Below are positions 1 to 64,000 of a stretch of DNA of 64,000 bases, one piece after another. The DNA is taken from positions 1-64,000 of IMG/VR virus record IMGVR_UViG_2928768511_000002; one strand, given 5' to 3'. Source of the DNA: a virus (taxonomy: Duplodnaviria > Caudoviricetes). The translations under genes were made by a program, and so were the position numbers. The notes under the pieces are model-generated. The model was not told the origin of the DNA. It saw nothing but the letters and a program-made list of their open reading frames with translations, and searched no databases. Within the stretch, counting starts at the first letter, position 1. Each line of letters opens with the position of its first letter.

Positions 1-105
1 CTAATTTACGAGTTTCGCCAGGACGCCGACGAACACAGCGGCCAGGAGCAGGGCGACCGTGAAGTTCCTGGGGTTCAGGAACTCACGGGCCGGGGTGAGC
101 GGCAT
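1..105 (-). CDS. 34-aa single-TM hypothetical protein
   Basis: ATG at 105 overlaps upstream TGA; hydrophobic FTVALLLAAVFVGVLA. Confidence 0.55.
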   Translation of the reverse strand: MPLTPAREFLNPRNFTVALLLAAVFVGVLAKLVN

Positions 106-554
106 CAGAGATCGCCCTTGCTCTTGGGCGAGCTGCTCGTCTTCACCTTGAGCATGCCGGTCTCGTCGACGATGATGCTGCCGTAGTACCGACACCACTG
201 CACCTTCTTCGCCGGCCAGGGCTTCGACGCCTTGTCCATGATGTCCATGGTGGCGGCGACGGCTCGGGTGACCTCGGGGATCAGCGCAGATCGGTCGTAA
301 TTCAGTCCGTTGACCTGCGCCCTCATAGCGTTGAAGGTCGCTGGAGCGTAGGTGTCGAAGTCGACACCAAGCCTGTCGGCGTACCTCTGGACGGACCCGT
401 CCGGCTGCTCGTAGTTGTCGCACATGGTGGCGACGACGAGTGCCATCGTGCCGCGGACCACGAACTTGATGGTCGGATTGTCCATCTCCGCCTTGGCTGG
501 AGCGGAGACAAGCATCAGCGCCACCGCCGACGCACACAGTGCATGCAGTTTCAT
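105..554 (-). CDS. Secreted hypothetical protein
   Basis: Signal peptide MKLHALCASAVALMLVSAPAKA; high-GC3 codon usage. Confidence 0.75.
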   Translation of the reverse strand: MKLHALCASAVALMLVSAPAKAEMDNPTIKFVVRGTMALVVATMCDNYEQPDGSVQRYADRLGVDFDTYAPATFNAMRAQVNGLNYDRSALIPEVTRAVAATMDIMDKASKPWPAKKVQWCRYYGSIIVDETGMLKVKTSSSPKSKGDL

Positions 555-579
555 TGTTCTCTCTCGTTTTCAGGTGGTG

Positions 580-771
580 TTACTTGTCGTCCGGTTCGGC
601 AGTTTCGATCCTGATCCGGAAGCTCTGCGATACGATGCCGGCGGATTGCTGGGCGTGAACCACGCCGTAGCCTTCGCTGGTGATCGTGCCGAAACCCTTC
701 TCGCGCAGGGCTTCCTGCACGGCCTTCGTGATGTCGGGCGAGCCGGTCGGTGAAACGTATTCCCTTGCCAT
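580..771 (-). CDS. Hypothetical phage protein
   Basis: Coupled to upstream stop; GC3-rich ORF in leftward array. Confidence 0.65.
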   Translation of the reverse strand: MAREYVSPTGSPDITKAVQEALREKGFGTITSEGYGVVHAQQSAGIVSQSFRIRIETAEPDDK

Positions 772-1361
772 TACGGCCTCTCAGGTTTGGTGATTTCGGT
801 GTCGCGCGTCAGATCGATCACGAACTTCTGTCCGTAGATCGCCTTGTCCACGAGGAACCATTTCTCGGTGTGATCGCTGTTGCGCTTGGCGATGACGCCG
901 ACCTTGCCCTCCGGCACCCAGTGCGCCCAATCGCCCCACGCCGCGGTGACGACGTAGTTGCTCCGGTTATTGCGATCGAAAATCTGCTGGTCGCGGACGA
1001 TGGACTGACCCGGTTCGATCCGGACGCCGCAGAACGTCTCGAACCAGTCCGGAAACCAGTTGCGGAGCGTCTCGTGGGCGATCTCCATCTCCGTGCGGTC
1101 AGGCTTGCCCTCGATCTTGATCGTTCGGGTGAAGCCGATCGGATGGACGACAGCGGCGATCGACCATTGACAGTCCTCCTCATACCAGCCGCCTTCGGCT
1201 CGCATGTAGGCCGGCACCGCGGCGTTGCGCTCGCGAGACAACTTGATGCCGCCGTGGCCGGCGGTGGAGACCTGCCAGATGCCAGGAGCCAGCTCTCGCT
1301 TATCCTGGATGGCGCCCCAAGGTGATGACTTGGGGCATGGGGATGACTTATACGGTGACAT
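771..1361 (-). CDS. DUF7007-like protein
   Basis: SPWGAIQ...STAGHGGIKLSRERNAAVP...GGWYEEDCQW signature. Confidence 0.75.
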   Translation of the reverse strand: MSPYKSSPCPKSSPWGAIQDKRELAPGIWQVSTAGHGGIKLSRERNAAVPAYMRAEGGWYEEDCQWSIAAVVHPIGFTRTIKIEGKPDRTEMEIAHETLRNWFPDWFETFCGVRIEPGQSIVRDQQIFDRNNRSNYVVTAAWGDWAHWVPEGKVGVIAKRNSDHTEKWFLVDKAIYGQKFVIDLTRDTEITKPERP

Positions 1362-1367
1362 TGGCGG

Positions 1368-1976
1368 TCAGCTCCAAGGCCCAAAGTCGATCAGCTCCAG
1401 CTCCTCGCCGAGCGCCTTGACGAACTCGGCCGGCTTCTCCTTCGCCTCGAAGGCGCGCTGCACCTCGTCGGGGTAATCGCTGATCAGGTCCGCGTACTTC
1501 CACTGCTTCTCGGCTTCATCCCGGCAGTCTTGGATGAAGTTGTCGCGCTCCCTGGTAGAAGGCGGACACTTGCTGACAAAGGTCTTGCACCGCTCGCGAG
1601 ACGTCCGGTACAGGGCGCGGAGCTTCTCGGTCCCCTTGATCACTGGCTCGACGTCTTCGTCGGTGAAGTTGAGGCAGTAGAGCATGAACTCCGGAACGAA
1701 CTCGAAGTCCCAGCAGATAGCGCCGTCCCTCTCGTCCTCGGTCATGCCGTTCCAGACGCTCTCGATGAGCGACGCCATCTCCCACGCCGCACGGCGCATG
1801 CCGCCAGCTCCATAATCGTCGCAGTACTTGGACATCTGCCGTTCGGCATCCTTGAACGGATGATCGTCGGGCAGCGTCGCGCCGATGAGGAGTCGGGTGT
1901 CTTCGAGCACCGCGTAGGCTGCCATCGCGGTCTCGATGACGAGGTAGTTGGTCTTAATGATCTCGGGCTTTGTCAT
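1368..1976 (-). CDS. Hypothetical phage protein
   Basis: ATG 1976 overlaps stop of upstream gene (ATGA); 202 aa. Confidence 0.7.
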   Translation of the reverse strand: MTKPEIIKTNYLVIETAMAAYAVLEDTRLLIGATLPDDHPFKDAERQMSKYCDDYGAGGMRRAAWEMASLIESVWNGMTEDERDGAICWDFEFVPEFMLYCLNFTDEDVEPVIKGTEKLRALYRTSRERCKTFVSKCPPSTRERDNFIQDCRDEAEKQWKYADLISDYPDEVQRAFEAKEKPAEFVKALGEELELIDFGPWS

Positions 1977-2233
1977 CGGCGTGCATTCCATTGTTCGCTG
2001 TGGACGTATTGGTCGTAGAAGGGCTTGAGGGAGGGGGCGATGCTCAGCCTCACCATCTTTGTGGAGCCGCAACACCAGCTGTCGGTCGGGCAGCAGGCGA
2101 TGCGCGCCAGCTTGCCGGTGTCGTTGCCGCGCTTGTCGAGGACTCCGTCCAGAAGGTGGATGTCCTCGGTGATGCCGCAGTAGGAGCAGGTGCAGGCATC
2201 TTCCGGGTCATGCTTCTCAAGATACCCGGGCAT
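1973..2233 (-). CDS. Small Cys-rich, possible Zn-binding protein
   Basis: CTCSYC and CC..x..CC clusters in 86 aa. Confidence 0.65.
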   Translation of the reverse strand: MPGYLEKHDPEDACTCSYCGITEDIHLLDGVLDKRGNDTGKLARIACCPTDSWCCGSTKMVRLSIAPSLKPFYDQYVHSEQWNARR

Positions 2234-2438
2234 CGATCTTGTCCTTGATCTCCTTGGCGACGCCGACCCAGGCCTCGCCGCTGATCATGGGGCTGTCGAC
2301 GGCCCGCGGCTCGACGCTCGAGATTTTGTCCGACCATTTGCTCAGCGCATCGATCACGAAGAGCTGGGCGAGGGCGCCGTACTTGCTGTGCGTCATCAGC
2401 GCTTTGACGAACGCGATGTTGTCCTTACGCTGTGCCAT
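2217..2438 (-). CDS. Hypothetical protein of a plasmid/phage small-protein type
   Basis: ATG 2438 after AGGAG RBS; NIAFVKALMTHSKYGALAQLFVIDAL. Confidence 0.7.
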   Translation of the reverse strand: MAQRKDNIAFVKALMTHSKYGALAQLFVIDALSKWSDKISSVEPRAVDSPMISGEAWVGVAKEIKDKIDARVS

Positions 2439-2611
2439 TGTCGGCTCCTTAATCCTGCGGGAAGAAGAGAACTGTCGCTTCGAGCTGCGAGCAGAGGGTG
2501 TGGTGGCCGACGAAATGTCCGCACTGCCACCACGCCCACGGAAGGGTGAAGGGAAGATGCGGGCATGCATCGTTCCCCTCGATGCCGGCGAGGTAACCGG
2601 CGTCGTAAAAC

Positions 2612-3004
2612 TCATACGGGTTCATCGAGAGCCTCGATCGGCGTCGCGCGCTTGATCGCCTCGGCGATGATTTGGTTGGCTCGCTCGTAGCCGTCCGACC
2701 TGTCGTTCATCACGACATAGTCCGGCTCGTCGAACAGGGTGTCCGACGCCTTGGACAGGTAGTCTGCCGTGGCGATGTAGGCGTCTGTCTGGTCGCTCTT
2801 GGTCTGCATCAGCAGCGCGCCGTCCAGGCAGCAGCGGCTGATCCGGGTGTATTCGTCGAACCAGAGGCCCGTGAAGTTCTTGACCTGAAGCACGCCGCTC
2901 TCGTCGAGAACCTGAAAGTGGTTGTGGCGGCACCAGCGCGCTGGGTCGCTTAGTTGCTTCTGCATGCCTTCGAGGATGCAGCGGATCGTGCTTCTGTCGG
3001 TCAT
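2612..3004 (-). CDS. Hypothetical protein, DUF6197-like
   Basis: ATG 3004 after AAGGA; LSDPARW...CCLDGALL pattern. Confidence 0.6.
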   Translation of the reverse strand: MTDRSTIRCILEGMQKQLSDPARWCRHNHFQVLDESGVLQVKNFTGLWFDEYTRISRCCLDGALLMQTKSDQTDAYIATADYLSKASDTLFDEPDYVVMNDRSDGYERANQIIAEAIKRATPIEALDEPV

Positions 3005-3024
3005 TTGCGGTCCTTGCATTTAAA

Positions 3025-3081
3025 CAAGGCCCAAGGCGCACCTCGGGCGTGAATTGGGTTGGTGGGCTAGGCGTGCTTCAC
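3025..3081. repeat. 57-bp direct repeat, copy 1 (copy 2 at 3736-3792)
   Basis: 53/57 identity by manual alignment; includes hairpin GCCCGAGG-UGCG-CCUUGGGC on minus-strand RNA. Confidence 0.9.
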
Positions 3082-3324
3082 CGGACGTTGGTCAGTCAGC
3101 TCGTCGTCGCTGATCCAGATGAAGCGATAGGTCGCGTCGTGATCGAAGAGCGCCTTCGTGTTGCTCAGCAGCTCGACGTTGCGCGGATGCACGGCGTAGC
3201 TCGCGCCCCATCCGGTGCGCTGCCGCTCGGCCGCGGTGCCGCGCTTGATGGCCAAGGTGTGGATGTCCTGATAGGTGATGACGAGGTCGCGGCTGACGTA
3301 CTTCCACTGCGGAGGTGTCGGCAT
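3067..3324 (-). CDS. Hypothetical phage protein
   Basis: 85 aa, ATG 3324 just after upstream stop. Confidence 0.65.
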   Translation of the reverse strand: MPTPPQWKYVSRDLVITYQDIHTLAIKRGTAAERQRTGWGASYAVHPRNVELLSNTKALFDHDATYRFIWISDDELTDQRPVKHA

Positions 3325-3326
3325 GA

Positions 3327-3575
3327 TCAGAACTCCGTAATGTGCCGCTCGTAGTAGGCCTTGGTGGCCTCGGCAGCGTCGCAGATAGAGCGGGACGGGA
3401 AGCGGAGCGGGCCCTTGATCTGCTTGCGATAGAGCGGAACCACGTTCAGATCGAAGTGCTGGTCCCACGCGACGATAGGATCGTGGCTGCGAGCCATCGC
3501 GAGGTGCTGCTGGTAGAACGGGCCGGTGTTGACCGCGAAGAGATGCAGGTCGTTGGCGCTGACGATGTGTGTCAT
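3327..3575 (-). CDS. Hypothetical phage protein
   Basis: 82 aa, ATG 3575 coupled to upstream TGA. Confidence 0.65.
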   Translation of the reverse strand: MTHIVSANDLHLFAVNTGPFYQQHLAMARSHDPIVAWDQHFDLNVVPLYRKQIKGPLRFPSRSICDAAEATKAYYERHITEF

Positions 3576-3718
3576 CAGATCACCCCGAACACGAAGTGCA
3601 GGAGGATCCAGACGGGCAGGGCGAGGATCAGGCAGGCCCATGCGATGTTGATCGCCACCGCGAACAGCATCAGGCCGATGCCGACCAGAGTGCCTGCGAT
3701 CATTCCGAGCGTTTTCAT
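3575..3718 (-). CDS. 47-aa membrane protein
   Basis: MKTLGMIAGTLVGIGLMLFAVAINIAWACLILALPVWILLHFVFGVI, translated by hand. Confidence 0.6.
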   Translation of the reverse strand: MKTLGMIAGTLVGIGLMLFAVAINIAWACLILALPVWILLHFVFGVI

Positions 3719-3735
3719 TTGCGTTTGCCTTCATG

Positions 3736-3792
3736 CAAGGCCCAAGGCGCACCTCGGGCGTGAAACGGGTTGGTGGGCTGGACGTGCTTCAC
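3736..3792. repeat. 57-bp direct repeat, copy 2
   Basis: Matches 3025-3081 at 53/57. Confidence 0.9.
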
Positions 3793-4345
3793 GGGCAGAC
3801 GAACCGCCTCCACCGTTTCCAGCTCTCGCTACCACCATCGCGACCACATCCGTGGTCCGGGCCTGAGTTTTGCCGAGAGCGCTCGGCTTCCCTTCATAGG
3901 GACGGCATCCCTACTAGCCCGGCGCGACCCAGGCTCGTCTCGCACATCCCCTCACAGCGTCCGCATGTGCGGCGTCCCGTGTGACGCAAGGCAGGCGCTA
4001 CACTGTGAGGGGACGAAAGGCCCCAGCAGATGGTTTGTGGGCTGCTGGCCCCACTCTGCGTCCGGTCGCTCGCGGTTCACCGGGTAGTCGAATTGTTGCC
4101 GGGAAGCGCCGGCTCGCCACTGCGTTTGGGTCGCAGCAACCAAATACGCTGCCGATTTCTCCGGCTCGCGAACTTCATCATCATGTCCATGGTGGCCATC
4201 ATCGCCAGGCGCGGACCGGCACCTATGTGGCTAGGCCGTTTGAAAGTGAGCGACAGTTAGAAAGATCGCTGCCCTCGGTGGTCCTGCCGTGTTTGCCCCT
4301 CTGCCTCTGGATGACTGCGGCTTGTGACTCGCATCCGGGGCTCCA

Positions 4346-4519
4346 TCACGCCGCCTTCTTAGGTGCGGGTGAAAGCTCTTCCTCGAAACGCAGCCACCTC
4401 ACGCGGTCGGCGTCTCGAATGATGTATTGGCCTTGGCTGTGGCCGATGACCTGCCCGACGAACTTCGGCGCATTGCCGACGCGGGCCGATTGGACCCATT
4501 CGCCCTTCGCGTACTTCAT
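4346..4519 (-). CDS. 57-aa SH3/KOW-like hypothetical protein
   Basis: MKYAKGEWVQSARVGNAPKFVGQVIG..., ATGA overlap with upstream gene. Confidence 0.55.
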   Translation of the reverse strand: MKYAKGEWVQSARVGNAPKFVGQVIGHSQGQYIIRDADRVRWLRFEEELSPAPKKAA

Positions 4520-4743
4520 GCGGCCTCGCTCGGCAGCTTGAAGTGCTCGTAGAGCCAGGTCGGGCCGAACTCGTTGCGGATGGCGTGCAGCGCCGGGTGC
4601 TCCTTGCCGGACCGGTCACGCCAGATGCGGGCGTTGTACCAGTAGGTCATGGAGAGGATATCGCGCCACTTCTTGCCATGCGCCGCGGCGAAGGCCGTGA
4701 TGGACTCCATTTCATCGGCGAGTAGCTGTCGATACTGGCTCAT
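4516..4743 (-). CDS. Hypothetical phage protein
   Basis: 75 aa; AFAAAHGKKWRDILSMTYW; ATGA coupling. Confidence 0.7.
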   Translation of the reverse strand: MSQYRQLLADEMESITAFAAAHGKKWRDILSMTYWYNARIWRDRSGKEHPALHAIRNEFGPTWLYEHFKLPSEAA

Positions 4744-5138
4744 GATGCTTGCTTCTCCTCGGCCGCAGCGGGCTGGGTGTCGAGACCTCGCAGCTGGGCG
4801 ATCAACTCGCGGGTTAGGCGGGCTTCATCGGGGTGGCCAAGCTCCTCGTCGCTATCCTCCATCGCGATCAAGGCAGCGATGATGCGGTGGAGGCCGCCAC
4901 GGAAGATCACGTCCCGATCGGCAGCGGTGACAATCGTCGGGCGCACGTATCCCGTGCCCTCGACGTAGTCGTACTTCTTCTCGATGATCTCATGGACCAC
5001 CATCTCCGGCTGGTAGATGTTGGAGGTGATGACCGCAGCGCGGATCAGATCGGTCCAGTCGCTAGGCTTGTCGCCCCAGCCCTTGACCATGTCCAGATCG
5101 ACCGAGAACGTCATGGTGATGGCGCAGCGCTTCTTCAT
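4740..5138 (-). CDS. Hypothetical phage protein
   Basis: ATG 5138 after GGAG; 132 aa. Confidence 0.7.
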   Translation of the reverse strand: MKKRCAITMTFSVDLDMVKGWGDKPSDWTDLIRAAVITSNIYQPEMVVHEIIEKKYDYVEGTGYVRPTIVTAADRDVIFRGGLHRIIAALIAMEDSDEELGHPDEARLTRELIAQLRGLDTQPAAAEEKQAS

Positions 5139-5139
5139 G

Positions 5140-5391
5140 TCAGGCTCTCCCGGGTTCAGCCCAGACGCCGGCCGCCACCTCGTACATGCGAGGGGTGCAG
5201 TAGCCGACGAACTTGGCGCCGCAGTCGAGCGCGAAGGCAGCGTCGCGGCGGTCGGTGGTGACGTAGGCGCGGCCGGCTTCATCCTCGAAGGTGAAGGTCG
5301 GTAGGCCTTGGCGCAGGTAGTTGTCGGCCGCCTTGAGCGCGCGGACGCGGCTCTCGATGATGACGGGATCGGTGTGTGGCATCAGGTCCAT
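5140..5391 (-). CDS. Hypothetical phage protein
   Basis: ATG 5391 after GAGGA; first gene downstream of motif cluster 5411-5443. Confidence 0.65.
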   Translation of the reverse strand: MDLMPHTDPVIIESRVRALKAADNYLRQGLPTFTFEDEAGRAYVTTDRRDAAFALDCGAKFVGYCTPRMYEVAAGVWAEPGRA

Positions 5392-5469
5392 GGCTTCCTC
5401 GTTGGCGCTATTTGCACGAAGGCGAACTTGAATGCAAGTGCAAACGCGCCCTAATTCGAGCAAATTTCT

Positions 5470-5509
5470 ATGAGAGAAAAGAGAGTGCGGGAGGCCCGAT
5501 CAGGGCCTC
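5470..5509 (-). terminator. Probable intrinsic terminator
   Basis: Hairpin GAGGCCC/GGGCCTC (5491-5509) followed on minus strand by pyrimidine/U-rich tract. Confidence 0.5.
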
Positions 5510-5775
5510 GCGGGGGTCTCCAGACCACCCGGAATAATTCGCAATTTCGGCCCCCGAAAATGTCCAAAGGCGGAAATATTCGCCACGAGGATTGAATTTT
5601 CGAAGGCCGCCTCCAGCTCCTCGACCGTGTTCCTGATCACGGAGACGGGGATGCCACGAGAGCCCAGGACGCAGGCCGCCTCGGCCAGTAGGGCGCTCTG
5701 ACTGGGGGTAATGCCGGACCTGAGAGAGTAGGTCTGGTAGGCACGCAACAGACGATCGCGCATCGGTTCCTCCAT
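5500..5775 (-). CDS. Hypothetical protein
   Basis: 91-aa ORF in leftward array. Confidence 0.55.
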   Translation of the reverse strand: MEEPMRDRLLRAYQTYSLRSGITPSQSALLAEAACVLGSRGIPVSVIRNTVEELEAAFENSILVANISAFGHFRGPKLRIIPGGLETPARP

Positions 5776-6247
5776 GCGTCGAGCAAGCCGGACCAGCCGG
5801 CGGTGATTTCAGGAAACCCCTTCAGATCCAGCGTATCGTGGGCCGTCCGCCAATCGCGGGCCGCCCGACCATCTGCACCTCAGGCTTAAGCAGCCATAGG
5901 AGGAGCAAGGGACATGAGAGATGCCAGTAGAGGGGTCAGGGATGGGGATGAGGCAGGCACGATTGCAGTGGTCGTGACCGGCACAAGAGCCAGTTTGCAG
6001 CTCCAACGCAGCACAAACAGCCACCTACTAAGCAACCGGACCCGGACCAGCCAATTTTTCGCCGCGCCGCCTCTTGCGCATCCCATAAAAGGAAATTGCA
6101 TTTTCGCGTCCTTCGAGGCACGGATTTGCACACCTGAGCACAAGATGTTGTGCCGTACAGATGCAAATCGGTACCCAAGTATGCAAATCACCGGGCTGGT
6201 ATCGCCCGATGATCTACATCTTGTGCATTCATGCAAACGACAGGGCG

Positions 6248-6439
6248 TCAGCGCATGGGTGCGAGGCGCTCGATCCAGTCGTCGACGTAGCGATGGGCCT
6301 GCACGCCGCGCTCGTCCTTGAGGACAGCTTCGCGGAACTGGCGCCTGATCGTGCCGGACTGGTCGAAGAGCTGCGGCCTTGTGTCGAGCAGCTGCTTGAG
6401 GCGGGCGTGTGCGCGCCGGATGCCGAACTGCTTAGCCAT
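6248..6439 (-). CDS. Hypothetical protein
   Basis: 63 aa, GGAG RBS, GC3-rich. Confidence 0.65.
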   Translation of the reverse strand: MAKQFGIRRAHARLKQLLDTRPQLFDQSGTIRRQFREAVLKDERGVQAHRYVDDWIERLAPMR

Positions 6440-6536
6440 GGAGACCTCCCATCATGATGCCGGCGAAGGCGAACAGCATGAGGATGATGCAGCCGGTGGC
6501 GACGTCCACCTTCGCGTTGAGGATCTTGGCGATCAT
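6432..6536 (-). CDS. 34-aa membrane protein
   Basis: MIAKILNAKVDVATGCIILMLFAFAGIMMGGLHG; ATGA overlap. Confidence 0.55.
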   Translation of the reverse strand: MIAKILNAKVDVATGCIILMLFAFAGIMMGGLHG

Positions 6537-7009
6537 GTGCGTGCCTTCGTGGTCAGACCGAAGCCACCGATGGTGATGCGCTTCGAGAACGGGTTGATCT
6601 GGATGACGCCCCGGGCCCGGCCGGATGCGTCCTCGACGGTGACGGTGCGGGTCTGCCGGTACTCGGGCAGTTCGCAGTCCTTGCCGGTCGCGTACGGGTC
6701 ACGCGGACGCCGCTTACGGGGCTTCTCGAACGCGATACGCCCGCGCGGTGCCGGATCGTGGATGGACTTCGGCTCGGCGCGACGCGACACCGGGACGAGA
6801 CCAGGCGTGACCGCCTTGCAGTCGGGCAGGTCGAAGGTCTCGTACTCCGTGATGAAGTCGCTGAACCGCGCGTAGCTCTCCGCATCCTCGTCGACGTGTG
6901 CGACGGGGGCGGGGGCTTGGGTGTGCTTCCGCTTCACGCGCTGGGCCTTGGCCAGCTCGACGGTACGGAGGATAGCTGCGATGTTGCGGGACATGGCGCG
7001 GTATCTCAT
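6533..7009 (-). CDS. Hypothetical basic protein
   Basis: 158 aa, coupled to neighbours. Confidence 0.7.
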   Translation of the reverse strand: MRYRAMSRNIAAILRTVELAKAQRVKRKHTQAPAPVAHVDEDAESYARFSDFITEYETFDLPDCKAVTPGLVPVSRRAEPKSIHDPAPRGRIAFEKPRKRRPRDPYATGKDCELPEYRQTRTVTVEDASGRARGVIQINPFSKRITIGGFGLTTKART

Positions 7010-7227
7010 CAGGCGAGTTCGAGGGAGAGGTTGCGGGCGATGACTTGGCCCCAGTCGCCGAGCCGGCTGTATTCCTCGGTGAGGTAGCCGTGCATCTCGT
7101 CGCTATCCATGAACGAGAGCTCGTCCCGGAGGCTCAGGATGAGGTCGTCGGGGACGCTGCGGGGGATGGCGTGTGTACGGCGCAGATTGTCGGCGACGTT
7201 GCGCCGCACGGATGCTGTGCGAAACAT
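7009..7227 (-). CDS. Hypothetical protein
   Basis: 72 aa, ATG 7227. Confidence 0.6.
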   Translation of the reverse strand: MFRTASVRRNVADNLRRTHAIPRSVPDDLILSLRDELSFMDSDEMHGYLTEEYSRLGDWGQVIARNLSLELA

Positions 7228-7410
7228 TGGGTAGGCTCCGGACTGGATAGGGGTGGGGGGTCGTGCGACCCGGCTTGGAAAATTGCCAAATTGAACAGCT
7301 TGGGTGCTTCCGGACCCCCGGAGAAAATCCGGGATTTGGGCAGCACCAAAACCCCACCCGATCGCTCGGGTGAGGCTAGGTCTACTCCGCGGGTTTTGTG
7401 GGGGCGGCGC

Positions 7411-8178
7411 TTAGGCCGCGATCAACTCCGGAGTCGCTTCCGCGATCGCTTCCGCGTCGTCGCTGGCGAAAGCCTCCGTAACAGCGGCCTCCGTTGCGAC
7501 CCGTTCCAGATAGAGCGCCTGAATACGCTCCGCCAGAATGGCCAGATCGGTCATGGTCATGTCGCCAGCGCGCTTAAGCATGGCGTCAATCGGATTGACT
7601 TCCTGCTTTTGCTTTGGCGTCGGCGCCAAGGCGGACTCCAGCGCGGCATAGGTCGTGCCGTAGGTTTCCGCGACGAACGAATGGAAATGTTCCATCTGCC
7701 CGTTAGCGTCGGCGCCGGCTTCCTTCAAGGCGCGAAGGTTGCGCAGCGTATCCGCGTGGTTGGTCACGACGTCCGTCATAAGGCGCATGGATTGCGTCTT
7801 GAGCCGGGCGAGTCCATCGATCAAGCGCGACCCCTTGGCCTTCTTGTCGATATACTCCGCCGCCGCCTTGCGCCGCGTTTCCGGCTTCATTGCCGCGAAG
7901 GCGTCGACAATGTGCGCGGTATCGCGCCAAACCGGGTTGCCCTTGAAAGCGAACTCTTTCAGGAAGGCGCGGAACGTGGCCTTATTGGCCTTGATGGAAG
8001 CATCCGACTCGAGCGTTTCGCCCGTTTCCATCCGTTCCAGCTGCTTAGCAGCCAGCACAAGGCCCAAGGCCACGGTAGCGTCATAGCAGGCGGAGTCGAC
8101 GTTTCCGACGCTCTTAACAGCCGCGTTAAGAGCAATCTGGCCCAAAGTCTTGGGGTTGTTTGCGGGCGAGTTGGTCAT
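7411..8178 (-). CDS. Ala-rich helical hypothetical protein, first gene of leftward arm
   Basis: ATG 8178 (MTNSPANN), 255 aa, distinct codon usage. Confidence 0.75.
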   Translation of the reverse strand: MTNSPANNPKTLGQIALNAAVKSVGNVDSACYDATVALGLVLAAKQLERMETGETLESDASIKANKATFRAFLKEFAFKGNPVWRDTAHIVDAFAAMKPETRRKAAAEYIDKKAKGSRLIDGLARLKTQSMRLMTDVVTNHADTLRNLRALKEAGADANGQMEHFHSFVAETYGTTYAALESALAPTPKQKQEVNPIDAMLKRAGDMTMTDLAILAERIQALYLERVATEAAVTEAFASDDAEAIAEATPELIAA

Positions 8179-8235
8179 GGTCTCTAGTCCTTTGCGTTTG
8201 TCCGGAGGCCCGGAGGAAATTTGCCGTTTTGACAA

Positions 8236-8930
8236 ACCTCCCCCGTTCCAAGAAACTGATGTTTCTCAGGCAGTTGCGCGTTTTGCGCGGGAGGCCCGGG
8301 CGCCGCGTTGCGTCCGTAGATCAACCATAGGACTCAACTCGAATTGATCCAATCGGAAATTTCACCACATCCAACCTATTGAAATCACAACGTTATTTCC
8401 GCTTATCATTTCGAACAATGCAAATGAAATCAAACGCTTTGCGCAAGAATTCTCTAGTGAAATAAAAAACTTATGACCATTGTTTGCATGATTCAAAATT
8501 GTCTTTGCAATTCGATGTCTTGACACTGTCAAGATTGGGCACAAAGAGAGAACATTTCGGAATTTCATATTAGACTTTGGTCTAGTCTCAACAAAGAAAG
8601 AAAATTCCACGGAGGCCCGGGTCAAGTAGAAGGATTTTTTATTTGAGCATGCCCCTGTGTCGAGCGTCACCCCGAAACTTTCTACCGCTAAAAGGCCATT
8701 TATCAACGGCTTGCACCCCATCGCTCAAACCCCTCCGCAGAACAGCAGCCGAGCCCGTCCATGCGAGTGGCGGCCCCGGTCCGGTAGCAAGTAGCCCTGG
8801 CCTAACCCCTCCCAGCGGCCTCCGCAGCGCCTCGCGTCCCGTTTGCCTTCTGCGTTTGCATTAGCGCAAATCTGGGGCCGCGACAAGGGGGTAAGGGCCT
8901 CGAAAAAGACCCCACCCTATTCGGGAGGTT
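8236..8930. promoter_or_regulatory. AT-rich intergenic control region or candidate origin
   Basis: About 36% GC over 8341-8640 by hand count; GGAGGCCCGG at 8204, 8290, 8611; palindrome at 8855-8870. Confidence 0.5.
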
Positions 8931-9163
8931 CATCTGACCGCCGCGGCGCTTAAAAGGCCCATTGCGGGGTCGACGAGGAGGGCGGCCGACGCGATGAGCA
9001 CCAGGACGGCTGAGATGAGGACCGCTAGGAAGAAATTTTCCATCGCGGTAAACCGGCGGTCCCAGTCACCGTTCCATATACCTGGGTATACCCGCCGAGC
9101 GCTTCGCGCTGAAGATGGGACCTGACCTGCCGCGGCGCGCGTTGGCTCCGATTGGAGACTGAG

Positions 9164-9331
9164 ATGTGCGAGCAGTGCAAAGAACTCGACGACAAGATCG
9201 AGCACTACGAGCGGGTCGCGTCCAGGATCAGCGATGCCCAGACGATCGCCGGCTTGAAGAAGCTCGTTGCCGACTTGCAGCGGAAGCGGGTGGCCCTGCA
9301 TCCTGAGCGGGCTCAGGACGGTGCTGAGTAG
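9164..9331 (+). CDS. 55-aa hypothetical protein (MCEQCKELDDKIEHYERV...)
   Basis: GGAG RBS; CxxC start; TAG lies inside 17-bp repeat. Confidence 0.7.
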   Translation: MCEQCKELDDKIEHYERVASRISDAQTIAGLKKLVADLQRKRVALHPERAQDGAE

Positions 9332-9344
9332 CGAGCGCTTCGCG
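9328..9344 (+). repeat. 17-bp repeat GTAGCGAGCGCTTCGCG (also 10743-10759, 10972-10988; partial 9096-9110)
   Basis: Identical copies read directly. Confidence 0.85.
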
Positions 9345-9463
9345 CTACCGGAAGGACTCAGCCCGGGCCGCGCGGGCCGGGGAAGGGGACGACGTCGCCG
9401 TCCGCTGCGCGGATCACAGATTGCCCTGTGTGCCTTTACAAGAGACCACCAACTGAGGCGGCC

Positions 9464-9649
9464 TCAATTCATCTTGCGGCGTAGTTTCTTGATGATCTTT
9501 CGCAGATCATCAGTGTATTCCTCAATGATCCGCCGAGCCTCTTCCAAGCGCGAGGGCTTGGGCTTCGGCGCTTCCTGACCCGGACTTAGTTTGTCGGGCT
9601 GGCTCATGGCCCCATGGTTTGCCAGGATCCAAGGGCCCCATTGAGCCAA
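9464..9649 (-). CDS. Small basic hypothetical protein
   Basis: SRLEEARRIIEEYTDDLRKIIKKLRRKMN; true start probably 9607. Confidence 0.65.
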   Translation of the reverse strand: MAQWGPWILANHGAMSQPDKLSPGQEAPKPKPSRLEEARRIIEEYTDDLRKIIKKLRRKMN

Positions 9650-9727
9650 ATCAATAGGCGGCGGCCTTTCTCGTCTTGGGACTGAAGGAGAATGGGCTCG
9701 TGAAACGCGCGCCTGATCCCCCGACCA

Positions 9728-10408
9728 TCAAGCCTCCACGGTGATCTTGATGTTGTCTGGCTTGACGCCGAAGGTGAGCGCGAGGCGGCGCTTTGCCTCG
9801 GCGATCGTCAGCGGAGGGTCATTGTCTAGGACTTGCGGCTCGTCGTCAGCGGCATCCTCGTCAAAGCCTTCCAGAGCGGCTGGATCGATGGCGCTGCCCT
9901 CGGCCAACAAATCAACAATGGGAAACGTGGCAATGGGCTTGTAATGATCGACGATGCCCGACCCAACGCTGCGGGGGATCTTTCGGCTATCGTGGTCCAG
10001 CCTGACCCACATACCGAAATTGTTTCGGACGGTCTGACCGGCGCCAGTTCTCGCAGCAAAGGCAGCGTCAAAGCGCCCGCGGACGTCAGTCGCGGGGAAC
10101 AGATAAACTTCGACGCGCTTGGGGTCGTCGCGGTCGTCAACCGTTGCCACAATCACAGCGTCCACTTCGTCGAGCGTCTTCCATTTCTTCCCGCCATCGA
10201 GGGGAGGGAATGCGATCCAACGGTCCCGCGTCGTGCGGACTGACGCCTTTTGGCTCTTCCCGTCTTTGGTGATGGTCCAGACATTCGACAGACCGCGCCC
10301 AGGCTCACGATCGAATTTGTAGCCATTGGCTTCTAGCCCGCGCTTGGCTGCTTCGACCATTAGATGCCACTTCACCGTTTCCGTAAGACCTTCTAGTACG
10401 TTCGCCAT
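9728..10408 (-). CDS. Hypothetical protein, possible nuclease-fold moron
   Basis: 226 aa, AGGAG RBS, own AT-rich upstream region; C-terminal LTIAEAKRRLALTFGV module. Confidence 0.7.
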   Translation of the reverse strand: MANVLEGLTETVKWHLMVEAAKRGLEANGYKFDREPGRGLSNVWTITKDGKSQKASVRTTRDRWIAFPPLDGGKKWKTLDEVDAVIVATVDDRDDPKRVEVYLFPATDVRGRFDAAFAARTGAGQTVRNNFGMWVRLDHDSRKIPRSVGSGIVDHYKPIATFPIVDLLAEGSAIDPAALEGFDEDAADDEPQVLDNDPPLTIAEAKRRLALTFGVKPDNIKITVEA

Positions 10409-10792
10409 CTAAAATCTCCTTCTCCCAATTAGTTTTCAGTAAGTCAGGGTATTTGCCCCAACACTCAAAACGATACAGCAAACCGTTTCATTCAGTCAAG
10501 GGCAATTCTTGAGGATAATTCAGGACCAATTCAAACGGTCTCAGTTCAAGCGCCGCGTGGCTGGAGGTTGCGAGAGCCGCACCGTTCGGCACGGCGATGG
10601 CGGCGCGCGGTTGCCGCTTTGTTCGCGGCCGGAAATGAATTGCCCTACGGCGGAAAAGTCTTTCCGGACACGGAACGTCCCGTGATCCTGGCAGCAGCTG
10701 GCGGCAAACAATTGTAGCGTGGGCTTCGACCCGCGGCCGAGCGTAGCGAGCGCTTCGCGTTGAAATAAGAACCAGAGGCCCGGAGGAGGCGA

Positions 10793-10975
10793 ATGACCGT
10801 CAGCAAATATCAATTCAGGCACGAGCTGCGGCAGCTGATCGAGAAGCACATCGGCTCGTCGAGCACGTTCGAAGACTATGTCCTGATCACCGGGGAGCTG
10901 GAAGAGGCAAAGGACCGGTTGGACCTGGCGGCCGAGAAGTTCTCGGACGAGGAGGTCGACGCCTGCGAATTGTAG
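10793..10975 (+). CDS. 60-aa acidic hypothetical protein
   Basis: GGAGGAGG RBS; flanked by 17-bp repeats. Confidence 0.7.
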   Translation: MTVSKYQFRHELRQLIEKHIGSSSTFEDYVLITGELEEAKDRLDLAAEKFSDEEVDACEL

Positions 10976-11160
10976 CGAGCGCTTCGCGCTGATCTTGCAG
11001 AATGGGCGGGTGGGCCGCCGGCTGGTTTACAATTCCCGGCGGCCCCTGCCGTCCACTCCCAATGCCCCTGCCACTGGCAGCAGGCGTGGTCGCCATTGAG
11101 AGCAGATTATTCAGCTACTGTGACAGATCAACCAGGCGAGCGCCCGTGTGACTCCGGTGG

Positions 11161-11766
11161 TCAGAACTGATCCGCCACGCGGCTGAAGGCTGGATGCTGC
11201 CGGTTCTTCACCTTGGTCCATTCGCACGTCCGCGGCCGGTACCGCCGCTCGCGGTGCTTTGACACCAAACCCTCGAGCCCCATGCGGCAGGCCGCATCAA
11301 ACAGGCTGGGCCCGATCTCTCCCTGCTCGAATGGCGCGACGAAGATGCCCTCGGGTCGGCGCGCGAGGAGCTTGGCTAGCCGGCTCTTGCGCTCGAACAG
11401 CGGCAGGTCCCGCAGGTCGTCGCCATCGAGCACGACCAGGTCGAAGGCATAGAGCTGGGCATCGTCGTTGTAGTGGCCGGAGTGCAGCCAGTCGAACTGC
11501 GAGATGCCGCGCACGTCGAGCACGCAGATCTCGCCGTCAATGACGAAACGCTGCTGCTTCATCTTCAGAGCCGCCTCGACGATCATCGGATAGCGCCAGG
11601 TCCAGTCGAGGCCAGCCTTCGAGAGCACCTTCACATCCTTGCCATTGCGGACCACGCGCCCGCGGTAGCCGTCGTACTTCACCTCATGGATCCAATCGGG
11701 GCCGGCCGGGACCACCTTCTTGGCCGCCGGCCTGCAAAATTCGAACTTGGTTGGCATGGCCGGCAT
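11161..11766 (-). CDS. ATP-dependent DNA ligase, adenylation domain only
   Basis: Motif I EVKYDGYR, IDGEI, YAFDL, EGLVSK, WTKVK; no OB-fold domain. Confidence 0.9.
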   Translation of the reverse strand: MPAMPTKFEFCRPAAKKVVPAGPDWIHEVKYDGYRGRVVRNGKDVKVLSKAGLDWTWRYPMIVEAALKMKQQRFVIDGEICVLDVRGISQFDWLHSGHYNDDAQLYAFDLVVLDGDDLRDLPLFERKSRLAKLLARRPEGIFVAPFEQGEIGPSLFDAACRMGLEGLVSKHRERRYRPRTCEWTKVKNRQHPAFSRVADQF

Positions 11767-11792
11767 CTATGCACCGCCGGCCAAATTGCGAG

Positions 11793-12140
11793 TCAGAATT
11801 GGCGCAGCGGCAGCAACAGCTGCACGCCGAGCGCCCGCCCGGTGAAGCGCTCGATGAACTCGCGCACGGTCTCTGTGACCTCGAACCCCTCGGCGACCCG
11901 CTGCTCCAAGTCCTTGGCGACATCTTCGGAGGCATCGCGCGACCAGCCTTCGAGCGGATTGAACGCCACCACGCGCAGCGGATGGTCGTACTGGCCGCTG
12001 AGGAGGTCGCTGATCAGCGTCCGGTAGTCAGTCCGGTCCTCGTCCGTCTCACGCCATGCCGGGCCGCTGCTGAAATCCTCCAGCACCAGGTACATGTCCC
12101 GGTCGAGCCGGTCTGTTGGGACGATCGAGGGCGAGGCCAT
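11793..12140 (-). CDS. Conserved hypothetical protein
   Basis: ATG 12140; YLVLEDF..GPAWRETDE..D..TLISDLLSGQY..PLRVVAFN. Confidence 0.8.
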   Translation of the reverse strand: MASPSIVPTDRLDRDMYLVLEDFSSGPAWRETDEDRTDYRTLISDLLSGQYDHPLRVVAFNPLEGWSRDASEDVAKDLEQRVAEGFEVTETVREFIERFTGRALGVQLLLPLRQF

Positions 12141-12180
12141 ACGCTGAACTCCAATGACCGGAGTCCAAGGTATGGCGCTG

Positions 12181-12447
12181 TTAACCCAAATGCGAGCCGC
12201 TTCCGTCGAGAATCCTGACGTAGGTGCCGCTCTCGTGCAGGAACAGGATCTTGCGATCGACGAGGAGGTCGAGGCCGGCCTTGTACTCGCCCGCCGTGCC
12301 CTTGTCGCGGAAGAGGAATGGGTAGTTGATCTTCTCGATGTGCAGCCGGCCGTCCTGCACCGGCTCGACCTCCCGGCAAATCTCCAGGAGCCGCCTGGCA
12401 ACAGCCTCTGGCTTCGCATAAGGCCGTTCCTCGATCATCTTCTTCAT
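12181..12447 (-). CDS. Conserved hypothetical protein, wHTH-like
   Basis: ATG 12447; RPYAKPEAVARRLLEI...HESGTYVR. Confidence 0.75.
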   Translation of the reverse strand: MKKMIEERPYAKPEAVARRLLEICREVEPVQDGRLHIEKINYPFLFRDKGTAGEYKAGLDLLVDRKILFLHESGTYVRILDGSGSHLG

Positions 12448-12886
12448 GCGCCAATTCCCCGGTGGTTGGTGCGGACGTGGTCCGGAATGCCGGCATCCGT
12501 GATTTCGGCGCCGCAGAAGCATCTCGACCGGCCTGAAGTCCGCTGCGTCGGCAGCTGCAGGTGCTCGTCGTGCATCCGGCCCTTCCAGGCTTGGAAGTCG
12601 CGGTTCTGCCGCCACAGCTCGTAGTGCGCCTCGGTACGGGTTGCCGACAGCTGCCGCCAGGCCTCCTCGAAGCGGCGCGCGCGTCATCAAAGGTCTCGCC
12701 GGTTCCGTGGGTCTGCTGGCCGGGATCACAGCCAGGATAGAACCCACAGCTCCAGCCCCAATGCGGGGCGTGCGTGGGCACGCCGGCTCTCCGGCCGATG
12801 TGGCCGACCCGGACGTCCCCGAAGTAGACGAACCAGCCACCCTCGTGGTGTGGATCATTGTCCGGCCGACGTGTGAGCTGAGGCAT
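12444..12886 (-). pseudogene. Frameshifted conserved hypothetical gene
   Basis: N-half (WGWSCGFYPG...FDDARAA) and C-half (FEEAWRQL...RCFCG) are in different frames; 1-nt deletion near 12672, or sequencing error. Confidence 0.7.
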
Positions 12887-12976
12887 AGTGCTGAGATCCG
12901 ATGGGGCGAGGGCGCTGCGCGCCCCAGACCGTACCGTAACAGGGCCGGCGCGCGCGGTGTGCCCGATCGTAGAGCG

Positions 12977-13037
12977 TGTCGGCCTCGCCGACAGGGTATG
13001 TCGGTTATCCCGACACGCCGTGTCGGCCTCGCCGACA
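12977..13037. promoter_or_regulatory. Array of three 17-bp palindromes TGTCGG-N5-CCGACA
   Basis: Start at 12977, 12999, 13021 (22-bp period), in the divergent intergenic region. Confidence 0.7.
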
Positions 13038-13195
13038 TCTTGAACCGTGTATATTACTATCCGTAGATATTAGACTCCTATGATTCAGTAGACTCTACTT
13101 AAGAACCAAGAGTGTAATGCGCGCTGCGCGCGTTTGCATTTGCTCCTCCTGTCAGAAAAAGCCGCAACCTTTTTGCAACACTGCCGGGTTTCCGG

Positions 13196-13288
13196 CCGTT
13201 TGCATTGCGTTTGCATGCTCGGCCCAGGTGGGCTTGACAAAACCGGGGTATGGCCGTAGGAAAGGGCCTACATTGGCATTCGTGCAAA
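13196..13288 (+). promoter_or_regulatory. sigma70-like promoter module, copy 1
   Basis: TTGACA 13234-13239; two upstream GTTTGCA half-sites; palindrome 13273-13288; 47/55 identical to 28543-28597. Confidence 0.7.
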
Positions 13289-13387
13289 CGAGGATGGGAC
13301 CAGCAGGTCGGCATCCATAACCCCGGGCAGGGAACTCGTGTCCGGGCGTTTGCATGAATGCAAGGATTTCGAAGGGGGCGCTCCGAC

Positions 13388-13535
13388 CATGATGACCGAT
13401 CTCATGTTCGTAGCCGCATTAGGCCAACTGACGATCCAGCTTCTGACGCTGTGCTTCGGCGCGATGCTGATCCTGGCCGGAGCGCTCCTGCTGACGAGAT
13501 GGATGGCCTCGGCCTCCGCCGATCTCGAAGACTGA
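13388..13535 (+). CDS. Small membrane protein
   Basis: Hydrophobic 48 aa. Confidence 0.55.
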
Positions 13536-13592
13536 GTTTCACAGAGCCCGTAGCAATGCCCTCGGCAGCTCGGGTCACCACTTGGGGGCGTC

Positions 13593-13865
13593 ATGGTTGA
13601 CGACAAGGAACAGATCAGACTGCTCGACCTCGCGCTTGATGCGCTGGAGGACGAGCTGAAGAGCTGGACCCGTCTCGGCACTTGGAAGACCGGCGTCACC
13701 CGCCTTGTGCGCAATCCGCTGCACGCCGCGCCGCTCGGCGCACCGGTCGACAAGGACGCCGAGATCTCGTTCATCGACGTGCCGGACAACGAGGTCAACG
13801 GCATCCTGACCCGCGTCGCCATGGACAAGGTCGTCACCGTGCTCCGCAAGGAGCTGCAGGGATGA
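13593..13865 (+). CDS. Hypothetical phage protein
   Basis: 90 aa, GC3-rich. Confidence 0.75.
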   Translation: MVDDKEQIRLLDLALDALEDELKSWTRLGTWKTGVTRLVRNPLHAAPLGAPVDKDAEISFIDVPDNEVNGILTRVAMDKVVTVLRKELQG

Positions 13866-14107
13866 ACGTCGGCGAGTTCCTGCTGATCGCCGGCTGCTCG
13901 ATCATCATCGCGGCCGGCATCACTGCCTGGCGCTTCAGGCCGAAGCCTCGGGTCTCGGGCTTCGGCGCCGAGGACGTCGAGCTGCTGACCATGCCGGCGC
14001 ACGAGCGCGTCGCTCGCCAACTCTGCCGCTTCCACGGCCAGCCCGAATTCATGTGGCGCCGGTACACGGCGCTTGCCGTCGCCCAAATCCTGCAGAGGAA
14101 GCCATGA
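13862..14107 (+). CDS. Membrane-anchored hypothetical protein
   Basis: ATGA overlap; N-terminal TM segment. Confidence 0.7.
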   Translation: MNVGEFLLIAGCSIIIAAGITAWRFRPKPRVSGFGAEDVELLTMPAHERVARQLCRFHGQPEFMWRRYTALAVAQILQRKP

Positions 14108-14238
14108 GCCGTCGAAGACAGTTGCAGTTCATCCAGGCGCAGATCCGCGCTGAGCTTCAGGACCGCCTGACCCGCACGGTGCTCATCGCCTTCAGCATCT
14201 GCGCCGCCGCCAACCTCCTGTTCGGCGGCATCCACTGA
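14104..14238 (+). CDS. Small membrane protein
   Basis: ATGA overlap; C-terminal TM segment. Confidence 0.65.
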   Translation: MSRRRQLQFIQAQIRAELQDRLTRTVLIAFSICAAANLLFGGIH

Positions 14239-14376
14239 TTTCAAGAGCCCGCTGACTGCCCCGAGCAGCGCGGGCCCACCCTTACCCATGAGGCCCGGCC
14301 AATGGCGAGATCGACGTACATCTACCTCGTCGTGCCGGCGGCGTCTTCGGCGCGCAGCTCGCAGACGAGGTGATCC

Positions 14377-14604
14377 ATGACAAGGCCTGACCCGATCTCA
14401 ACATCACCGCTCGCCGCGATCGCGCTGCAGGCCATCACCCAGCTCGACAAGCTCGTCGGGCCGGTCGAGGCGCAGTTCTGGATGCAGCGATCCAACGATT
14501 TTCTCGGCGGAGTCACACCAATCACCGCCATCAAGGAACGACGTTCCGCCGACGTCATGGCTGCGGTGCGCATCGTCGCAATCGAAAAGGGGCTCTTCGA
14601 GTAG
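14377..14604 (+). CDS. Xre/MbcA/ParS antitoxin C-terminal-domain-like protein
   Basis: AQFWMQRSNDFLGGVTPITAIKERRSADV matches the W..pN..LgG.tP..ll pattern. Confidence 0.6.
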   Translation: MTRPDPISTSPLAAIALQAITQLDKLVGPVEAQFWMQRSNDFLGGVTPITAIKERRSADVMAAVRIVAIEKGLFE

Positions 14605-14623
14605 CCCCGGAAGGGAGCTGAAC

Positions 14624-14872
14624 TTGAAGGACCGCTACGCACTCGTCGCTGCGACCGAGCACATCGCTCAGCAGCTCCTCGACGCCTTCGGCCTCAAGGG
14701 CTGGGAGGCCTACGGCTACACCGCCGCGGTGACCGGCTCCCGCTTCGAGCGCCTCGTCATCCTGCGCCCGCACTGGAACGCGACCGGCGCCGAGATCGCG
14801 CAGTTCGAGACCGAGTTCGTGCCGCACTGGCACACGCGCGTCCCGCCCGGCGGCACCTTCAAGGTGATCTGA
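14624..14872 (+). CDS. Hypothetical phage protein
   Basis: 82 aa, GC3-rich. Confidence 0.65.
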   Translation: MKDRYALVAATEHIAQQLLDAFGLKGWEAYGYTAAVTGSRFERLVILRPHWNATGAEIAQFETEFVPHWHTRVPPGGTFKVI

Positions 14873-15015
14873 TGAACCAGAACATCGTCAGCATCGTCTG
14901 TGCTGCCGTCCTGGTCTTCGCGACCGCCATCAACATCTTCGCCGCGTTCAAGCTGACACGCGCCGAGGACAAGGTCAGCAACATCTTCTGTGTCGAGGCG
15001 CCGCAAGGGCGCTGA
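14872..15015 (+). CDS. 47-aa membrane protein
   Basis: MNQNIVSIVCAAVLVFATAINIFAAFKL..., coupled start. Confidence 0.55.
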   Translation: MNQNIVSIVCAAVLVFATAINIFAAFKLTRAEDKVSNIFCVEAPQGR

Positions 15016-15250
15016 GGAGCGCTCATGCCGTTTCCGTATTCCTTTTCAGCTACGTCATCTGGCAAGCCTCCATCGAGCGGGCTTTCCTCTACACCCCCGT
15101 CGAGGTGCGCCAGTGAGATGCTTCAAGACCTTTGATCGTCTTCTCCTCCTCGCGCCCCTAATGCTCGTCATTGCAGCCGTCGTGGCGCTGCACCTGATCT
15201 GCCTGTTGTTCGGCTAGAGCACCCCCGGCGCGCAACCGAGCCACGCCAAA

Positions 15251-15751
15251 ATGAAAGCTCTGATCAACGCCCTCGCGGGCGTGCTGTTGCTGTGCGCCCT
15301 GACGCCAGCGTCGGCCAAAGACGTGCCTGTCCAGTTCACCTCTGGCCGGGCCGCGACGTTCATCACCGACGACCCCGGTGGCATCATCACCGACTTCGTC
15401 AAGAAGTACTCCGACATGCGCGACGCCGGCACCAACGTGGTGATCGACGGCGAGTGCGCATCAGCCTGCACCATCGTGCTGGGCATTCTGCGCCCCGAGA
15501 AGGTCTGCGCAACGCCCGACGCCTCTCTCGGCTTCCACTCCGCCACGGCCATCACCCGTGAGGACGGCAAGGCGCCAGTCTTCGAGCACGCCGCCGAGAT
15601 CTCCAAGCTCATCTTCAATAGCTACCCGGGCGAGGTCCGGGCCTGGCTGACGAAGCAGGGCTGGAACGGCGACAATCCCACAGTCATCTGGGCGAGGGGA
15701 GGTCAGGTCCGGAAGTTCATCCGGCCTTGCACCGCGGCGGACCTGTCGTGA
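15251..15751 (+). CDS. Secreted ClpP/crotonase-like protein
   Basis: Signal peptide; DDPGG...VVIDGECASACT...LGFH signature. Confidence 0.7.
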   Translation: MKALINALAGVLLLCALTPASAKDVPVQFTSGRAATFITDDPGGIITDFVKKYSDMRDAGTNVVIDGECASACTIVLGILRPEKVCATPDASLGFHSATAITREDGKAPVFEHAAEISKLIFNSYPGEVRAWLTKQGWNGDNPTVIWARGGQVRKFIRPCTAADLS

Positions 15752-16098
15752 GCCGCCGCCCTCTGCCTGATCGGCGCAAGCTCCCGAAGATCATCAAGGT
15801 CGGGATCACGGAATTCGAGCTGATCCACTGGGATCCCGTCGAGGCGGAAGCCGAGGGATGCCGTGGGCTCTGCAACGTCTTCGAATACCACATCAAGGTC
15901 CGGACCGATCTTCCGGACTCGCACTTCGCGGAAGTGCTTGAGCACGAAATCAACCACGCCTGCTGGGCGGCGGCGAAGCTCAAGTCCAGAGCCAGCGAGG
16001 AAACTGTCGTCAATCGCTTGACGCCTGTCCTCATCATGGCCCGCCGCGACAACCCCGAGATCTATGCCTGGATCGATCGGGCGATCGCGAAAGCCTGA
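15748..16098 (+). CDS. HExxH metallopeptidase-like phage protein
   Basis: LEHEINHACW motif; GTG start overlaps upstream stop. Confidence 0.65.
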   Translation: MSRRPLPDRRKLPKIIKVGITEFELIHWDPVEAEAEGCRGLCNVFEYHIKVRTDLPDSHFAEVLEHEINHACWAAAKLKSRASEETVVNRLTPVLIMARRDNPEIYAWIDRAIAKA

Positions 16099-16100
16099 CC

Positions 16101-16409
16101 ATGTACAAGAACGTGATGGTCGCCTCTTCCAAGAGGCAGGCCACGGCGATGATCGCCTGGATGAAGCTCGACGCCGACGTGTGGGAGCCGCTCGCATATG
16201 GCGACCCCGTCACCAAGCTCTACGCGCACGCCAAGCTCGTGCGGCCGAGCGAGGGCGTCGACCAAGCCCATTCCGACTGGGTGTTCGAGAAGCTCGTCCC
16301 CAACCTGTGCCTGACGGCGACCACAGTTCCCCCGAACTGGAAGATCCCGCAGGAGCACGTCGAATACCGGCCAACAACAAGAACAACAAGCCTGGCGATA
16401 GCTTACTAG
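16101..16409 (+). CDS. Hypothetical phage protein
   Basis: 102 aa, coupled. Confidence 0.65.
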   Translation: MYKNVMVASSKRQATAMIAWMKLDADVWEPLAYGDPVTKLYAHAKLVRPSEGVDQAHSDWVFEKLVPNLCLTATTVPPNWKIPQEHVEYRPTTRTTSLAIAY

Positions 16410-16449
16410 CTGATTTTCGGCTATCATGGCCTTTGCATGGGGTATTTCC

Positions 16450-17193
16450 ATGATGAAGCCGATCTTTCGTTCGCTTCCTTTGCTCTTCTTCGGCATCGTG
16501 ACTGCGCACGCCGTCGATGTGGTCACTATCAGTGAACAACAAATGCGTGCTCAAATAGAGCAGGGCCATTGTCCGGCAGATTTGACGCATGTCCAACAAA
16601 CGACTGAGCGTACTCATGGATGCCAGGCGCTTTGCGGTGCGGCCAGCGCAAAGTTGTACAATTGTTCTCCCGGCGCTGATGATTTTGTCGGCTATGAGCC
16701 CGAATGCATAAAGGAGGTGAACCGACTAAATGAGTTGATAAATCAATACAATCAGCACTTGGACAACTGCAAGGCGGCAGACAAGAGGGGCTCTCGGCAG
16801 CCAGCAAGTACTGGGAGCGGCTATACACCTCCGGCGACTGGAAGTGGATCATCAAGACCCAGCAGCTCGGCACGACAACAAAAGACTAAGACCGATGCAC
16901 TCGGGGGGCCCATCACTGAGTCCGGTCGGGTATCAAAGGGAAGCCACAATCCGGGGCAGGAACCTAAGCAAGGCGGCAGAAATTGTGGCCGCTCCTATAC
17001 CCAATGTAGTGAAAACTGTGGCAAAACCCCGAATTACTTAACTGCTTGCCGGGCCGAATTTGCCAGCGATGTTGCCCGCAGGACCACCTCAGCTCTTTAC
17101 GACTGTATGCAACGTGTCGATAAGCGTTGGGATGCATCTCACAAGCCACAATTTGATGCCTGTATGGATCGGTGTTTATGTAATTCTCGATAG
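16450..17193 (+). CDS. Secreted Cys-rich protein (moron)
   Basis: Signal peptide ending AHA; 14 Cys in two clusters; Ser/Gly linker; lower GC. Confidence 0.75.
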   Translation: MMKPIFRSLPLLFFGIVTAHAVDVVTISEQQMRAQIEQGHCPADLTHVQQTTERTHGCQALCGAASAKLYNCSPGADDFVGYEPECIKEVNRLNELINQYNQHLDNCKAADKRGSRQPASTGSGYTPPATGSGSSRPSSSARQQKTKTDALGGPITESGRVSKGSHNPGQEPKQGGRNCGRSYTQCSENCGKTPNYLTACRAEFASDVARRTTSALYDCMQRVDKRWDASHKPQFDACMDRCLCNSR

Positions 17194-17486
17194 AACGCCC
17201 GCACAGCCTGTCCGATGCGAAATGTCGAGGCCGCGATCGGCCAAGCGCTGACCAGTGAAGCACATGCCGATCTCGCGGCAAGTATTCGCGGGCGATCTGC
17301 GGCCCTCGAGCGGCACCGCGCGCGCAGCAAGCACATCAAAAGGTGTCGCGAAACACCAAGCTCACCGAGCTGCGCATCGAGCGCAAGCGCCGCCGCCAAA
17401 GCGCCGGCTTAATCGAACCACCAACCCCGGAGCACAGAACAGGGAGTAGGGACATTGATCCCTGACCAACTGCTAAGACCCGGCCT

Positions 17487-17520
17487 GCGGCGGGGGTTTC
17501 CTCCTCCTTTACCCCGCCGC
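17487..17520 (+). ncRNA. Candidate anti-Shine-Dalgarno (cuckoo-like) hairpin sRNA module
   Basis: 9-bp stem GCGGCGGGG/CCCCGCCGC with loop containing CCUCCUCC. Confidence 0.4.
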
Positions 17521-18187
17521 GCCCGATGACAAATCAGCTCTGCTGCAAAACATCGGGCACCCAACGTTTCAACTCTAACCAGATAGGTGGCATCCCGCCC
17601 CGGTAACGGGTGTCGGCTCTAACGGGTAAGCCAGTATTCCCGTAGCCCTCGTAATTCTTCAAAGCGGCCTCTGAGGAGGAACGGCTGATCCCCGTCAACG
17701 CGATGCAGTTGAGGCATAGGTCGGTCGACTTCTGGATTGGACCGCCCCCACCTAATGGCTCGTGATGTCGCGCGGCGGCGTCATAGCGCACAGCCAATCG
17801 GCGAAGAGGTCCATGGTAAGTCGCCGACGACCGTTGTTACCATTCTGCCAGAGTGGTGACAGAAGATCAGCGTGATGCAGATCGAGGTCGAAAGGATCAG
17901 AGTCGTCATCCTGCGGGATGGCGACGGTCACGAGCCAACTATTACTTCCCCAAGAGCGGTGACGCGACATGCGTCCAGCGCAGGAACTGCGCGATGGCGA
18001 TGGTGCCCCACGAGCCCTGAGATCCGACACGAGGTGCTCCGCTCTTGCTATCTTTCCCTCGGTGCCAGCCGATCGTCACCTGATGACATAGGGGTGGCTG
18101 GTTAAATGGGGCCATGCGCCAAGCCGAGTGCTCACGAACTGTGAGCGCAGCCCGTCACCCATGCGGTGGCCGGCACCAATTCGCGGC

Positions 18188-18967
18188 CTAATATACCTGA
18201 TCGCACAGGCAGCCGCCGGCATCGTTGATAGCTTTTCGACCTATCCCTGGGAAAAGGTGTTCTGCCTCCTCAGCAAGATCGCTACGTTTCGCCAAGCAAG
18301 TATCTTTGTCCCTGATGCCAATTTGCGCCAAACCGCCCTTGGCGCCGTTCACAAAGCTCACTGCCCAGTACCACTCGGGACGTGCCATTTCCTTCGCGCA
18401 TTTGAGGCTCTTCGGAGCGATAGATTTTGCGATCTGCTCGGCGTTGTCTTTGGCGTCAATAAAGGCCCGGTTGATGTCGACACCTGCCTGTTCGATCCAA
18501 CTCCGGCGGTGTGGAGGTGGCTCCGGCTCAATGGCGTGCACATGCAAGTCGTCGCCATAGGGTATACCGAATGTTTCGTCTATCAGGCGGGCGGCGCGCC
18601 TGCAGTATATAGGGTTGTTATACTTCCTGCACCATTTGGCGTGAAACAATGCGTCTTTTGCGTTGCGTACATACTCCGGAGAGCACGGTGCGTTTGAAGT
18701 TGAGCAGTCCAGAATCCTGCGACTGATTTCCTCTGCTTCCAAAGCGAGTGGATATGGAGGTGGATATTGGCGCAGATATTTTACTCCGGGCTCTTGGCAT
18801 TCCTTCGCCATGGTCTCGGCATCCTCGTGGGCAACCGGGATATCTTGTTGGCAGTGTCTGAGGTGCTCACTTAAGAGCGCTCTCGCTGCGCTTTGAAGCT
18901 GATCCGCTGCAGCTTGAACAGGAGCAATGAAGAATACCGTAACGGCCAAATATAGAAGGTACCGCAT
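18188..18967 (-). CDS. Secreted Cys-rich protein (moron)
   Basis: AAGGAGGT RBS, ATG 18967; signal peptide; 10 Cys; lower GC. Confidence 0.8.
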   Translation of the reverse strand: MRYLLYLAVTVFFIAPVQAAADQLQSAARALLSEHLRHCQQDIPVAHEDAETMAKECQEPGVKYLRQYPPPYPLALEAEEISRRILDCSTSNAPCSPEYVRNAKDALFHAKWCRKYNNPIYCRRAARLIDETFGIPYGDDLHVHAIEPEPPPHRRSWIEQAGVDINRAFIDAKDNAEQIAKSIAPKSLKCAKEMARPEWYWAVSFVNGAKGGLAQIGIRDKDTCLAKRSDLAEEAEHLFPGIGRKAINDAGGCLCDQVY

Positions 18968-19011
18968 AGCGACCTCCTTCTTATCGTCTCGGACCGAAAA
19001 TACCACGAAGG

Positions 19012-19086
19012 GCCAGTGTAGCTCAACGGTAGAGCAGCGGAATCATAAACCGCAGGTCGTTGGTTCAACTCCTCCCCCTGGCACCA
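19012..19086 (+). tRNA. tRNA-Met or Ile2 (CAT), non-initiator, with stem mismatches
   Basis: Cloverleaf with GCTC/GAGC D stem, CAT anticodon, TTCAACT loop, encoded CCA; two T-stem mismatches and A31-A39. Confidence 0.7.
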
Positions 19087-19249
19087 TCATTCGGTCGAGG
19101 ACGGAACGGCCTCCCGTCGCGCCATGATGACGATGGCAAAGTAGCTGACGCCGCCGCGTTGCGGGTAGCGAAGAGATGCGGGAGAGAGCGCCCCGCCGAT
19201 CGAAACGCAATTCACGCCATTCAAAATTCATGCATCGGGGTCCTCTGGC

Positions 19250-19286
19250 GTGAAAAACAAAAGGGCCTGCGGTAAACGCAGGCCCT
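19250..19286 (-). terminator. Intrinsic terminator
   Basis: 10-bp stem AGGGCCTGCG/CGCAGGCCCT followed by U tract on minus strand. Confidence 0.75.
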
Positions 19287-19316
19287 CGAAGCGATCAGAA
19301 AATGAAGGAGCGATGA

Positions 19317-19448
19317 TTACTTGCCGCCACCACCCGGATCATGGCCGCCGCCGCCGGCAACGACCGTCTGCGAACTGAGGGTGAGGACACCGATTGTCCC
19401 GCCCGCGAGCCCAAGAACCAACGCGATAGCGATAACGATCTTGCGCAT
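19317..19448 (-). CDS. 43-aa secreted or membrane micropeptide
   Basis: MRKIVIAIALVLGLAGGTIGVLTLSSQTVVAGGGGHDPGGGGK; GAGGT RBS; own terminator. Confidence 0.65.
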   Translation of the reverse strand: MRKIVIAIALVLGLAGGTIGVLTLSSQTVVAGGGGHDPGGGGK

Positions 19449-19555
19449 TTGACACCTCAAAAGAGTAAGTCACGAACATTAGTTCTGACTGGCATTGCGG
19501 TTGTTCAAGGGCAAGCTCGTTAAGTTTTCGTAATCCAAAATATTATGGAGAAACA

Positions 19556-20047
19556 ATGCGACGGCTGCGGTCGGCGATCTGTGCCGGCTGCCAGTCGCCA
19601 TTTGTGACGCGGAACGCGAACCCTAAATTCTGCTCCAGCTCTTGCGCTGCGATGTTCAATAACTCGTTCGCTCCAAAGCGTGCAGCAAAGCCGCGTCTGC
19701 CTTGCGAAGTGTGCGGCGAGCCAACCAGGCGAAAGCGGTTTTGCAGTCGCCTCTGCACGTACGAAGGTCAGAGGAAGTACTCCACCGAAGAGGAACGGCG
19801 GAAAGCTGACCGAGCGATCAAAAATGAAGCTTGGCAGCGCTACATGGCGCGCCGTCGAAACCAGACGCCGGTCAATGTCGATGTGAAGGCGTTGCAAGAG
19901 ATCTATCTGACTTGCCCGGAAGGGTACGAGGTAGACCACAAGATCCCGATCTCGAAGGGCGGTTTGCACTGCCCGTCAAATCTGCAGCACCTCCCAACAC
20001 CTGAGAACAGGCGAAAGGGGGCGAAGCTGCTTCCAGAATATCAGTGA
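19556..20047 (+). CDS. HNH endonuclease with N-terminal Zn fingers
   Basis: CxxC...CSxxC repeats; YEVDHKIPISKGGLHCPSNLQHL...NRRK. Confidence 0.9.
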   Translation: MRRLRSAICAGCQSPFVTRNANPKFCSSSCAAMFNNSFAPKRAAKPRLPCEVCGEPTRRKRFCSRLCTYEGQRKYSTEEERRKADRAIKNEAWQRYMARRRNQTPVNVDVKALQEIYLTCPEGYEVDHKIPISKGGLHCPSNLQHLPTPENRRKGAKLLPEYQ

Positions 20048-20113
20048 GCGCATGGGCGCGGCCCGGTCTCCAAAACCGTGTGTCCGCTGGTTCGAATCCA
20101 GCCACGGATGCCA
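20040..20113 (+). tRNA. Degenerate tRNA-Trp (CCA)
   Basis: CGGT-CTCCAAA-ACCG arm, perfect T arm GCTGG-TTCGAAT-CCAGC, G73-CCA; acceptor stem 6/7; aberrant short D arm; overlaps HNH stop. Confidence 0.5.
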
Positions 20114-20127
20114 ACCAAATGCACTGT

Positions 20128-20160
20128 GCTGCGAGAGTTCAAGTCTCTCCCCCGGTGCCA
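20128..20160 (+). pseudogene. 3' half of a tRNA
   Basis: T arm GAGAG-TTCAAGT-CTCTC, 7-nt acceptor strand, G-CCA; no matching 5' strand nearby. Confidence 0.5.
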
Positions 20161-20178
20161 AACAAAAAAAGAAGAACG

Positions 20179-22017
20179 ATGGGCACGTTACGCTACCAGG
20201 TGCTGTCCCCGAGCGGCATCAGCATTGGCACGGACTTCTATGCGCTAAACTCGATCGTCACCCTGACGGAAGAGGGCGCGAAGTACCTTCTACTCAACAG
20301 GCAGATCTGTCTTGCAACTGGTCAGCAGGCGCCGGCCGGCCAGCCGCCGGCTCCCAACGAGGACGACGTCTATCTCGACGTTCGGTACAACGGCGTCATC
20401 GAGACGATATCGCTCACGAAGCTGCGCTCGATGTTTCCGAGCATCAAGGGCGATGCTGGTCCGCTAGGTCCGAAGGGGCCCGCCGGCCCGCAGGGCGAGA
20501 AGGGACTCAAGGGCGACACCGGGCGCGGCATTGCGCTCAAGGGCATTGTCGCAACCAATCTCGATCTGCCGTCCAGTGCCGAGGAGGGAGATGTCTGGCT
20601 CGCTGAAGAGACCGGCCGCGGTTACGCCTGGTCTGACGGCAATTGGAAAGACATCGGCGCCTTCCGTGGTCCGCAAGGCGGCCAAGGACCGGCTGGTCCC
20701 GCCGGCCCGCGCGGTCTGAAGGGCGATCAGGGCGTTCCTGGCCCGAAGGGCGAGGCGGGGCTTAAGGGTGATCCTGGCGATCCGGGCAATCCGACGTACG
20801 CCTATCGGGCAGAAGCCGGCATGACGGCAGCTGAAGCATCAGCGACGTCTGCTGCCGCCAGCAACGCATCCGCGGCCAATCACGAGGCCAACGCGCGATC
20901 CTACAAGCAGGGGGCTGAGACCGCCGCAACGAACGCCGCCGCCAGCGAAACGTCAGCGAACCAGCACATGGTTGACGCAGCGGCGTCGCGAGACGCGGCT
21001 GCTGGTAGCGCGCTCAGCGCCGGCACTTCGGCGGGCGTAGCGACGACGGCGGCCGGCAGTGCGCAGGGATACGCAACCTCCGCACAGACCTCCGCTGAAA
21101 CTGCAGTAAGCGCTCAGAACGCTGCGGCCGACGCCGTGACCAAGATCAACGAGTTCAAGGGCATCTACTACGGTGGTCTCACCGCTGATCCCGCGTCTGA
21201 TCCGCTTGGCGCCGCGCCGAACGGTGGCGACTTCTACTTCAACACCACGACCAAGAAATTCCGCGCCTACGATAGCACGGCCTGGAACGACATGGTGTCG
21301 GTTGGAACGCTGAAGCGCTTCATCTTCTCGGCCGGCGCCGGGCAGACGACGTTCACGGGCGCCGACGCCTTCACCAGGACGCTGGCCTACACCCCAGGCG
21401 CGGTCGAGGTCGTGGTCAACGGCATGTGGCTGCCATACAGCGACTACACGGCCAACAACGGCACGTCTATCGTGCTGAACACGCCGTGCGCTGGCACCGA
21501 CGTCGTTTACGTGTTTGCCATGAGCGCCTACAGCGCGGCCGACACCCTGCAGAAGTCGGCGAACGGCTCTGACATCCTCGACAAGGCTGCGTTCCGTAGC
21601 AATCTCGGCCTTGGTACCGCCGTAGGTCAGATCGGCCAGCGTCTCGTTGCTCAGGGCTCCACTGGCAACCTCGTCACTGGCGTGCCGCAGACCTGCACCT
21701 CGATCCTGTTGCCGGTCGGCACCTGGGACATCGAGGCGCACGCGGTCTTTGGAGGTTCGGGCAGCACAGCGACGTCGGACTGGATCTCGATGTTGGCTGC
21801 AAGGGGAGCCACCGTTTCGGCTGGCGATACGGTCGGCGTCAGCATGCACACGCGCATGCCAAGTGGCTACGACTATTCGATCAATCACACACACCCGAAG
21901 AGCCGGATCACCTCCGACGGCACCTACACCATCTACCTGAACGCACAGGCGACGGTGAACACCGGAACGGTTTTCAACTGCACCGGGACACTTCAAGCAA
22001 TCAAGGTGGCGGCATAA
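20179..22017 (+). CDS. Collagen-repeat fibre protein
   Basis: G-X-Y runs, Ala/Ser coiled segment, GDFYFNTTT..YD..W and NGSDILDKAAFRSNLGL fibre motifs. Confidence 0.8.
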   Translation: MGTLRYQVLSPSGISIGTDFYALNSIVTLTEEGAKYLLLNRQICLATGQQAPAGQPPAPNEDDVYLDVRYNGVIETISLTKLRSMFPSIKGDAGPLGPKGPAGPQGEKGLKGDTGRGIALKGIVATNLDLPSSAEEGDVWLAEETGRGYAWSDGNWKDIGAFRGPQGGQGPAGPAGPRGLKGDQGVPGPKGEAGLKGDPGDPGNPTYAYRAEAGMTAAEASATSAAASNASAANHEANARSYKQGAETAATNAAASETSANQHMVDAAASRDAAAGSALSAGTSAGVATTAAGSAQGYATSAQTSAETAVSAQNAAADAVTKINEFKGIYYGGLTADPASDPLGAAPNGGDFYFNTTTKKFRAYDSTAWNDMVSVGTLKRFIFSAGAGQTTFTGADAFTRTLAYTPGAVEVVVNGMWLPYSDYTANNGTSIVLNTPCAGTDVVYVFAMSAYSAADTLQKSANGSDILDKAAFRSNLGLGTAVGQIGQRLVAQGSTGNLVTGVPQTCTSILLPVGTWDIEAHAVFGGSGSTATSDWISMLAARGATVSAGDTVGVSMHTRMPSGYDYSINHTHPKSRITSDGTYTIYLNAQATVNTGTVFNCTGTLQAIKVAA

Positions 22018-22018
22018 G

Positions 22019-22801
22019 ATGGCCTTCTCAGTTCTAGCGGCGGCGCAGGCTCGCGCCGTCCCCACAGGTCAGTGCAAGCTGGTCTACACCAGTGCCACGC
22101 AGCTTACGCTGAAGCCGTTCCAGGGCGCCGCGCTCAAGATCAATGGCGCGGCGTATACGCTACCTTCTGGTGGTATCAGCGTTACGAACGCCGGCCTAGG
22201 CCCCAACGTGCTCGCCTACGTGTATGCGTACATTAACGCAGGCGCCGTCACGTTGGGGTTCTGGACCACAGGGCACACCACCGACACAGCCGCAGGCAAC
22301 GTTGGTGTCGAGATTATGAACGGCGACCCCACAAAGTCGCTCGTGGGCATGGTGCAAACCAACGCATCCGGGCAGTTCGTCGATAGCAACACGAACCGGC
22401 AGGTCCGCTCGTGGTTCAACGACTCCGGCGTCCAATTCTTCAACGCCACGTCCACGACCGTATCGACTTCCAACACGTTTTGGACCGAGCTTGATGCTGG
22501 TGTTCGCATTTTCGTCTTGGGGTGGGCGGGTGAGCAGTTCGCTGCAACGTTCGCTGTCTCTGTCTCGAACAACACGTTAGGCGCCACGACATACATAGTC
22601 CCATGGGTCGATGGCGGTCTGTTCGGCCTTTACACCTTCATGCACGCACCCGCTGCAGGCTACTATGAAACCGTGACGCCGAACGCAGGCTCAGTGTTCG
22701 GATCCGATTCAGTCCGTACATTGGCGTTGGCTGGACAGGTCGGCGCCGGCACCCTGACGACAACCAACAAACATATCAGCGGTTTTACGCTGCGGAGATA
22801 A
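22019..22801 (+). CDS. Fibre-associated beta-rich protein
   Basis: Gly/Thr-rich beta-type sequence directly after fibre gene. Confidence 0.65.
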   Translation: MAFSVLAAAQARAVPTGQCKLVYTSATQLTLKPFQGAALKINGAAYTLPSGGISVTNAGLGPNVLAYVYAYINAGAVTLGFWTTGHTTDTAAGNVGVEIMNGDPTKSLVGMVQTNASGQFVDSNTNRQVRSWFNDSGVQFFNATSTTVSTSNTFWTELDAGVRIFVLGWAGEQFAATFAVSVSNNTLGATTYIVPWVDGGLFGLYTFMHAPAAGYYETVTPNAGSVFGSDSVRTLALAGQVGAGTLTTTNKHISGFTLRR

Positions 22802-22804
22802 TCA

Positions 22805-23197
22805 GTGATCCACTACGACATCGTTCAAGCCATCGAGTCCATCCGACCCGGTGCGAAGTTCACTCTCCGAGGTGACGACATCAGCGGCCTTGAGTGGAGT
22901 GACCCCACGCCAGCGCCGACCGCGGATGAAATCCTTATGGCCCTGCAGTCTCTGCCGAGGCCCGTCAACCCGCAAGATCTGATGGCACAGATCACCGTCG
23001 ACGATGCCGCCAAGATCCAGGCCTACATCGCCGACAAGCCGCAGGCTTGGCTGCTCTGGGCGTCCTTCAACACCCAGAAGGACGCAATGCTGACCAGCAA
23101 CGAACGCTTCAGGGCGGGGTGGTTCACGCTCAAGGACATCATCGGCGATGAGCGAATGAGCCAGATCGCCCAAGCACTTGGCATCACCGTAACCTGA
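22805..23197 (+). CDS. XkdW-like fibre assembly protein
   Basis: AIESIRPGAKFTLRGD...LEW.DPTPAPT.DEI. Confidence 0.65.
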   Translation: MIHYDIVQAIESIRPGAKFTLRGDDISGLEWSDPTPAPTADEILMALQSLPRPVNPQDLMAQITVDDAAKIQAYIADKPQAWLLWASFNTQKDAMLTSNERFRAGWFTLKDIIGDERMSQIAQALGITVT

Positions 23198-23225
23198 GGC
23201 ATGACGGCCTCGTATTGAGGCCCAA

Positions 23226-23639
23226 ATGTTTTCGCTCCTTCTCACGTTCCTTCCCGGGTTCGCGTCCGGCTTTCTGAACTGGCTCAGCAAGAAGACCGAC
23301 GCGGACCTGGAGAAGTTCAAGACCTCTGTGGGCGGCGACGTCACGCTGAACGTCGCCGAGCTGCGCTACAAGGTCGAGGTCGCCCGCATGGCGGCCGAGA
23401 TGCGCAAGGAGGACCGCGAGCACTGGTTCACCGCATGGATGGTTCCTGTCGCCTTCGCGGTCCTATTCTTTCACGTCGCGGCGGTCGTCTTCGACTCCAT
23501 GCCGCTGCTCGGTCACGAGATCGGCAGCTGGAAGATCGCCGCGCTCCCGGCGCCCTACAACACCATGCAGGAACAGATCGTCCTCACGATCTGCGGTGTC
23601 GCGGGCATCTCCACCATCAAGAAGATTTTCTCCCGATGA
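23226..23639 (+). CDS. Multi-TM membrane protein, possible holin
   Basis: Two to three hydrophobic segments, basic C-terminus. Confidence 0.55.
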   Translation: MFSLLLTFLPGFASGFLNWLSKKTDADLEKFKTSVGGDVTLNVAELRYKVEVARMAAEMRKEDREHWFTAWMVPVAFAVLFFHVAAVVFDSMPLLGHEIGSWKIAALPAPYNTMQEQIVLTICGVAGISTIKKIFSR

Positions 23640-23968
23640 AATCCATCACCGACTCGACCCCGATCTCGGACGTGCTCGCTGCGCCGACACCAGTGCTTAT
23701 CAAGTTTGAGGCGAAGTGGTGTCAGCCCTGCAAAGCGATGACGCCGATCGTCCAAGAAGTCGAGAAGGACTTCGATGGCAAGGTGGAGGTCTTCACTGCC
23801 AACGTCGAGCACTGCTCGCTTCTGGCGCAGCGCTTCAAAATCAACCAGATCCCGGCGCTAGTCGCGATCGACAATGGAATGGTCACCGCGGTCAAGACCG
23901 GCGCGGCCAAGAAGTCGGATATCCTCTCATGGATCGAGCTGGCGCTGCCAAGCCTTCAGAAGTCCTGA
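23636..23968 (+). CDS. Thioredoxin
   Basis: F.AKWCQPCK motif, cis-Pro motif QIPAL; ATGA overlap. Confidence 0.9.
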   Translation: MKSITDSTPISDVLAAPTPVLIKFEAKWCQPCKAMTPIVQEVEKDFDGKVEVFTANVEHCSLLAQRFKINQIPALVAIDNGMVTAVKTGAAKKSDILSWIELALPSLQKS

Positions 23969-24201
23969 CCTACGATCCCGCCCAGGACTTCGGCTTCGAG
24001 ATCAATCTAGCCGAAGGGACCATGACCTTCGAGGGCGGGTTCAAGGCCGATATCACCGAGATCCTCGACTGCTACGGCGATGAGACCGAGGACCCGGAGG
24101 AGGCTAGATACATCATCGTCGAGATGCCGCCTGACGGCCTGTGGGTGACGATCGACCTCAGCCAAGTCGGTCCCCAACAGGTTCAGGCCGCGCCTCACTA
24201 A
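23929..24201 (+). CDS. Small acidic hypothetical protein (start uncertain)
   Basis: GC3-rich frame from about 23965. Confidence 0.55.
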   Translation: MDRAGAAKPSEVLTYDPAQDFGFEINLAEGTMTFEGGFKADITEILDCYGDETEDPEEARYIIVEMPPDGLWVTIDLSQVGPQQVQAAPH

Positions 24202-24226
24202 CCAGTCGCAAGAAAGAACAAGAACA

Positions 24227-24769
24227 ATGACTGATCTACCGCCGCGTCGCCGTGGACGGCCGACGAAGGAGGAGGCTGCCGCGCGCGAGGCCGCAGCGAA
24301 AGCCGCCGCAGAGAAGGATGCGGAGGAGGGCGCCTTTCTCGACGAGATCCTTTCGGCTCCCGTCCAGGCGCGCAAGACCAAGCTCCAGCCCGACGAAGAC
24401 ACGCTGCGCGCTCTCTCCGAGCTGGCGAAGCTGTTCTGCACTCAAGACGAGGCCGCAGGCGTTCTCGGCGTCAGCCGGCGCACGCTGGTTAGTTTTCTGA
24501 GTGAGCACGAGGTCGCCAGGGATGCCTGGGACGACGGGCAGCAGCGCGCGAAGGTTTCGCTGCGCCGGAAGCAGATGGCGCTGGCCGACAAGAACGCGCC
24601 GGCCTCGATCTTCCTCGGCAAGAACTATCTCGGCCAGAAGGACGAGAACCACACCAACCTCAGCGTCAAGACTGAGGCAGCTCAGATGACCGAGGAGCAG
24701 CTCCTGGAGATCGCAGCTCGAGCCCCGGCCGTACCTCGCACGCCGCCCAAGAAGGAAAGCGTCCACTGA
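24227..24769 (+). CDS. terS: Terminase small subunit
   Basis: HTH (CTQDEAAGVLGVSRRTL), SLRRKQ..LA...IFLGKNYLGQKD; upstream of terL. Confidence 0.8.
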   Translation: MTDLPPRRRGRPTKEEAAAREAAAKAAAEKDAEEGAFLDEILSAPVQARKTKLQPDEDTLRALSELAKLFCTQDEAAGVLGVSRRTLVSFLSEHEVARDAWDDGQQRAKVSLRRKQMALADKNAPASIFLGKNYLGQKDENHTNLSVKTEAAQMTEEQLLEIAARAPAVPRTPPKKESVH

Positions 24770-24986
24770 CGCCAACACAACAAGACCCCTGACGGGATCG
24801 ATCGTGGCAGTCGGAGCTTCCGTTACCCGGTGACGATCGACCGCAATACTAAGTCCTGAAGCAACAGGACGATCCTCTTGGCCAGAGGGCGTGGGGTCCT
24901 CCTTTTCACTCTGACCGAGTTGCCGCTTCGGGGGCATCAGCGCGCGCCGCACGCCTTGGTCGGAGTCTAAACCTCAAGAGAAAATC

Positions 24987-26450
24987 GTGAACAGCATCAC
25001 CGAGGTCTCCCCCGAGGAGGCCGCGGCCGAAATCCTGCGTCGTAGGAGGGGCCGCGAACGCCTCATCGACTTCACCGAGTACACGCTCCACAAATACTAT
25101 GCCGATCCCTTCCACCACATCGTGGCGGATGCGCTTGAGCGCGTTGAGCGAGGAGAATGCAAGCGCCTCATGATCTTCGCGCCGCCGCGGCACGGCAAGA
25201 GCGAGCTGTCGACCCGACGCTTCCCGGCGTGGTTCCTGGGACGCAATCCCGACAAGAACATCATCTCGGCGTCCTACAACGGCGACTTCGCCACCACCTT
25301 CGGCCGCGAAGTCCGCGGAATCGTCCGCAGCGCCGAATACAATCGGCTGTTCCCATCCGTCGCGATCCGGTCCGACAACCGCGCAGCAGACGAGTGGGAG
25401 CTGGAAGCCGGCGGCAAATACTTCGCAGTGGGCGTCGGCACCGGTACCACCGGTAAGGGCGCCAATCTCTTTCTGATCGACGACCCGATCAAGGATCGCA
25501 AAGAAGTCAAGTCGGCCAACTTCCGCCAGGACCAGTGGGACTGGTACCGCGACGTCGTCTACACCCGTCTCGAAGAAGACGCTGCAATCGTCCTCACGCT
25601 GACGCGGTGGCACTACGACGATATCGCCGGCCGCCTCATCGACATGATGAACGACGGCAAAGGTCTCCCGTGGGAGATCCTACTGCTGCCTGCGCTTCCC
25701 GAGGTCAAATGGGCTGAGGGTGAGGACGGCGTCAAGCGCATGATCCTCAACGAGGACGGCACAGTCCCAGGCGACCCGCTACGGCGCAAGCCCAAGGAGC
25801 CACTGGCACCGAACCGCTTCTCCTACAACGCGCTGATGGACCGCTCCGAGGTTCTCGGCGAGCGCTCGTTCTCCGCGCTTTACCAGCAGAAGCCGATGGC
25901 CGACGACGGCGGCTTGTTCCGAGCCGACTGGTTCGAGGCTCCGACTGAGCTTCCGGCCAAGCGCGTGCGCGTGCGCGCGTGGGACTTGGCGGCGTCATCT
26001 GACGGCGACTGGACGGTCGGTGTCCTGATGTCGAAGGACAGCCAAGGCATCTTCTACATCGAGAGCGTCATCCGCTTCCGCGGCTCTCCGCTGGAGGTCG
26101 AGAAGAAGATCTTCGAGACAGCCAGAAACGACGGACGATCGGTCTCGATCATCATCCCGCAAGACCCGGGCCAGGCCGGCAAGAGCCAGGCCCAGAACTT
26201 CATCCGCCGGCTCGCCGGCTACATCGTCAAGACACCGCGCCCCACTGGTTCGAAAGAGACCCGGGCTGCCGCATTCGCTGCGCAGGCCGAGGGGAGGAAC
26301 GTGAAGATGGTGGTGGGCAGTTGGAATGACTGCTTCACCGACGAATTGGAAACCTTCCCCCTTGGCGTCCACGACGACCAGGTGGACGCGGCTTCCGATG
26401 CCTTCAACGAACTCCTCGGTCCACGCAAGGCGGCGATCCTTGACTGGTAA
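24987..26450 (+). CDS. terL: Terminase large subunit
   Basis: Walker A PPRHGKS, Walker B LIDDP, nuclease AWDLA...HDDQVDA. Confidence 0.95.
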   Translation: MNSITEVSPEEAAAEILRRRRGRERLIDFTEYTLHKYYADPFHHIVADALERVERGECKRLMIFAPPRHGKSELSTRRFPAWFLGRNPDKNIISASYNGDFATTFGREVRGIVRSAEYNRLFPSVAIRSDNRAADEWELEAGGKYFAVGVGTGTTGKGANLFLIDDPIKDRKEVKSANFRQDQWDWYRDVVYTRLEEDAAIVLTLTRWHYDDIAGRLIDMMNDGKGLPWEILLLPALPEVKWAEGEDGVKRMILNEDGTVPGDPLRRKPKEPLAPNRFSYNALMDRSEVLGERSFSALYQQKPMADDGGLFRADWFEAPTELPAKRVRVRAWDLAASSDGDWTVGVLMSKDSQGIFYIESVIRFRGSPLEVEKKIFETARNDGRSVSIIIPQDPGQAGKSQAQNFIRRLAGYIVKTPRPTGSKETRAAAFAAQAEGRNVKMVVGSWNDCFTDELETFPLGVHDDQVDAASDAFNELLGPRKAAILDW

Positions 26451-26468
26451 CGTCAGGACCCATTTGAA

Positions 26469-28067
26469 ATGGCCGATACCCAACTGAAATACGTCCCGTC
26501 GCCGAAGACGGGCAACCCGGGCGAACTGTCGTCCGCGGCGACCTCGATGCAGCAGCGCACGAGCATGCTGCGCGCGGTTTACGGCGGCACCGAAACGATG
26601 CGCGCCAAGGACAAGGAGTTCCTTCCACAATACGAGAAGGAGTCCGACACCCGCTACAAGTCGCGCCTGGCGTCCACGTTCGCTCTCAACAAGCTCAGGG
26701 AGGCCGTGGATGCGGCTTCCGCGAAGCCCTTCCGGACGTTGCTGAAGGTCAACAACGGCGATCCTGACCTCGATGCGTGGGTCCAGGACATCGATCTGCA
26801 GGGCAACCACCTGCACGTCTTCGCCCACCAGTTCTTCAACAACGCCATGCTCGACGGCATGTGTCACATCCTCGTCGATCATCCCGACACCTACAACATG
26901 AAGAGCCTGGCGCAGCAGAAGGCATCCGGCGCCCGGCCTTTCATGAAGATGTTCAAGGTCGACGACGTGGCCGCGGCCTACGATCAGTATGTCGGCGGCG
27001 ACACCAAGACCGTCCATGTCCGCATCCGCAGCCAGCGCGCCGAGCGCGACGGCTTCAAGGAGGTGCTCTACAACCAGATCCGGGTGATCGAGATCGATCC
27101 GTCCAAGACGTCAGGCATCGTCCAGCTCTGGGAGCAGAAGGCGACCTCGGGTGGCTCGAATTGGACCTTCGTCGAAGAGACGCCCCTCCAGAACATGGTC
27201 GAGGTGCCGTTCGTCACGATGTATGCCGGCGAAAAGGAAGCCGACTACCTGGTGCGCCCGGTCTTCATCGACTTGGCCTACAAGCAGATCGAGCACTGGA
27301 TCTCGTCGTCGGACCAGCGGTCGATCTTGTCGGCTGCCCGGTTTCCGATGCTGGCGTGCTCCGGCGTCGTGATTGACCCGGACGACGAGAAGCAGTTCGC
27401 GATCGGACCCTACAAGGTGCTCTACGCGCCTGAGGCAAATGGTCGCTGGTACTACGTCGAGCCGAAAGGCACGGCGATCGAGTCCGGCGCCAAGGATCTG
27501 AACACCCTCGAAATGCAGATGGACATGATGGCGCTCAACCCGGTCACGGGCACGCACCGTCAGTACGTTCCGCAGAACGAGCGCGACATCCAGGAGACGC
27601 GCGTCCACTCGGTCGTCCACGACATGGCCATCAACTGCCAAGACTCGATCGAGAAGGCGATCCTGTTCATGGGGCAGTGGGCCAACAAGGACTACACCAA
27701 GGTCCAAGCGCTCCTGAACACCGAGTTCTCGAACACGAAGGACCGGCTCGCCGAGGTCGCGCAGCTGGTCAAGATGTGGGAAGAGCGCGGTCTGTCGCGT
27801 CAGGCCCTGTTGACTGAGGTGAAGAACCGGAACCTGCTGGGTGACGACTTCGACATGACGCAGGAGCTGGCGCTGTGGGCCAAGGTTGACGAGCTGATGC
27901 AGTCCAACGACGGCATGATGCCGGGCCGCTGGACGCAGGCCGATCCCGCGAAGGCACCGGCCGGCGGAGGTCAGACGAGCGGTGCGCCGGCTGCAAACAG
28001 CAACGACCCGTCACAGCCTTTGCCGGATTTCGGTCCGGGTCAGCTTCGGCCGAAAAAGCAAATCTGA
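26469..28067 (+). CDS. Portal protein (DUF4055 type)
   Basis: Position after terL; FLPQ..KES..RY..RL...N motif; 532 aa. Confidence 0.85.
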   Translation: MADTQLKYVPSPKTGNPGELSSAATSMQQRTSMLRAVYGGTETMRAKDKEFLPQYEKESDTRYKSRLASTFALNKLREAVDAASAKPFRTLLKVNNGDPDLDAWVQDIDLQGNHLHVFAHQFFNNAMLDGMCHILVDHPDTYNMKSLAQQKASGARPFMKMFKVDDVAAAYDQYVGGDTKTVHVRIRSQRAERDGFKEVLYNQIRVIEIDPSKTSGIVQLWEQKATSGGSNWTFVEETPLQNMVEVPFVTMYAGEKEADYLVRPVFIDLAYKQIEHWISSSDQRSILSAARFPMLACSGVVIDPDDEKQFAIGPYKVLYAPEANGRWYYVEPKGTAIESGAKDLNTLEMQMDMMALNPVTGTHRQYVPQNERDIQETRVHSVVHDMAINCQDSIEKAILFMGQWANKDYTKVQALLNTEFSNTKDRLAEVAQLVKMWEERGLSRQALLTEVKNRNLLGDDFDMTQELALWAKVDELMQSNDGMMPGRWTQADPAKAPAGGGQTSGAPAANSNDPSQPLPDFGPGQLRPKKQI

Positions 28068-28096
28068 TTGACTTGCGCAAATGCGCATGATAGCAG
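28068..28096 (+). promoter_or_regulatory. Putative sigma70 promoter
   Basis: TTGACT-17bp-TAGCAG with TG extension; degenerate palindrome in spacer. Confidence 0.45.
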
Positions 28097-28105
28097 CGAC
28101 GCCCC

Positions 28106-28414
28106 ATGGCCGAGATCCGTTTGGAACTGAAAGCTGAGACCTACTACTGCGAGCCCTGCTCATTGAAGCAGGGCACGCTGGTGCAGGAACTCGTCCGGAT
28201 GATCCCTCGGTCCGTGGTGCTGTTCGATAAGCTGGTGGGTGACGAGTACTACTGCTGCCCGATCTGCTTCGAGCCGAAGTTTAACGTTCGTGGCAAAACC
28301 CGGGTAAAACATGGGAAATCTAGGGGGCAAGATCGACCGGTGGCTGCAGATCAGCCCGGAGAACCAGAGGCCGGCCCCCGAAAGCCCACCGGTCCAACCC
28401 TCGTCAAAGGCTGA
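28106..28414 (+). CDS. Zn-ribbon hypothetical protein
   Basis: CEPC...CPIC. Confidence 0.6.
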   Translation: MAEIRLELKAETYYCEPCSLKQGTLVQELVRMIPRSVVLFDKLVGDEYYCCPICFEPKFNVRGKTRVKHGKSRGQDRPVAADQPGEPEAGPRKPTGPTLVKG

Positions 28415-28541
28415 GGAGCACCTGGAGCGGATCGCCAAGAACACGGCGGACATCCGCTACCTCGGTCTCCTCGACGCCTTCCTGCCCGTAGTTGCCCTGG
28501 GCCTGATCTGGCTCGGCCTCCGCTGGCTCTTCAGCCACTGA
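28311..28541 (+). CDS. Small membrane protein
   Basis: C-terminal TM segment; overlaps previous ORF. Confidence 0.55.
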   Translation: MGNLGGKIDRWLQISPENQRPAPESPPVQPSSKAEEHLERIAKNTADIRYLGLLDAFLPVVALGLIWLGLRWLFSH

Positions 28542-28542
28542 C

Positions 28543-28626
28543 CCGTTTGCACGCCGTTTGCAGGCCCGGCCAAGGTGGGCTTGACAAAACTGCGGTACCG
28601 TGCTTATTCATTTGCTTAAATGCAAA
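28543..28626 (+). promoter_or_regulatory. sigma70-like promoter module, copy 2
   Basis: TTGACA 28581-28586; palindrome TTTGCTTAAATGCAAA 28611-28626; 47/55 identical to 13196-13250. Confidence 0.7.
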
Positions 28627-28638
28627 TGGAGTGACCGT

Positions 28639-28951
28639 GCGGCTCTTCGAACGCAAAACCCTCGTCCAGGCCTTCAAATTGCCCCTCTGGGGCCAGTTTG
28701 CTGAGGAGGTTCCGCCCGCTTGGCTGGTCAAGCGCCTGCAATCGGGCGAGCTGACCATGAACAGCCTCGGCGGCGTCACCATGGCGAACCGATGGGGGCA
28801 CCAGCAGTGCGCTGCTGGCGACGTCGTCCTGCTCACCGAGCACGACACGATCGAGTTCTCGACACCCGAGGAGTTCGGGCTTCTCAACGAGCCCAAGCCT
28901 CATCGCGATGAAGATGGCGCCTGCACCCAGTGCGGCTTCGGCATCGACTGA
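28639..28951 (+). CDS. Conserved phage hypothetical protein
   Basis: GGAG RBS, GTG start; VQAF...P.W...G......AAGDVV...F pattern. Confidence 0.65.
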
Positions 28952-28973
28952 CCACAGACATTTCGTCCGTACG

Positions 28974-29060
28974 TCGCCCGCTCAGGTTTGCTCGGGCGGG
29001 TTTTGTTTTCCTCACTCCAACTTGCTCCCCGCCGGGACCAACATCTTGGCGGGGCTTTTT
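28974..29060 (+). terminator. Two tandem terminator-like hairpins
   Basis: CGCCCG/CGGGCG followed by TTTTGTTTT; CCCCGCC/GGCGGGG followed by CTTTTT. Confidence 0.55.
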
Positions 29061-29188
29061 GCGACACGGGTTCGCGCTCCCGTCATTGGTAGAGCGCGAT
29101 TTCGGCGGTCTCAGCTCGCATCCCGCACAAGACGAGCAGGGATACCCAAGAGCGCGCCGCACGCCCGCGCCGCCGCCGAACACTTTCT

Positions 29189-29265
29189 TGGCAAGTAGCT
29201 CAGATCGGTAGAGCGCCTCGCTGTTAACGAGGATGTCGCAGGTTCGAGTCCTGCCCTGCCAGCCA
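29189..29265 (+). tRNA. tRNA-Asn (GTT)
   Basis: Canonical cloverleaf, U1-A72, CCTCG-CTGTTAA-CGAGG, GCAGG-TTCGAGT-CCTGC, G-CCA. Confidence 0.92.
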
Positions 29266-29486
29266 AGCCTCTCCTGCCACGAGTAGGCAGATCATACAGG
29301 GCCGCTCAGCGGTCCCAGCCCAATTCGCCAGCACAGATCAACCGAGCGCCGGGACGGCCTCGTCCAACGATCTGCGCCGGCAAACATGATTCCCCGGTCC
29401 TCGGGGATATCGCCGGCCCATCGAGCGGGATGCTTGACGGGCCTTTTATCACGAGGGGCGGGATGCCCCGCATTTCCGGGATGGAT

Positions 29487-30374
29487 ATGCTTAAAGCAGT
29501 CGTAACTGATCTCAATGAACTCGATGAGGGCCTCCGCGGCTACTACGTGCAGAAGGACGGCAAGTTCTTCCTGAACGTGACGCCGGTCGACGGTTTCCAA
29601 CTCGACAACACCCAGGGCCTGAAGACGGCGCTCGGTGCGGAACGCAACAACGTTTCCGTGCTCCAGGCGCAGCTGAAGCCCTACGAAGGCCTCGACGTCG
29701 CCGCGGCTCGCACCGCGCTCGAACGCATCACCGCCTTCGGAGACATCACGCCGGAAGCCGCGAAGACCGCGGTCGAAACGGCGGCTCGACTGACTGCGCT
29801 CGATCCCGAGAAGCAGGCCGAGCAGATCGCCAACACCAAGCTCGAAACCATCAAAGGCCAACTCTCCGCTCAGTACGGACTGAAGGAGACCGAGTGGACC
29901 ACGAAGGTCAAGGGTCTGGAGGACGCGAATGCCAGCCTGGTGGGGCAGCTGAAGACGATCATGGGCGAAAGCCATATCAAGTCTGAAGTCGCCAAAGCCA
30001 ACCCCCTGGACGACGCGCGGGATGCCGTTGAACTCCTGGTGGGCAAGTTCGTCCGCACTTCCATGAAGGACGGCAAGGTCGTCACCGAAGTGATCGACAC
30101 GAACGGCAACCCCCGCATCAAGGACGTGAACGGCACCCCGTTCACGGTCGCCGATCTCGTCGCTGAGATCCGCGAGAAATCCGCGTCGCTCTTCAAGCCC
30201 GAAGAGAAGCGTGGACTGGGGACCAACCCCGGAAGCCACAGCGCTGCGCCGGCCGGCGGGGTCGTGAACCCCTGGGCCGCGGAGACGCGCAACATCACCC
30301 AGCAAATGGTGCTGGAAAACACCAAACCTGAACTGGCCAAGCAGCTCAAGGCTGCAGCCGGCGTCAAGGACTAA
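29487..30374 (+). CDS. Capsid scaffolding protein
   Basis: MLKAVVTDLNELDEGLRGYY..KDGKF.L; coiled coil; upstream of capsid gene. Confidence 0.8.
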   Translation: MLKAVVTDLNELDEGLRGYYVQKDGKFFLNVTPVDGFQLDNTQGLKTALGAERNNVSVLQAQLKPYEGLDVAAARTALERITAFGDITPEAAKTAVETAARLTALDPEKQAEQIANTKLETIKGQLSAQYGLKETEWTTKVKGLEDANASLVGQLKTIMGESHIKSEVAKANPLDDARDAVELLVGKFVRTSMKDGKVVTEVIDTNGNPRIKDVNGTPFTVADLVAEIREKSASLFKPEEKRGLGTNPGSHSAAPAGGVVNPWAAETRNITQQMVLENTKPELAKQLKAAAGVKD

Positions 30375-30490
30375 ACACCCAAAACGCTCATTCATTTCGA
30401 CGCCGGGACGTTCTGCGCCCCGGCGTTTGCGTGAATGCAAAAAGCTGCTCCCAAGAGAGCAAAGGCCAGTCATAACCTCAAGAGTGAGAA

Positions 30491-31471
30491 ATGACTGAGA
30501 CTCGTCTCGCGGACATGATCGTCCCGACCAAGTTCAACAAGTACGTTCAGACGCTTTCGACCCAGAAGTCGGAGCTGTTTACGTCGGGCATCATCACCGA
30601 CCTGACCAGCGTCATCGACTCCGAGATCGAGGGCAAGACGGTCAACATGCCGTTCTTCAACGACCTCGACGCGAGCGACTCCGAGCAGGTGCTCGACGAC
30701 TCGACCGACCTCACCGTCGGCAAGATGACGACCGGCCAGGACGTGGCCGTGAAGCTTCTGCGCGGTAAGGCGTTCGGTACGTCCGACCTCGCTGCGGACC
30801 TGTCGGGCGCGGACCCGATCGACGCGATCGCCAACCGTTTCGCCGACTGGTGGAACAAGCGTATGCAGACCGCTCTGCTCTCGACCCTCTCGGGCGCGAT
30901 GGGCGCAGCCTCCATGGCGGCCAACGTCAACGACATCTCCGGCCTGACCGGCGGTGCGCAGTACTTCGACGCCGACTCCTTCATCGACTCGGCCTTCTTG
31001 CTCGGTGACGAGCAGGGCGGTCTGACCGGTGTTGCGGTCCACTCGCTGACCCTGAAGGCGATGGTCAAGGCCGACCTGATCGACTTCGTGCCCGACAGCC
31101 AGGGCAAGCTGACCATCCCGACCTACCTCGGCAAGTCCGTGCTGGTCGACGACAGCATGCCGGTGAGCGGCGCGGGCGCGACCCGCATCTTCACCACCTA
31201 CATCTTCGGCCCCGGCGCAATCGGCTTCGGCGAGAAGTCGCCCAAGGTGCCGGTGGAAGTCGAGCGCCAGGCTCTGAAGGGCATGGGCCAGGAGTACATC
31301 GTCAACCGCCGGCAGTGGGTCATGCATCCCCGCGGCGTGAAGTGGCTGGGCGGCACCCAGGCCGGCGTGACGCCGTCCAACGTCGAGCTGGCGACCGCGA
31401 CGAACTGGCAGCGCGTCTACGACGCGAAGCTCGTCCGCATCGTGGCCTTCAAGCACATGCTGGCCTCCTAA
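30491..31471 (+). CDS. Major capsid protein
   Basis: T.LADMIVP..F..Y...; GKTVNMPFFNDL; 326 aa; strong codon bias; terminator follows. Confidence 0.9.
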   Translation: MTETRLADMIVPTKFNKYVQTLSTQKSELFTSGIITDLTSVIDSEIEGKTVNMPFFNDLDASDSEQVLDDSTDLTVGKMTTGQDVAVKLLRGKAFGTSDLAADLSGADPIDAIANRFADWWNKRMQTALLSTLSGAMGAASMAANVNDISGLTGGAQYFDADSFIDSAFLLGDEQGGLTGVAVHSLTLKAMVKADLIDFVPDSQGKLTIPTYLGKSVLVDDSMPVSGAGATRIFTTYIFGPGAIGFGEKSPKVPVEVERQALKGMGQEYIVNRRQWVMHPRGVKWLGGTQAGVTPSNVELATATNWQRVYDAKLVRIVAFKHMLAS

Positions 31472-31502
31472 TCGTCTGACGACGGTTAGAGCCTGAAACA
31501 CA

Positions 31503-31535
31503 AGACCCTCCTCGGGAAACCGGGGAGGGCTCTTT
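31503..31535 (+). terminator. Intrinsic terminator after capsid gene
   Basis: 10-bp stem with GAAA loop, then CTCTTT. Confidence 0.7.
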
Positions 31536-31553
31536 GTGACTCTGGAGACAATC

Positions 31554-32018
31554 ATGTTTGGAACGAAAGGCTACAAAGTGCGCGAAGCAGCTGCGTACCG
31601 CAAGAACCGCGTACAGCGACTGGTCTCGGAAGAGGTCAGGGCCGCTCGTTTCGCCAACTTGCACGGCAATGCCGAGCCGAAGGCGGCGGAGCACGATCGC
31701 AAGGATCATGCCCATAAGCCGCATGTTTACGCGCACGGCGAAGTGACCGCTCAGGTGGAGCCGGTCGAGACGCCGGCTGGTGAGCCGGAAGTGCAGGCTC
31801 AGCAGGGCGAACAGTCGGAGCAGGCCGAACCGGCCGCTGGCGAGAATGTCGACGCTGGCGATCAGCCCGTCGAGCCGCAAGCCGACGCTGACGAAGAGGC
31901 GAAGGAAGCTGCCGCCAAGGAAGCCGAGCGGGTCGCTGCCGAGAAGGCCGCTGCCAAGGAAGCCGCCAAGGCTGCTGCGAAGGCTGCCGCCAAGGCCAAG
32001 GCCACTGCCAAGAAGTAA
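31554..32018 (+). CDS. Low-complexity Ala/Glu/Lys-rich protein
   Basis: GGAG RBS; EKAAAKEAAKAAAK tail. Confidence 0.7.
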   Translation: MFGTKGYKVREAAAYRKNRVQRLVSEEVRAARFANLHGNAEPKAAEHDRKDHAHKPHVYAHGEVTAQVEPVETPAGEPEVQAQQGEQSEQAEPAAGENVDAGDQPVEPQADADEEAKEAAAKEAERVAAEKAAAKEAAKAAAKAAAKAKATAKK

Positions 32019-32027
32019 GGAATTGTG

Positions 32028-32444
32028 ATGGGCTACGCCAGCAAGGAAGACATCGACAAGCTGTACGGCACCGATCTCCTGGTTCGCGTGGCCGATTACA
32101 ACAAGGACGGCACCCCGGACCCCGACGTCATCGAGCGCGGTCTGGAGGCTGCCGACGAGATCTGCGACGCATACCTGTCGGCTCAGTACACCATACCGGT
32201 CGTGCCGACGCCGGGTGTCGTGAAGAACTGCGCGATCGACATTGCCGTCTATAAGATGGCGCTCGGCCGCGGCAGCCGCACCGACGAAATGCGGCTTCGG
32301 TACGAAGATGCTCTGGCGCTGCTGGAGAAGATCTCGACCGGCAAGGTCGGTCTCGGCCTTCCTCCTGTTACCGGAGAGGACGGAACGACGATTGACCCGA
32401 ACACGAAGCGGAGCGGACGGTCGTTCGACTGCGGGCGGGCGTAA
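32028..32444 (+). CDS. Head-tail adaptor, Mu gp36/DUF1320-like
   Basis: YAS..D....YG...L; A..ID.YL..Y..P; CAIDIAVY; RYEDAL..L..I..GK. Confidence 0.85.
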   Translation: MGYASKEDIDKLYGTDLLVRVADYNKDGTPDPDVIERGLEAADEICDAYLSAQYTIPVVPTPGVVKNCAIDIAVYKMALGRGSRTDEMRLRYEDALALLEKISTGKVGLGLPPVTGEDGTTIDPNTKRSGRSFDCGRA

Positions 32445-32926
32445 TGCCCAGCCTCAGCGTTCGCGTCGAAACCGCGACCCTCGCGCGGGTCCACAAGCGA
32501 CTCGCCACACTGCTGCAGCAGGCGACAAATCTTGAGCCCTTGATGCGCGAAGCCGCGCAGTACATGCTCAATTCGACGGTCAACCGCATCAAGCGCACCC
32601 GGACCGCTCCGGATGGCGAACGATGGGCTGCCCTGTCAGACATCACCGCCCAGCTCAAGGGCCACGACCGGCCACTGTTTCAGTCCGGCGGGCTGCTCGG
32701 CGGCATCCGGATCGCCGACATCAGCAGCGACGGCTTCATGATCACCTCGGACGCCCCGCATTCGTCCTACATGCAGCGCGGCGTCAAGAAAATGAGAGGC
32801 GCCTTCAAGTCAAAGCGCCCATCCCCACAAGTTCCAGCCCGCTCGTTCATGGGCTTTTCGGACGAGAACGTCCGGCGCATCGGCAAGATGCTGCGTGACC
32901 ACATCAAGAAGGGAGGCGGCGAATGA
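32444..32926 (+). CDS. Virion morphogenesis protein (Mu gpG / P2 S-like)
   Basis: APDGERWAALS...L..SG.L; VPARSFMGFS. Confidence 0.85.
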   Translation: MPSLSVRVETATLARVHKRLATLLQQATNLEPLMREAAQYMLNSTVNRIKRTRTAPDGERWAALSDITAQLKGHDRPLFQSGGLLGGIRIADISSDGFMITSDAPHSSYMQRGVKKMRGAFKSKRPSPQVPARSFMGFSDENVRRIGKMLRDHIKKGGGE

Positions 32927-33504
32927 GCAAGATCGTCGCTTTCCGCGACAACATTATCGACGCGATCAAGGAGCTGATCCCTGATCTGGACGTTGAATGG
33001 TACGACGGCCTGTTCGACGAACACGACATCGCGGACTGGGTGCTCAAGACACCCTGCGCGCGCGTGGCCGTGATGAACGTGCCAACCAACCATCTCTCGA
33101 CCGGCGAGCTGAACGCGCACCTCCGGGTGGTCGTTGTCATCGTCGACGAGAACCGAGCGGTCGATCGCGACGGAGACGCCCGCGCCTGGGACTTCGTCGA
33201 GCAGATCGCTGTCTGGGCCAACCTCAATCAGTTCGGCAACCCCGACGCTGCGCCGGCCACGAACGTCAAGTTCCAGCGGCTCAGCCAGCCGGTCCTGCGG
33301 CGCGAAGGCGTCTCGGTCGGCGTGGTCGAGTGGCTGAGCAACCTCACGATCGGCGTGAACCGCGCGCGGCAGCGCGACATGGCGTTCCATCTCGGCCTCC
33401 CGGTCGAGAAGATGCCGCTCACCACGGTCGTCACCAGCAGCGACATCCACCAAGGGGATCGTCACCTGTTCGAGAGCGAGGACGTAACACCGGAAGAAGA
33501 ATAA
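32923..33504 (+). CDS. Tail terminator/completion protein
   Basis: Synteny and size. Confidence 0.6.
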   Translation: MSKIVAFRDNIIDAIKELIPDLDVEWYDGLFDEHDIADWVLKTPCARVAVMNVPTNHLSTGELNAHLRVVVVIVDENRAVDRDGDARAWDFVEQIAVWANLNQFGNPDAAPATNVKFQRLSQPVLRREGVSVGVVEWLSNLTIGVNRARQRDMAFHLGLPVEKMPLTTVVTSSDIHQGDRHLFESEDVTPEEE

Positions 33505-34721
33505 TGCGCGCACTGCACGCCATTGAGCGACGACTCCAGGACATGGAGCGCAAATTCCAGAACAAGGAGCGCCTCGGCAGGATTGTCGACGTCAAGTTCG
33601 AGAACCAGCGCTGGTTCGTGAAGATGAACGACGGCGAGGATCAAACGCCGAGCGGATCTGGCGGGCAGGGCGGCAGCGGTCGCACCTTCAAGAGCGACTG
33701 GATGCCGTGGAAGAGCTTCTCCCACGGTACCATCAAGATGTCGGTCCCACCGAAGAAGGGCATGCAAGTCCTGATGAGGTCGGTCGCCGGCATGCCCGAG
33801 CTGGCCACCGTCGAGCCCCACCACTACGGGCCGGACACTCCTTCGCCTCACGGCAAGGAGGACGAGGTCGTCAAGCTGATCGAAGACGAAGATCAGCAGA
33901 ACGGAGGCCAGGACGGAGAGGGCGGTGGCGCTGAGGCCGGCGGAGAGTCCGGCGGCGAAGAGGGTGGCGACAAGAAGTGGAATCACTGGCTGCGTGAGAC
34001 CAAAGACACGCACCACCTGATTATCCGCAAGAAGGATGATCAGCAGCAGGACGACAGCCAAGACCAGACCTCGCCGGAAGCCGGCGGAGGTGGTGGCGGC
34101 GAACTGGACGCCATGAACTCGAAAGGCGGCCAGCGCAAACAGAAGTCCCGCAAGATCCCGGAGGTCGAGGAGGATGGAGACGACGACACCACGCAGGTGA
34201 AGTCGACGAAGGAATACATCCTAAAAACGGTCGGCAAGAAGAAGTCCTACTACCGGCAGGACGGCGAGAAGGTCCACATCCGCTACGGCGATCAGGACGA
34301 GAAAGCCGACATCCTGATGGATGAGAACCAGGTCAAGATCCAGTTCAAGGACAAAAAGGCCATGGTGAAGTGGACCGAGGAAGATCTCACGGTCCAGTTC
34401 GGCGAGGACGAGAACGCCAAGATGGTGATGACCGACGAGGACATTACGATCACTCAGGGCGGCGAAGACGCCTCGAAGATCTTCATCACCGACCACGAGA
34501 TCGTCGTTTCGCAAGGCGACGACGCTTCGCGCGTCACGATCCAGGAAGACTACGTCGAAGTGAAGGGCGCCACTGAGTGCTCCTGCGGCGTGGATGGTCG
34601 CTGGGTCTACATCAACCAAGGCCGGGTCAACCTCGGCGTCTCTGGTCCCAAGGAAATGGCCGACAAACGAGTGATGACCGAGGCCGGTCCCTCGCAGGTG
34701 GTCTGGGCCAAGATTGGATAA
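33504..34721 (+). CDS. Baseplate spike (gpV/gp45-like)
   Basis: RLGRIVDV OB-fold start, SDWMPW...PPKKG.QV; C-terminal beta repeats; acidic Gly-rich inserts. Confidence 0.75.
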   Translation: MRALHAIERRLQDMERKFQNKERLGRIVDVKFENQRWFVKMNDGEDQTPSGSGGQGGSGRTFKSDWMPWKSFSHGTIKMSVPPKKGMQVLMRSVAGMPELATVEPHHYGPDTPSPHGKEDEVVKLIEDEDQQNGGQDGEGGGAEAGGESGGEEGGDKKWNHWLRETKDTHHLIIRKKDDQQQDDSQDQTSPEAGGGGGGELDAMNSKGGQRKQKSRKIPEVEEDGDDDTTQVKSTKEYILKTVGKKKSYYRQDGEKVHIRYGDQDEKADILMDENQVKIQFKDKKAMVKWTEEDLTVQFGEDENAKMVMTDEDITITQGGEDASKIFITDHEIVVSQGDDASRVTIQEDYVEVKGATECSCGVDGRWVYINQGRVNLGVSGPKEMADKRVMTEAGPSQVVWAKIG

Positions 34722-34732
34722 GAGAGAGAACA

Positions 34733-35008
34733 ATGCCGAAATACACCGCTGACGTCGCCTTCTGGCACAAGGGCAACCTTGTCCCAGTCGGCGGCACGGT
34801 CTCGATGACGAAAGTCGAGGCGAAGTACCTCAAGGGCAAGGTGACCGAAGTCGTTTGGACCGCGCCCGCAACTCCTGCGCCGGCGGTGGAAGAGCCCAAG
34901 GCCGAGACCCCGGCGCTCGGCGCCGCTGTCGTCGAGCATCCCAATCCGCGTCCCCACAAGAAGCGCAAGGCTGAAGTGAAGGACGGCGATAATGGCGACG
35001 TCAACTGA
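34733..35008 (+). CDS. Small hypothetical protein
   Basis: ATG 34733; 91 aa. Confidence 0.65.
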   Translation: MPKYTADVAFWHKGNLVPVGGTVSMTKVEAKYLKGKVTEVVWTAPATPAPAVEEPKAETPALGAAVVEHPNPRPHKKRKAEVKDGDNGDVN

Positions 35009-35348
35009 GCATCTGATTGATATCGACCGCTACACCGGGGAGTTGATCCAAGGCTGGGAGCGGATCAAGCAGAGCATCTTCGTGATCCTCACCACCAGGC
35101 TGCGCACTCGTCTGATGCGCCTGTGGTGGGGCTCCAAGTTCAACGAGATGCAGGACAAGCCCGGCAACGAGGAAGTCCTGATGAGCAGCATGATGGCTGC
35201 CATCTCGGCCATCAACACATACGAGCCGGAGTTCAAGGTGACGCGCGTCGTCATCGAGGACATGGGTCCTGACGGCGAGATCACCATCACGGTCGAAGGC
35301 ATCGATCTGGTGGACGAGGCGCTGCGCCGGCTCAAAACCACCATTTAA
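34992..35348 (+). CDS. Baseplate wedge, gpW/gp25-like
   Basis: IKQSIFVILTT...R.MR..WGS; A...YEPEF. Confidence 0.85.
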   Translation: MATSTEHLIDIDRYTGELIQGWERIKQSIFVILTTRLRTRLMRLWWGSKFNEMQDKPGNEEVLMSSMMAAISAINTYEPEFKVTRVVIEDMGPDGEITITVEGIDLVDEALRRLKTTI

Positions 35349-35358
35349 GCGAGGGTCA

Positions 35359-36228
35359 ATGCCGAGTTTCGAGTCACCCGCGCTGTACATCGACTTCGCG
35401 CGGCTGCCGCCACCGCAGGTGATCGAGGAGATCGATTACGAGGTGCTCCTAAAGCGCTACCAGGCCAAGGTCCTGGAGCTGCGGCCGGAGCTGGCCGCCG
35501 CGATCGCGCTGGAGCAGTCGCCGACCAACGTCATTCTCGAAGCCGAGTCCTACGGCGAGATGATCGTCCGCGAGCGCATCAATGCCGCGGCTCGAGCCTG
35601 CATGCTGCCGTTCGCTACGGGGTCTGACCTCGAAGTAATCGGCGCCCGCTTCAATGTGCAGCGAATGGACGGCGAGCTGGATCCTCGCCTCCGCCGACGA
35701 ATTCAGCTCTCAATGGAGAGCTTCTCGACCGCGGGTAGCCCCGGGTCGTACATCTTCCACGCCCTGAGCGTTTCGACCCAGGTCAAGGACGTCTCTGCCG
35801 TCGCCGAGCGCGGAACGGGCAGGGTGACCGTCACGATCATGGCCGATGGCACCAACCCGGTGCCGAGTTCGACGCTTGTCGATGCCGTCTACGACCGACT
35901 GATGTCGGATGGCATCAAGCCGCTCACGGACGACATCAGGGTCCTACCGGTCACCAAGATCCCGGTGGACCTTTCCGCCAACCTCACGCTCTACCCTGGC
36001 CCCGACGCTTCGCTGGTGATCGCCGACGTCAACAAGTCGCTCACCTCGCTGCGCAACCGCGTCAGTAAGATCGGCATGGACCTGAAACGGTCCGCCGTCA
36101 TCGCCGCCCTCACGCAGGAAGGCGTCCAGAACGTCGACATCGACTTCCAGGACGTCAACGTCGGGACGGGTGGTGTGGTCTGGATCAACTCGGCCAGCGT
36201 GAACGTATCCAGTATCCGCGAGGAGTAA
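35359..36228 (+). CDS. Baseplate J-like protein
   Basis: LP.P..IEEIDYE; FATGSDLE..GA; STAGSPGSY.FHALS. Confidence 0.9.
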   Translation: MPSFESPALYIDFARLPPPQVIEEIDYEVLLKRYQAKVLELRPELAAAIALEQSPTNVILEAESYGEMIVRERINAAARACMLPFATGSDLEVIGARFNVQRMDGELDPRLRRRIQLSMESFSTAGSPGSYIFHALSVSTQVKDVSAVAERGTGRVTVTIMADGTNPVPSSTLVDAVYDRLMSDGIKPLTDDIRVLPVTKIPVDLSANLTLYPGPDASLVIADVNKSLTSLRNRVSKIGMDLKRSAVIAALTQEGVQNVDIDFQDVNVGTGGVVWINSASVNVSSIREE

Positions 36229-36231
36229 TCC

Positions 36232-37464
36232 ATGGCCGAGCGCCTTATGGAACAAGTCCTGGCGCCGAACGCGACGATTTACGAGCGCGTCCTGGCCTCC
36301 CAGGTTGATCGGCTCCTGGCACTCGATACCGATCGGCTCCGCCGGCTCTGGGATCCTTACCGCTGTCACGTCGACGACCTGCCGTACTTGGCGTGGTCGT
36401 TCTCGGCGGACATCTGGGACACGACCTGGCCGGAGGCGAAGAAGCGCAAGGCTGTCGCCGATGCGATCGCCCATCACCGGCTCAAGGGTACGAAGGCTGG
36501 TATGGCCACGTACCTCGACCTGGTTGACTGCAATCTCGATGACCTGATCGTCCCGCCTGCGCGTGGCTATCGGATTCCGGCCATGACGAACGACGAGTTC
36601 ATGTCGTGGCTGGTGCATCTGCCGCAGATCAGGATTTACCCCTTCGTGATCCGCGATCCGGCCGGGCCGCGTGACTTCCGGATGCCGACTTACACCTTCC
36701 GGAACGATAACTTCCGCGAGAAGAGCATCGGCCCGAACATCTACGGCCGGAAGGCGTCGATCTACAAGAACGGTGTCGAGGCCTTCGTCAAGCTGGAAGC
36801 GATGACCGAGTTCGGCGGCCAAGCCGTGGAGCGGGTCTACTTCGGCGATTTTGCAAGGCGGGACTATCACACCGATGGCTTCCGTGGTCACAAGTTCTAC
36901 GAACTGACCGACGCGACCGACAACATCGTCACCGTTCGCATCAGCCAGGCCGCCTCCGACCTCGTGTCGCTGACGCCCGGTCTGACGCCGCAGGATGTCA
37001 AGCCGGTCCAGATAGCCGAGAGGCATATCGTCCAGTCGGCGACGACGTTCCGCGCTTACAACGCCTCGTTCCGCGGCAATGGAAATTTCCGTCGTGAGAC
37101 GGACGCAGCGCACTGGATCTACGATCGAGTGGCGCTGCACAACAAGGCCGACCTGCCGTCAGGTCTGTCAGCCAAGTCTTATCGCGGTCACATGCGATAC
37201 GGCATCCCGGCCTACACGGCTCAGGCGACTGTTAGCGTTCCTCTGGTCCGCTCGAACGCCCAGGGCTTCGGTGGCCGCTTCCGTAACGGTTTCCGCGTCC
37301 CCACCGACATGAAGAAGCTCGACGACGCCTGCGGGGCGATCGTCACCGCCAAGCCACTCCGCGACGCCGTCCTGGTCGACACGGTCACTCACCGCGTCGT
37401 CCGACTGAAGGACCGGCGAAAGCTGGGGACGTTCAAGCTCGGCGAAATCAGAAAGGTCGCCTGA
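36232..37464 (+). CDS. Tail protein I (P2 gpI-like) with long extension
   Basis: LWDPYRC...LPYLAWSFS.D.WD..WPE..KR...HRLKGT. Confidence 0.85.
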   Translation: MAERLMEQVLAPNATIYERVLASQVDRLLALDTDRLRRLWDPYRCHVDDLPYLAWSFSADIWDTTWPEAKKRKAVADAIAHHRLKGTKAGMATYLDLVDCNLDDLIVPPARGYRIPAMTNDEFMSWLVHLPQIRIYPFVIRDPAGPRDFRMPTYTFRNDNFREKSIGPNIYGRKASIYKNGVEAFVKLEAMTEFGGQAVERVYFGDFARRDYHTDGFRGHKFYELTDATDNIVTVRISQAASDLVSLTPGLTPQDVKPVQIAERHIVQSATTFRAYNASFRGNGNFRRETDAAHWIYDRVALHNKADLPSGLSAKSYRGHMRYGIPAYTAQATVSVPLVRSNAQGFGGRFRNGFRVPTDMKKLDDACGAIVTAKPLRDAVLVDTVTHRVVRLKDRRKLGTFKLGEIRKVA

Positions 37465-37484
37465 GGCGGCTCCCAGGAGAAAAT

Positions 37485-39743
37485 ATGGAAAACAAGATCA
37501 TCTTTCATGCGAACATCGATGATGATCCTACGGACTTCACCCGTCTGCAGGACTTCGCCGAGGCCTCGCTCGACCACGTCGTCCTCGACGGCATCAGCGA
37601 CCTGACGAAGTACACCGGCTTCGGTGTGACCAAGTCCGCGGTCACCCAGATTTCGGTTGCTCCGGGTCGCCTCTATTCGGCCGGCAAGGTCTACAGTTCG
37701 GGCTCGACCGCGTGGTCCAAGGACTTCATCACCCAGCTCCCCGTTGCCGGCAAGAAGATCGCCTGCATCGTGTCCTGGGGTTCGGAGTCGGACACGGACG
37801 TGCGTCCGCGTCAGTTCCTGATCAACGCTGAGACCCGTCAGGCCGAGCCGCAGGCTGTGCCACTGGTTCACGCCCGCGTGGCGAACCTGAACGTGGTCAT
37901 CGGCAACGAAGCGCCCGATCCGGTCGCTCCGCTGGTCGACGTCGGCTACACGGTCATCGCGCAGGTCGTCCTGACGCCGACCGGTGTCGACACGATCAAG
38001 ATGATCGAGGACAACAAGCTTCCGAGCGTTCAGCGCCATGAAGAGCGCATCATCGACCTCGAAACGTTCGAGGAGACGGCCGGCCTCCAGATCAAGACCC
38101 TGTCAACGGACATCGCCGCGCTCAAGCAGGCGGCGAACCGCGGCGAGGTCGACCAGGCCACCATGGGTCGCACCCTGACCCGATTGGCGGTGCTCGAGTC
38201 CAAGAACGGCGTCCTCTACACGGCGATCGATTCAAGCGCGAACTTCTTCCTCGACCATTCGAAGTCGAAGCTCGACGACCCGCTGTCGCACGCGAAGGTC
38301 GAAGAGGGTATCCGTATGCCAGCGGCGGCCGAAGGGGTGTCCGCGCTCAGCATCTTCAATCCGCTGGATCCGAACGCCACGATCAAGAATGGCCTCATGC
38401 TCCCGTCCTACACCCGGGAAGCCTGGCTGCAGTCTGGCAGCATCAGCGGCGAGGTGCAGGTTGCCGCATATTCCGTGTCGTCCTTCGACATGGTGCAGAA
38501 GACGATCGCGCGTCAGCGCATCCGTTACGGCAACGAGTTCATCGTCTGTACGAACAGCCTTTGGTGGCAGACCGGACAGTTCGACGGCGTCAGCCGCTTC
38601 TTCCGTGCCGGTGAGATCTACGAGGTCCTGAACCCTGGCGACGCTTGGGGTCACAGCTGGATGCGCGTGCGCCAGATCTGGATCGACACTTACGACGAAG
38701 CGTACTGGGACAAGATCACGACCACCACCACGGTGACCGGCACCCAGATCGCTGAGACTTGGCTCCAAGGCCAGAACATGTGGCTCGACGCTGTCGGCGT
38801 CTGCTTCACCCGTCTGGCGGCGTCCGGCTCAGCGCACATCGCAATCGTCGAGGTGTCTGACTATGGCTTGCCGAACCTGAAGCAGTGTATCGCCCAGACC
38901 ACGCTGCTCCGCGAGAACATGAAGCTCAATGCGGAGACGGTGGTTCCGCTGCAACCGACCTATCTCTCGGCTGGTAAGCGGTACGCGCTGGTCATCACCA
39001 CTGCTGCCGACCACTGGGTCGCTGTCGTTCCTGGCCAGCAGTTCACGCAGGGCACGTTCTTCTACGTTCTCGACGGCGCCTATGCGCAGGGCGATGCGTT
39101 CAAGGACCTCTGGATGCGTCTGTACCGCTGCAAATTCAACACGGCCCGTGCGGTCATCACGTTGAACCCGTTGCAGCTGCCCGGTGGCATCCTGGCGATC
39201 GATCTGATCGCCGGCACGATCATCCCGGATGGCACGTCGCTGACGTACGAGATCCAGGTTGGCTCACAATGGTTCAACCTGATCGACGTCGACAAGTACA
39301 TGCTTGGACAGGGCGGCACGATCCCGCCGCTGCTGCCTCTGCGGGCCGTCTACATGGGCTCGGTCGACTGTATGCCGGGGCTCAACCTCATCGATAGCTC
39401 GGTCCATGTGTCTCGGCCGGACGTCTACGCACAGCACGTCACCACGACGCGCACGCTGCCGGCTCCGTCGACGCAGATCCGGGTCATCGAGCGGTATGAG
39501 GGCTTCGATCCGATCTACCACACCGCGAGCTGCAAGCTGCTCACCGGTGCGCCTGGCTTCGGAACGCAGGTCTCTCCGTCCAGCGTGTCGACCTTCATCG
39601 ACCCCAACGACGGCGCATACGAGCGAACCTACGTGTTCAATCTCGGCGCTGCGGTCACGCAGTACCGAGTCCTGACGCGAACCGACACCTCGACCAACCA
39701 GCGTGTGTTCCACGTCGGTTGGCAGAAGGACTACGCGCTGTAA
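37485..39743 (+). CDS. Baseplate or tail-fibre attachment structural protein
   Basis: 752 aa, beta-rich; position between gpI and tail fibre. Confidence 0.65.
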   Translation: MENKIIFHANIDDDPTDFTRLQDFAEASLDHVVLDGISDLTKYTGFGVTKSAVTQISVAPGRLYSAGKVYSSGSTAWSKDFITQLPVAGKKIACIVSWGSESDTDVRPRQFLINAETRQAEPQAVPLVHARVANLNVVIGNEAPDPVAPLVDVGYTVIAQVVLTPTGVDTIKMIEDNKLPSVQRHEERIIDLETFEETAGLQIKTLSTDIAALKQAANRGEVDQATMGRTLTRLAVLESKNGVLYTAIDSSANFFLDHSKSKLDDPLSHAKVEEGIRMPAAAEGVSALSIFNPLDPNATIKNGLMLPSYTREAWLQSGSISGEVQVAAYSVSSFDMVQKTIARQRIRYGNEFIVCTNSLWWQTGQFDGVSRFFRAGEIYEVLNPGDAWGHSWMRVRQIWIDTYDEAYWDKITTTTTVTGTQIAETWLQGQNMWLDAVGVCFTRLAASGSAHIAIVEVSDYGLPNLKQCIAQTTLLRENMKLNAETVVPLQPTYLSAGKRYALVITTAADHWVAVVPGQQFTQGTFFYVLDGAYAQGDAFKDLWMRLYRCKFNTARAVITLNPLQLPGGILAIDLIAGTIIPDGTSLTYEIQVGSQWFNLIDVDKYMLGQGGTIPPLLPLRAVYMGSVDCMPGLNLIDSSVHVSRPDVYAQHVTTTRTLPAPSTQIRVIERYEGFDPIYHTASCKLLTGAPGFGTQVSPSSVSTFIDPNDGAYERTYVFNLGAAVTQYRVLTRTDTSTNQRVFHVGWQKDYAL

Positions 39744-39761
39744 GCGCAGAAAGAACCGTCA

Positions 39762-39977
39762 ATGGCAAAAGCAAAGAACGCGGCCACCGAAGAGGTGGTC
39801 GCGGTGGAGCCGCAGGCTCCCGAACCGGCTCCGATCATGTATGAGGTAACCCTGAACGGTCGCTTCACTCACATGGACTTTCCCTACCTGCCTTCGCATC
39901 ACCACATCGTCGACAAGGCGATCTACGATGCGATGGTCGAAGCGGGGGTAGTTGCCGATGTCAAGCAACTTTCCTGA
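39762..39977 (+). CDS. Small hypothetical protein
   Basis: 71 aa, GC3-rich. Confidence 0.65.
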   Translation: MAKAKNAATEEVVAVEPQAPEPAPIMYEVTLNGRFTHMDFPYLPSHHHIVDKAIYDAMVEAGVVADVKQLS

Positions 39978-41652
39978 GCTTGTATTCAGCGACGACGAAG
40001 ACTTCACGGCAGACCGATTGAACTTGGCGATGCAGGTGCTGGATCAGCGCCTGCGTTCGCTGGAGCCTTTTTCTCCGAGCTGGGAGCAGGCGGTCAACGA
40101 TCTGCGTCTGGTCGGACTCTCTCGACTGAACGACGCCATCCTGCCGGCGTATCAGCGCATCCAGCTGCTGTCCACGCTCGGCTTCCTGTTTGCTGGCTCG
40201 TCCAGCGAAGTCACTCTTACCCAGGACATGACCGCGACGTTTGTCATTGACGACGAGACGGAAAAGTCCCTGTTCACCCCGACGCCATTCCTGGCGCTGA
40301 CCCGCTCCTCGACGATCGATGACTATGCGATTGCGCAGTTGATCTCGTATGAGCAGGCGACCGGCACCTTGATGGTGAAGGTCAAATCGATCACCGGCAG
40401 CCCTGGTCCTTTCACGGACTGGCAGATCGGCGCCTGTGCGGCGTCAACCATCGCGGCGATGGCCTACTTCACGCAGATCGATGCGGCCCGCAACGCAGCC
40501 AACGTTGCAAAGGCAGCAACAGCTGCCGACCGCGTACAGACCGGTCTCGACCGCATCCAGACGGGTGTGGATCGGAATGCCGCGGCGCAGTCGGCTGTAG
40601 CAGCGTCTGCCTCTGCTGACCGAGCCGGCACCTGGGATCCGACCAACTACGCCCTCAAGTCGTATGTGGACGGCAAGATCCAAGCGCTGGTCGGCACCGC
40701 GCCGGCCACCCTCGACACGCTCGCGGAAATCGCGGCGCAGATGCAGGCGGACGAGAGCGGCTTTGCCGCGCTGTCCACCACGGTCTCCGGCAAGCTGACG
40801 GCAACGCAGAACCTGAACGACCTGACCGACAAGGCACAGGCTCGCATCAATCTGGGCGTCACTTTCGCCAACCCGACCAGCAAGTCGGGCCTAACGGCGG
40901 CGAACGGGTCGGCCGTTACCTACATGCGGTCTGATGCTGCACCTGCGATCGACGTTTCGATCGCGCCGACCTGGACCAACAAGCACATCTTCCAGTGGAA
41001 CTCTGGAGCGACATACTGCATCAACGTCCAGACCTATGGCGGCTTGACCATCTACGCGCCGGACCAGGGCTCGGCGTTCATGACGTTCCATCGCGGCGCA
41101 TACGCGAGCCAGTTTGGGCTCGACGGTGACAACTACTACCGATGGGGTGGTTGGTCGGATGGTGCTGGCGGAGTCCGTATGTACCTGAGCCCTGGTGGCT
41201 TGTTGTACAGTGCAGGTTACGGCGCCTCGACGACGCCTGTTGGTGGTCAGGTGCGCGCGGCCGGCGACATCATCTACGGCCTGTCGGATCAACGTCTGAA
41301 GGACGACATCCAGATCATTGAAGATGCTCTGGAGAAGATCGACCAGCTCGATGGCGTCACCTGGGTTCAGAGCGATCTGGCCCGCGAGGTTGGTGCACCG
41401 GTTCAAGACCGTCGCAAGGCCGGTCTGTTGGCGCAGCAGCTGGAGAAGGTTCTGCCCGAAGCGGTCGGCCTGGCTCCGTTCGACACGAACAAGCTGATGA
41501 AGAGCCGTACGGGCTTGAACCTGCTGAACATCCAGTACGAGCAGGTTTCTGGTCTGCTGGTGGAAGGCATCAAGGCGCTGAAGCGCAAGAACGACGCGCT
41601 CGAAGACCGAGTCGCACGGCTCGAAGCGATCATCGAGAAGCTGGGGGTGTAA
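39958..41652 (+). CDS. Tail fibre with C-terminal intramolecular chaperone (peptidase S74)
   Basis: LSDQRLKDDIQ.IEDALEKI..LDGVTW; GLLAQQLEKVLPEAV; YE....LLVEGIK.L coiled coil. Confidence 0.9.
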   Translation: MSSNFPELVFSDDEDFTADRLNLAMQVLDQRLRSLEPFSPSWEQAVNDLRLVGLSRLNDAILPAYQRIQLLSTLGFLFAGSSSEVTLTQDMTATFVIDDETEKSLFTPTPFLALTRSSTIDDYAIAQLISYEQATGTLMVKVKSITGSPGPFTDWQIGACAASTIAAMAYFTQIDAARNAANVAKAATAADRVQTGLDRIQTGVDRNAAAQSAVAASASADRAGTWDPTNYALKSYVDGKIQALVGTAPATLDTLAEIAAQMQADESGFAALSTTVSGKLTATQNLNDLTDKAQARINLGVTFANPTSKSGLTAANGSAVTYMRSDAAPAIDVSIAPTWTNKHIFQWNSGATYCINVQTYGGLTIYAPDQGSAFMTFHRGAYASQFGLDGDNYYRWGGWSDGAGGVRMYLSPGGLLYSAGYGASTTPVGGQVRAAGDIIYGLSDQRLKDDIQIIEDALEKIDQLDGVTWVQSDLAREVGAPVQDRRKAGLLAQQLEKVLPEAVGLAPFDTNKLMKSRTGLNLLNIQYEQVSGLLVEGIKALKRKNDALEDRVARLEAIIEKLGV

Positions 41653-41653
41653 G

Positions 41654-41887
41654 ATGGCCGTTCCGTCATCTGGCGCTGTCGGCTTCTCGACCGTCAACTC
41701 CGTCTTCGGCTACGGCATCGCGATGAGCAGCTACGTCGGCCGGCCCTACTACTACTACGAAGTGAACTGGGGCGTTAGGTCCGGCACCTTCCCAGGCTCC
41801 AACTTCCCGATGTCTCTCTTCTACGGGAAATCCAACCACGACGAATGGAACTGCGCCTGCGCCTGCGCCTGCGCGTGCGGCAAGTGA
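41654..41887 (+). CDS. Tail-tip-like peptide with C-terminal (Cys-Ala)n repeat; candidate radical SAM substrate
   Basis: MAVPSSGAVGFSTVNSVFG...MSSY...FP.SN..MS.FYGKS, ending NCACACACACGK; starts 1 nt after fibre stop. Confidence 0.75.
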   Translation: MAVPSSGAVGFSTVNSVFGYGIAMSSYVGRPYYYYEVNWGVRSGTFPGSNFPMSLFYGKSNHDEWNCACACACACGK

Positions 41888-41893
41888 GGATCA

Positions 41894-42214
41894 ATGACCA
41901 AGCCACCGAGCACCACCTTCAGCTACCGGATCAATCACTGGAGCAAGGACGGCTGGGCTCGAGTCGAGTATCGGCACGAGACGCTCGGTAGCTTGGTCAA
42001 GCAGGTCTTCATCCCGCTGAACCATTCGGAAGAGGAGCAGCGTGGCGCCGTCATCATGCAGTTCCCCTGGCAATCCTTCCACGCCAGGTATCTTGAAATG
42101 TTGGCGCAGGCGGCTGCTCCGGCCCCTGCGGCAATGGAAGGACAATTCACGCACCGCATCGATCGTCCCATGGAGGATCCGGTCGGTTTGCCCATGGAAA
42201 CCCAAAAGGTGTAG
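41894..42214 (+). CDS. Hypothetical fibre-associated protein
   Basis: GAGGA RBS; predicted three strands then helices. Confidence 0.7.
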   Translation: MTKPPSTTFSYRINHWSKDGWARVEYRHETLGSLVKQVFIPLNHSEEEQRGAVIMQFPWQSFHARYLEMLAQAAAPAPAAMEGQFTHRIDRPMEDPVGLPMETQKV

Positions 42215-42216
42215 CG

Positions 42217-42762
42217 ATGCAGTTCAGGCGCATCCGTTTCGAGAACTTCACGATCACGATCTTCACGGCGCATGCCGGCGAAGAGAGGGTCTGTCCTCCG
42301 TCTGAACTAACCCGCGGCCTGACCGCGTCAGACGCTCCGGCCATCGCTCACCTGCTCGAAGGCAAGGATGATGCTCGGCCGCTCCACACCATTCCGGTGT
42401 ACACCAAGGGAGGCTTCGAGGCTCTCGGCGGCGATCACGCGCCGGACCCTCGCCCGGCTGGTAGCGGCGCCACTCAGTTCGTGAGGGGCATCGACAACTA
42501 CAAGCTCCGCGCCACAGCGGCGGATAGCGAATATCACTGCATCACCCCGAAGAGCAAAGAGCCGGTGTTCTGGCAGCGCTCATTCGTCGGCGGGAAGGCC
42601 GGCGACACGTTCGAGGTTCTGCCCAACAGCTACCTCTACATCGCAGAGGGCAAGATCGAGCTGGCTCACCGAACGTTCGTCGGCCCCACGATGCTTGAGA
42701 TCACCAAGCCGCACACGGCCAAGATCACCGATCCGGTGATGGGCGCCAAGCTCTGGCGCTGA
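42217..42762 (+). CDS. Cupin/jelly-roll-like hypothetical protein
   Basis: Alternating beta pattern (SEYHCITP; YLYIAEGKIEL); fold is inferred. Confidence 0.55.
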   Translation: MQFRRIRFENFTITIFTAHAGEERVCPPSELTRGLTASDAPAIAHLLEGKDDARPLHTIPVYTKGGFEALGGDHAPDPRPAGSGATQFVRGIDNYKLRATAADSEYHCITPKSKEPVFWQRSFVGGKAGDTFEVLPNSYLYIAEGKIELAHRTFVGPTMLEITKPHTAKITDPVMGAKLWR

Positions 42763-42772
42763 AAGGAGCCCC

Positions 42773-43402
42773 ATGCCCACGATCCGCTTCCTGACGCCTG
42801 CCGACTTTGGCGATATGTGCGACATCATCGACAAGCACAGCAGCGGCATGGGCGCATGGTGCAACGATCCGAGCGCCCCGGTGAAACCGAACTTCCGCCA
42901 GCTCGCGAAGGACCATGTGGACCTTTGCTTCGAGCAGGCTATGTCGAACTTCTGGGGCTATTTTGACGACTCCGGCAAGCTCGTCGCCTGGGTCAACTTC
43001 ACCCGATGGGCTGATCCGATCAACATCACCATCCGCTCCGTAATCGAAGATCCGGACGCCGACCTGCCGCGCCGCGTTGGCGCTGTCTGGTCGGAAGCCG
43101 CGGTCGATCTGGTGAACTGGGGCATGGGGTACTTCTGGTCGGAGGGCGTCGAGAATTTCTGGTGCCGCATGTATGCCGGCAAAGAGGATCGGCACATCTC
43201 GGATCACCCCAACTGCATGCTGACTCAATACCAGCGCGAAAGGGTCAAGTTCATCCGGGCCGGCGAGCAACCGCCGCCCGAGTATCGCAGGGTCAGCTGG
43301 TCGCCGTTTGACGACGACACAGCGATCTATCGGTTCTCCGACACATTGCCGCTGCTGGCGTATCTCGAAAGTGCAAATGATCCGACTGGAAATGCTGAGT
43401 GA
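42773..43402 (+). CDS. GNAT-fold acyltransferase-like protein
   Basis: IRFLTPADF start; FWGYFDDSGKLVAWVNF; LVNWGMGYFWSEGVENFW. Confidence 0.55.
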   Translation: MPTIRFLTPADFGDMCDIIDKHSSGMGAWCNDPSAPVKPNFRQLAKDHVDLCFEQAMSNFWGYFDDSGKLVAWVNFTRWADPINITIRSVIEDPDADLPRRVGAVWSEAAVDLVNWGMGYFWSEGVENFWCRMYAGKEDRHISDHPNCMLTQYQRERVKFIRAGEQPPPEYRRVSWSPFDDDTAIYRFSDTLPLLAYLESANDPTGNAE

Positions 43403-44675
43403 GAACGGAGAGGTCGTGCCTCTGTTCTACGATCAGCACACCTCACGTCTGCTCGACAAGGACGGCTTCAAGGCCGTCGACTACACCAACAACCCGATGT
43501 ATGACCCGGAGCCATCGCAGCGCCGGCCGTTCATCGCGGTGGACTACGATCAGCCAGGGCGTAAGGTCCGCGAGGTCCGGAAGCTGAAGATCCAGCTCGG
43601 CCTCGGCTGCAACAAGTCCTGCTCATACTGCCTCCAGGCGATACAGGTTCAGAAGGCCGCGGCGACAAGCACGCGGGATGCGTCGGAATTTCTGGCGAAC
43701 ATCGACGGCTGGATCGTCAACCCGGAGGGGATGGAGAAGGTCGAGCTTTGGGGTGGCGAGCCGCTGCTCTACTGGAAGAAGATCGAGATCCTCGCCCCGG
43801 CGTTGATCACGAAGTTCCCGAACGCTCAGTTCTCGATCATCACGAACGGCGAGCTGCTCACTCGAGAGATCGTCGATCAGCTCAAGGCCTGGAATTTCTC
43901 TCTGACCATCAGCCACGATGGCCCGGGGCAGGCGGTAAGGGGAGACGACCCGTTCGAAGACCCTCACAAATTTGCCATGATCCAGTACGCGCAGAAGACG
44001 TTTCATCCGCGCTTCTCGTTCAACGCTGTGCTCACCCCTAAGAGCCACGACGTCAACGCCATCATCGACTGGTTCCACGATTACTTCCCGGGCTGCAACG
44101 TCGGCTTCGAGGGAGTCGTTCACAGCTACGCCAGCGACCCGGCATCGATCTTCTCGATCGAGCAGTTGGCGCAGTTCAGCGACACGCTGTCCCGACAGCT
44201 GGCCGATGGATCGGCTCTCCGATCCCCGGCGATCATGGACAAGCTGCGCAGGTCGGTGAACTCGTTCGTCAATGAGCAGTCCTCGAAGACGCTGTTCCAG
44301 AAGTGCGGCATGGACATGCCGGAGTATCTGGCGGTCGACCTGAAGGGCAACGTCATGACCTGCCAGAACGTGGGCGCCAACGGCAACCACAAGATCGGGC
44401 ACGTCAGCGACTTCGAGAACATCGCGCTCAACACCTCCAAGCACTGGAGCAAGCGCCCAGAGTGCCAGAGCTGCCCCGTGCTGCAGCTTTGCCAAGGCGC
44501 CTGCATGTACCAGGGAGGGGACAACTGGACGCACAGCTGCAACGCTGAGTTCTTCTACAACCTGGCCTTCTTCAGGGCCGCGCTCTTCATCCTCACGGGA
44601 CGATGGCTGGTTGGTTTCAGCGGCGACATCGTGCGTCCGAAACTGAAGAAGGATCGCGATGTCGAAGTTCGCTGA
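43377..44675 (+). CDS. Radical SAM/SPASM protein
   Basis: CNKSCSYC; LWGGEPLL; ITNG; ISHDG; SPASM CG..x..C...CQSCPVLQLCQGAC..C. Confidence 0.92.
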   Translation: MIRLEMLSENGEVVPLFYDQHTSRLLDKDGFKAVDYTNNPMYDPEPSQRRPFIAVDYDQPGRKVREVRKLKIQLGLGCNKSCSYCLQAIQVQKAAATSTRDASEFLANIDGWIVNPEGMEKVELWGGEPLLYWKKIEILAPALITKFPNAQFSIITNGELLTREIVDQLKAWNFSLTISHDGPGQAVRGDDPFEDPHKFAMIQYAQKTFHPRFSFNAVLTPKSHDVNAIIDWFHDYFPGCNVGFEGVVHSYASDPASIFSIEQLAQFSDTLSRQLADGSALRSPAIMDKLRRSVNSFVNEQSSKTLFQKCGMDMPEYLAVDLKGNVMTCQNVGANGNHKIGHVSDFENIALNTSKHWSKRPECQSCPVLQLCQGACMYQGGDNWTHSCNAEFFYNLAFFRAALFILTGRWLVGFSGDIVRPKLKKDRDVEVR

Positions 44676-45390
44676 ACTGGTGGGGATTCTTGACAAAATA
44701 CCCCACCTGTTCTTAGAAAAGGCCTACGATGCGACACGTCTACAAAACGAGTTAGACGCCATCGATCCGGCACTTTTCGTGCCCTTCCGTTCCAAGAGCA
44801 GAAACGCTGACCACATCGCCGAGTTCTGGCGAGGTCTTTCGCTGGTCGCTCCGAGCGGATCTCTCCATGACGATTTGACCGAGGTTCCATACGAAGGCCG
44901 TACAGGCTACGTCTGGACCCTGGTCGCCGAGAGCAGCCCCTACATCAAGCAGCTCGTGACCGAGCTTGGCGGGGAGGGGCAGCGCGCGCGGCTCATGTGC
45001 GTGAAGGCAGGCGGCAGTCTGACCTGGCACCGCCATGGATCAGAGCTTTCGATGATCGTCGGCGCCCACGGCCGGCGGCCGAACTGGTACGAGCTGATCG
45101 TCCACGTCCCCATCCGCACCAACCCGGACTTCAGCTACGAGGTCATCGACACTCGGGTCTACGAGCTGGCGGACTACTCGGCCGGGAAGCTGGAGATCCA
45201 CCGGAAGAACTACCCGCAGGGCGAGGCCTGGGCGTTCAACGGTGCTCACTACCACAACGTCTTCAACCGCTCCGAGACCGAAGACCGCTACGCCATCATG
45301 CTGACCCTCGACATCAGGATGAGGAAGACGTTCGACATCGTGTCGAAGGCGGTCGAGAGCTACGAGGGGCCACTCCTGACAGGGCTCTGA
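44659..45390 (+). CDS. Asp/Asn beta-hydroxylase-like Fe(II) oxygenase
   Basis: RARLMCV..GG.L.WHRH; HVPIRTNP; GEAWAFN..HYHNVFN....R. Confidence 0.8.
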   Translation: MSKFAELVGILDKIPHLFLEKAYDATRLQNELDAIDPALFVPFRSKSRNADHIAEFWRGLSLVAPSGSLHDDLTEVPYEGRTGYVWTLVAESSPYIKQLVTELGGEGQRARLMCVKAGGSLTWHRHGSELSMIVGAHGRRPNWYELIVHVPIRTNPDFSYEVIDTRVYELADYSAGKLEIHRKNYPQGEAWAFNGAHYHNVFNRSETEDRYAIMLTLDIRMRKTFDIVSKAVESYEGPLLTGL

Positions 45391-45391
45391 A

Positions 45392-45814
45392 ATGGAAACC
45401 ATCATCTCCGCGAAGCCGCCCGACGTGCTCGCGGACAACTTCATTGTCGCCACGAACGAAGACTGGGTTCGTGAGTGGCAAATCAAGAACAGCGGCGTGA
45501 TCGTCCCGATTCAGCCCGACTGGAAGCTGTACATGCAGCTGCAGCGGACATCGACCGGCGATCTTGGCGTGACGTGCTCTACCGACAATGGCCGCCTCGT
45601 GGTCGTCGATCAGGGCGCCGGCAAGTTCGGTCTCAGGCTGAAGCAGGCGGACGCCGCCCAGATCAGCCCTGCGGGCTACCAATATGACATCGTCCTCGTT
45701 GCTGGCGATGGCATCTACCGCCTGGTGACAGGCACCATCACGGTCGACCAGGGGATCACCAACATCCCCGGCCAGGAGAAGTGGATTCACTATCCGCTGA
45801 TCCTTCGACCGTAA
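45392..45814 (+). CDS. BppU N-terminal-like structural protein
   Basis: Ig-like pattern; G.F.L.L....A..I..AGY.YDIVL...GTITVDQGIT. Confidence 0.65.
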   Translation: METIISAKPPDVLADNFIVATNEDWVREWQIKNSGVIVPIQPDWKLYMQLQRTSTGDLGVTCSTDNGRLVVVDQGAGKFGLRLKQADAAQISPAGYQYDIVLVAGDGIYRLVTGTITVDQGITNIPGQEKWIHYPLILRP

Positions 45815-45839
45815 CTCATCGCCAACAACACACCTCCAC

Positions 45840-45869
45840 GCCGCCCCCTTCCGGGCGGCCTTTTTGTTT
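45840..45869 (+). terminator. Intrinsic terminator
   Basis: GCCGCCC/GGGCGGC stem followed by TTTTTGTTT. Confidence 0.7.
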
Positions 45870-45879
45870 GGGAGAACCC

Positions 45880-47307
45880 ATGACTCTGCAATACCTGCAC
45901 GGCATCGAGACGATCGAACTCGACAGCCCCTCCGGTCCGGTTGAGACCGTCAAGTCGAACGTGATCGGCTTGGTCGGCACCGCCCCGGACGCCGACCCGG
46001 ATCTCTTCCCGCTCAACACCCCGGTGCCGGTGTTCGCCGACGCGCTCAAGGCGGGCCAGCTCAAGTCGTCTGGCACGCTGCTCGACGCCGTAGACGCCGT
46101 CTACAGCCAGAAGTCGGCTGTGGTCGTGGTTGTCCGCGTCTCCGAAGGCGAGAGCCAGGAAGAGACCTGGTCCAACGCGGTCGGCTCGCCCAGCGGCAAG
46201 ACCGGCGTCTGGTCGCTGCTCAAGTCGCGTCCGATGCTGAAGGTCATCCCGAAGCTCCTGGTCGCGCCCGGCCTGACCTCGGGTCGTCCGACCAACGGCG
46301 TCAAGAACCTCGTCATCACCGACGACGGCCAGGACTACGTGCTCGCCAGCACGACCGTGTCGATCGCCGCTCCTCCGGCCGGCGGTCGGCAGGCGAAGGC
46401 GGTACCCCAGGTGGTCGGCGGCAAGCTGACCGGTCTGATCATCACCGACCCCGGCTTCGGCTACGTCGCTCCCCCGGCTGTGACGATCGGCGGCGCCGGC
46501 ACGGGCGCAACCGCAACGGCAACCCTCGGCCACGTCGCCAACCCGGTCGGCGTCTCGCTCGCGTCGATCGTTGACCGCCTCCGCGCGGTGGCGTTCCTCG
46601 ACGGCCCCGGCACGACCTACGAAGACGCGATCGAGTATCGCAACGACTACGGCAGCCAGCGCATCTCGATCGTCGACCCCGGCGTTCTGAGCTGGAACAC
46701 CGAGAACTCCGTCTACGTGACGAAGCCTGCCTCGGCTTACGCGGCCGGCATCCAGGCGCGCGTCGACGAGGAGAAGGGCTTCTGGTACTCGTTCTCGAAC
46801 GAGCTGATCCAGAACATCGGTGGCCCCGCCCGTCCGGTCGACTTCATGCCGAACGACCGCGACTGCGAGGCGAACATCCTCAACATGAACCAGATCACGA
46901 CCATCATCCACGATGATGGCTTCCGGTTCTGGGGTCTGCGCAACACCGGCACCGACGCCCTCTGGGCCCAGCTCTCGGTGCGCCGCACCGCGGACATGAT
47001 TTACGAGAGCCTGGAACGTGCTGAGCGTCCGCGCCTCGACAAGCCGTTCAGCTACGCGCTGCTCGACGGCATCACCGAGGACGTGAACGCCTACCTCCGC
47101 CTCCTCAAGTCTCGCGGCGCCCTGATCGGCGGCGAGTGCTGGATCGACAAGAACGTCAACACCCCGGCGACCTTCTCCGCGGGTGAGCTGACGGTTGACT
47201 TCGATCTCGAGCCTCCGGCTTGCTTGGAGCACCTCCAGTTCCGCGCGCGTCGCAACCCGAAGTACTACAACGACTTCATCGAAGAGTTCAGCCGACAGCT
47301 GGCGTAA
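45880..47307 (+). CDS. Tail sheath protein (P2 FI-like)
   Basis: YLHGIETIE; GLVGTAPDAD; GFRFWGLR; VRRTADMI. Confidence 0.93.
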   Translation: MTLQYLHGIETIELDSPSGPVETVKSNVIGLVGTAPDADPDLFPLNTPVPVFADALKAGQLKSSGTLLDAVDAVYSQKSAVVVVVRVSEGESQEETWSNAVGSPSGKTGVWSLLKSRPMLKVIPKLLVAPGLTSGRPTNGVKNLVITDDGQDYVLASTTVSIAAPPAGGRQAKAVPQVVGGKLTGLIITDPGFGYVAPPAVTIGGAGTGATATATLGHVANPVGVSLASIVDRLRAVAFLDGPGTTYEDAIEYRNDYGSQRISIVDPGVLSWNTENSVYVTKPASAYAAGIQARVDEEKGFWYSFSNELIQNIGGPARPVDFMPNDRDCEANILNMNQITTIIHDDGFRFWGLRNTGTDALWAQLSVRRTADMIYESLERAERPRLDKPFSYALLDGITEDVNAYLRLLKSRGALIGGECWIDKNVNTPATFSAGELTVDFDLEPPACLEHLQFRARRNPKYYNDFIEEFSRQLA

Positions 47308-47352
47308 GCGCTCTCGACGAAATCGCCCAAGCACCAACCCACAAGCCCAAGC

Positions 47353-47391
47353 AAGCCGATCCGGACTCCGGTCTGGGTCGGCTTTGTTTTT
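47353..47391 (+). terminator. Intrinsic terminator
   Basis: 14-bp stem followed by TGTTTTT. Confidence 0.7.
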
Positions 47392-47405
47392 GGCCGGAGA
47401 ATTAA

Positions 47406-47951
47406 ATGCCCACCACGACTCTGCGTGACTCCAACATCCTCCAGGACTTCACCGTCTGGATCGGTGACAACGGCAAAATCGGTGAAGCCCCCAACTTCCA
47501 GCCCCCGGAAATCAACATCAACACGGAAGAGTTCCGTGGCGGCGGCATGGACGGCACCATCGAAATCCCGATGGGTGTCGAGAAGATCGAGTTCGACTTC
47601 GAGCTGCACACCTGGGACGTGGACGTCTGGAACAACCTTGGCTACGGCCCCGGTTCGATCGACGTGCCCGTCAAGTTCTACGGCTACATGCTCACTCCGG
47701 GCGGCGCCGAGAAGGGCGTGCAGATCTACACGCGCAGCCTGATCAAGTCGATCAAGCCCAGCAAGGTCGAGCCCGGCAAGAAGGTGACGCTGAGCGTCCA
47801 TCTCGTGGCGAACTACTACCGCCAGGTGGTCGACGGCCGGAAGGTCACCGAGATCGACGTCTTCAACAAGGTCACCATCATCGGTGGTGAAGACAAGACC
47901 GCACGTGCCCGTACTCTGCTCGGCATCGGCGGCATCTCCAGCTCGCTCTAA
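47406..47951 (+). CDS. Tail tube protein (P2 FII-like)
   Basis: EEFRGGGMDG.IEI.MG.EK; EIDVFN. Confidence 0.92.
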   Translation: MPTTTLRDSNILQDFTVWIGDNGKIGEAPNFQPPEININTEEFRGGGMDGTIEIPMGVEKIEFDFELHTWDVDVWNNLGYGPGSIDVPVKFYGYMLTPGGAEKGVQIYTRSLIKSIKPSKVEPGKKVTLSVHLVANYYRQVVDGRKVTEIDVFNKVTIIGGEDKTARARTLLGIGGISSSL

Positions 47952-47974
47952 TCGATCGCGCTGAAACTATCCAG

Positions 47975-48006
47975 GGCCTCGCCATCCGGCGGGGCCTTTT
48001 CTTTTT
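47975..48006 (+). terminator. Intrinsic terminator
   Basis: 9-bp stem followed by TTTTCTTTTT. Confidence 0.75.
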
Positions 48007-48031
48007 CTGACAACACAAGGTGTGCAATACC

Positions 48032-48316
48032 ATGTCTACCCCCACCCTCCAGGTTTTCAATCTCCAGTTCCCGTTCGAGTACCGCGGCGCGCAGTACATC
48101 GAGTTCAAGGCTCGCCGGCCCCGCGTGCGCGACCTCCGAAACTTCATCAAGAACGTGGACAAGGACGGCGTCGCCGCCATGGAGAAGGTTCTCGCTGACC
48201 TGTGCGAGGTCGACGAGAAGATCATCTCTGAAATCGACATCGAAGACTTCGCCCCGATGAAGGCATGGTTCGAAGGTTTTTTGAAACCCATGCTGAACGA
48301 ATCGACCGAATCCTAA
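48032..48316 (+). CDS. Tail assembly chaperone (gpE/gp41-like)
   Basis: RRPRVRD...LA.LC......I..ID.EDF; position between tube and TMP. Confidence 0.85.
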   Translation: MSTPTLQVFNLQFPFEYRGAQYIEFKARRPRVRDLRNFIKNVDKDGVAAMEKVLADLCEVDEKIISEIDIEDFAPMKAWFEGFLKPMLNESTES

Positions 48317-48465
48317 GCGACTCGTTTCCCATCTTCGAGCGTTTCGGTTGGACGCTCGGAGATGTCGAGGGACTTGATTGGTTCGACTTCATGCTGGTCG
48401 CTGACGGCGTCCAGGAACTGAACAAGCGCGACGCTGAGGCTCGCGCCAGAGCGGCTCAGGGCTAA
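48277..48465 (+). other. Programmed -1 frameshift extension of tail chaperone (gpE+E')
   Basis: TTTTTTG at 48277-48283; -1 frame open to 48465 with FGWTLGDVEGLDWFDF. Confidence 0.8.
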
Positions 48466-48512
48466 CGCCCTGGGTCTTTTCTTTTTGATTCTACTCACCC
48501 CCGGAGCGGTTG

Positions 48513-51500
48513 ATGTCGACTGAACAGGAAATTCTCGATCTTAAGCTGAGGCTATCGGCTGAAGAGCGGGATATGCAGCCGATCAAGCGCTACATGCGCG
48601 ATCTGGAGCGCATGAACGAGCAGGCGAAGAAGCTCGCCAACGTCAAGCTCACCACGAATTTCATTGACGAGAGAACGCGCCGCCAAGTCATGGGCGCGAA
48701 CGCAGCGGTCGACACCCTGTCCCGCTCGATGATGGACACGGCGCGGGCCGCCAAGGCAGCTGGCAAGCTGACCCATACGGCCTACACGCAGCTGACCAAC
48801 GACATCCAGGCCAACGTCGACAAGCTGTCCCGGGCCACCTCCAAGAAAGATATCAACGACCTGAACGTCAGGCTGCGCCGGCAGATCAAGTATGCCGACG
48901 CCATGGCGGCTGTCCATAACTCGGCTGCCGAGCGGCGTGAGCAGATCGAGACCCGCATCCGTGACCGGATCGCCCGGGCTGACGATGCTGCTGAACGGGA
49001 GCGCGAGAGGAACGCCATCCGGACCGACAAATCGATCCTGCGAGAGCGTCAGCGCACCCGGCGCGAGCTGATCCAGAGCCTGAAGGGCGGCTACGACGGC
49101 ATGGTCGGTTTCGGCAACCGTGCCGCGATGTACAGCGCAGCTGCTGCGGCCGGCACCGGCTACGCGGCCAAGAGCGCTCTCTCCACCCGTATGCGGATGG
49201 ATACGGCCGAGACGAACATGCAAATCTTCGGCGGCCTGACGAAAGATCAGGTCGAGAAGATGCGGTCGACTTGGGGTGATGCCTCGGCCATCAAGTTTGG
49301 TCTCTCGCCCGACAAGATGATGGACGCCTTCACCGAAGTGGCGAAGGCTGGTATCCCTGACAGGATCGCCAAGGAAGTCACCGAGTCCATCATGAAGGCC
49401 TCGGTCGGCCTCGAAATGGATTCGGTCCAGACCACCAAGCTGGCCGGCGGCGCTGCCACCCTTCTGGGTGACATGAAGAACCTCGACCCGGCCAAACTGA
49501 CCTCGATCATGACGGCCATCGCGATCGCCGCTCGAGACTCGCGCGCGGACGCGAACGAAATCGTCGCAGCCAACCGTCGCGGTAGCTCCGTGATGAGCTT
49601 GGGCATGACCATGGAGGATCTGTCGGCATTCACGGCCGGCGGCATCTCGGCGGGCTTGCAGTCCAGCAAGACCGGTACCTTCATGGACTACATGGTGTCC
49701 GAACTCGTCAACGCGAAGTTCAAGAAGGGCGCTCGCGGCACGGCGCTCGGCGCTGCAGCCACCAAGCTCGGAATGGGCGGCAAGGCCGGTCTCTCGGCCG
49801 CCGCGGTTGCGAACCCGACCGAAACGCTCATGACCATCTTGGACAAGATGGGCGAGATGTCCGAGCAGGACCGCTCGAAAGTCGCCTACCAGATCGGCCA
49901 GCGTGAGTGGAGCGGCGAGCTGATGCAGTTCGTCCAGGTTCGCGAGAAGATCCGCGAGCTGCTCGGCGCCATCAAGGACCCGAAGAACAAGAACTACCTC
50001 GACGAAGCTTCGGAGAAGAAGCTCAAGTCGCTGAAGGGCCGCTGGAACTCGCTGATCGCTTCCTGGACTCTGCTCTGGGAAACGATGGGCGCCGGCCTCG
50101 AACAGTCCTTCAATGAGATCGTTCCGTGGCTGACGAACTGGATCGCGAAGCTCGACAAAAGCAAGATCCGCAAGGCCGTCGAGAAGGCCATGGAGGGCAT
50201 CGTCAAGGGTCTCGGCTTCGACAGCTGGACCGACCTGCTGGAGAAGACTCTCGGCGATCCGGAAAAGCTCAAGGTCAACGCGGAGCTGTTCTTCAAGGTG
50301 GCCAAGGGGTTCACCGAGGGCCTGACGAACGTCTTCACCGCCGTTGGAAAGGTGTTCACCTTCCTCGGCAAGATGTTCGGAGTCGACACCGCTGATCCGG
50401 AGGCGATGGCTCGGTTTGTCGCTGAGTTCCTCGGCTTCACGATCGCTCTGCGCTTCATCGCGCCGGTCCTCGGCACGCTGTGGACGCTGGCGGAGATCAT
50501 CGTCAAGATCGGCAAGGCGCTCGGCGCCGCCAAGCTCGCAAAGGGCGCGGTTGGTGCGATCGCCGGAAAGATCGGCGATGCCGGATCTGGAGCACTCGCT
50601 GGCGCTGGAAAGCTGCTCGGTGGCCTCGGCATCCTGCAGCTGCTGGAAGACACATTCGGCCAAGGCCAGTCCAACAGCACCGAAGCGACGAAGGCCCTGA
50701 TCGACGAGCTGAAGAAGGCTCGCGAGCAGAAGGAAAAGGACAAGGCTGCCAAGCTCGAAAAGCAGTCGAGCATCGGCGAAGAGGTGAAGCAGCTGGGCAA
50801 GAACATCGAGAAGGTCGCCTTCCGGGGCGGCCTCACCGATTTCAGCTCCGTCAACCGCGGTGGCGGCATCATGAACGCTTCCTACACCACCAGCTCAGGT
50901 GGCGGTGGAGGCGGGCTGTCTGGCAATGTCCTCTCGGGCGCCGGCACTCCCAACGCGCTGCTCAACAGCACGCCGGGGCAGGCTCTGCCGAACTTCGGCG
51001 TCGGATCTGGTGGCATCATCAAACGTGACGGCATCCCGTCGTTCAGCGGCGGTGGCGGCAGCTCGACGAGCGGCAGCGTGCCGAGCGTTGGCAGCAGCGT
51101 GCCAAGCATTGGTGGAGCACCGGCCGGCGGACCCGCCGACATGAGTGTCGGCCAGGGTCTCAGTGGTAATGCGTTCCTCCAAGCGCGCCGCGCAAAGTTC
51201 GCCGAGGAGATCAAGAACGATCCGAACTTGAGGCTGCACCTCGCTGCCATGCAGCAGACTGAGGGAGTCAGCAAGGGCGGAACGATCGAGAGCCTCATGA
51301 ACCGTGCAGACATGCAGGGGAAGACGCTGCGACAGATGCTAGGCTTTTCGGCCGATGGCGTTCGCAGCACCGACAAGTACGGTAGGCAGAACAGCTTCTA
51401 CGGTCCCATCCGTCGTGGTGAGATCTATGGTGCAATCCGCAGGATGCAGGCCAATCCGGCGGAGTTCGCGAAGTACGACGCCTTCACCCAGCGCGCTCTT

Positions 51501-51944
51501 GCAGGCGGTCATGTCATCGGTGGCTACACCGATCAAGGCTTGGCCACCGATCCCAACGGATCGGCGAGGACCGGTATCAAGGGGTTCAAGATCAGCCCCA
51601 AGGACGGCAACGAGTTCACCGACTGGGTTGGTCCCGGATCGAGCTGGGGTCGTGGTCGCGCTGGTGCGATGAACTACCGTAGGTTCATCGAGCAGGGCAT
51701 CGCCGGTAGCGGCGACGCTCCGATCGGCTCCGTTCCGACGCCCAGCTCGATCACGAGTAAGGTGCCAGAGGTGCCGGCCGGTCAGACACTCGGCCCCGGA
51801 ATGATGCGCGGCGGCTTCGGCCCCTCGACCATCAACATCAACGGCAACAGCCACGATCCGGAAGCTCTAGCGAACCTCGTGCAGCGTCGCATCGACGAGT
51901 CGATGCAGTGGCGCATGCACGACACCGAGTCCGAATACACCTAA
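48513..51944 (+). CDS. Tape measure protein
   Basis: About 1140 aa, helical, TP901-like core; Gly-rich linker; C-terminal globular domain. Confidence 0.92.
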   Translation: MSTEQEILDLKLRLSAEERDMQPIKRYMRDLERMNEQAKKLANVKLTTNFIDERTRRQVMGANAAVDTLSRSMMDTARAAKAAGKLTHTAYTQLTNDIQANVDKLSRATSKKDINDLNVRLRRQIKYADAMAAVHNSAAERREQIETRIRDRIARADDAAERERERNAIRTDKSILRERQRTRRELIQSLKGGYDGMVGFGNRAAMYSAAAAAGTGYAAKSALSTRMRMDTAETNMQIFGGLTKDQVEKMRSTWGDASAIKFGLSPDKMMDAFTEVAKAGIPDRIAKEVTESIMKASVGLEMDSVQTTKLAGGAATLLGDMKNLDPAKLTSIMTAIAIAARDSRADANEIVAANRRGSSVMSLGMTMEDLSAFTAGGISAGLQSSKTGTFMDYMVSELVNAKFKKGARGTALGAAATKLGMGGKAGLSAAAVANPTETLMTILDKMGEMSEQDRSKVAYQIGQREWSGELMQFVQVREKIRELLGAIKDPKNKNYLDEASEKKLKSLKGRWNSLIASWTLLWETMGAGLEQSFNEIVPWLTNWIAKLDKSKIRKAVEKAMEGIVKGLGFDSWTDLLEKTLGDPEKLKVNAELFFKVAKGFTEGLTNVFTAVGKVFTFLGKMFGVDTADPEAMARFVAEFLGFTIALRFIAPVLGTLWTLAEIIVKIGKALGAAKLAKGAVGAIAGKIGDAGSGALAGAGKLLGGLGILQLLEDTFGQGQSNSTEATKALIDELKKAREQKEKDKAAKLEKQSSIGEEVKQLGKNIEKVAFRGGLTDFSSVNRGGGIMNASYTTSSGGGGGGLSGNVLSGAGTPNALLNSTPGQALPNFGVGSGGIIKRDGIPSFSGGGGSSTSGSVPSVGSSVPSIGGAPAGGPADMSVGQGLSGNAFLQARRAKFAEEIKNDPNLRLHLAAMQQTEGVSKGGTIESLMNRADMQGKTLRQMLGFSADGVRSTDKYGRQNSFYGPIRRGEIYGAIRRMQANPAEFAKYDAFTQRALAGGHVIGGYTDQGLATDPNGSARTGIKGFKISPKDGNEFTDWVGPGSSWGRGRAGAMNYRRFIEQGIAGSGDAPIGSVPTPSSITSKVPEVPAGQTLGPGMMRGGFGPSTININGNSHDPEALANLVQRRIDESMQWRMHDTESEYT

Positions 51945-51953
51945 ACGAAAATC

Positions 51954-51985
51954 ACCCTGGCCCTACGGGGCCGGGGTTTCCCTTT
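51954..51985 (+). terminator. Terminator-like hairpin
   Basis: ACCCTGGCCC-TACG-GGGCCGGGGT followed by TTCCCTTT. Confidence 0.55.
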
Positions 51986-52003
51986 CACCTTTCAGAGGAC
52001 TTC

Positions 52004-52528
52004 ATGGCAAACGTACTTATGGGCCTCGGCTCTTTGAACCCGGTTGCGCCGGGCGAGGACCCCACGACCGGCCTTATCCTCTTCTACGTTCCGCTGCCCG
52101 GCGTCGACACTCCGACGTTCGAGTCATTGCAGCGCGACGCCCAATTCACCTGGGTCTCCGCCGACCGACTGTCGCGAGATCCTGCGATGCAGTTCGTCGG
52201 TCCCGGCGAAGAGCAGTTCGTCGTCGAAGGCAAGATGTATCCGTACCATTTCGGCGGCCTGTCCACCCTTCAGCGGCTGCGCGAGGCAGGCCGCGCCGGC
52301 AAGCCTATGATGCTCGGCCGGTTCTACCCGCTGACCGATCCGGTCGGATACTCCCTGGAGAACCTCGGCAACTTCGTCATCAAGCGCGTGCGTTCGGTCG
52401 AGAGTAAGATCGGAGCGGTCGGTATCGCTCACAAGATCGACTTCACACTCGAGTTGAGCCGTTACGGCGACGACCTCGGCAAGAACGCTGCTGACGAGGC
52501 GCCGATCACCACGAGGATCAATCTCTGA
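52004..52528 (+). CDS. Tail protein, P2 gpU-like
   Basis: LMGLG; LQR...W....RL...PA.QFVGPGEE...G..YP. Confidence 0.85.
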   Translation: MANVLMGLGSLNPVAPGEDPTTGLILFYVPLPGVDTPTFESLQRDAQFTWVSADRLSRDPAMQFVGPGEEQFVVEGKMYPYHFGGLSTLQRLREAGRAGKPMMLGRFYPLTDPVGYSLENLGNFVIKRVRSVESKIGAVGIAHKIDFTLELSRYGDDLGKNAADEAPITTRINL

Positions 52529-52755
52529 TGGCGACGGTCACCTACGTCACGAAGATGTTCGATCGCCTCGATCGCATCTGCTTCGAGCGATACGGCTCGA
52601 CCTCAAATCAGATCGTCGAGTGGGTCATCGAACAGAACCCGGGCATCGAGGAGCGCGGCATGGTCCTGCCTCTCGGGCTCAAGATCGATCTTCCAGAGGC
52701 GCCCCGCACGCTCACCGCTCCCCCGGTGCTGAAGAAGGTCTTCCTCTGGGAATAA
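52528..52755 (+). CDS. Tail protein X (LysM-like)
   Basis: D.LD.IC...YG......V..NPG......LP.G..I.LP...LWE. Confidence 0.9.
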   Translation: MATVTYVTKMFDRLDRICFERYGSTSNQIVEWVIEQNPGIEERGMVLPLGLKIDLPEAPRTLTAPPVLKKVFLWE

Positions 52756-52783
52756 TTCCCCCTGGCTCATATTTGGGTCAGAC

Positions 52784-52815
52784 AGGCCGTCCTTCGGGGC
52801 GGCCTTTTTCTTTTT
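52784..52815 (+). terminator. Intrinsic terminator
   Basis: 9-bp stem, TTCG loop, T tract. Confidence 0.75.
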
Positions 52816-52826
52816 GGAGAGTGTGC

Positions 52827-53963
52827 GTGCCCACAGGTTACACCCCGATCTACCGCATCTACAAAGGCGGGGTCGACATCACCGACCGCTTCAATGATCG
52901 GTGTACCCAGATCAAGGTCGATCTGACGGCCGGCGGCGGCGACTCCGACCACTGCACCATCACCCTTGACGATCGCGACTGGGCGATCTCGCGCCCTTTC
53001 CCCGGCGAGACGCTGGGCATCTGGCTGGGATACGAGGAGATCGGACTTGCCTTCATGGGCACGTTCAACATCTCCGACGTCATCTTCACCGGTCCACCGC
53101 GCGCGATCCAGCTGGTCGGCGAGTCCGCAGGTTTGAACGACTTGCAGAAGGCTCCGGTAGTCAAGGAGTTCGCCAACCAATCGCTCGGCGACATCCTCGG
53201 AAGCATGGCCGGGCAGAGCGGTCTCGGGTCCGCGATCGGCGGAAATCTCGCCGGCATCACGATCCCGTTCAAGAACCAGATCACCAGCAACTACCACATG
53301 ATCCATGAGCTGGAGCGCATGTACGGCGCCGTCGCGAAGGTCGTGAATGGACAGCTGCTGTTCATCAAGCGCGACGGGCTAAAGAGCGCAAGCGGCGTCG
53401 ATATGGCAACGCTGATCCTTAACCCCGCGCACTTCGGCCAGTGGAGCGTCAAGCACTCCAGCCGTCCAACCGCGGGCTCCGTGCAGGCGTCATGGTGGGA
53501 CGACAAGGACATGATCCGACGCTGGGTCGACCACGCTGCCGGCGGCAAGGACTCTGGAGGCCAGACCTTCGGTGGTCCCGTCCAGCTCGGCGGAGTCTTC
53601 AACAGCGCCGCAGAAGCGCTGGCAGCCGCGCAATCCAAAATGGAAGCGCTCAAGCGGGCAGAAATGACCGCGAAGTTCGATCTCGCCAAAGGCGATCCCT
53701 GGATCCGAGATCAGCAAGCAATTCTCGTCACCGGAATGAGAGATGGCATCGACGGAGGTTTCCTCGTCGACAAAGCCACCCACACCTACGTCAGATCTTC
53801 GGGCATCAAGACGACGCTCGAATGCAAGGCGTCTGGACCAGGCGATAACCTGGCGTTGGCGAGCAAGGAGTTTCTCCAGCCGATCGGGAACGAAACTGTA
53901 GGCGACCTTCTGAGTCACGGACTCGTGCCGCCAAACATCAAAGACATCTACCCGATCATGTAA
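52827..53963 (+). CDS. Baseplate hub, P2 gpD-like
   Basis: GTG after GGAG; DITDRF...D...ITLDDRD; LGYEE.GL..MG.F. Confidence 0.88.
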   Translation: MPTGYTPIYRIYKGGVDITDRFNDRCTQIKVDLTAGGGDSDHCTITLDDRDWAISRPFPGETLGIWLGYEEIGLAFMGTFNISDVIFTGPPRAIQLVGESAGLNDLQKAPVVKEFANQSLGDILGSMAGQSGLGSAIGGNLAGITIPFKNQITSNYHMIHELERMYGAVAKVVNGQLLFIKRDGLKSASGVDMATLILNPAHFGQWSVKHSSRPTAGSVQASWWDDKDMIRRWVDHAAGGKDSGGQTFGGPVQLGGVFNSAAEALAAAQSKMEALKRAEMTAKFDLAKGDPWIRDQQAILVTGMRDGIDGGFLVDKATHTYVRSSGIKTTLECKASGPGDNLALASKEFLQPIGNETVGDLLSHGLVPPNIKDIYPIM

Positions 53964-53981
53964 ATCCCCAACGAGAGTCAA

Positions 53982-55148
53982 ATGTTCAGCAAAGAGATCA
54001 TCGACGCCATCGTCGCGGCGGCGAACGAGAACGGCTGGCCGGCGTCCGCGCTGCTGGCTGTTGTCGAGTGCGAGACCTCGGGCAAGCCGTTCGAGCAGGA
54101 CAATCGCACGCCTTCGCTGCTCTTCGAGCGGCACAAGTTCTACTCCGAGATGGCCAGTCACGAGCCGAGCAAGCTCAAGGCAGCCATCAAGGCCGGCCTC
54201 GCCATCCCGAAGTGGAGCCGGAACACCCAGTACAAGGACCAGGGCACCTCGGCTGGCCGCCTCGCAGTAATCGCGCGGGCAAGGCAGATCGACGAGGAAG
54301 TCGCCAACAGAGCGGCGTCCTGGGGCCTTGGCCAGACCATGGGCTTCAACGCAGAGCGCCTGCACTACGAGAACGCGACCGCCATGGTCGCCGAGTTGTC
54401 GAAGGGCGTCGCCGAGCAGATCGAGGCCCTGGTGCGGGAGATCAAGTCGAGCAAGCTCGACCGCTTCCTGAAGGCCAAGGACTTCGCGTCGTTCGCCAAG
54501 GGCTACAACGGCCCCGGCTACAAGCAGAACAACTACGACGTTCGCATCCGCAACGCAGACGCCGTCTGGGCTCGCCGCCTGGCCAACGGCTTCGAGGCCA
54601 AGCCGAGCAAGACCATCACCGTGATCTACCAGTCCAAGCTCAAGGAGCTGGGCTACCCGGTTGGGAAGATCGATGGCGACTGGGGCGATCTGACTACGGG
54701 CGCGACCTCCGCGTTCCAGCGGAAGGAAGGCCTCAAGATCACCGGTCACCCGAACGACGAGACCACGCAGCACCTCGAAAACGCCACCGCGGATCAGGCT
54801 CGCGAGCCAGCCGCTGAGCGCCAGACGGCGACTGTCGACGATCTCCGGGCCACTGGCTCGCAGACGGTCGCAGCGGCCGACAAGGGCTCGCTGGTGTCGA
54901 AGATCCTGGTTGGTGCCGGCGCCGTGGGTGGCGCGTCCCAGACCGGTCTCCTCGACCAGGCTCAGGACATGGTCGGTCAGGTGCAGGCTGCGAAGAGCGT
55001 CCTCGACTCCGTCCGAGACCTCGCTACCGGCCTCGCGCCGTACTGGTGGGTCGGCGTGATCGTGGTCGGCTTCATCACCTGGCGCTTGTACGGCGACGTC
55101 ATCAAGCGCCGCCTCGAAGACCATCAAGCAGGAGTCCACCTTGGATAA
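53982..55148 (+). CDS. Endolysin: N-acetylmuramidase (DUF3380) + PG-binding + TM tail
   Basis: ECETSG, LFERHKF, SWGLGQTMGFN, FAKGYNGPGY; LGY.VG.IDG.WG..T..A...FQ. Confidence 0.9.
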   Translation: MFSKEIIDAIVAAANENGWPASALLAVVECETSGKPFEQDNRTPSLLFERHKFYSEMASHEPSKLKAAIKAGLAIPKWSRNTQYKDQGTSAGRLAVIARARQIDEEVANRAASWGLGQTMGFNAERLHYENATAMVAELSKGVAEQIEALVREIKSSKLDRFLKAKDFASFAKGYNGPGYKQNNYDVRIRNADAVWARRLANGFEAKPSKTITVIYQSKLKELGYPVGKIDGDWGDLTTGATSAFQRKEGLKITGHPNDETTQHLENATADQAREPAAERQTATVDDLRATGSQTVAAADKGSLVSKILVGAGAVGGASQTGLLDQAQDMVGQVQAAKSVLDSVRDLATGLAPYWWVGVIVVGFITWRLYGDVIKRRLEDHQAGVHLG

Positions 55149-55569
55149 GTTCCTCGAAAAGGCGAGGGCATTTTTCGGCACCACGGCGGGCAGGGTTGTT
55201 GCAGCCCTGCTCGTCGCGGCGGCGATCCTTGCCTACACGCATCACCGCGGCGCCGTCAGCACGACCGCAAAACTCGAGCCTCAGATCGAGCAACTGAAGA
55301 TGCAGCTCGCCGAGGCGCAGGCGAAGCCAGCGGCTCCCGAGATCCCGTACTGGCAGTGCAATGGTCCTAAAGAGACCAGGCACCCGCAGTGCCGTGACGA
55401 GGAGGCTGAGGCCCAGCTCGCCGAGCGCGTCGCGCGCACGGAACAGGACAACGAGAAACTCGCAAAGAAAGTAGCAGACTATGAAAAGCAGCTGGCTAAG
55501 CGCGCTGCGAAAGCTGGGGCTTTTACTCTGTCTCCCGCTGACGCTCGCAGCCTGTCAAACATTAAGTGA
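55141..55569 (+). CDS. i-spanin-like protein
   Basis: N-terminal TM plus coiled coil; follows endolysin. Confidence 0.7.
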   Translation: MDKFLEKARAFFGTTAGRVVAALLVAAAILAYTHHRGAVSTTAKLEPQIEQLKMQLAEAQAKPAAPEIPYWQCNGPKETRHPQCRDEEAEAQLAERVARTEQDNEKLAKKVADYEKQLAKRAAKAGAFTLSPADARSLSNIK

Positions 55570-55777
55570 AGCCCCGCGGCAGGACCGCGTGGACCTTCAG
55601 GCGTGTCTCCGGATCGCCCAGACGGTCGAGCATCCCGCGATCAAGGCCGGCGCCGACGCGCGCGCGGTGATCGCCCGCTACCGCGCCGCGCTCATCCGGG
55701 CCAACGGCAGCATCCGAGACACCCAGGCCTGCATGGCCCTGCTCGATAGGGCAGAGAAGAATGGCCTCCTCGAATGA
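55481..55777 (+). CDS. o-spanin-like lipoprotein
   Basis: Lipobox LAAC; overlaps i-spanin in another frame. Confidence 0.7.
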   Translation: MKSSWLSALRKLGLLLCLPLTLAACQTLSEAPRQDRVDLQACLRIAQTVEHPAIKAGADARAVIARYRAALIRANGSIRDTQACMALLDRAEKNGLLE

Positions 55778-56106
55778 GCCTCGCCGACGTCACCCTTGAA
55801 ACCGTCCTCAGCCTTGCGGGGCCGATGATCGCTGCTGCCGGCCTCGTCAGCGGCGTCTGGTACCGCATGGAGAGCAAGGTGGAGAGCGTCCGTAAGGAGG
55901 GCGCCGCCGCGGTCCATGTGGTCGAGAAGGAGCTTTCCGAATTCAAATTGAAGGTCGCCGAGGAGTACGCCTCCTGGGAGACCGTGAAGAGCATCGAGAC
56001 GAGGCTGACCGAGCGAATGGACAACCTCTCCGAAAACGTAATGAGGATGCCGGACCTGATCGTCGATCGCATCTTCAAAATGGTCAATATGAGCGCTGGA
56101 AAGTAA
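55774..56106 (+). CDS. Single-TM coiled-coil protein, possible holin
   Basis: N-terminal TM; last gene of lysis cassette. Confidence 0.55.
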   Translation: MSLADVTLETVLSLAGPMIAAAGLVSGVWYRMESKVESVRKEGAAAVHVVEKELSEFKLKVAEEYASWETVKSIETRLTERMDNLSENVMRMPDLIVDRIFKMVNMSAGK

Positions 56107-56130
56107 CCGGCGCCGCTCACCTGTGACTTC

Positions 56131-56180
56131 GCCCCTAGACTGCCGGTTTGCACACCCCGCAGTCTAGGGGCTCTTTTTTT
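56131..56180 (+). terminator. Intrinsic terminator ending late operon
   Basis: Perfect 13-bp stem, 15-nt loop, TTTTTTT. Confidence 0.8.
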
Positions 56181-56222
56181 ATGCCTTCTGGGAACCCCAA
56201 AGCGAACGCAAAAAGACCTGCA

Positions 56223-56245
56223 ATTTGCACGAATGCAAATAATGT
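56223..56245 (+). promoter_or_regulatory. Perfect palindromic operator adjacent to a -10-like element
   Basis: ATTTGCACGAATGCAAAT followed by TAATGT. Confidence 0.65.
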
Positions 56246-56289
56246 GCTAGGGAAAATGCGAACACAATCCACCTATCCACAGAGGTTCA

Positions 56290-58257
56290 ATGCCCACGCC
56301 GCCCGTGCCGAACGACGAACGCGCCCGCAGAAAAGCCGTCGTCGAGGACCTGCTCAAGCTGGGTTACCACCCGCAGGGACAGAGAGGGGGCCTGGCCTCC
56401 GCCACCAAGACCGCGGAGCGCCGTGAAGGCATCAACTACCCCCGCTGGGTGCGGGACGAAGAAGCCCAACGCGACAAGGGCAAGCCGCACTATGCGGTAG
56501 ACTGGTCGCTCTATATCCCGCCTGCGCCCGCCGCCACCGTCACCCGCGGCGCTGAAGAAGCAGGCGAAGAACTGTCCGCCGAAGACCACGCGCACAAGCG
56601 CGCCGTGGTTCTCTCGACGGAGGTTACCAATCTCATCACCTCATCGAACTACCCGGTCATCAACCCGGATGCCATCCTAATCGACTCCTACCTCGTCCGC
56701 CGCTACGATCGGTCGGTCGGTGGTTACGTCATCAAGGAGGGCACCCCGCGGACGTGGATGACCGACACCCTGCGTGTCGCCCCGATCACGAATCCGCGGA
56801 ACCAGAATTTCATCTTCACGGGCGCGCAAAACGATGCGCCGATCCACGAGGAGTTCTGGGCCAACCTACTGGCCTATGCCGACTTCCTGAACGCCAAGAT
56901 CGTCGTCGGTCCCTGGACCTACGAGACGCAGTGGTGGGCGGAGAACAACCCAACGGCGCGCGCGTACGCGACCGAGCTGTCGCCTTATCTGTGCTTCGGC
57001 CAGATGAAGATCGGCGACAACTTCGTGTTCTGCGGGGAAATGAACACGCTGCCGACAGCCTCGCAGCCGATCTCGGACTTGGTCACCTACAGCCGTGGCC
57101 GCTGGGCCGTGTTCCCGCACGCCAAGCGCCAGCTGAAGTCCGTGCCGTCCACCGACCCGAACGTCCAGGCCCACCAGGTCATGACGTCGGGCGCTGTCAC
57201 GCGCCCCAAGGTCATCCCGCGCAAGGCCGGCGTGAAGTCGATCTTCCACCAGGTGGTTGGCGCCACCGTGGTGCAGTTCGACGACGAGGGCGACGTCTTC
57301 TGCCGGCAGATCTCGGCCAGCGACGACGGCTCCTTCTATGATCTCGACGCCCGTGTGGCGAACGGGGAGGTGACGACGAGCCACCGGGTCCGCGCGATCA
57401 CCTTCGCCGACATCCATGTCCGAAAGCTCGATCCCGCCAACACCATGGCGACGTTCGGCTGGGACATGCGCGGCAACGTGGCGAAGTACCGTAACTCGGT
57501 CGTGGACGTGCTCAATCCGGAGCACATGATCTACCACGACATCTTCGACAACGAACCGGGCAACCATCACCACGTTGGTGACAATGCCTACAGCTACGAG
57601 ATGGCCATCCGCGGGCGCGACAGCCTCGAGTGCGAGGTCTTGCAGTGTGGCGACTTCCTGCTGCGCACCCTTGGCGAGGACCGCCTGGGCATCGTGGCAG
57701 AGGGCAATCATGACCTGGCGCTGGAGAAGTACGCGCGCGAGGGCAGGTACCGGAACCACGGCATCAACGTCCGCTTCGGCCTCCAGCTGGAGGATGCGTA
57801 CCTCGGCCACGTCGAGGCGCGCTCGCACGCGATCGACAATGATCTGCCGGTGCCGCGCTTCTCGCTGCTCGAATACGCGATCCGCCAGAAGTACCCGCAG
57901 CTCGGGGACAAGATCGAGTGGTGCCACGACGGTTACTCGCGGCTCATCGACGGCATCGAGGTCGGCAACCACGGCTTCCGCGGCGCGAACGGCGCCAAGG
58001 GGACCGTGAACGGTTTCGCCAAGATGGGGCGCAAGATGACCATCGGCGACAAGCATTCCCCGGAGATCAACGAGGGCGTCTACGTGTCGGGAGCGATGAA
58101 CCTGCGCCACGGCTACAACAAGGGTCCGAGCGGCTGGGCCGTCTCGCACGTCATCCAGTATGCGGATGGTAAGCGGGCGCTGATCACGCTCCAGAAGGGC
58201 AAATGGCGACCAGAGAAGCCGGTGATCCGGATGCCGGCGCCGTCCCTTGCTGCCTAG
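56290..58257 (+). CDS. Calcineurin-like metallophosphoesterase-domain protein
   Basis: FADIH, HDIFD, EGNHD, NHG, GDKHSP motifs in C-terminal half. Confidence 0.75.
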   Translation: MPTPPVPNDERARRKAVVEDLLKLGYHPQGQRGGLASATKTAERREGINYPRWVRDEEAQRDKGKPHYAVDWSLYIPPAPAATVTRGAEEAGEELSAEDHAHKRAVVLSTEVTNLITSSNYPVINPDAILIDSYLVRRYDRSVGGYVIKEGTPRTWMTDTLRVAPITNPRNQNFIFTGAQNDAPIHEEFWANLLAYADFLNAKIVVGPWTYETQWWAENNPTARAYATELSPYLCFGQMKIGDNFVFCGEMNTLPTASQPISDLVTYSRGRWAVFPHAKRQLKSVPSTDPNVQAHQVMTSGAVTRPKVIPRKAGVKSIFHQVVGATVVQFDDEGDVFCRQISASDDGSFYDLDARVANGEVTTSHRVRAITFADIHVRKLDPANTMATFGWDMRGNVAKYRNSVVDVLNPEHMIYHDIFDNEPGNHHHVGDNAYSYEMAIRGRDSLECEVLQCGDFLLRTLGEDRLGIVAEGNHDLALEKYAREGRYRNHGINVRFGLQLEDAYLGHVEARSHAIDNDLPVPRFSLLEYAIRQKYPQLGDKIEWCHDGYSRLIDGIEVGNHGFRGANGAKGTVNGFAKMGRKMTIGDKHSPEINEGVYVSGAMNLRHGYNKGPSGWAVSHVIQYADGKRALITLQKGKWRPEKPVIRMPAPSLAA

Positions 58258-58294
58258 TCGTTTGCATGAATTCAAGTTTGAAAGGAGAGAGCAA

Positions 58295-58963
58295 ATGAAC
58301 TTGGTGATCGGTCTGTCGGGGTTTGCTCAGTCGGGTAAGACGACTGCGGCCCTGTACCTGGAGCAGAAGTACGGCGTGCGCCGTAAGCACATCGCAGAAC
58401 CGCTGCGGGCGATGCTGGCGGTGCTTCTGAAAGCGAACGGCATGTCGGCCGACATGATCACTCGCTACCTGGAGGGCGATCTCAAGGAGTGCATGATCCC
58501 CGAGCTGGGCGTCACCTCCCGCTACGCGCAGATCACGCTGGGCACCGAGTGGGGTCGCGAGCTGATCAATTCCGATCTGTGGGCTGACACCTGGGCTGCC
58601 GGCGTCGCGGATGGCGAGTCCGTGATGAACGACTCCGTCCGCTTCCCGAACGAGGAGAAGGCGATCCAGCAGCTCGGCGGCTTCACCATCTTGATCAAGC
58701 GCCCGGGAACCAAGCCGGCGAAGTTCTCATGGGGCTGGATCGGCGAGAAGCTCTACGACTGGTTCGGCGTGCTCTGGGGTGCTCACGACAGCGAGCGCAC
58801 CGACCTGCTCAAGCCGGACTACATCATCCACAACGACTCGAGCGTCGAGCAGCTCTATCTCGACATCGACACAGCCGTGAGACACTGGCAGGAGTACGGT
58901 CGCTCCTCGGGCACCACGCAGGTGCAGTTCGGTCTGGTAACGATGGCGCTGAGCCGGGTCTGA
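58295..58963 (+). CDS. Deoxynucleoside monophosphate kinase
   Basis: IGLSGFAQSGKTTAA; R..Q..LGTEWGR.L; DSVRFPNE. Confidence 0.9.
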   Translation: MNLVIGLSGFAQSGKTTAALYLEQKYGVRRKHIAEPLRAMLAVLLKANGMSADMITRYLEGDLKECMIPELGVTSRYAQITLGTEWGRELINSDLWADTWAAGVADGESVMNDSVRFPNEEKAIQQLGGFTILIKRPGTKPAKFSWGWIGEKLYDWFGVLWGAHDSERTDLLKPDYIIHNDSSVEQLYLDIDTAVRHWQEYGRSSGTTQVQFGLVTMALSRV

Positions 58964-59235
58964 TGGAGCAGTCCCGCGTTATGTCGCTGGTTGAGGTGGC
59001 GACGTCGAGCCTGATCGGGTTCGGCGTCTCCATCTGGGCCAATTACGCCGTGCTGCCGCTGTTCGGGTTCAAGGTGAAGCTCGCTGAGAGCTTCGCCATC
59101 ACCCTGATCTTCATGGTGATCTCGATCATCCGCAGCTACCTGGTCCGCCGGTTCTTCGCCGTCCACCTCAAGCGCTTCGCTGCGTGGTGCCAGGAGCTGT
59201 ACGGTGGCTTCGTAAATTTGAGACGGCTGTCGTAA
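58963..59235 (+). CDS. DUF7220-like membrane protein
   Basis: QSRVMSLVE...LIGFGVS......LPLFG...IIRSYLVRRFF. Confidence 0.8.
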   Translation: MEQSRVMSLVEVATSSLIGFGVSIWANYAVLPLFGFKVKLAESFAITLIFMVISIIRSYLVRRFFAVHLKRFAAWCQELYGGFVNLRRLS

Positions 59236-59283
59236 GCGGTAACGTCGCGCATTTCGCCGAAAGTGATTTTCGGACGTTTTCGG

Positions 59284-60051
59284 CTATGGCTGCATTGACG
59301 CTGGCTCATGACGGGTTCCGGGCATCTCATCAAAAGTACGTCCCCGGTACTCGCGCCCGGTCTTGTCCTTGCGAACACCGCCCCATTGCTTAAAGAAGAA
59401 CGCCGTCTCAGATCGACGGCACGCGGCCTCGATTTCGTGAACCCACTCCTCAAGCATTGGGCGGGATCGGGGTCCGCTCTCACCCCCTACAATAGCCCAA
59501 TCGATACCCCTCAAGTTCGGGGCACCCATCGGCCCCAACAACGGCTCGAAGGAGATGAAACGAACCGCCGCGCTCACCCGGCGCAACTCGTCGATGCGTG
59601 AAAGATAGGCCGCGTTCTCGACGCTAGTGCCTAGCCAAACATTCCGCAGTACCGGAAGGGACCGAGTGAGTTGCGCCATTCGATCCGGACGCTTCGTCAG
59701 GATTTGATACGTGTGCCACGGCGTTGAGCCCATCACGGCCCACACTTCTGCGACGAATTTCGCGGGTACAGCTTCGTGGAACAGGTCCGACATCGAATTA
59801 ACAAAGATGCGTCGCGGCTTGCGCCACCTCTGGGGTACCCTAAGAGCACCTCGGTCCAGTCGTATCTTGCCGGTCCACACCGCCCGACGGCCGCTCTTGC
59901 GCGTCAGCCCACGGTATTTCTCCATTCCCATCGCTTCGAGCCGTGCCGCCATCCGCATGGCGTAGCAGTTGGTGCACCCCGGGGACAGGATCGTGCAGCC
60001 CGCCACAGGGTTCCAGGTCGCGTCCGTCCATTCGATTGAAGTGTCGGCCAT
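59284..60051 (-). CDS. DUF5131 / phage Gp37-Gp68 family three-Cys protein
   Basis: TSIEWTDATWNPVAGC...SPGCTNCYA; FVNSMSDLFH; ILTKRP; SFEPLLG; GGESG; FFKQWGG. Confidence 0.93.
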   Translation of the reverse strand: MADTSIEWTDATWNPVAGCTILSPGCTNCYAMRMAARLEAMGMEKYRGLTRKSGRRAVWTGKIRLDRGALRVPQRWRKPRRIFVNSMSDLFHEAVPAKFVAEVWAVMGSTPWHTYQILTKRPDRMAQLTRSLPVLRNVWLGTSVENAAYLSRIDELRRVSAAVRFISFEPLLGPMGAPNLRGIDWAIVGGESGPRSRPMLEEWVHEIEAACRRSETAFFFKQWGGVRKDKTGREYRGRTFDEMPGTRHEPASMQP

Positions 60052-60061
60052 GAAGCTTTTC

Positions 60062-60901
60062 CTATCCGAACAACGACCTTTGACCTGTCAGGTTCTGCAC
60101 GTCATTCCACAATTTGTGCCCATGCGGGTTGGAGCTAAGGAATACCAACCAATAAAGTCGCTGGTTCTGCTGTCCGACCACTAGCGGAATGCCCGTAGCT
60201 GGCTTTGAGCCGAGCGATCGGATCAGGCCCAACCAATATTCAATCAGGGCCGCACGCAATGGCGCAATGGCTTGCCGAACGTTGATCGCATCTCGCCATC
60301 CCGGCGCGAAGTTGTTGAGGGTCGGATCGCCGATGCTGCTGTAATCATCGAGATTACGCTGTAGGTCAAATAGACTCACATGGATAATCATGTCCATGCG
60401 CCGAAACTTAAGCATCTTCTCGATTATCGAAAACGGTAGCTGACCTAGTGAAAAAGGGTCGAGAAACGCCAAATGCAAACCGTGCGGGTTGAGAGCGCCA
60501 AGGGCGCGGTCAACTATCTTGTCCGCGGGACCGTGGTAATTCTGCGCGACGCCCCCGAGCGCTTTAATGCGCTGCGCGACCGCATCACTGTTCACTTGCT
60601 CCAAATCCGAGAGGTGCAGATCGGTGAAAGGCATAGCGCTGGACTTAGCTGCTTTATAAGCTACCAACGCGCTACCATCGATAATCCGATTGCTACCGTC
60701 AATCAGCGAACGACCAGCACCAGAGTACAGTTCTATATAGCTTGCCGTTGCCCAACCTTTGGGAGGAACATATTTCGCCCGGGTCGGTCCAGCTGCGTCG
60801 ATGTATTTTCGAAGTCGTTCATGCTTCTCCGTAGCCCACGGACCGACTTCACCGACGATCAACCCATCGTCTGGATCAACTTTCACTGATTTCTTTGCCA
60901 A
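60062..60901 (-). CDS. tcmP: Three-Cys-motif partner protein
   Basis: GPWATEKH..L..YI; YIELYSGAG; AFLDPF; adjacent to DUF5131. Confidence 0.88.
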   Translation of the reverse strand: MAKKSVKVDPDDGLIVGEVGPWATEKHERLRKYIDAAGPTRAKYVPPKGWATASYIELYSGAGRSLIDGSNRIIDGSALVAYKAAKSSAMPFTDLHLSDLEQVNSDAVAQRIKALGGVAQNYHGPADKIVDRALGALNPHGLHLAFLDPFSLGQLPFSIIEKMLKFRRMDMIIHVSLFDLQRNLDDYSSIGDPTLNNFAPGWRDAINVRQAIAPLRAALIEYWLGLIRSLGSKPATGIPLVVGQQNQRLYWLVFLSSNPHGHKLWNDVQNLTGQRSLFG

Positions 60902-61275
60902 AGCCCCCTCCCACCCGCTGGTATGTTATAGCACCCAATTTGGGAGTGCTACCGCCAGTTGAGAAGAAATCAGAATTCGTTAACGACGGGCGAGGGTTCG
61001 CCTCACCTGTTATCTGTGCCCGTCGGGATGCGCCCAGGTAGCGCGGCTCTCGATCGGCCGTAGCGGCGCGTGCCGGCCTTTCTTGCACGACCGGTATTTC
61101 GTGCGGCCATTCGACTTTCGGGGGGTAAAGGTCGCTTGTCGCGGGAAAAAAGGTTAGACTAATCCGGTTGATATGTGCGACTCGTCAACAATCGTGGACC
61201 GGTCAAGAGCCCGGCCGCCATCGCCCCGACTAGGGAAATCGAAGTTGAGGCGCGAAACTTGAGGGCAGGAAAGAT

Positions 61276-64000
61276 ATGAACCCGGTCGAAATCGAAGAAG
61301 CGATTTCGGCTCTCGCAGAGCAGCCATTCGACCCCCTCGAGTTTCCATTCGCTTTCCTCCAAGCGTTCGGGAACAAGGATACAACGATCAAGCGGCTGCG
61401 CTCGGGTGCGTCTAACAAGTCCGATTTGGGCGGCGTCCTGCAAACGAACAATATCCACATCGCCGTCTGTCCGCCGGGCGAGGCTACCAAGATGCTTGCC
61501 GCGCTGAAGGCCAGCCCGGCGACGACCAGGGCGAAGGCGCGATACATCCTCGCGACCGACGGTGCGGACTTCGAGGCCGAGGACCTGGAATCGGACGATT
61601 CGCCGATTGCTTGTGCCTATCGAGACTTCCCTGATCACTTTGGTTTCTTCCTGCCACTCGCCGGTATCACCACCGTCAAGCAGGTGCGAGAAAGCTCCTT
61701 CGACATCCGGGCCACCAGCCGCCTGAACCGGCTCTACGTCGAGCTTCTCAAGGACAACCCCGAATGGGGCACGGCCGAGCGCCGCCCCGACATGAATCAT
61801 TTCATGGCGCGGCTGATCTTCTGCTTTTTCGCCGAGGATACCGACATCTTCGGCGGCACGCGCCGGTTCACCGCCACCGTCGAGCAGATGAGCGCCAAGG
61901 ACTCGTCCAACACCCATGAGGTGATCGGTACTCTGTTTCGAGCCATGAACACAAAGAGGGAGGATCGCGCAGCGGCGAACATCCCCCGTTGGGCCGACCA
62001 GTTCCCCTATGTAAACGGCGGTCTCTTTTCGGGAAGCATGGATGTACCGCGCTTCAGCAGGATCGCGCGGTCCTACCTGCTGCACATCGGCAATCTCGAC
62101 TGGACGAAGATCAACCCCGACATCTTCGGCTCGATGATACAGGCCGTTGCCGATGACGAAGAGCGCGGCGCGCTCGGCATGCATTACACCAGTGTGCCAA
62201 ACATCTTGAAGGTGCTCAATCCGCTGTTTCTCGACGACCTGCGGGCGCGGCTTGAGGAAGCGGGCGACAATCCCCGCACATTGCTCAACCTCCGCAAGCG
62301 CATGTCGAAGATCAGGGTGTTCGATCCGGCTTGCGGCTCGGGCAACTTTCTTGTCATTGCTTACAAGGAGATGCGCGAGATCGAGGCCGAGATCAACCGG
62401 CGGCGCGGTGAGGCGGTCCGACGCTCGGAAATCCCGCTCACAAACTTTCGCGGCATCGAGCTGCGCGATTTCCCAGCAGAGGTCGCGCGTCTCGCCCTCA
62501 TCATCGCGGAGTTTCAATGTGACGTGCTTTATCGCGGACAGAAGGAGGCGCTCGCCGAGTTTCTGCCGCTTGATGCGCAGAACTGGATCACCTGCGGCAA
62601 CGCGCTGCGGCTAGATTGGCTCAGCATCTGTCCACCAACCGGTACAGGCGTGAAGCATCACGCAGAAGACCTCTTTCACACCCCGCTCGATCAAGCGCAG
62701 ATCGACTTTGAGAATGAGGGCGGAGAGACCTACATCTGCGGGAATCCACCATACTTGGGAAGCACTTGGCAAAGTGCTGAGCAGAAGGCTGACATTCGAA
62801 CCCTTCTCCGGGGCCGAACATCGTCCAGTGGTTTCCTCGATTACGTAGCTGGCTGGTTCATTAAGGCGGCTGACTATGGGACGAGAACGGATTCCGTAGC
62901 AGCGTTTGTGTCCACCAATTCCATCTGCCAGGGTCAATCCGTATCGATCCTGTGGCCTGTGCTGTTCGAGACGGGCTGCGATATCCGGTTCGCATATACC
63001 TCATTCAAATGGTCGAACTTGGCCAGCAACAAGGCGGGGGTTACTGTCGTCATAGTAGGGATCGGTTCACCCACAAGTGCGCCGCGCCGTCTCTATGAGC
63101 ATGATGAACAGAATGGCGTTCTCATTCGCGAAGGAGCGTCGATCACGCCCTATCTGACGCTTGGACCTCGCATCATAGTTGAGAAGCGAGACGAACCAAT
63201 CGGCCCCCTAAGCGTGATGGAGTTCGGAAATAAGCCTAGTGATGGCGGTCATCTGCTCTTACGTCCCGAAGAACTCGCCTCGCTTGGCCTGGATGATGGA
63301 CAGCGTCGCAAATTCATCAGGCGAATATACGGCTCGGACGACTTCATCAACGGTGGTTGGCGGCTTTGCATTTGGATCGAGGATAATGATCTCAAGGAAG
63401 CTCAGTCTATTGAATCGCTCAAAGCGCGCATAGAAGCGGTTCGGCGTGTAAGGCTGGCGAGCCGAGATAAGGGGGCCAACGCCCTCGCAAAGCGAGCACA
63501 CCAGCTTAAGTTGATGCGTATCGGGACGCGAAGCACGATTGTCGTACCTGGCGTTTCATCTGAGCGAAGGCCCTACTTGACAGCAGGTCTCGTCGATGAC
63601 CACACGACGCTGACCAACCTCGCATTTGGCCTGTATGACGCGCCACTGTGGAACATGGCGGTGGTCGCCTCACGGCTGCACCTCGTCTGGATCGCGACTG
63701 TCTGCGGCAAACTGGAAACGCGATACCGTTATTCCAACACCCTTGGCTGGAATACATTTCCAGTCCCGACGCTGACCGAGAAGAACAAGGCGGATCTTAC
63801 CCGTTGCGCCGAGGACATCCTGCTGGCGCGTGAGGCGCATTTCCCGGCGACAATTGCTGATCTCTACGATCCCGACAAGATGCCCTCTGATCTGCGCGAG
63901 GCGCACGAGCGCAACGACGAGGTGCTTGAACGTATCTATATCGGCCGGCGGTTCCGCAACGACACCGAGCGGCTGGAAAAGCTCTTCGAGCTTTACACCA
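61276..64000 (+). CDS. yeeA: MmeI/YeeA-type type IIL restriction-modification methyltransferase, runs off window
   Basis: ATG 61276; ARLIFCFFAEDT; FDPACGSGNFL; GNPPYLG; YSNTLGWNTFP. Confidence 0.9.
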   Translation, partial: MNPVEIEEAISALAEQPFDPLEFPFAFLQAFGNKDTTIKRLRSGASNKSDLGGVLQTNNIHIAVCPPGEATKMLAALKASPATTRAKARYILATDGADFEAEDLESDDSPIACAYRDFPDHFGFFLPLAGITTVKQVRESSFDIRATSRLNRLYVELLKDNPEWGTAERRPDMNHFMARLIFCFFAEDTDIFGGTRRFTATVEQMSAKDSSNTHEVIGTLFRAMNTKREDRAAANIPRWADQFPYVNGGLFSGSMDVPRFSRIARSYLLHIGNLDWTKINPDIFGSMIQAVADDEERGALGMHYTSVPNILKVLNPLFLDDLRARLEEAGDNPRTLLNLRKRMSKIRVFDPACGSGNFLVIAYKEMREIEAEINRRRGEAVRRSEIPLTNFRGIELRDFPAEVARLALIIAEFQCDVLYRGQKEALAEFLPLDAQNWITCGNALRLDWLSICPPTGTGVKHHAEDLFHTPLDQAQIDFENEGGETYICGNPPYLGSTWQSAEQKADIRTLLRGRTSSSGFLDYVAGWFIKAADYGTRTDSVAAFVSTNSICQGQSVSILWPVLFETGCDIRFAYTSFKWSNLASNKAGVTVVIVGIGSPTSAPRRLYEHDEQNGVLIREGASITPYLTLGPRIIVEKRDEPIGPLSVMEFGNKPSDGGHLLLRPEELASLGLDDGQRRKFIRRIYGSDDFINGGWRLCIWIEDNDLKEAQSIESLKARIEAVRRVRLASRDKGANALAKRAHQLKLMRIGTRSTIVVPGVSSERRPYLTAGLVDDHTTLTNLAFGLYDAPLWNMAVVASRLHLVWIATVCGKLETRYRYSNTLGWNTFPVPTLTEKNKADLTRCAEDILLAREAHFPATIADLYDPDKMPSDLREAHERNDEVLERIYIGRRFRNDTERLEKLFELYT

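What the first reader, a model, noticed from the sequence alone, without database searches (positions are those of the whole stretch)
41654..45390. RiPP-like modification cluster embedded in the phage tail operon (radical SAM/SPASM + oxygenase + GNAT + cupin + poly-Cys tail-tip peptide)
Seen: six co-directional, tightly coupled genes between the S74 tail fibre and the BppU-like/sheath genes. They encode a 77-aa peptide ending NCACACACACGK, a 106-aa protein, a 181-aa cupin-like protein, a GNAT-like protein, a radical SAM with CxxxCxxC plus a complete SPASM Cys pattern, and an Asp/Asn-hydroxylase-like oxygenase. Established: SPASM radical SAMs are the typical RiPP maturases, crosslinking Cys thioethers in sacti- and ranthipeptides. 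Inference: the phage post-translationally tailors its own receptor-binding tip, using RiPP chemistry to build a virion part rather than a secreted metabolite. I know of no characterised example.
Basis: partly seen in the sequence, partly recalled or inferred. Interest (0 to 1): 0.93.

Follow-up and report, generated by a model that had tools for sequence, protein, structure and literature searches.

The report
Radical-SAM cassette for Cys-tagged phage fibre protein
A Bradyrhizobium prophage encodes, between its tail-fibre and tail-sheath genes, a small protein ending in alternating cysteines plus a radical-SAM enzyme and three tailoring enzymes, and the same enzyme-plus-cysteine-tag pairing recurs beside or on tail fibres of many other phages, pointing to an undescribed enzymatic modification of virus tail parts.

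Summary
Six tightly coupled + strand genes lie between an S74 tail fibre and the tail sheath of a Bradyrhizobium prophage, all under purifying selection.

- **Gene products:** a 77-aa protein ending NCACACACACGK, a 106-aa unknown, a bicupin, a GNAT-fold protein, a radical SAM with a full SPASM motif, and an Asp/Asn-hydroxylase-like oxygenase.
- **Key result:** in 159 fetched loci with homologues of this radical SAM, ORFs ending in Asn-Cys-x-Cys-x-Cys are about 128-fold enriched in the 4 kb just upstream (107/2764 against 5/15942).
- **Carriers:** some are 55-135-aa proteins. Others are true tail fibres, where the tag sits at the stop codon or just before a self-cleaving Hint or S74 domain.
- **Core and extras:** tag plus radical SAM is the conserved core. 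The window's four other genes occur only in Bradyrhizobium prophages and one megaphage. Elsewhere PF13759 oxygenases take their place.

Most likely the enzyme modifies the tag's cysteines, probably by thioether cross-links. The chemistry and virion incorporation of the 77-aa protein are inferred, not shown. I found no paper on this. Earlier notes of this scan report the same theme on other DNA.

The parts
39952..41652 (+). Tail fibre with a C-terminal S74 intramolecular-chaperone domain (context). It carries no Cys tag itself.
   Evidence: PF13884 9.9e-14; phrog_1980 tail fibre 1.7e-25.
41654..41887 (+). 77-aa Cys-tagged protein ('pep77'), the presumed substrate. The N-terminal part carries PSSGxVxFS...FG and NFPMSxFYG motifs.
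   Evidence: ORF starts 1 nt after the fibre stop. dN/dS 0.10-0.22. Homologues occur in Bradyrhizobium prophages, L007 and L009.
41849..41884 (+). The tag itself: N66-C-A-C-A-C-A-C-A-C-G-K77. It is encoded by a near-perfect GCCTGC hexamer repeat.
   Evidence: Sequence read directly. Cys positions are conserved and X positions vary (A, D, N, V, T) among relatives; the number of Cys varies from 4 to 6. Fits the family consensus [FYST]-N-(C-x)n-C.
41894..42214 (+). 106-aa protein of unknown fold and function, conserved with the cassette.
   Evidence: No Pfam, PHROG, NCBIfam or PDB-profile hit. Present in Bradyrhizobium loci and L007. dN/dS 0.17-0.35.
42217..42762 (+). 181-aa bicupin-fold protein. 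Only one His is invariant, so a canonical cupin metal site is doubtful.
   Evidence: AF2 pLDDT 79.6. Foldseek 3rns 1.3e-5, HutD and AerE. VIA-align Z 11.1 to YhhW and 10.5 to HutD; all top 50 matches are cupins. Invariant residues.
42773..43402 (+). 209-aa GNAT-fold protein, a putative N-acyltransferase.
   Evidence: AF2 pLDDT 94. At least 500 Foldseek hits, and every listed one is an acetyltransferase, including RimI 5isv at 6.8e-8. The top four profile hits against PDB are acetyltransferases at E about 0.02. 63 distant relatives.
43377..44675 (+). Radical SAM/SPASM enzyme, 432 aa. The ORF is open from 43308. It overlaps the GNAT gene by 26 nt.
   Evidence: PF04055 8e-11; TIGR04085 above cut-off; phrog_1802 2.4e-55. 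Invariant CX3CX2C plus the seven-Cys SPASM pattern. 2580 homologues at E<=1e-20.
44659..45390 (+). 243-aa Asp/Asn beta-hydroxylase-like (PF05118-like) oxygenase with invariant WHxH...H...HNVFN. It overlaps the radical SAM gene by 17 nt.
   Evidence: 7 of 7 family members hit PF05118, best 2.7e-6; the window protein itself scores 17.7 bits against a cut-off of 22.6. Invariant residues. Duplicated in L005/L084, which also carry two tagged peptides.
45392..45814 (+). 140-aa tail-fibre-assembly-like protein (context).
   Evidence: phrog_1084 1.8e-9; phrog_3304 'L-shaped tail fiber protein assembly' 5.4e-6.
45880..47307 (+). Tail sheath (context). The ORF is open from 45781, and homologues start at MT(L/V)QYLHGIE.
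   Evidence: phrog_23 8.9e-102; PF04984 and PF17482. Homologue start seen. Terminator-like hairpin at 47353-47384.

Best explanation
The cassette is a tag-directed protein-maturation module that belongs to the phage tail module.

**Conserved core.** The core has two parts: a protein whose mature C-terminus is an Asn-(Cys-x)n-Cys tag (here the 77-aa protein ending NCACACACACGK), and a dedicated radical SAM/SPASM enzyme with three [4Fe-4S]-type cysteine motifs.

**Proposed reaction (inferred).** The enzyme recognises the short C-terminal tag rather than a leader peptide, because carriers range from 55-aa proteins to 620-aa collagen-like fibres with unrelated N-terminal parts. It modifies the cysteines, most probably by forming thioether cross-links to neighbouring residues, within one chain or between chains of a fibre-like oligomer.

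**Lineage-specific tailoring (inferred).** In this Bradyrhizobium lineage three further enzymes and a 106-aa protein of unknown role add their own steps: an Asp/Asn-hydroxylase-like oxygenase, a GNAT-fold acyltransferase and a bicupin protein. Candidate reactions are hydroxylation of the Asn/Asp next to the tag and acylation of the N-terminus or of the invariant C-terminal Lys.

**Proposed product (inferred).** A chemically hardened, reductant-insensitive end of a small fibre-associated protein that is made with the tail late in infection.

**What is shown:** gene content, folds and families, operon structure, purifying selection, and the statistical association of enzyme and tag across phages.

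**What is inferred:** the enzyme-substrate relation, the thioether chemistry, the targets of the tailoring enzymes, and virion incorporation of the 77-aa protein.
For: 1. **Enzyme-tag association.** Among 159 fetched loci with homologues of this radical SAM, ORFs ending in (Cx)2+C within 4 residues of the stop number 107 of 2764 in the 4 kb upstream on the same strand, against 5 of 15942 elsewhere (odds ratio 128, Fisher p 1.5e-82). 90 of 134 loci with at least 3 kb of upstream flank qualify, and 128 of 166 enzyme copies have some CxCxC ORF within 4 kb.
2. **The tag is constrained.** In 78 distinct tags, Asn precedes the first Cys in 70. The X residues are N 161, A 49, D 39 and R 27. Tags have 4-7 Cys, and 50 of 78 end at the stop codon.
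3. **Three architectures put the tag at or near the mature C-terminus, assuming the usual self-cleavage of Hint and S74 domains.** It lies at the stop codon; or just before a Hint domain whose Cys1 is the last Cys of the tag (JWF gp028, PF05203 3e-12); or just before an S74 chaperone (L045, PF13884 2.4e-13).
4. **Carriers include real fibres.** Examples are JWF gp028, a collagen triple-helix plus CBM5/12 protein of 623 aa (L141), and a PHROG tail-fibre hit (L139). 67 tagged proteins fall in the fibre similarity cluster.
5. **Related alphaproteobacterial myovirus prophages keep the module at the same place, between S74 fibre and sheath, with variable accessory genes.** L009 has only a tagged peptide plus the radical SAM. 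L011 and L086 have tagged peptides, the ~297-aa protein, PF13759 oxygenases and the radical SAM.
6. **The best curated matches are Cys thioether formers.** These are PapB (4.6e-21) and QhpD (4.2e-18), and the SPASM motif is complete.
7. **There is precedent for protein substrates.** QhpD/QhpC and CrpC/CrpA are described in PMC13692751.
8. **The genes are real and co-transcribed.** dN/dS is 0.04-0.35, and there is no terminator between fibre and sheath.
Against: - No experimental or expression data could be obtained.
- The enzyme scores far below the cut-off of every curated maturase family. The nearest solved structure is TvgB, a cyclopropylglycine synthase (8VPO, 2.9e-21), ahead of CteB and anSME. 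Similarity therefore does not fix the chemistry.
- The window's tag has Ala, not Asp or Asn, at the X positions. PapB/QhpD-type Cys-Asp/Glu links cannot be the whole story here.
- The 77-aa protein has no detectable similarity to a known virion protein.
- In L007 the homologous cassette is not next to tail genes.
- The fetched loci are related to one another, so the Fisher p-value overstates independence.
- A chromosomal clade of the enzyme family lacks any tag.
Confidence: 0.6

Rival explanations
1. The cassette is a moron-type RiPP gene cluster. The 77-aa protein would be a precursor (N-terminal leader, Cys-rich core) matured by the radical SAM, oxygenase and GNAT into a small released peptide, such as a bacteriocin, signal or metal binder. 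It would be carried in the tail operon for late expression and not built into the virion.
For: - The carrier is small, with Cys confined to the last 12 residues.
- GNAT and oxygenase tailoring is typical of RiPP clusters (my own knowledge of the field).
- The homologous cassette in L007 sits among oxygenases and a desaturase-like gene, about 350 kb from the one S74 fibre gene found in that 607-kb phage record.
- Small tagged ORFs often occur in tandem sets of 2-3, like RiPP precursors.
Against: - No protease, transporter or immunity gene lies in the operon.
- No RRE/PqqD-like domain was detected on the enzyme.
- The same tag sits on 300-620-aa fibres with Hint, S74 or collagen domains.
- The module keeps a fixed place between fibre and sheath in related prophages.
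- The whole N-terminal part of the 77-aa protein is under purifying selection and shares motifs with the N-terminus of a ~300-aa tagged protein family.
Confidence: 0.15
2. The radical SAM acts on the tag but does not make thioethers. It might convert Cys to formylglycine (as anSME does) or perform another SPASM-type reaction such as a C-C link or epimerisation. Alternatively, the tag is chiefly a metal-binding cysteine ladder of an oligomeric fibre end, analogous to the His-x-His iron sites of the T4 gp37 needle, which the enzymes merely prepare.
For: - The nearest solved relatives are TvgB (a C-C bond former) and anSME, as well as CteB.
- JWF's homologue was annotated as an anaerobic sulfatase-maturating enzyme.
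- Only Cys, not the intervening residue, is conserved in the window's lineage.
- Alternating residues of a beta-strand face one side, and CxC motifs are classic metal ligands (established knowledge; a lead, not tested here).
Against: - The anSME family score is 42.8 against a cut-off of 349, and the anSME substrate motif C-x-P-x-R is absent.
- The best curated hits are thioether formers.
- Asn, Asp and Ala dominate the X positions family-wide, and Asn precedes the first Cys in 70 of 78 tags. This suggests the neighbours matter as well as the thiols.
Confidence: 0.2
3. The neighbourhood is a coincidence of gene order. The radical SAM would serve another phage function, such as nucleotide or cofactor metabolism, and the Cys tags would be unmodified structural motifs.
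For: Radical SAM genes of unknown role are common in phages. A chromosomal clade of this family has no tag.
Against: - The 128-fold enrichment of C-terminal tags immediately upstream, seen in myo-, sipho- and Ackermann-type phages.
- The minimal L009 cassette contains just tag plus enzyme.
- The enzyme is of the SPASM peptide-maturase type, not the QueE or viperin type.
Confidence: 0.05

Closest known systems
QhpD/QhpC (quinohemoprotein amine dehydrogenase maturation; TIGR03906)
   Same: A radical SAM/SPASM enzyme that installs Cys thioethers into a protein subunit rather than a secreted peptide. It is the second-best curated family hit (4.2e-18). It works in aerobic proteobacteria (PMC13692751).
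   Different: Score 65 against a cut-off of 453, so this is not a member. QhpD uses an RRE and a leader on QhpC, and links Cys to Asp/Glu. Here no RRE was detected, the tag is C-terminal, the X residues are Ala in this window, and the context is a phage tail module.
CrpC/CrpA of Methanococcus voltae (Dieter et al. 2026, PMC13692751)
   Same: A SPASM radical SAM shown to put ranthionine cross-links into a Cys-repeat protein encoded next to it. This is the closest published logic of 'Cys-rich protein beside a radical SAM'.
   Different: It is archaeal and not viral. Its repeats are 17-residue units with C-x-x-Q/D motifs, and it has an N-terminal leader-like region plus an RRE. The TIGR04463 hit here is only 1.1e-12, 47.5 bits against a cut-off of 525.
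Ranthipeptide and sactipeptide maturases (PapB/freyrasin NF047865; CteB/SCIFF, PDB 5WGG; streptococcal NxxcB)
   Same: PapB is the best curated hit (4.6e-21), and CteB is the second-best solved structure (2e-14). These enzymes act on Cys-rich cores, and an Asn acceptor is known for NxxcB (my own knowledge).
   Different: Score 75 against a cut-off of 340. These are leader-guided RiPP systems with proteases or exporters, and their ring motifs are C-x3-D or N-x-x-C, not alternating N-C-x-C at a protein's C-terminus.
TvgB cyclopropylglycine synthase (PDB 8VPO; PMC10878394)
   Same: The nearest solved structure by profile search (2.9e-21). It also acts on short repeated motifs.
   Different: It forms C-C bonds on Val of TVGG repeats, and no Cys is involved. 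This shows that similarity alone does not define the chemistry.
Anaerobic sulfatase-maturating enzyme (anSME; PDB 4K36-39, TIGR03942)
   Same: A SPASM enzyme that recognises a local motif in a full-length protein without a leader or RRE. JWF's homologue was annotated as one.
   Different: Score 42.8 against a cut-off of 349. There is no C/S-x-P-x-R motif and no sulfatase.
Metal-stapled phage fibre tips (T4 gp37 needle with His-x-His iron sites)
   Same: An alternating-residue motif near the distal end of a trimeric fibre, which might hold the chains together (established knowledge; a resemblance, not tested here).
   Different: That motif uses His and bound iron, needs no enzyme, and is not at the extreme C-terminus.

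Membership tests
Radical SAM superfamily (PF04055) | CX3CX2C motif for the SAM-binding [4Fe-4S] cluster, and a Pfam score above the gathering threshold | tested here: met
   42.8 bits against a cut-off of 29.5. C78, C82 and C85 are invariant in 15 homologues.
SPASM subfamily (TIGR04085) | Seven-Cys pattern CX9-15GX4C ... CX2CX5CX3C ... C for two auxiliary clusters | tested here: met
   39.8 bits against a cut-off of 27. C310, G324, C329, C363, C366, C372, C376 and C388 are invariant or nearly so.
PapB-type ranthipeptide maturase (NF047865) | Equivalog score of at least 340 bits | tested here: not met
   75.4 bits.
QhpD (TIGR03906) | Equivalog score of at least 453 bits, and a neighbouring qhpC/qhpA | tested here: not met
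   65.2 bits. The neighbours are tail genes.
anSME (TIGR03942) | Equivalog score of at least 349 bits, and a sulfatase substrate with C/S-x-P-x-R | tested here: not met
   42.8 bits. No such motif in the tagged protein.
RiPP biosynthetic cluster (leader-guided) | An RRE/PqqD-like recognition domain on or beside the maturase | tested here: inconclusive
   No PqqD/RRE hit in Pfam or NCBIfam for the enzyme or its neighbours. Only about 60 residues precede the radical SAM core. No structural search of that segment was made.
RiPP biosynthetic cluster (leader-guided) | A leader protease and/or exporter in the cluster, and a released small product | tested here: not met
   None of the six genes or their flanks has a protease or transporter family hit. 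Release itself is not testable here.
Asp/Asn beta-hydroxylase family (PF05118) | Pfam score above the gathering threshold, and His ligands of the DSBH fold | tested here: inconclusive
   The window protein scores 17.7 against 22.6 bits. All 7 relatives hit the family, best 2.7e-6. H124, H126, H149, H181 and H199 are invariant. No fold was predicted.
GNAT acyltransferases | GNAT fold | tested here: met
   The pLDDT 94 model gives at least 500 Foldseek hits, and every listed one is an acetyltransferase, with target-normalised TM up to 0.78.
GNAT acyltransferases | Acyl-CoA-binding motif (Q/R)-x-x-G-x-(G/A) | tested here: inconclusive
   R100-R-V-G103-A-V fits except at the last position, and G103 is invariant in the family. 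There is no Pfam GNAT hit in 41 relatives.
Cupin superfamily | Double-stranded beta-helix fold | tested here: met
   Z 11.1 to YhhW and 10.5 to HutD and YhaK, and all top 50 matches are cupins. Foldseek 3rns 1.3e-5.
Cupin superfamily | Conserved His/Glu metal-binding motifs | tested here: not met
   Only one His (H107) is invariant among 6 relatives.
Phage tail fibre with S74 chaperone (PF13884), for the upstream gene | S74 domain at the C-terminus | tested here: met
   51.8 bits against a cut-off of 22, residues 445-505 of 566.

The most novel reading that the evidence does not exclude
Many tailed phages use a leader-independent, C-terminal-tag-directed radical SAM system to install covalent sulfur cross-links in the ends of their tail fibres or small fibre-associated proteins. 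The links could form between the chains of a trimer, and oxygenases and acyltransferases would add further changes. This would be an enzymatic post-translational hardening or tuning of the host-recognition apparatus that affects particle stability or adsorption. This Bradyrhizobium prophage would carry a variant with its own tailoring set.
Probability: 0.3. Interest if true: 0.9.

Novelty: new variant of a known kind. Interest (0 to 1): 0.78.

Why it matters
- **A new kind of substrate.** Radical SAM/SPASM cross-linking is known for secreted peptides and for two cellular proteins (QhpC, CrpA). A virion tail component as substrate, recognised through a short C-terminal tag, would be a new use of this chemistry. 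It would also be a new kind of virion maturation, alongside capsid cross-linking and fibre chaperone autoproteolysis.
- **It is widespread.** If the modification proves real, fibre stability, host range and fibre engineering may be affected in many phages.
- **Possible tool.** A 6-12-residue tag that a single enzyme modifies on unrelated carriers could serve as a protein-stapling tool.
- **This window's contribution.** It gives a compact, cultivable-host example in Bradyrhizobium, with a small substrate well suited to mass spectrometry.

Tried and rejected
- **Accessory genes in RSP15 and JWF.** BLASTP of the window's 243-aa oxygenase against RSP15 gp046 and JWF gp029 showed no similarity.
- **Accessory genes against the widely conserved partners.** hhalign of the window's oxygenase, bicupin and 106-aa protein against the PF13759 oxygenase and the ~297-aa protein gave nothing (probabilities below 1%). 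The accessory sets are therefore not homologous.
- **PDB profile searches.** Searches for the 243-, 181- and 106-aa proteins and for the ~297-aa partner found nothing significant.
- **Pfam scans.** Scans of the GNAT-fold family (41 members) and the bicupin family (6 members) found nothing.
- **ESM Atlas.** It gave only weak leads, Acetyltransf_1 and Cupin_7/KduI.
- **Word-indexed homologue searches.** For the 209- and 181-aa proteins these found only Bradyrhizobium relatives.
- **HMM of the 77-aa family.** It found no significant match in larger fibres, apart from the N-terminus of a ~300-aa tagged family (E 0.0012).
- **tblastn against isolated phages.** The 77-aa protein and a Rhodobacteraceae small tagged protein gave no match among 50,697 phage records.
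- **Literature.** Searches for radical SAM or SPASM with tail fibre, phage, cysteine, JWF or RSP15 found no description of the system.
- **Carrier size on the enzyme tree.** The 'small' versus 'large' classes on the tree are partly unreliable, because ORF starts in the Rhodobacteraceae clade are ambiguous. I draw no conclusion from the count of changes.

Full report
**1. What is in the window**

The window is part of a 75.7-kb IMG/VR provirus record. Its closest protein matches are in Bradyrhizobium genomes. It carries an ordinary myovirus-type late region:
- terminase, portal, scaffold and major head protein;
- baseplate proteins and a 752-aa tail protein;
- an S74 tail fibre, then sheath, tube and tape measure.

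- They are separated by 1-10 nt or overlap by 17-26 nt.
- The two junctions I read, before the 77-aa and the 106-aa genes, carry Shine-Dalgarno-like sequences.
- No terminator-like site occurs until a strong hairpin after the sheath.
- Against relatives in other Bradyrhizobium prophages, all five small genes show dN/dS of 0.04-0.35, including the 77-aa ORF at 0.10-0.22. They are real genes.

**2. Identity of the six products**

| Gene | Finding |
|---|---|
| 77 aa | Ends N-C-A-C-A-C-A-C-A-C-G-K. Relatives keep the Cys positions but vary the residues between them (A, D, N, V, T) and the number of Cys (4-6). The terminal Lys is kept in every Bradyrhizobium and L007 relative, but not in L009. |
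| Radical SAM | Above Pfam's threshold. Has CX3CX2C and a complete seven-Cys SPASM motif, invariant in 15 homologues. Above the TIGR04085 cut-off. Homologue lengths put its start at 43377. |
| 243 aa | Weak PF05118 (Asp/Asn beta-hydroxylase) hit on its own, but all seven family members hit that family, best 2.7e-6. |
| 209 aa | No family hit. With 40 distant relatives aligned it folds confidently (pLDDT 94) into a GNAT fold, and every listed structural match is an acetyltransferase. |
| 181 aa | Folds as a bicupin (Z 11.1 to pirin YhhW, 10.5 to HutD). Only one invariant His, so a canonical metal site is doubtful. |
| 106 aa | Unassigned. |

'GNAT' and 'cupin' rest on predicted structures, and 'hydroxylase' rests on a family-wide weak hit.

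**3. The decisive comparison**

The radical SAM belongs to a large family: 2580 proteins at E<=1e-20, and PHROG 1802.

Three isolated phages of different types carry it directly after tail-fibre genes: Ralstonia phage RSP15 (Ackermannviridae), and Achromobacter phages JWF and 2-1 (siphoviruses).
- The RSP15 fibre fragment ends ...NTNCQCGN.
- JWF gp028 contains ...NCNCDCNCNCSC followed by a Hint domain.

I then fetched 79 viral-contig loci and 80 genome loci encoding relatives and scanned them.
- ORFs ending in (Cx)2+C within four residues of the stop number 107 of 2764 in the 4 kb upstream on the enzyme's strand, against 5 of 15942 elsewhere (odds ratio 128, p 1.5e-82).
- 90 of 134 loci with enough upstream flank qualify. 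128 of 166 enzyme copies have some CxCxC ORF within 4 kb.
- The loci are related to each other, so the p-value overstates independence. The contexts nevertheless span many phage types.
- Across 78 distinct tags the consensus is [F/Y/S/T]-N-(C-x)n-C. Asn precedes the first Cys in 70. The X residues are mostly N, A, D or R, with 4-7 Cys.

**4. Carriers of the tag**

The carriers differ widely.
- *Small proteins of 55-135 aa*, often in tandem sets of two or three.
- *Bona fide fibres*: a 623-aa protein with collagen triple-helix repeats and a CBM5/12 (L141), a 307-aa protein with PHROG tail-fibre hits (L139), and JWF gp028.

Where the tag is not at the stop codon, a self-cleaving module follows it.
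- In JWF gp028 the Hint domain starts at the last Cys of the tag (PF05203, 3e-12).
- In L045 an S74 chaperone starts right after a long (C-K)n run.

If those modules cleave as they usually do, all three designs leave the tag at or near the mature C-terminus. The N-terminal parts of the carriers are unrelated. I therefore infer that the enzyme recognises the tag itself, not a leader. No RRE-like domain was detected on the enzyme.

**5. Core versus accessory genes**

Clustering the neighbours shows that the widespread cassette has four parts:
- a fibre or small tagged protein;
- a ~297-aa protein of unknown family (95 loci);
- one or two PF13759 2OG-Fe(II) oxygenases (90 loci);
- the radical SAM.

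The window has neither the ~297-aa protein nor the PF13759 oxygenase, and profile comparison finds no hidden homology.

Its own four accessory genes occur only in Bradyrhizobium prophages and in L007, a locus of a 607-kb phage record. There the cassette also holds a desaturase-like gene and four PF13640 oxygenases, and lies about 350 kb from the one S74 fibre gene found in that record.

Related alphaproteobacterial myovirus prophages keep the module at the same place, between S74 fibre and sheath, with different contents:
- L009 has only a 92-aa tagged protein and the radical SAM.
- L011 and L086 add the ~297-aa protein and PF13759 oxygenases.

The conserved core is thus tag plus radical SAM, and oxygenases of one kind or another are recurrent extras. 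In L005/L084 two tagged peptides coincide with two copies of the hydroxylase-like gene. That is one event only, so it is a hint at most.

**6. Chemistry**

- The best curated matches are PapB (ranthipeptide, Cys-Asp) and QhpD (Cys-Asp/Glu in a protein), but at a fifth or less of their cut-offs.
- The nearest solved structure is TvgB, a cyclopropylglycine synthase, followed by CteB and anSME.
- Membership in any characterised family is therefore not met.

The invariance of Cys argues that the thiols are the point of the reaction. Published precedent exists for thioethers installed in proteins: QhpD/QhpC and CrpC/CrpA (PMC13692751).

I rank thioether cross-linking first. Formylglycine-type or other SPASM chemistry, or a metal-binding role for the Cys ladder, remain open. 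In this window the residues between the cysteines are Ala, so Cys-Asp/Glu ranthionines cannot be the whole story.

Inferred only:
- The hydroxylase-like enzyme may act on the conserved (D/N)-E-W-(N/A) residues just before the tag.
- The GNAT-fold protein may acylate the N-terminus or the C-terminal Lys that the Bradyrhizobium and L007 relatives keep.

**7. Is the 77-aa protein a virion part?**

For:
- Its gene is wedged one nucleotide after the fibre gene, inside the tail operon.
- The module position is conserved in related prophages.
- The same tag sits on true fibres elsewhere.
- Its N-terminal motifs (PSSGxI/VxxS...FG and ...FYG) recur at the N-terminus of a ~300-aa tagged protein family.
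- The operon has no protease or exporter.

Against:
- It has no similarity to any known structural protein.
- No isolated phage carries it.
- The L007 cassette is not next to tail genes.

I put virion association at roughly 55% and a released RiPP-like product at about 15%.

**8. Limits**

- No expression, proteomic or complex-prediction evidence could be obtained.
- A chromosomal clade of the enzyme family (Variovorax, Ramlibacter and others, next to an ATP-grasp-like gene and a ~750-aa protein) has no tag and is not phage-borne. It forms one well-supported branch.

**9. Novelty**

- Full-text searches found no description of radical SAM enzymes paired with Cys-repeat tail fibres.
- Notes of this scan report the same theme on other DNA: 392 notes in at least 223 genomes matched my search words, and seven of the eight I was shown describe Cys-repeat or Cys-rich tail or fibre proteins beside radical SAM enzymes. 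I re-derived the association independently here.
- What this window adds is a variant cassette: a free-standing 77-aa Ala-Cys-tagged substrate and a tailoring set (PF05118-like oxygenase, bicupin, GNAT, 106-aa protein) different from the common one, in a host that can be cultured.

Noticed in passing
L164:61-6609 (JGI metagenome contig, T4-like phage): A distant relative of the window's GNAT-fold protein sits after an S74 fibre, three collagen-like (G-P-T repeat) proteins and three PF13640 prolyl-hydroxylase-like oxygenases, just before the neck genes. This looks like a separate fibre-modification module, hydroxylation of collagen-like phage fibres.
   Followed up: partly
L007:3736-13770 (607-kb IMG/VR phage record, G001): The only non-Bradyrhizobium locus with the window's whole accessory set. 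It adds a fatty-acid-desaturase-like membrane protein, a 304-aa protein, three copies of a ~240-aa family and four PF13640 oxygenases. An amidase gene lies upstream and no tail gene is within 7 kb.
   Followed up: partly
L097, L101, L104, L108, L110, L112, L113, L114, L118, L120 (genome contigs of Variovorax, Ramlibacter and others): A well-supported chromosomal clade of the same radical SAM family has no Cys tag nearby. In the loci I read (L097, L101) it follows an ATP-grasp-like gene of ~320-365 aa and a ~750-aa protein. It probably has a different substrate.
   Followed up: partly
L056, L064, L065, L071, L072, L074, L076, L078-L080 (e.g. L076:6101-6982): A ~300-aa protein family encoded just downstream of the radical SAM. 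Its N-terminus resembles the window's 77-aa protein. It then carries several N-C-x-C blocks ending ...NCNCACNCSKIICAKLYE, and a C-terminal part with a hydrophobic segment.
   Followed up: partly
L045:116-910, L054/L055:3-407, L057:997-1704: Fibres with very long (Cys-Lys)n runs of about 9-25 Cys. In L045, L054 and L055 an S74 chaperone start (W-SD..LK) follows directly; L057's run ends differently and had no Pfam hit. These genes lie about 6 kb upstream of the radical SAM.
   Followed up: partly
window:41852-41875: The tag is encoded by a near-perfect hexamer repeat, (TGCGCC)x3 then TGCGCG. Close relatives differ in the number of Cys-x units, which suggests slippage-type length variation.
   Followed up: no
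window:20044-22017: A 657-aa tail-fibre or tail-protein-like gene (phrog_819 4.7e-36) lies upstream of the terminase, outside the main tail module.
   Followed up: no
L005/L084:5663-6394 and L007:5540-6262: An extra ~240-aa gene lies between the bicupin and GNAT genes in some relatives of the cassette and is absent from the window. Its L007 copy hits PF00487 (fatty-acid desaturase-like), and the L005/L084 copy clusters with it by BLAST.
   Followed up: no
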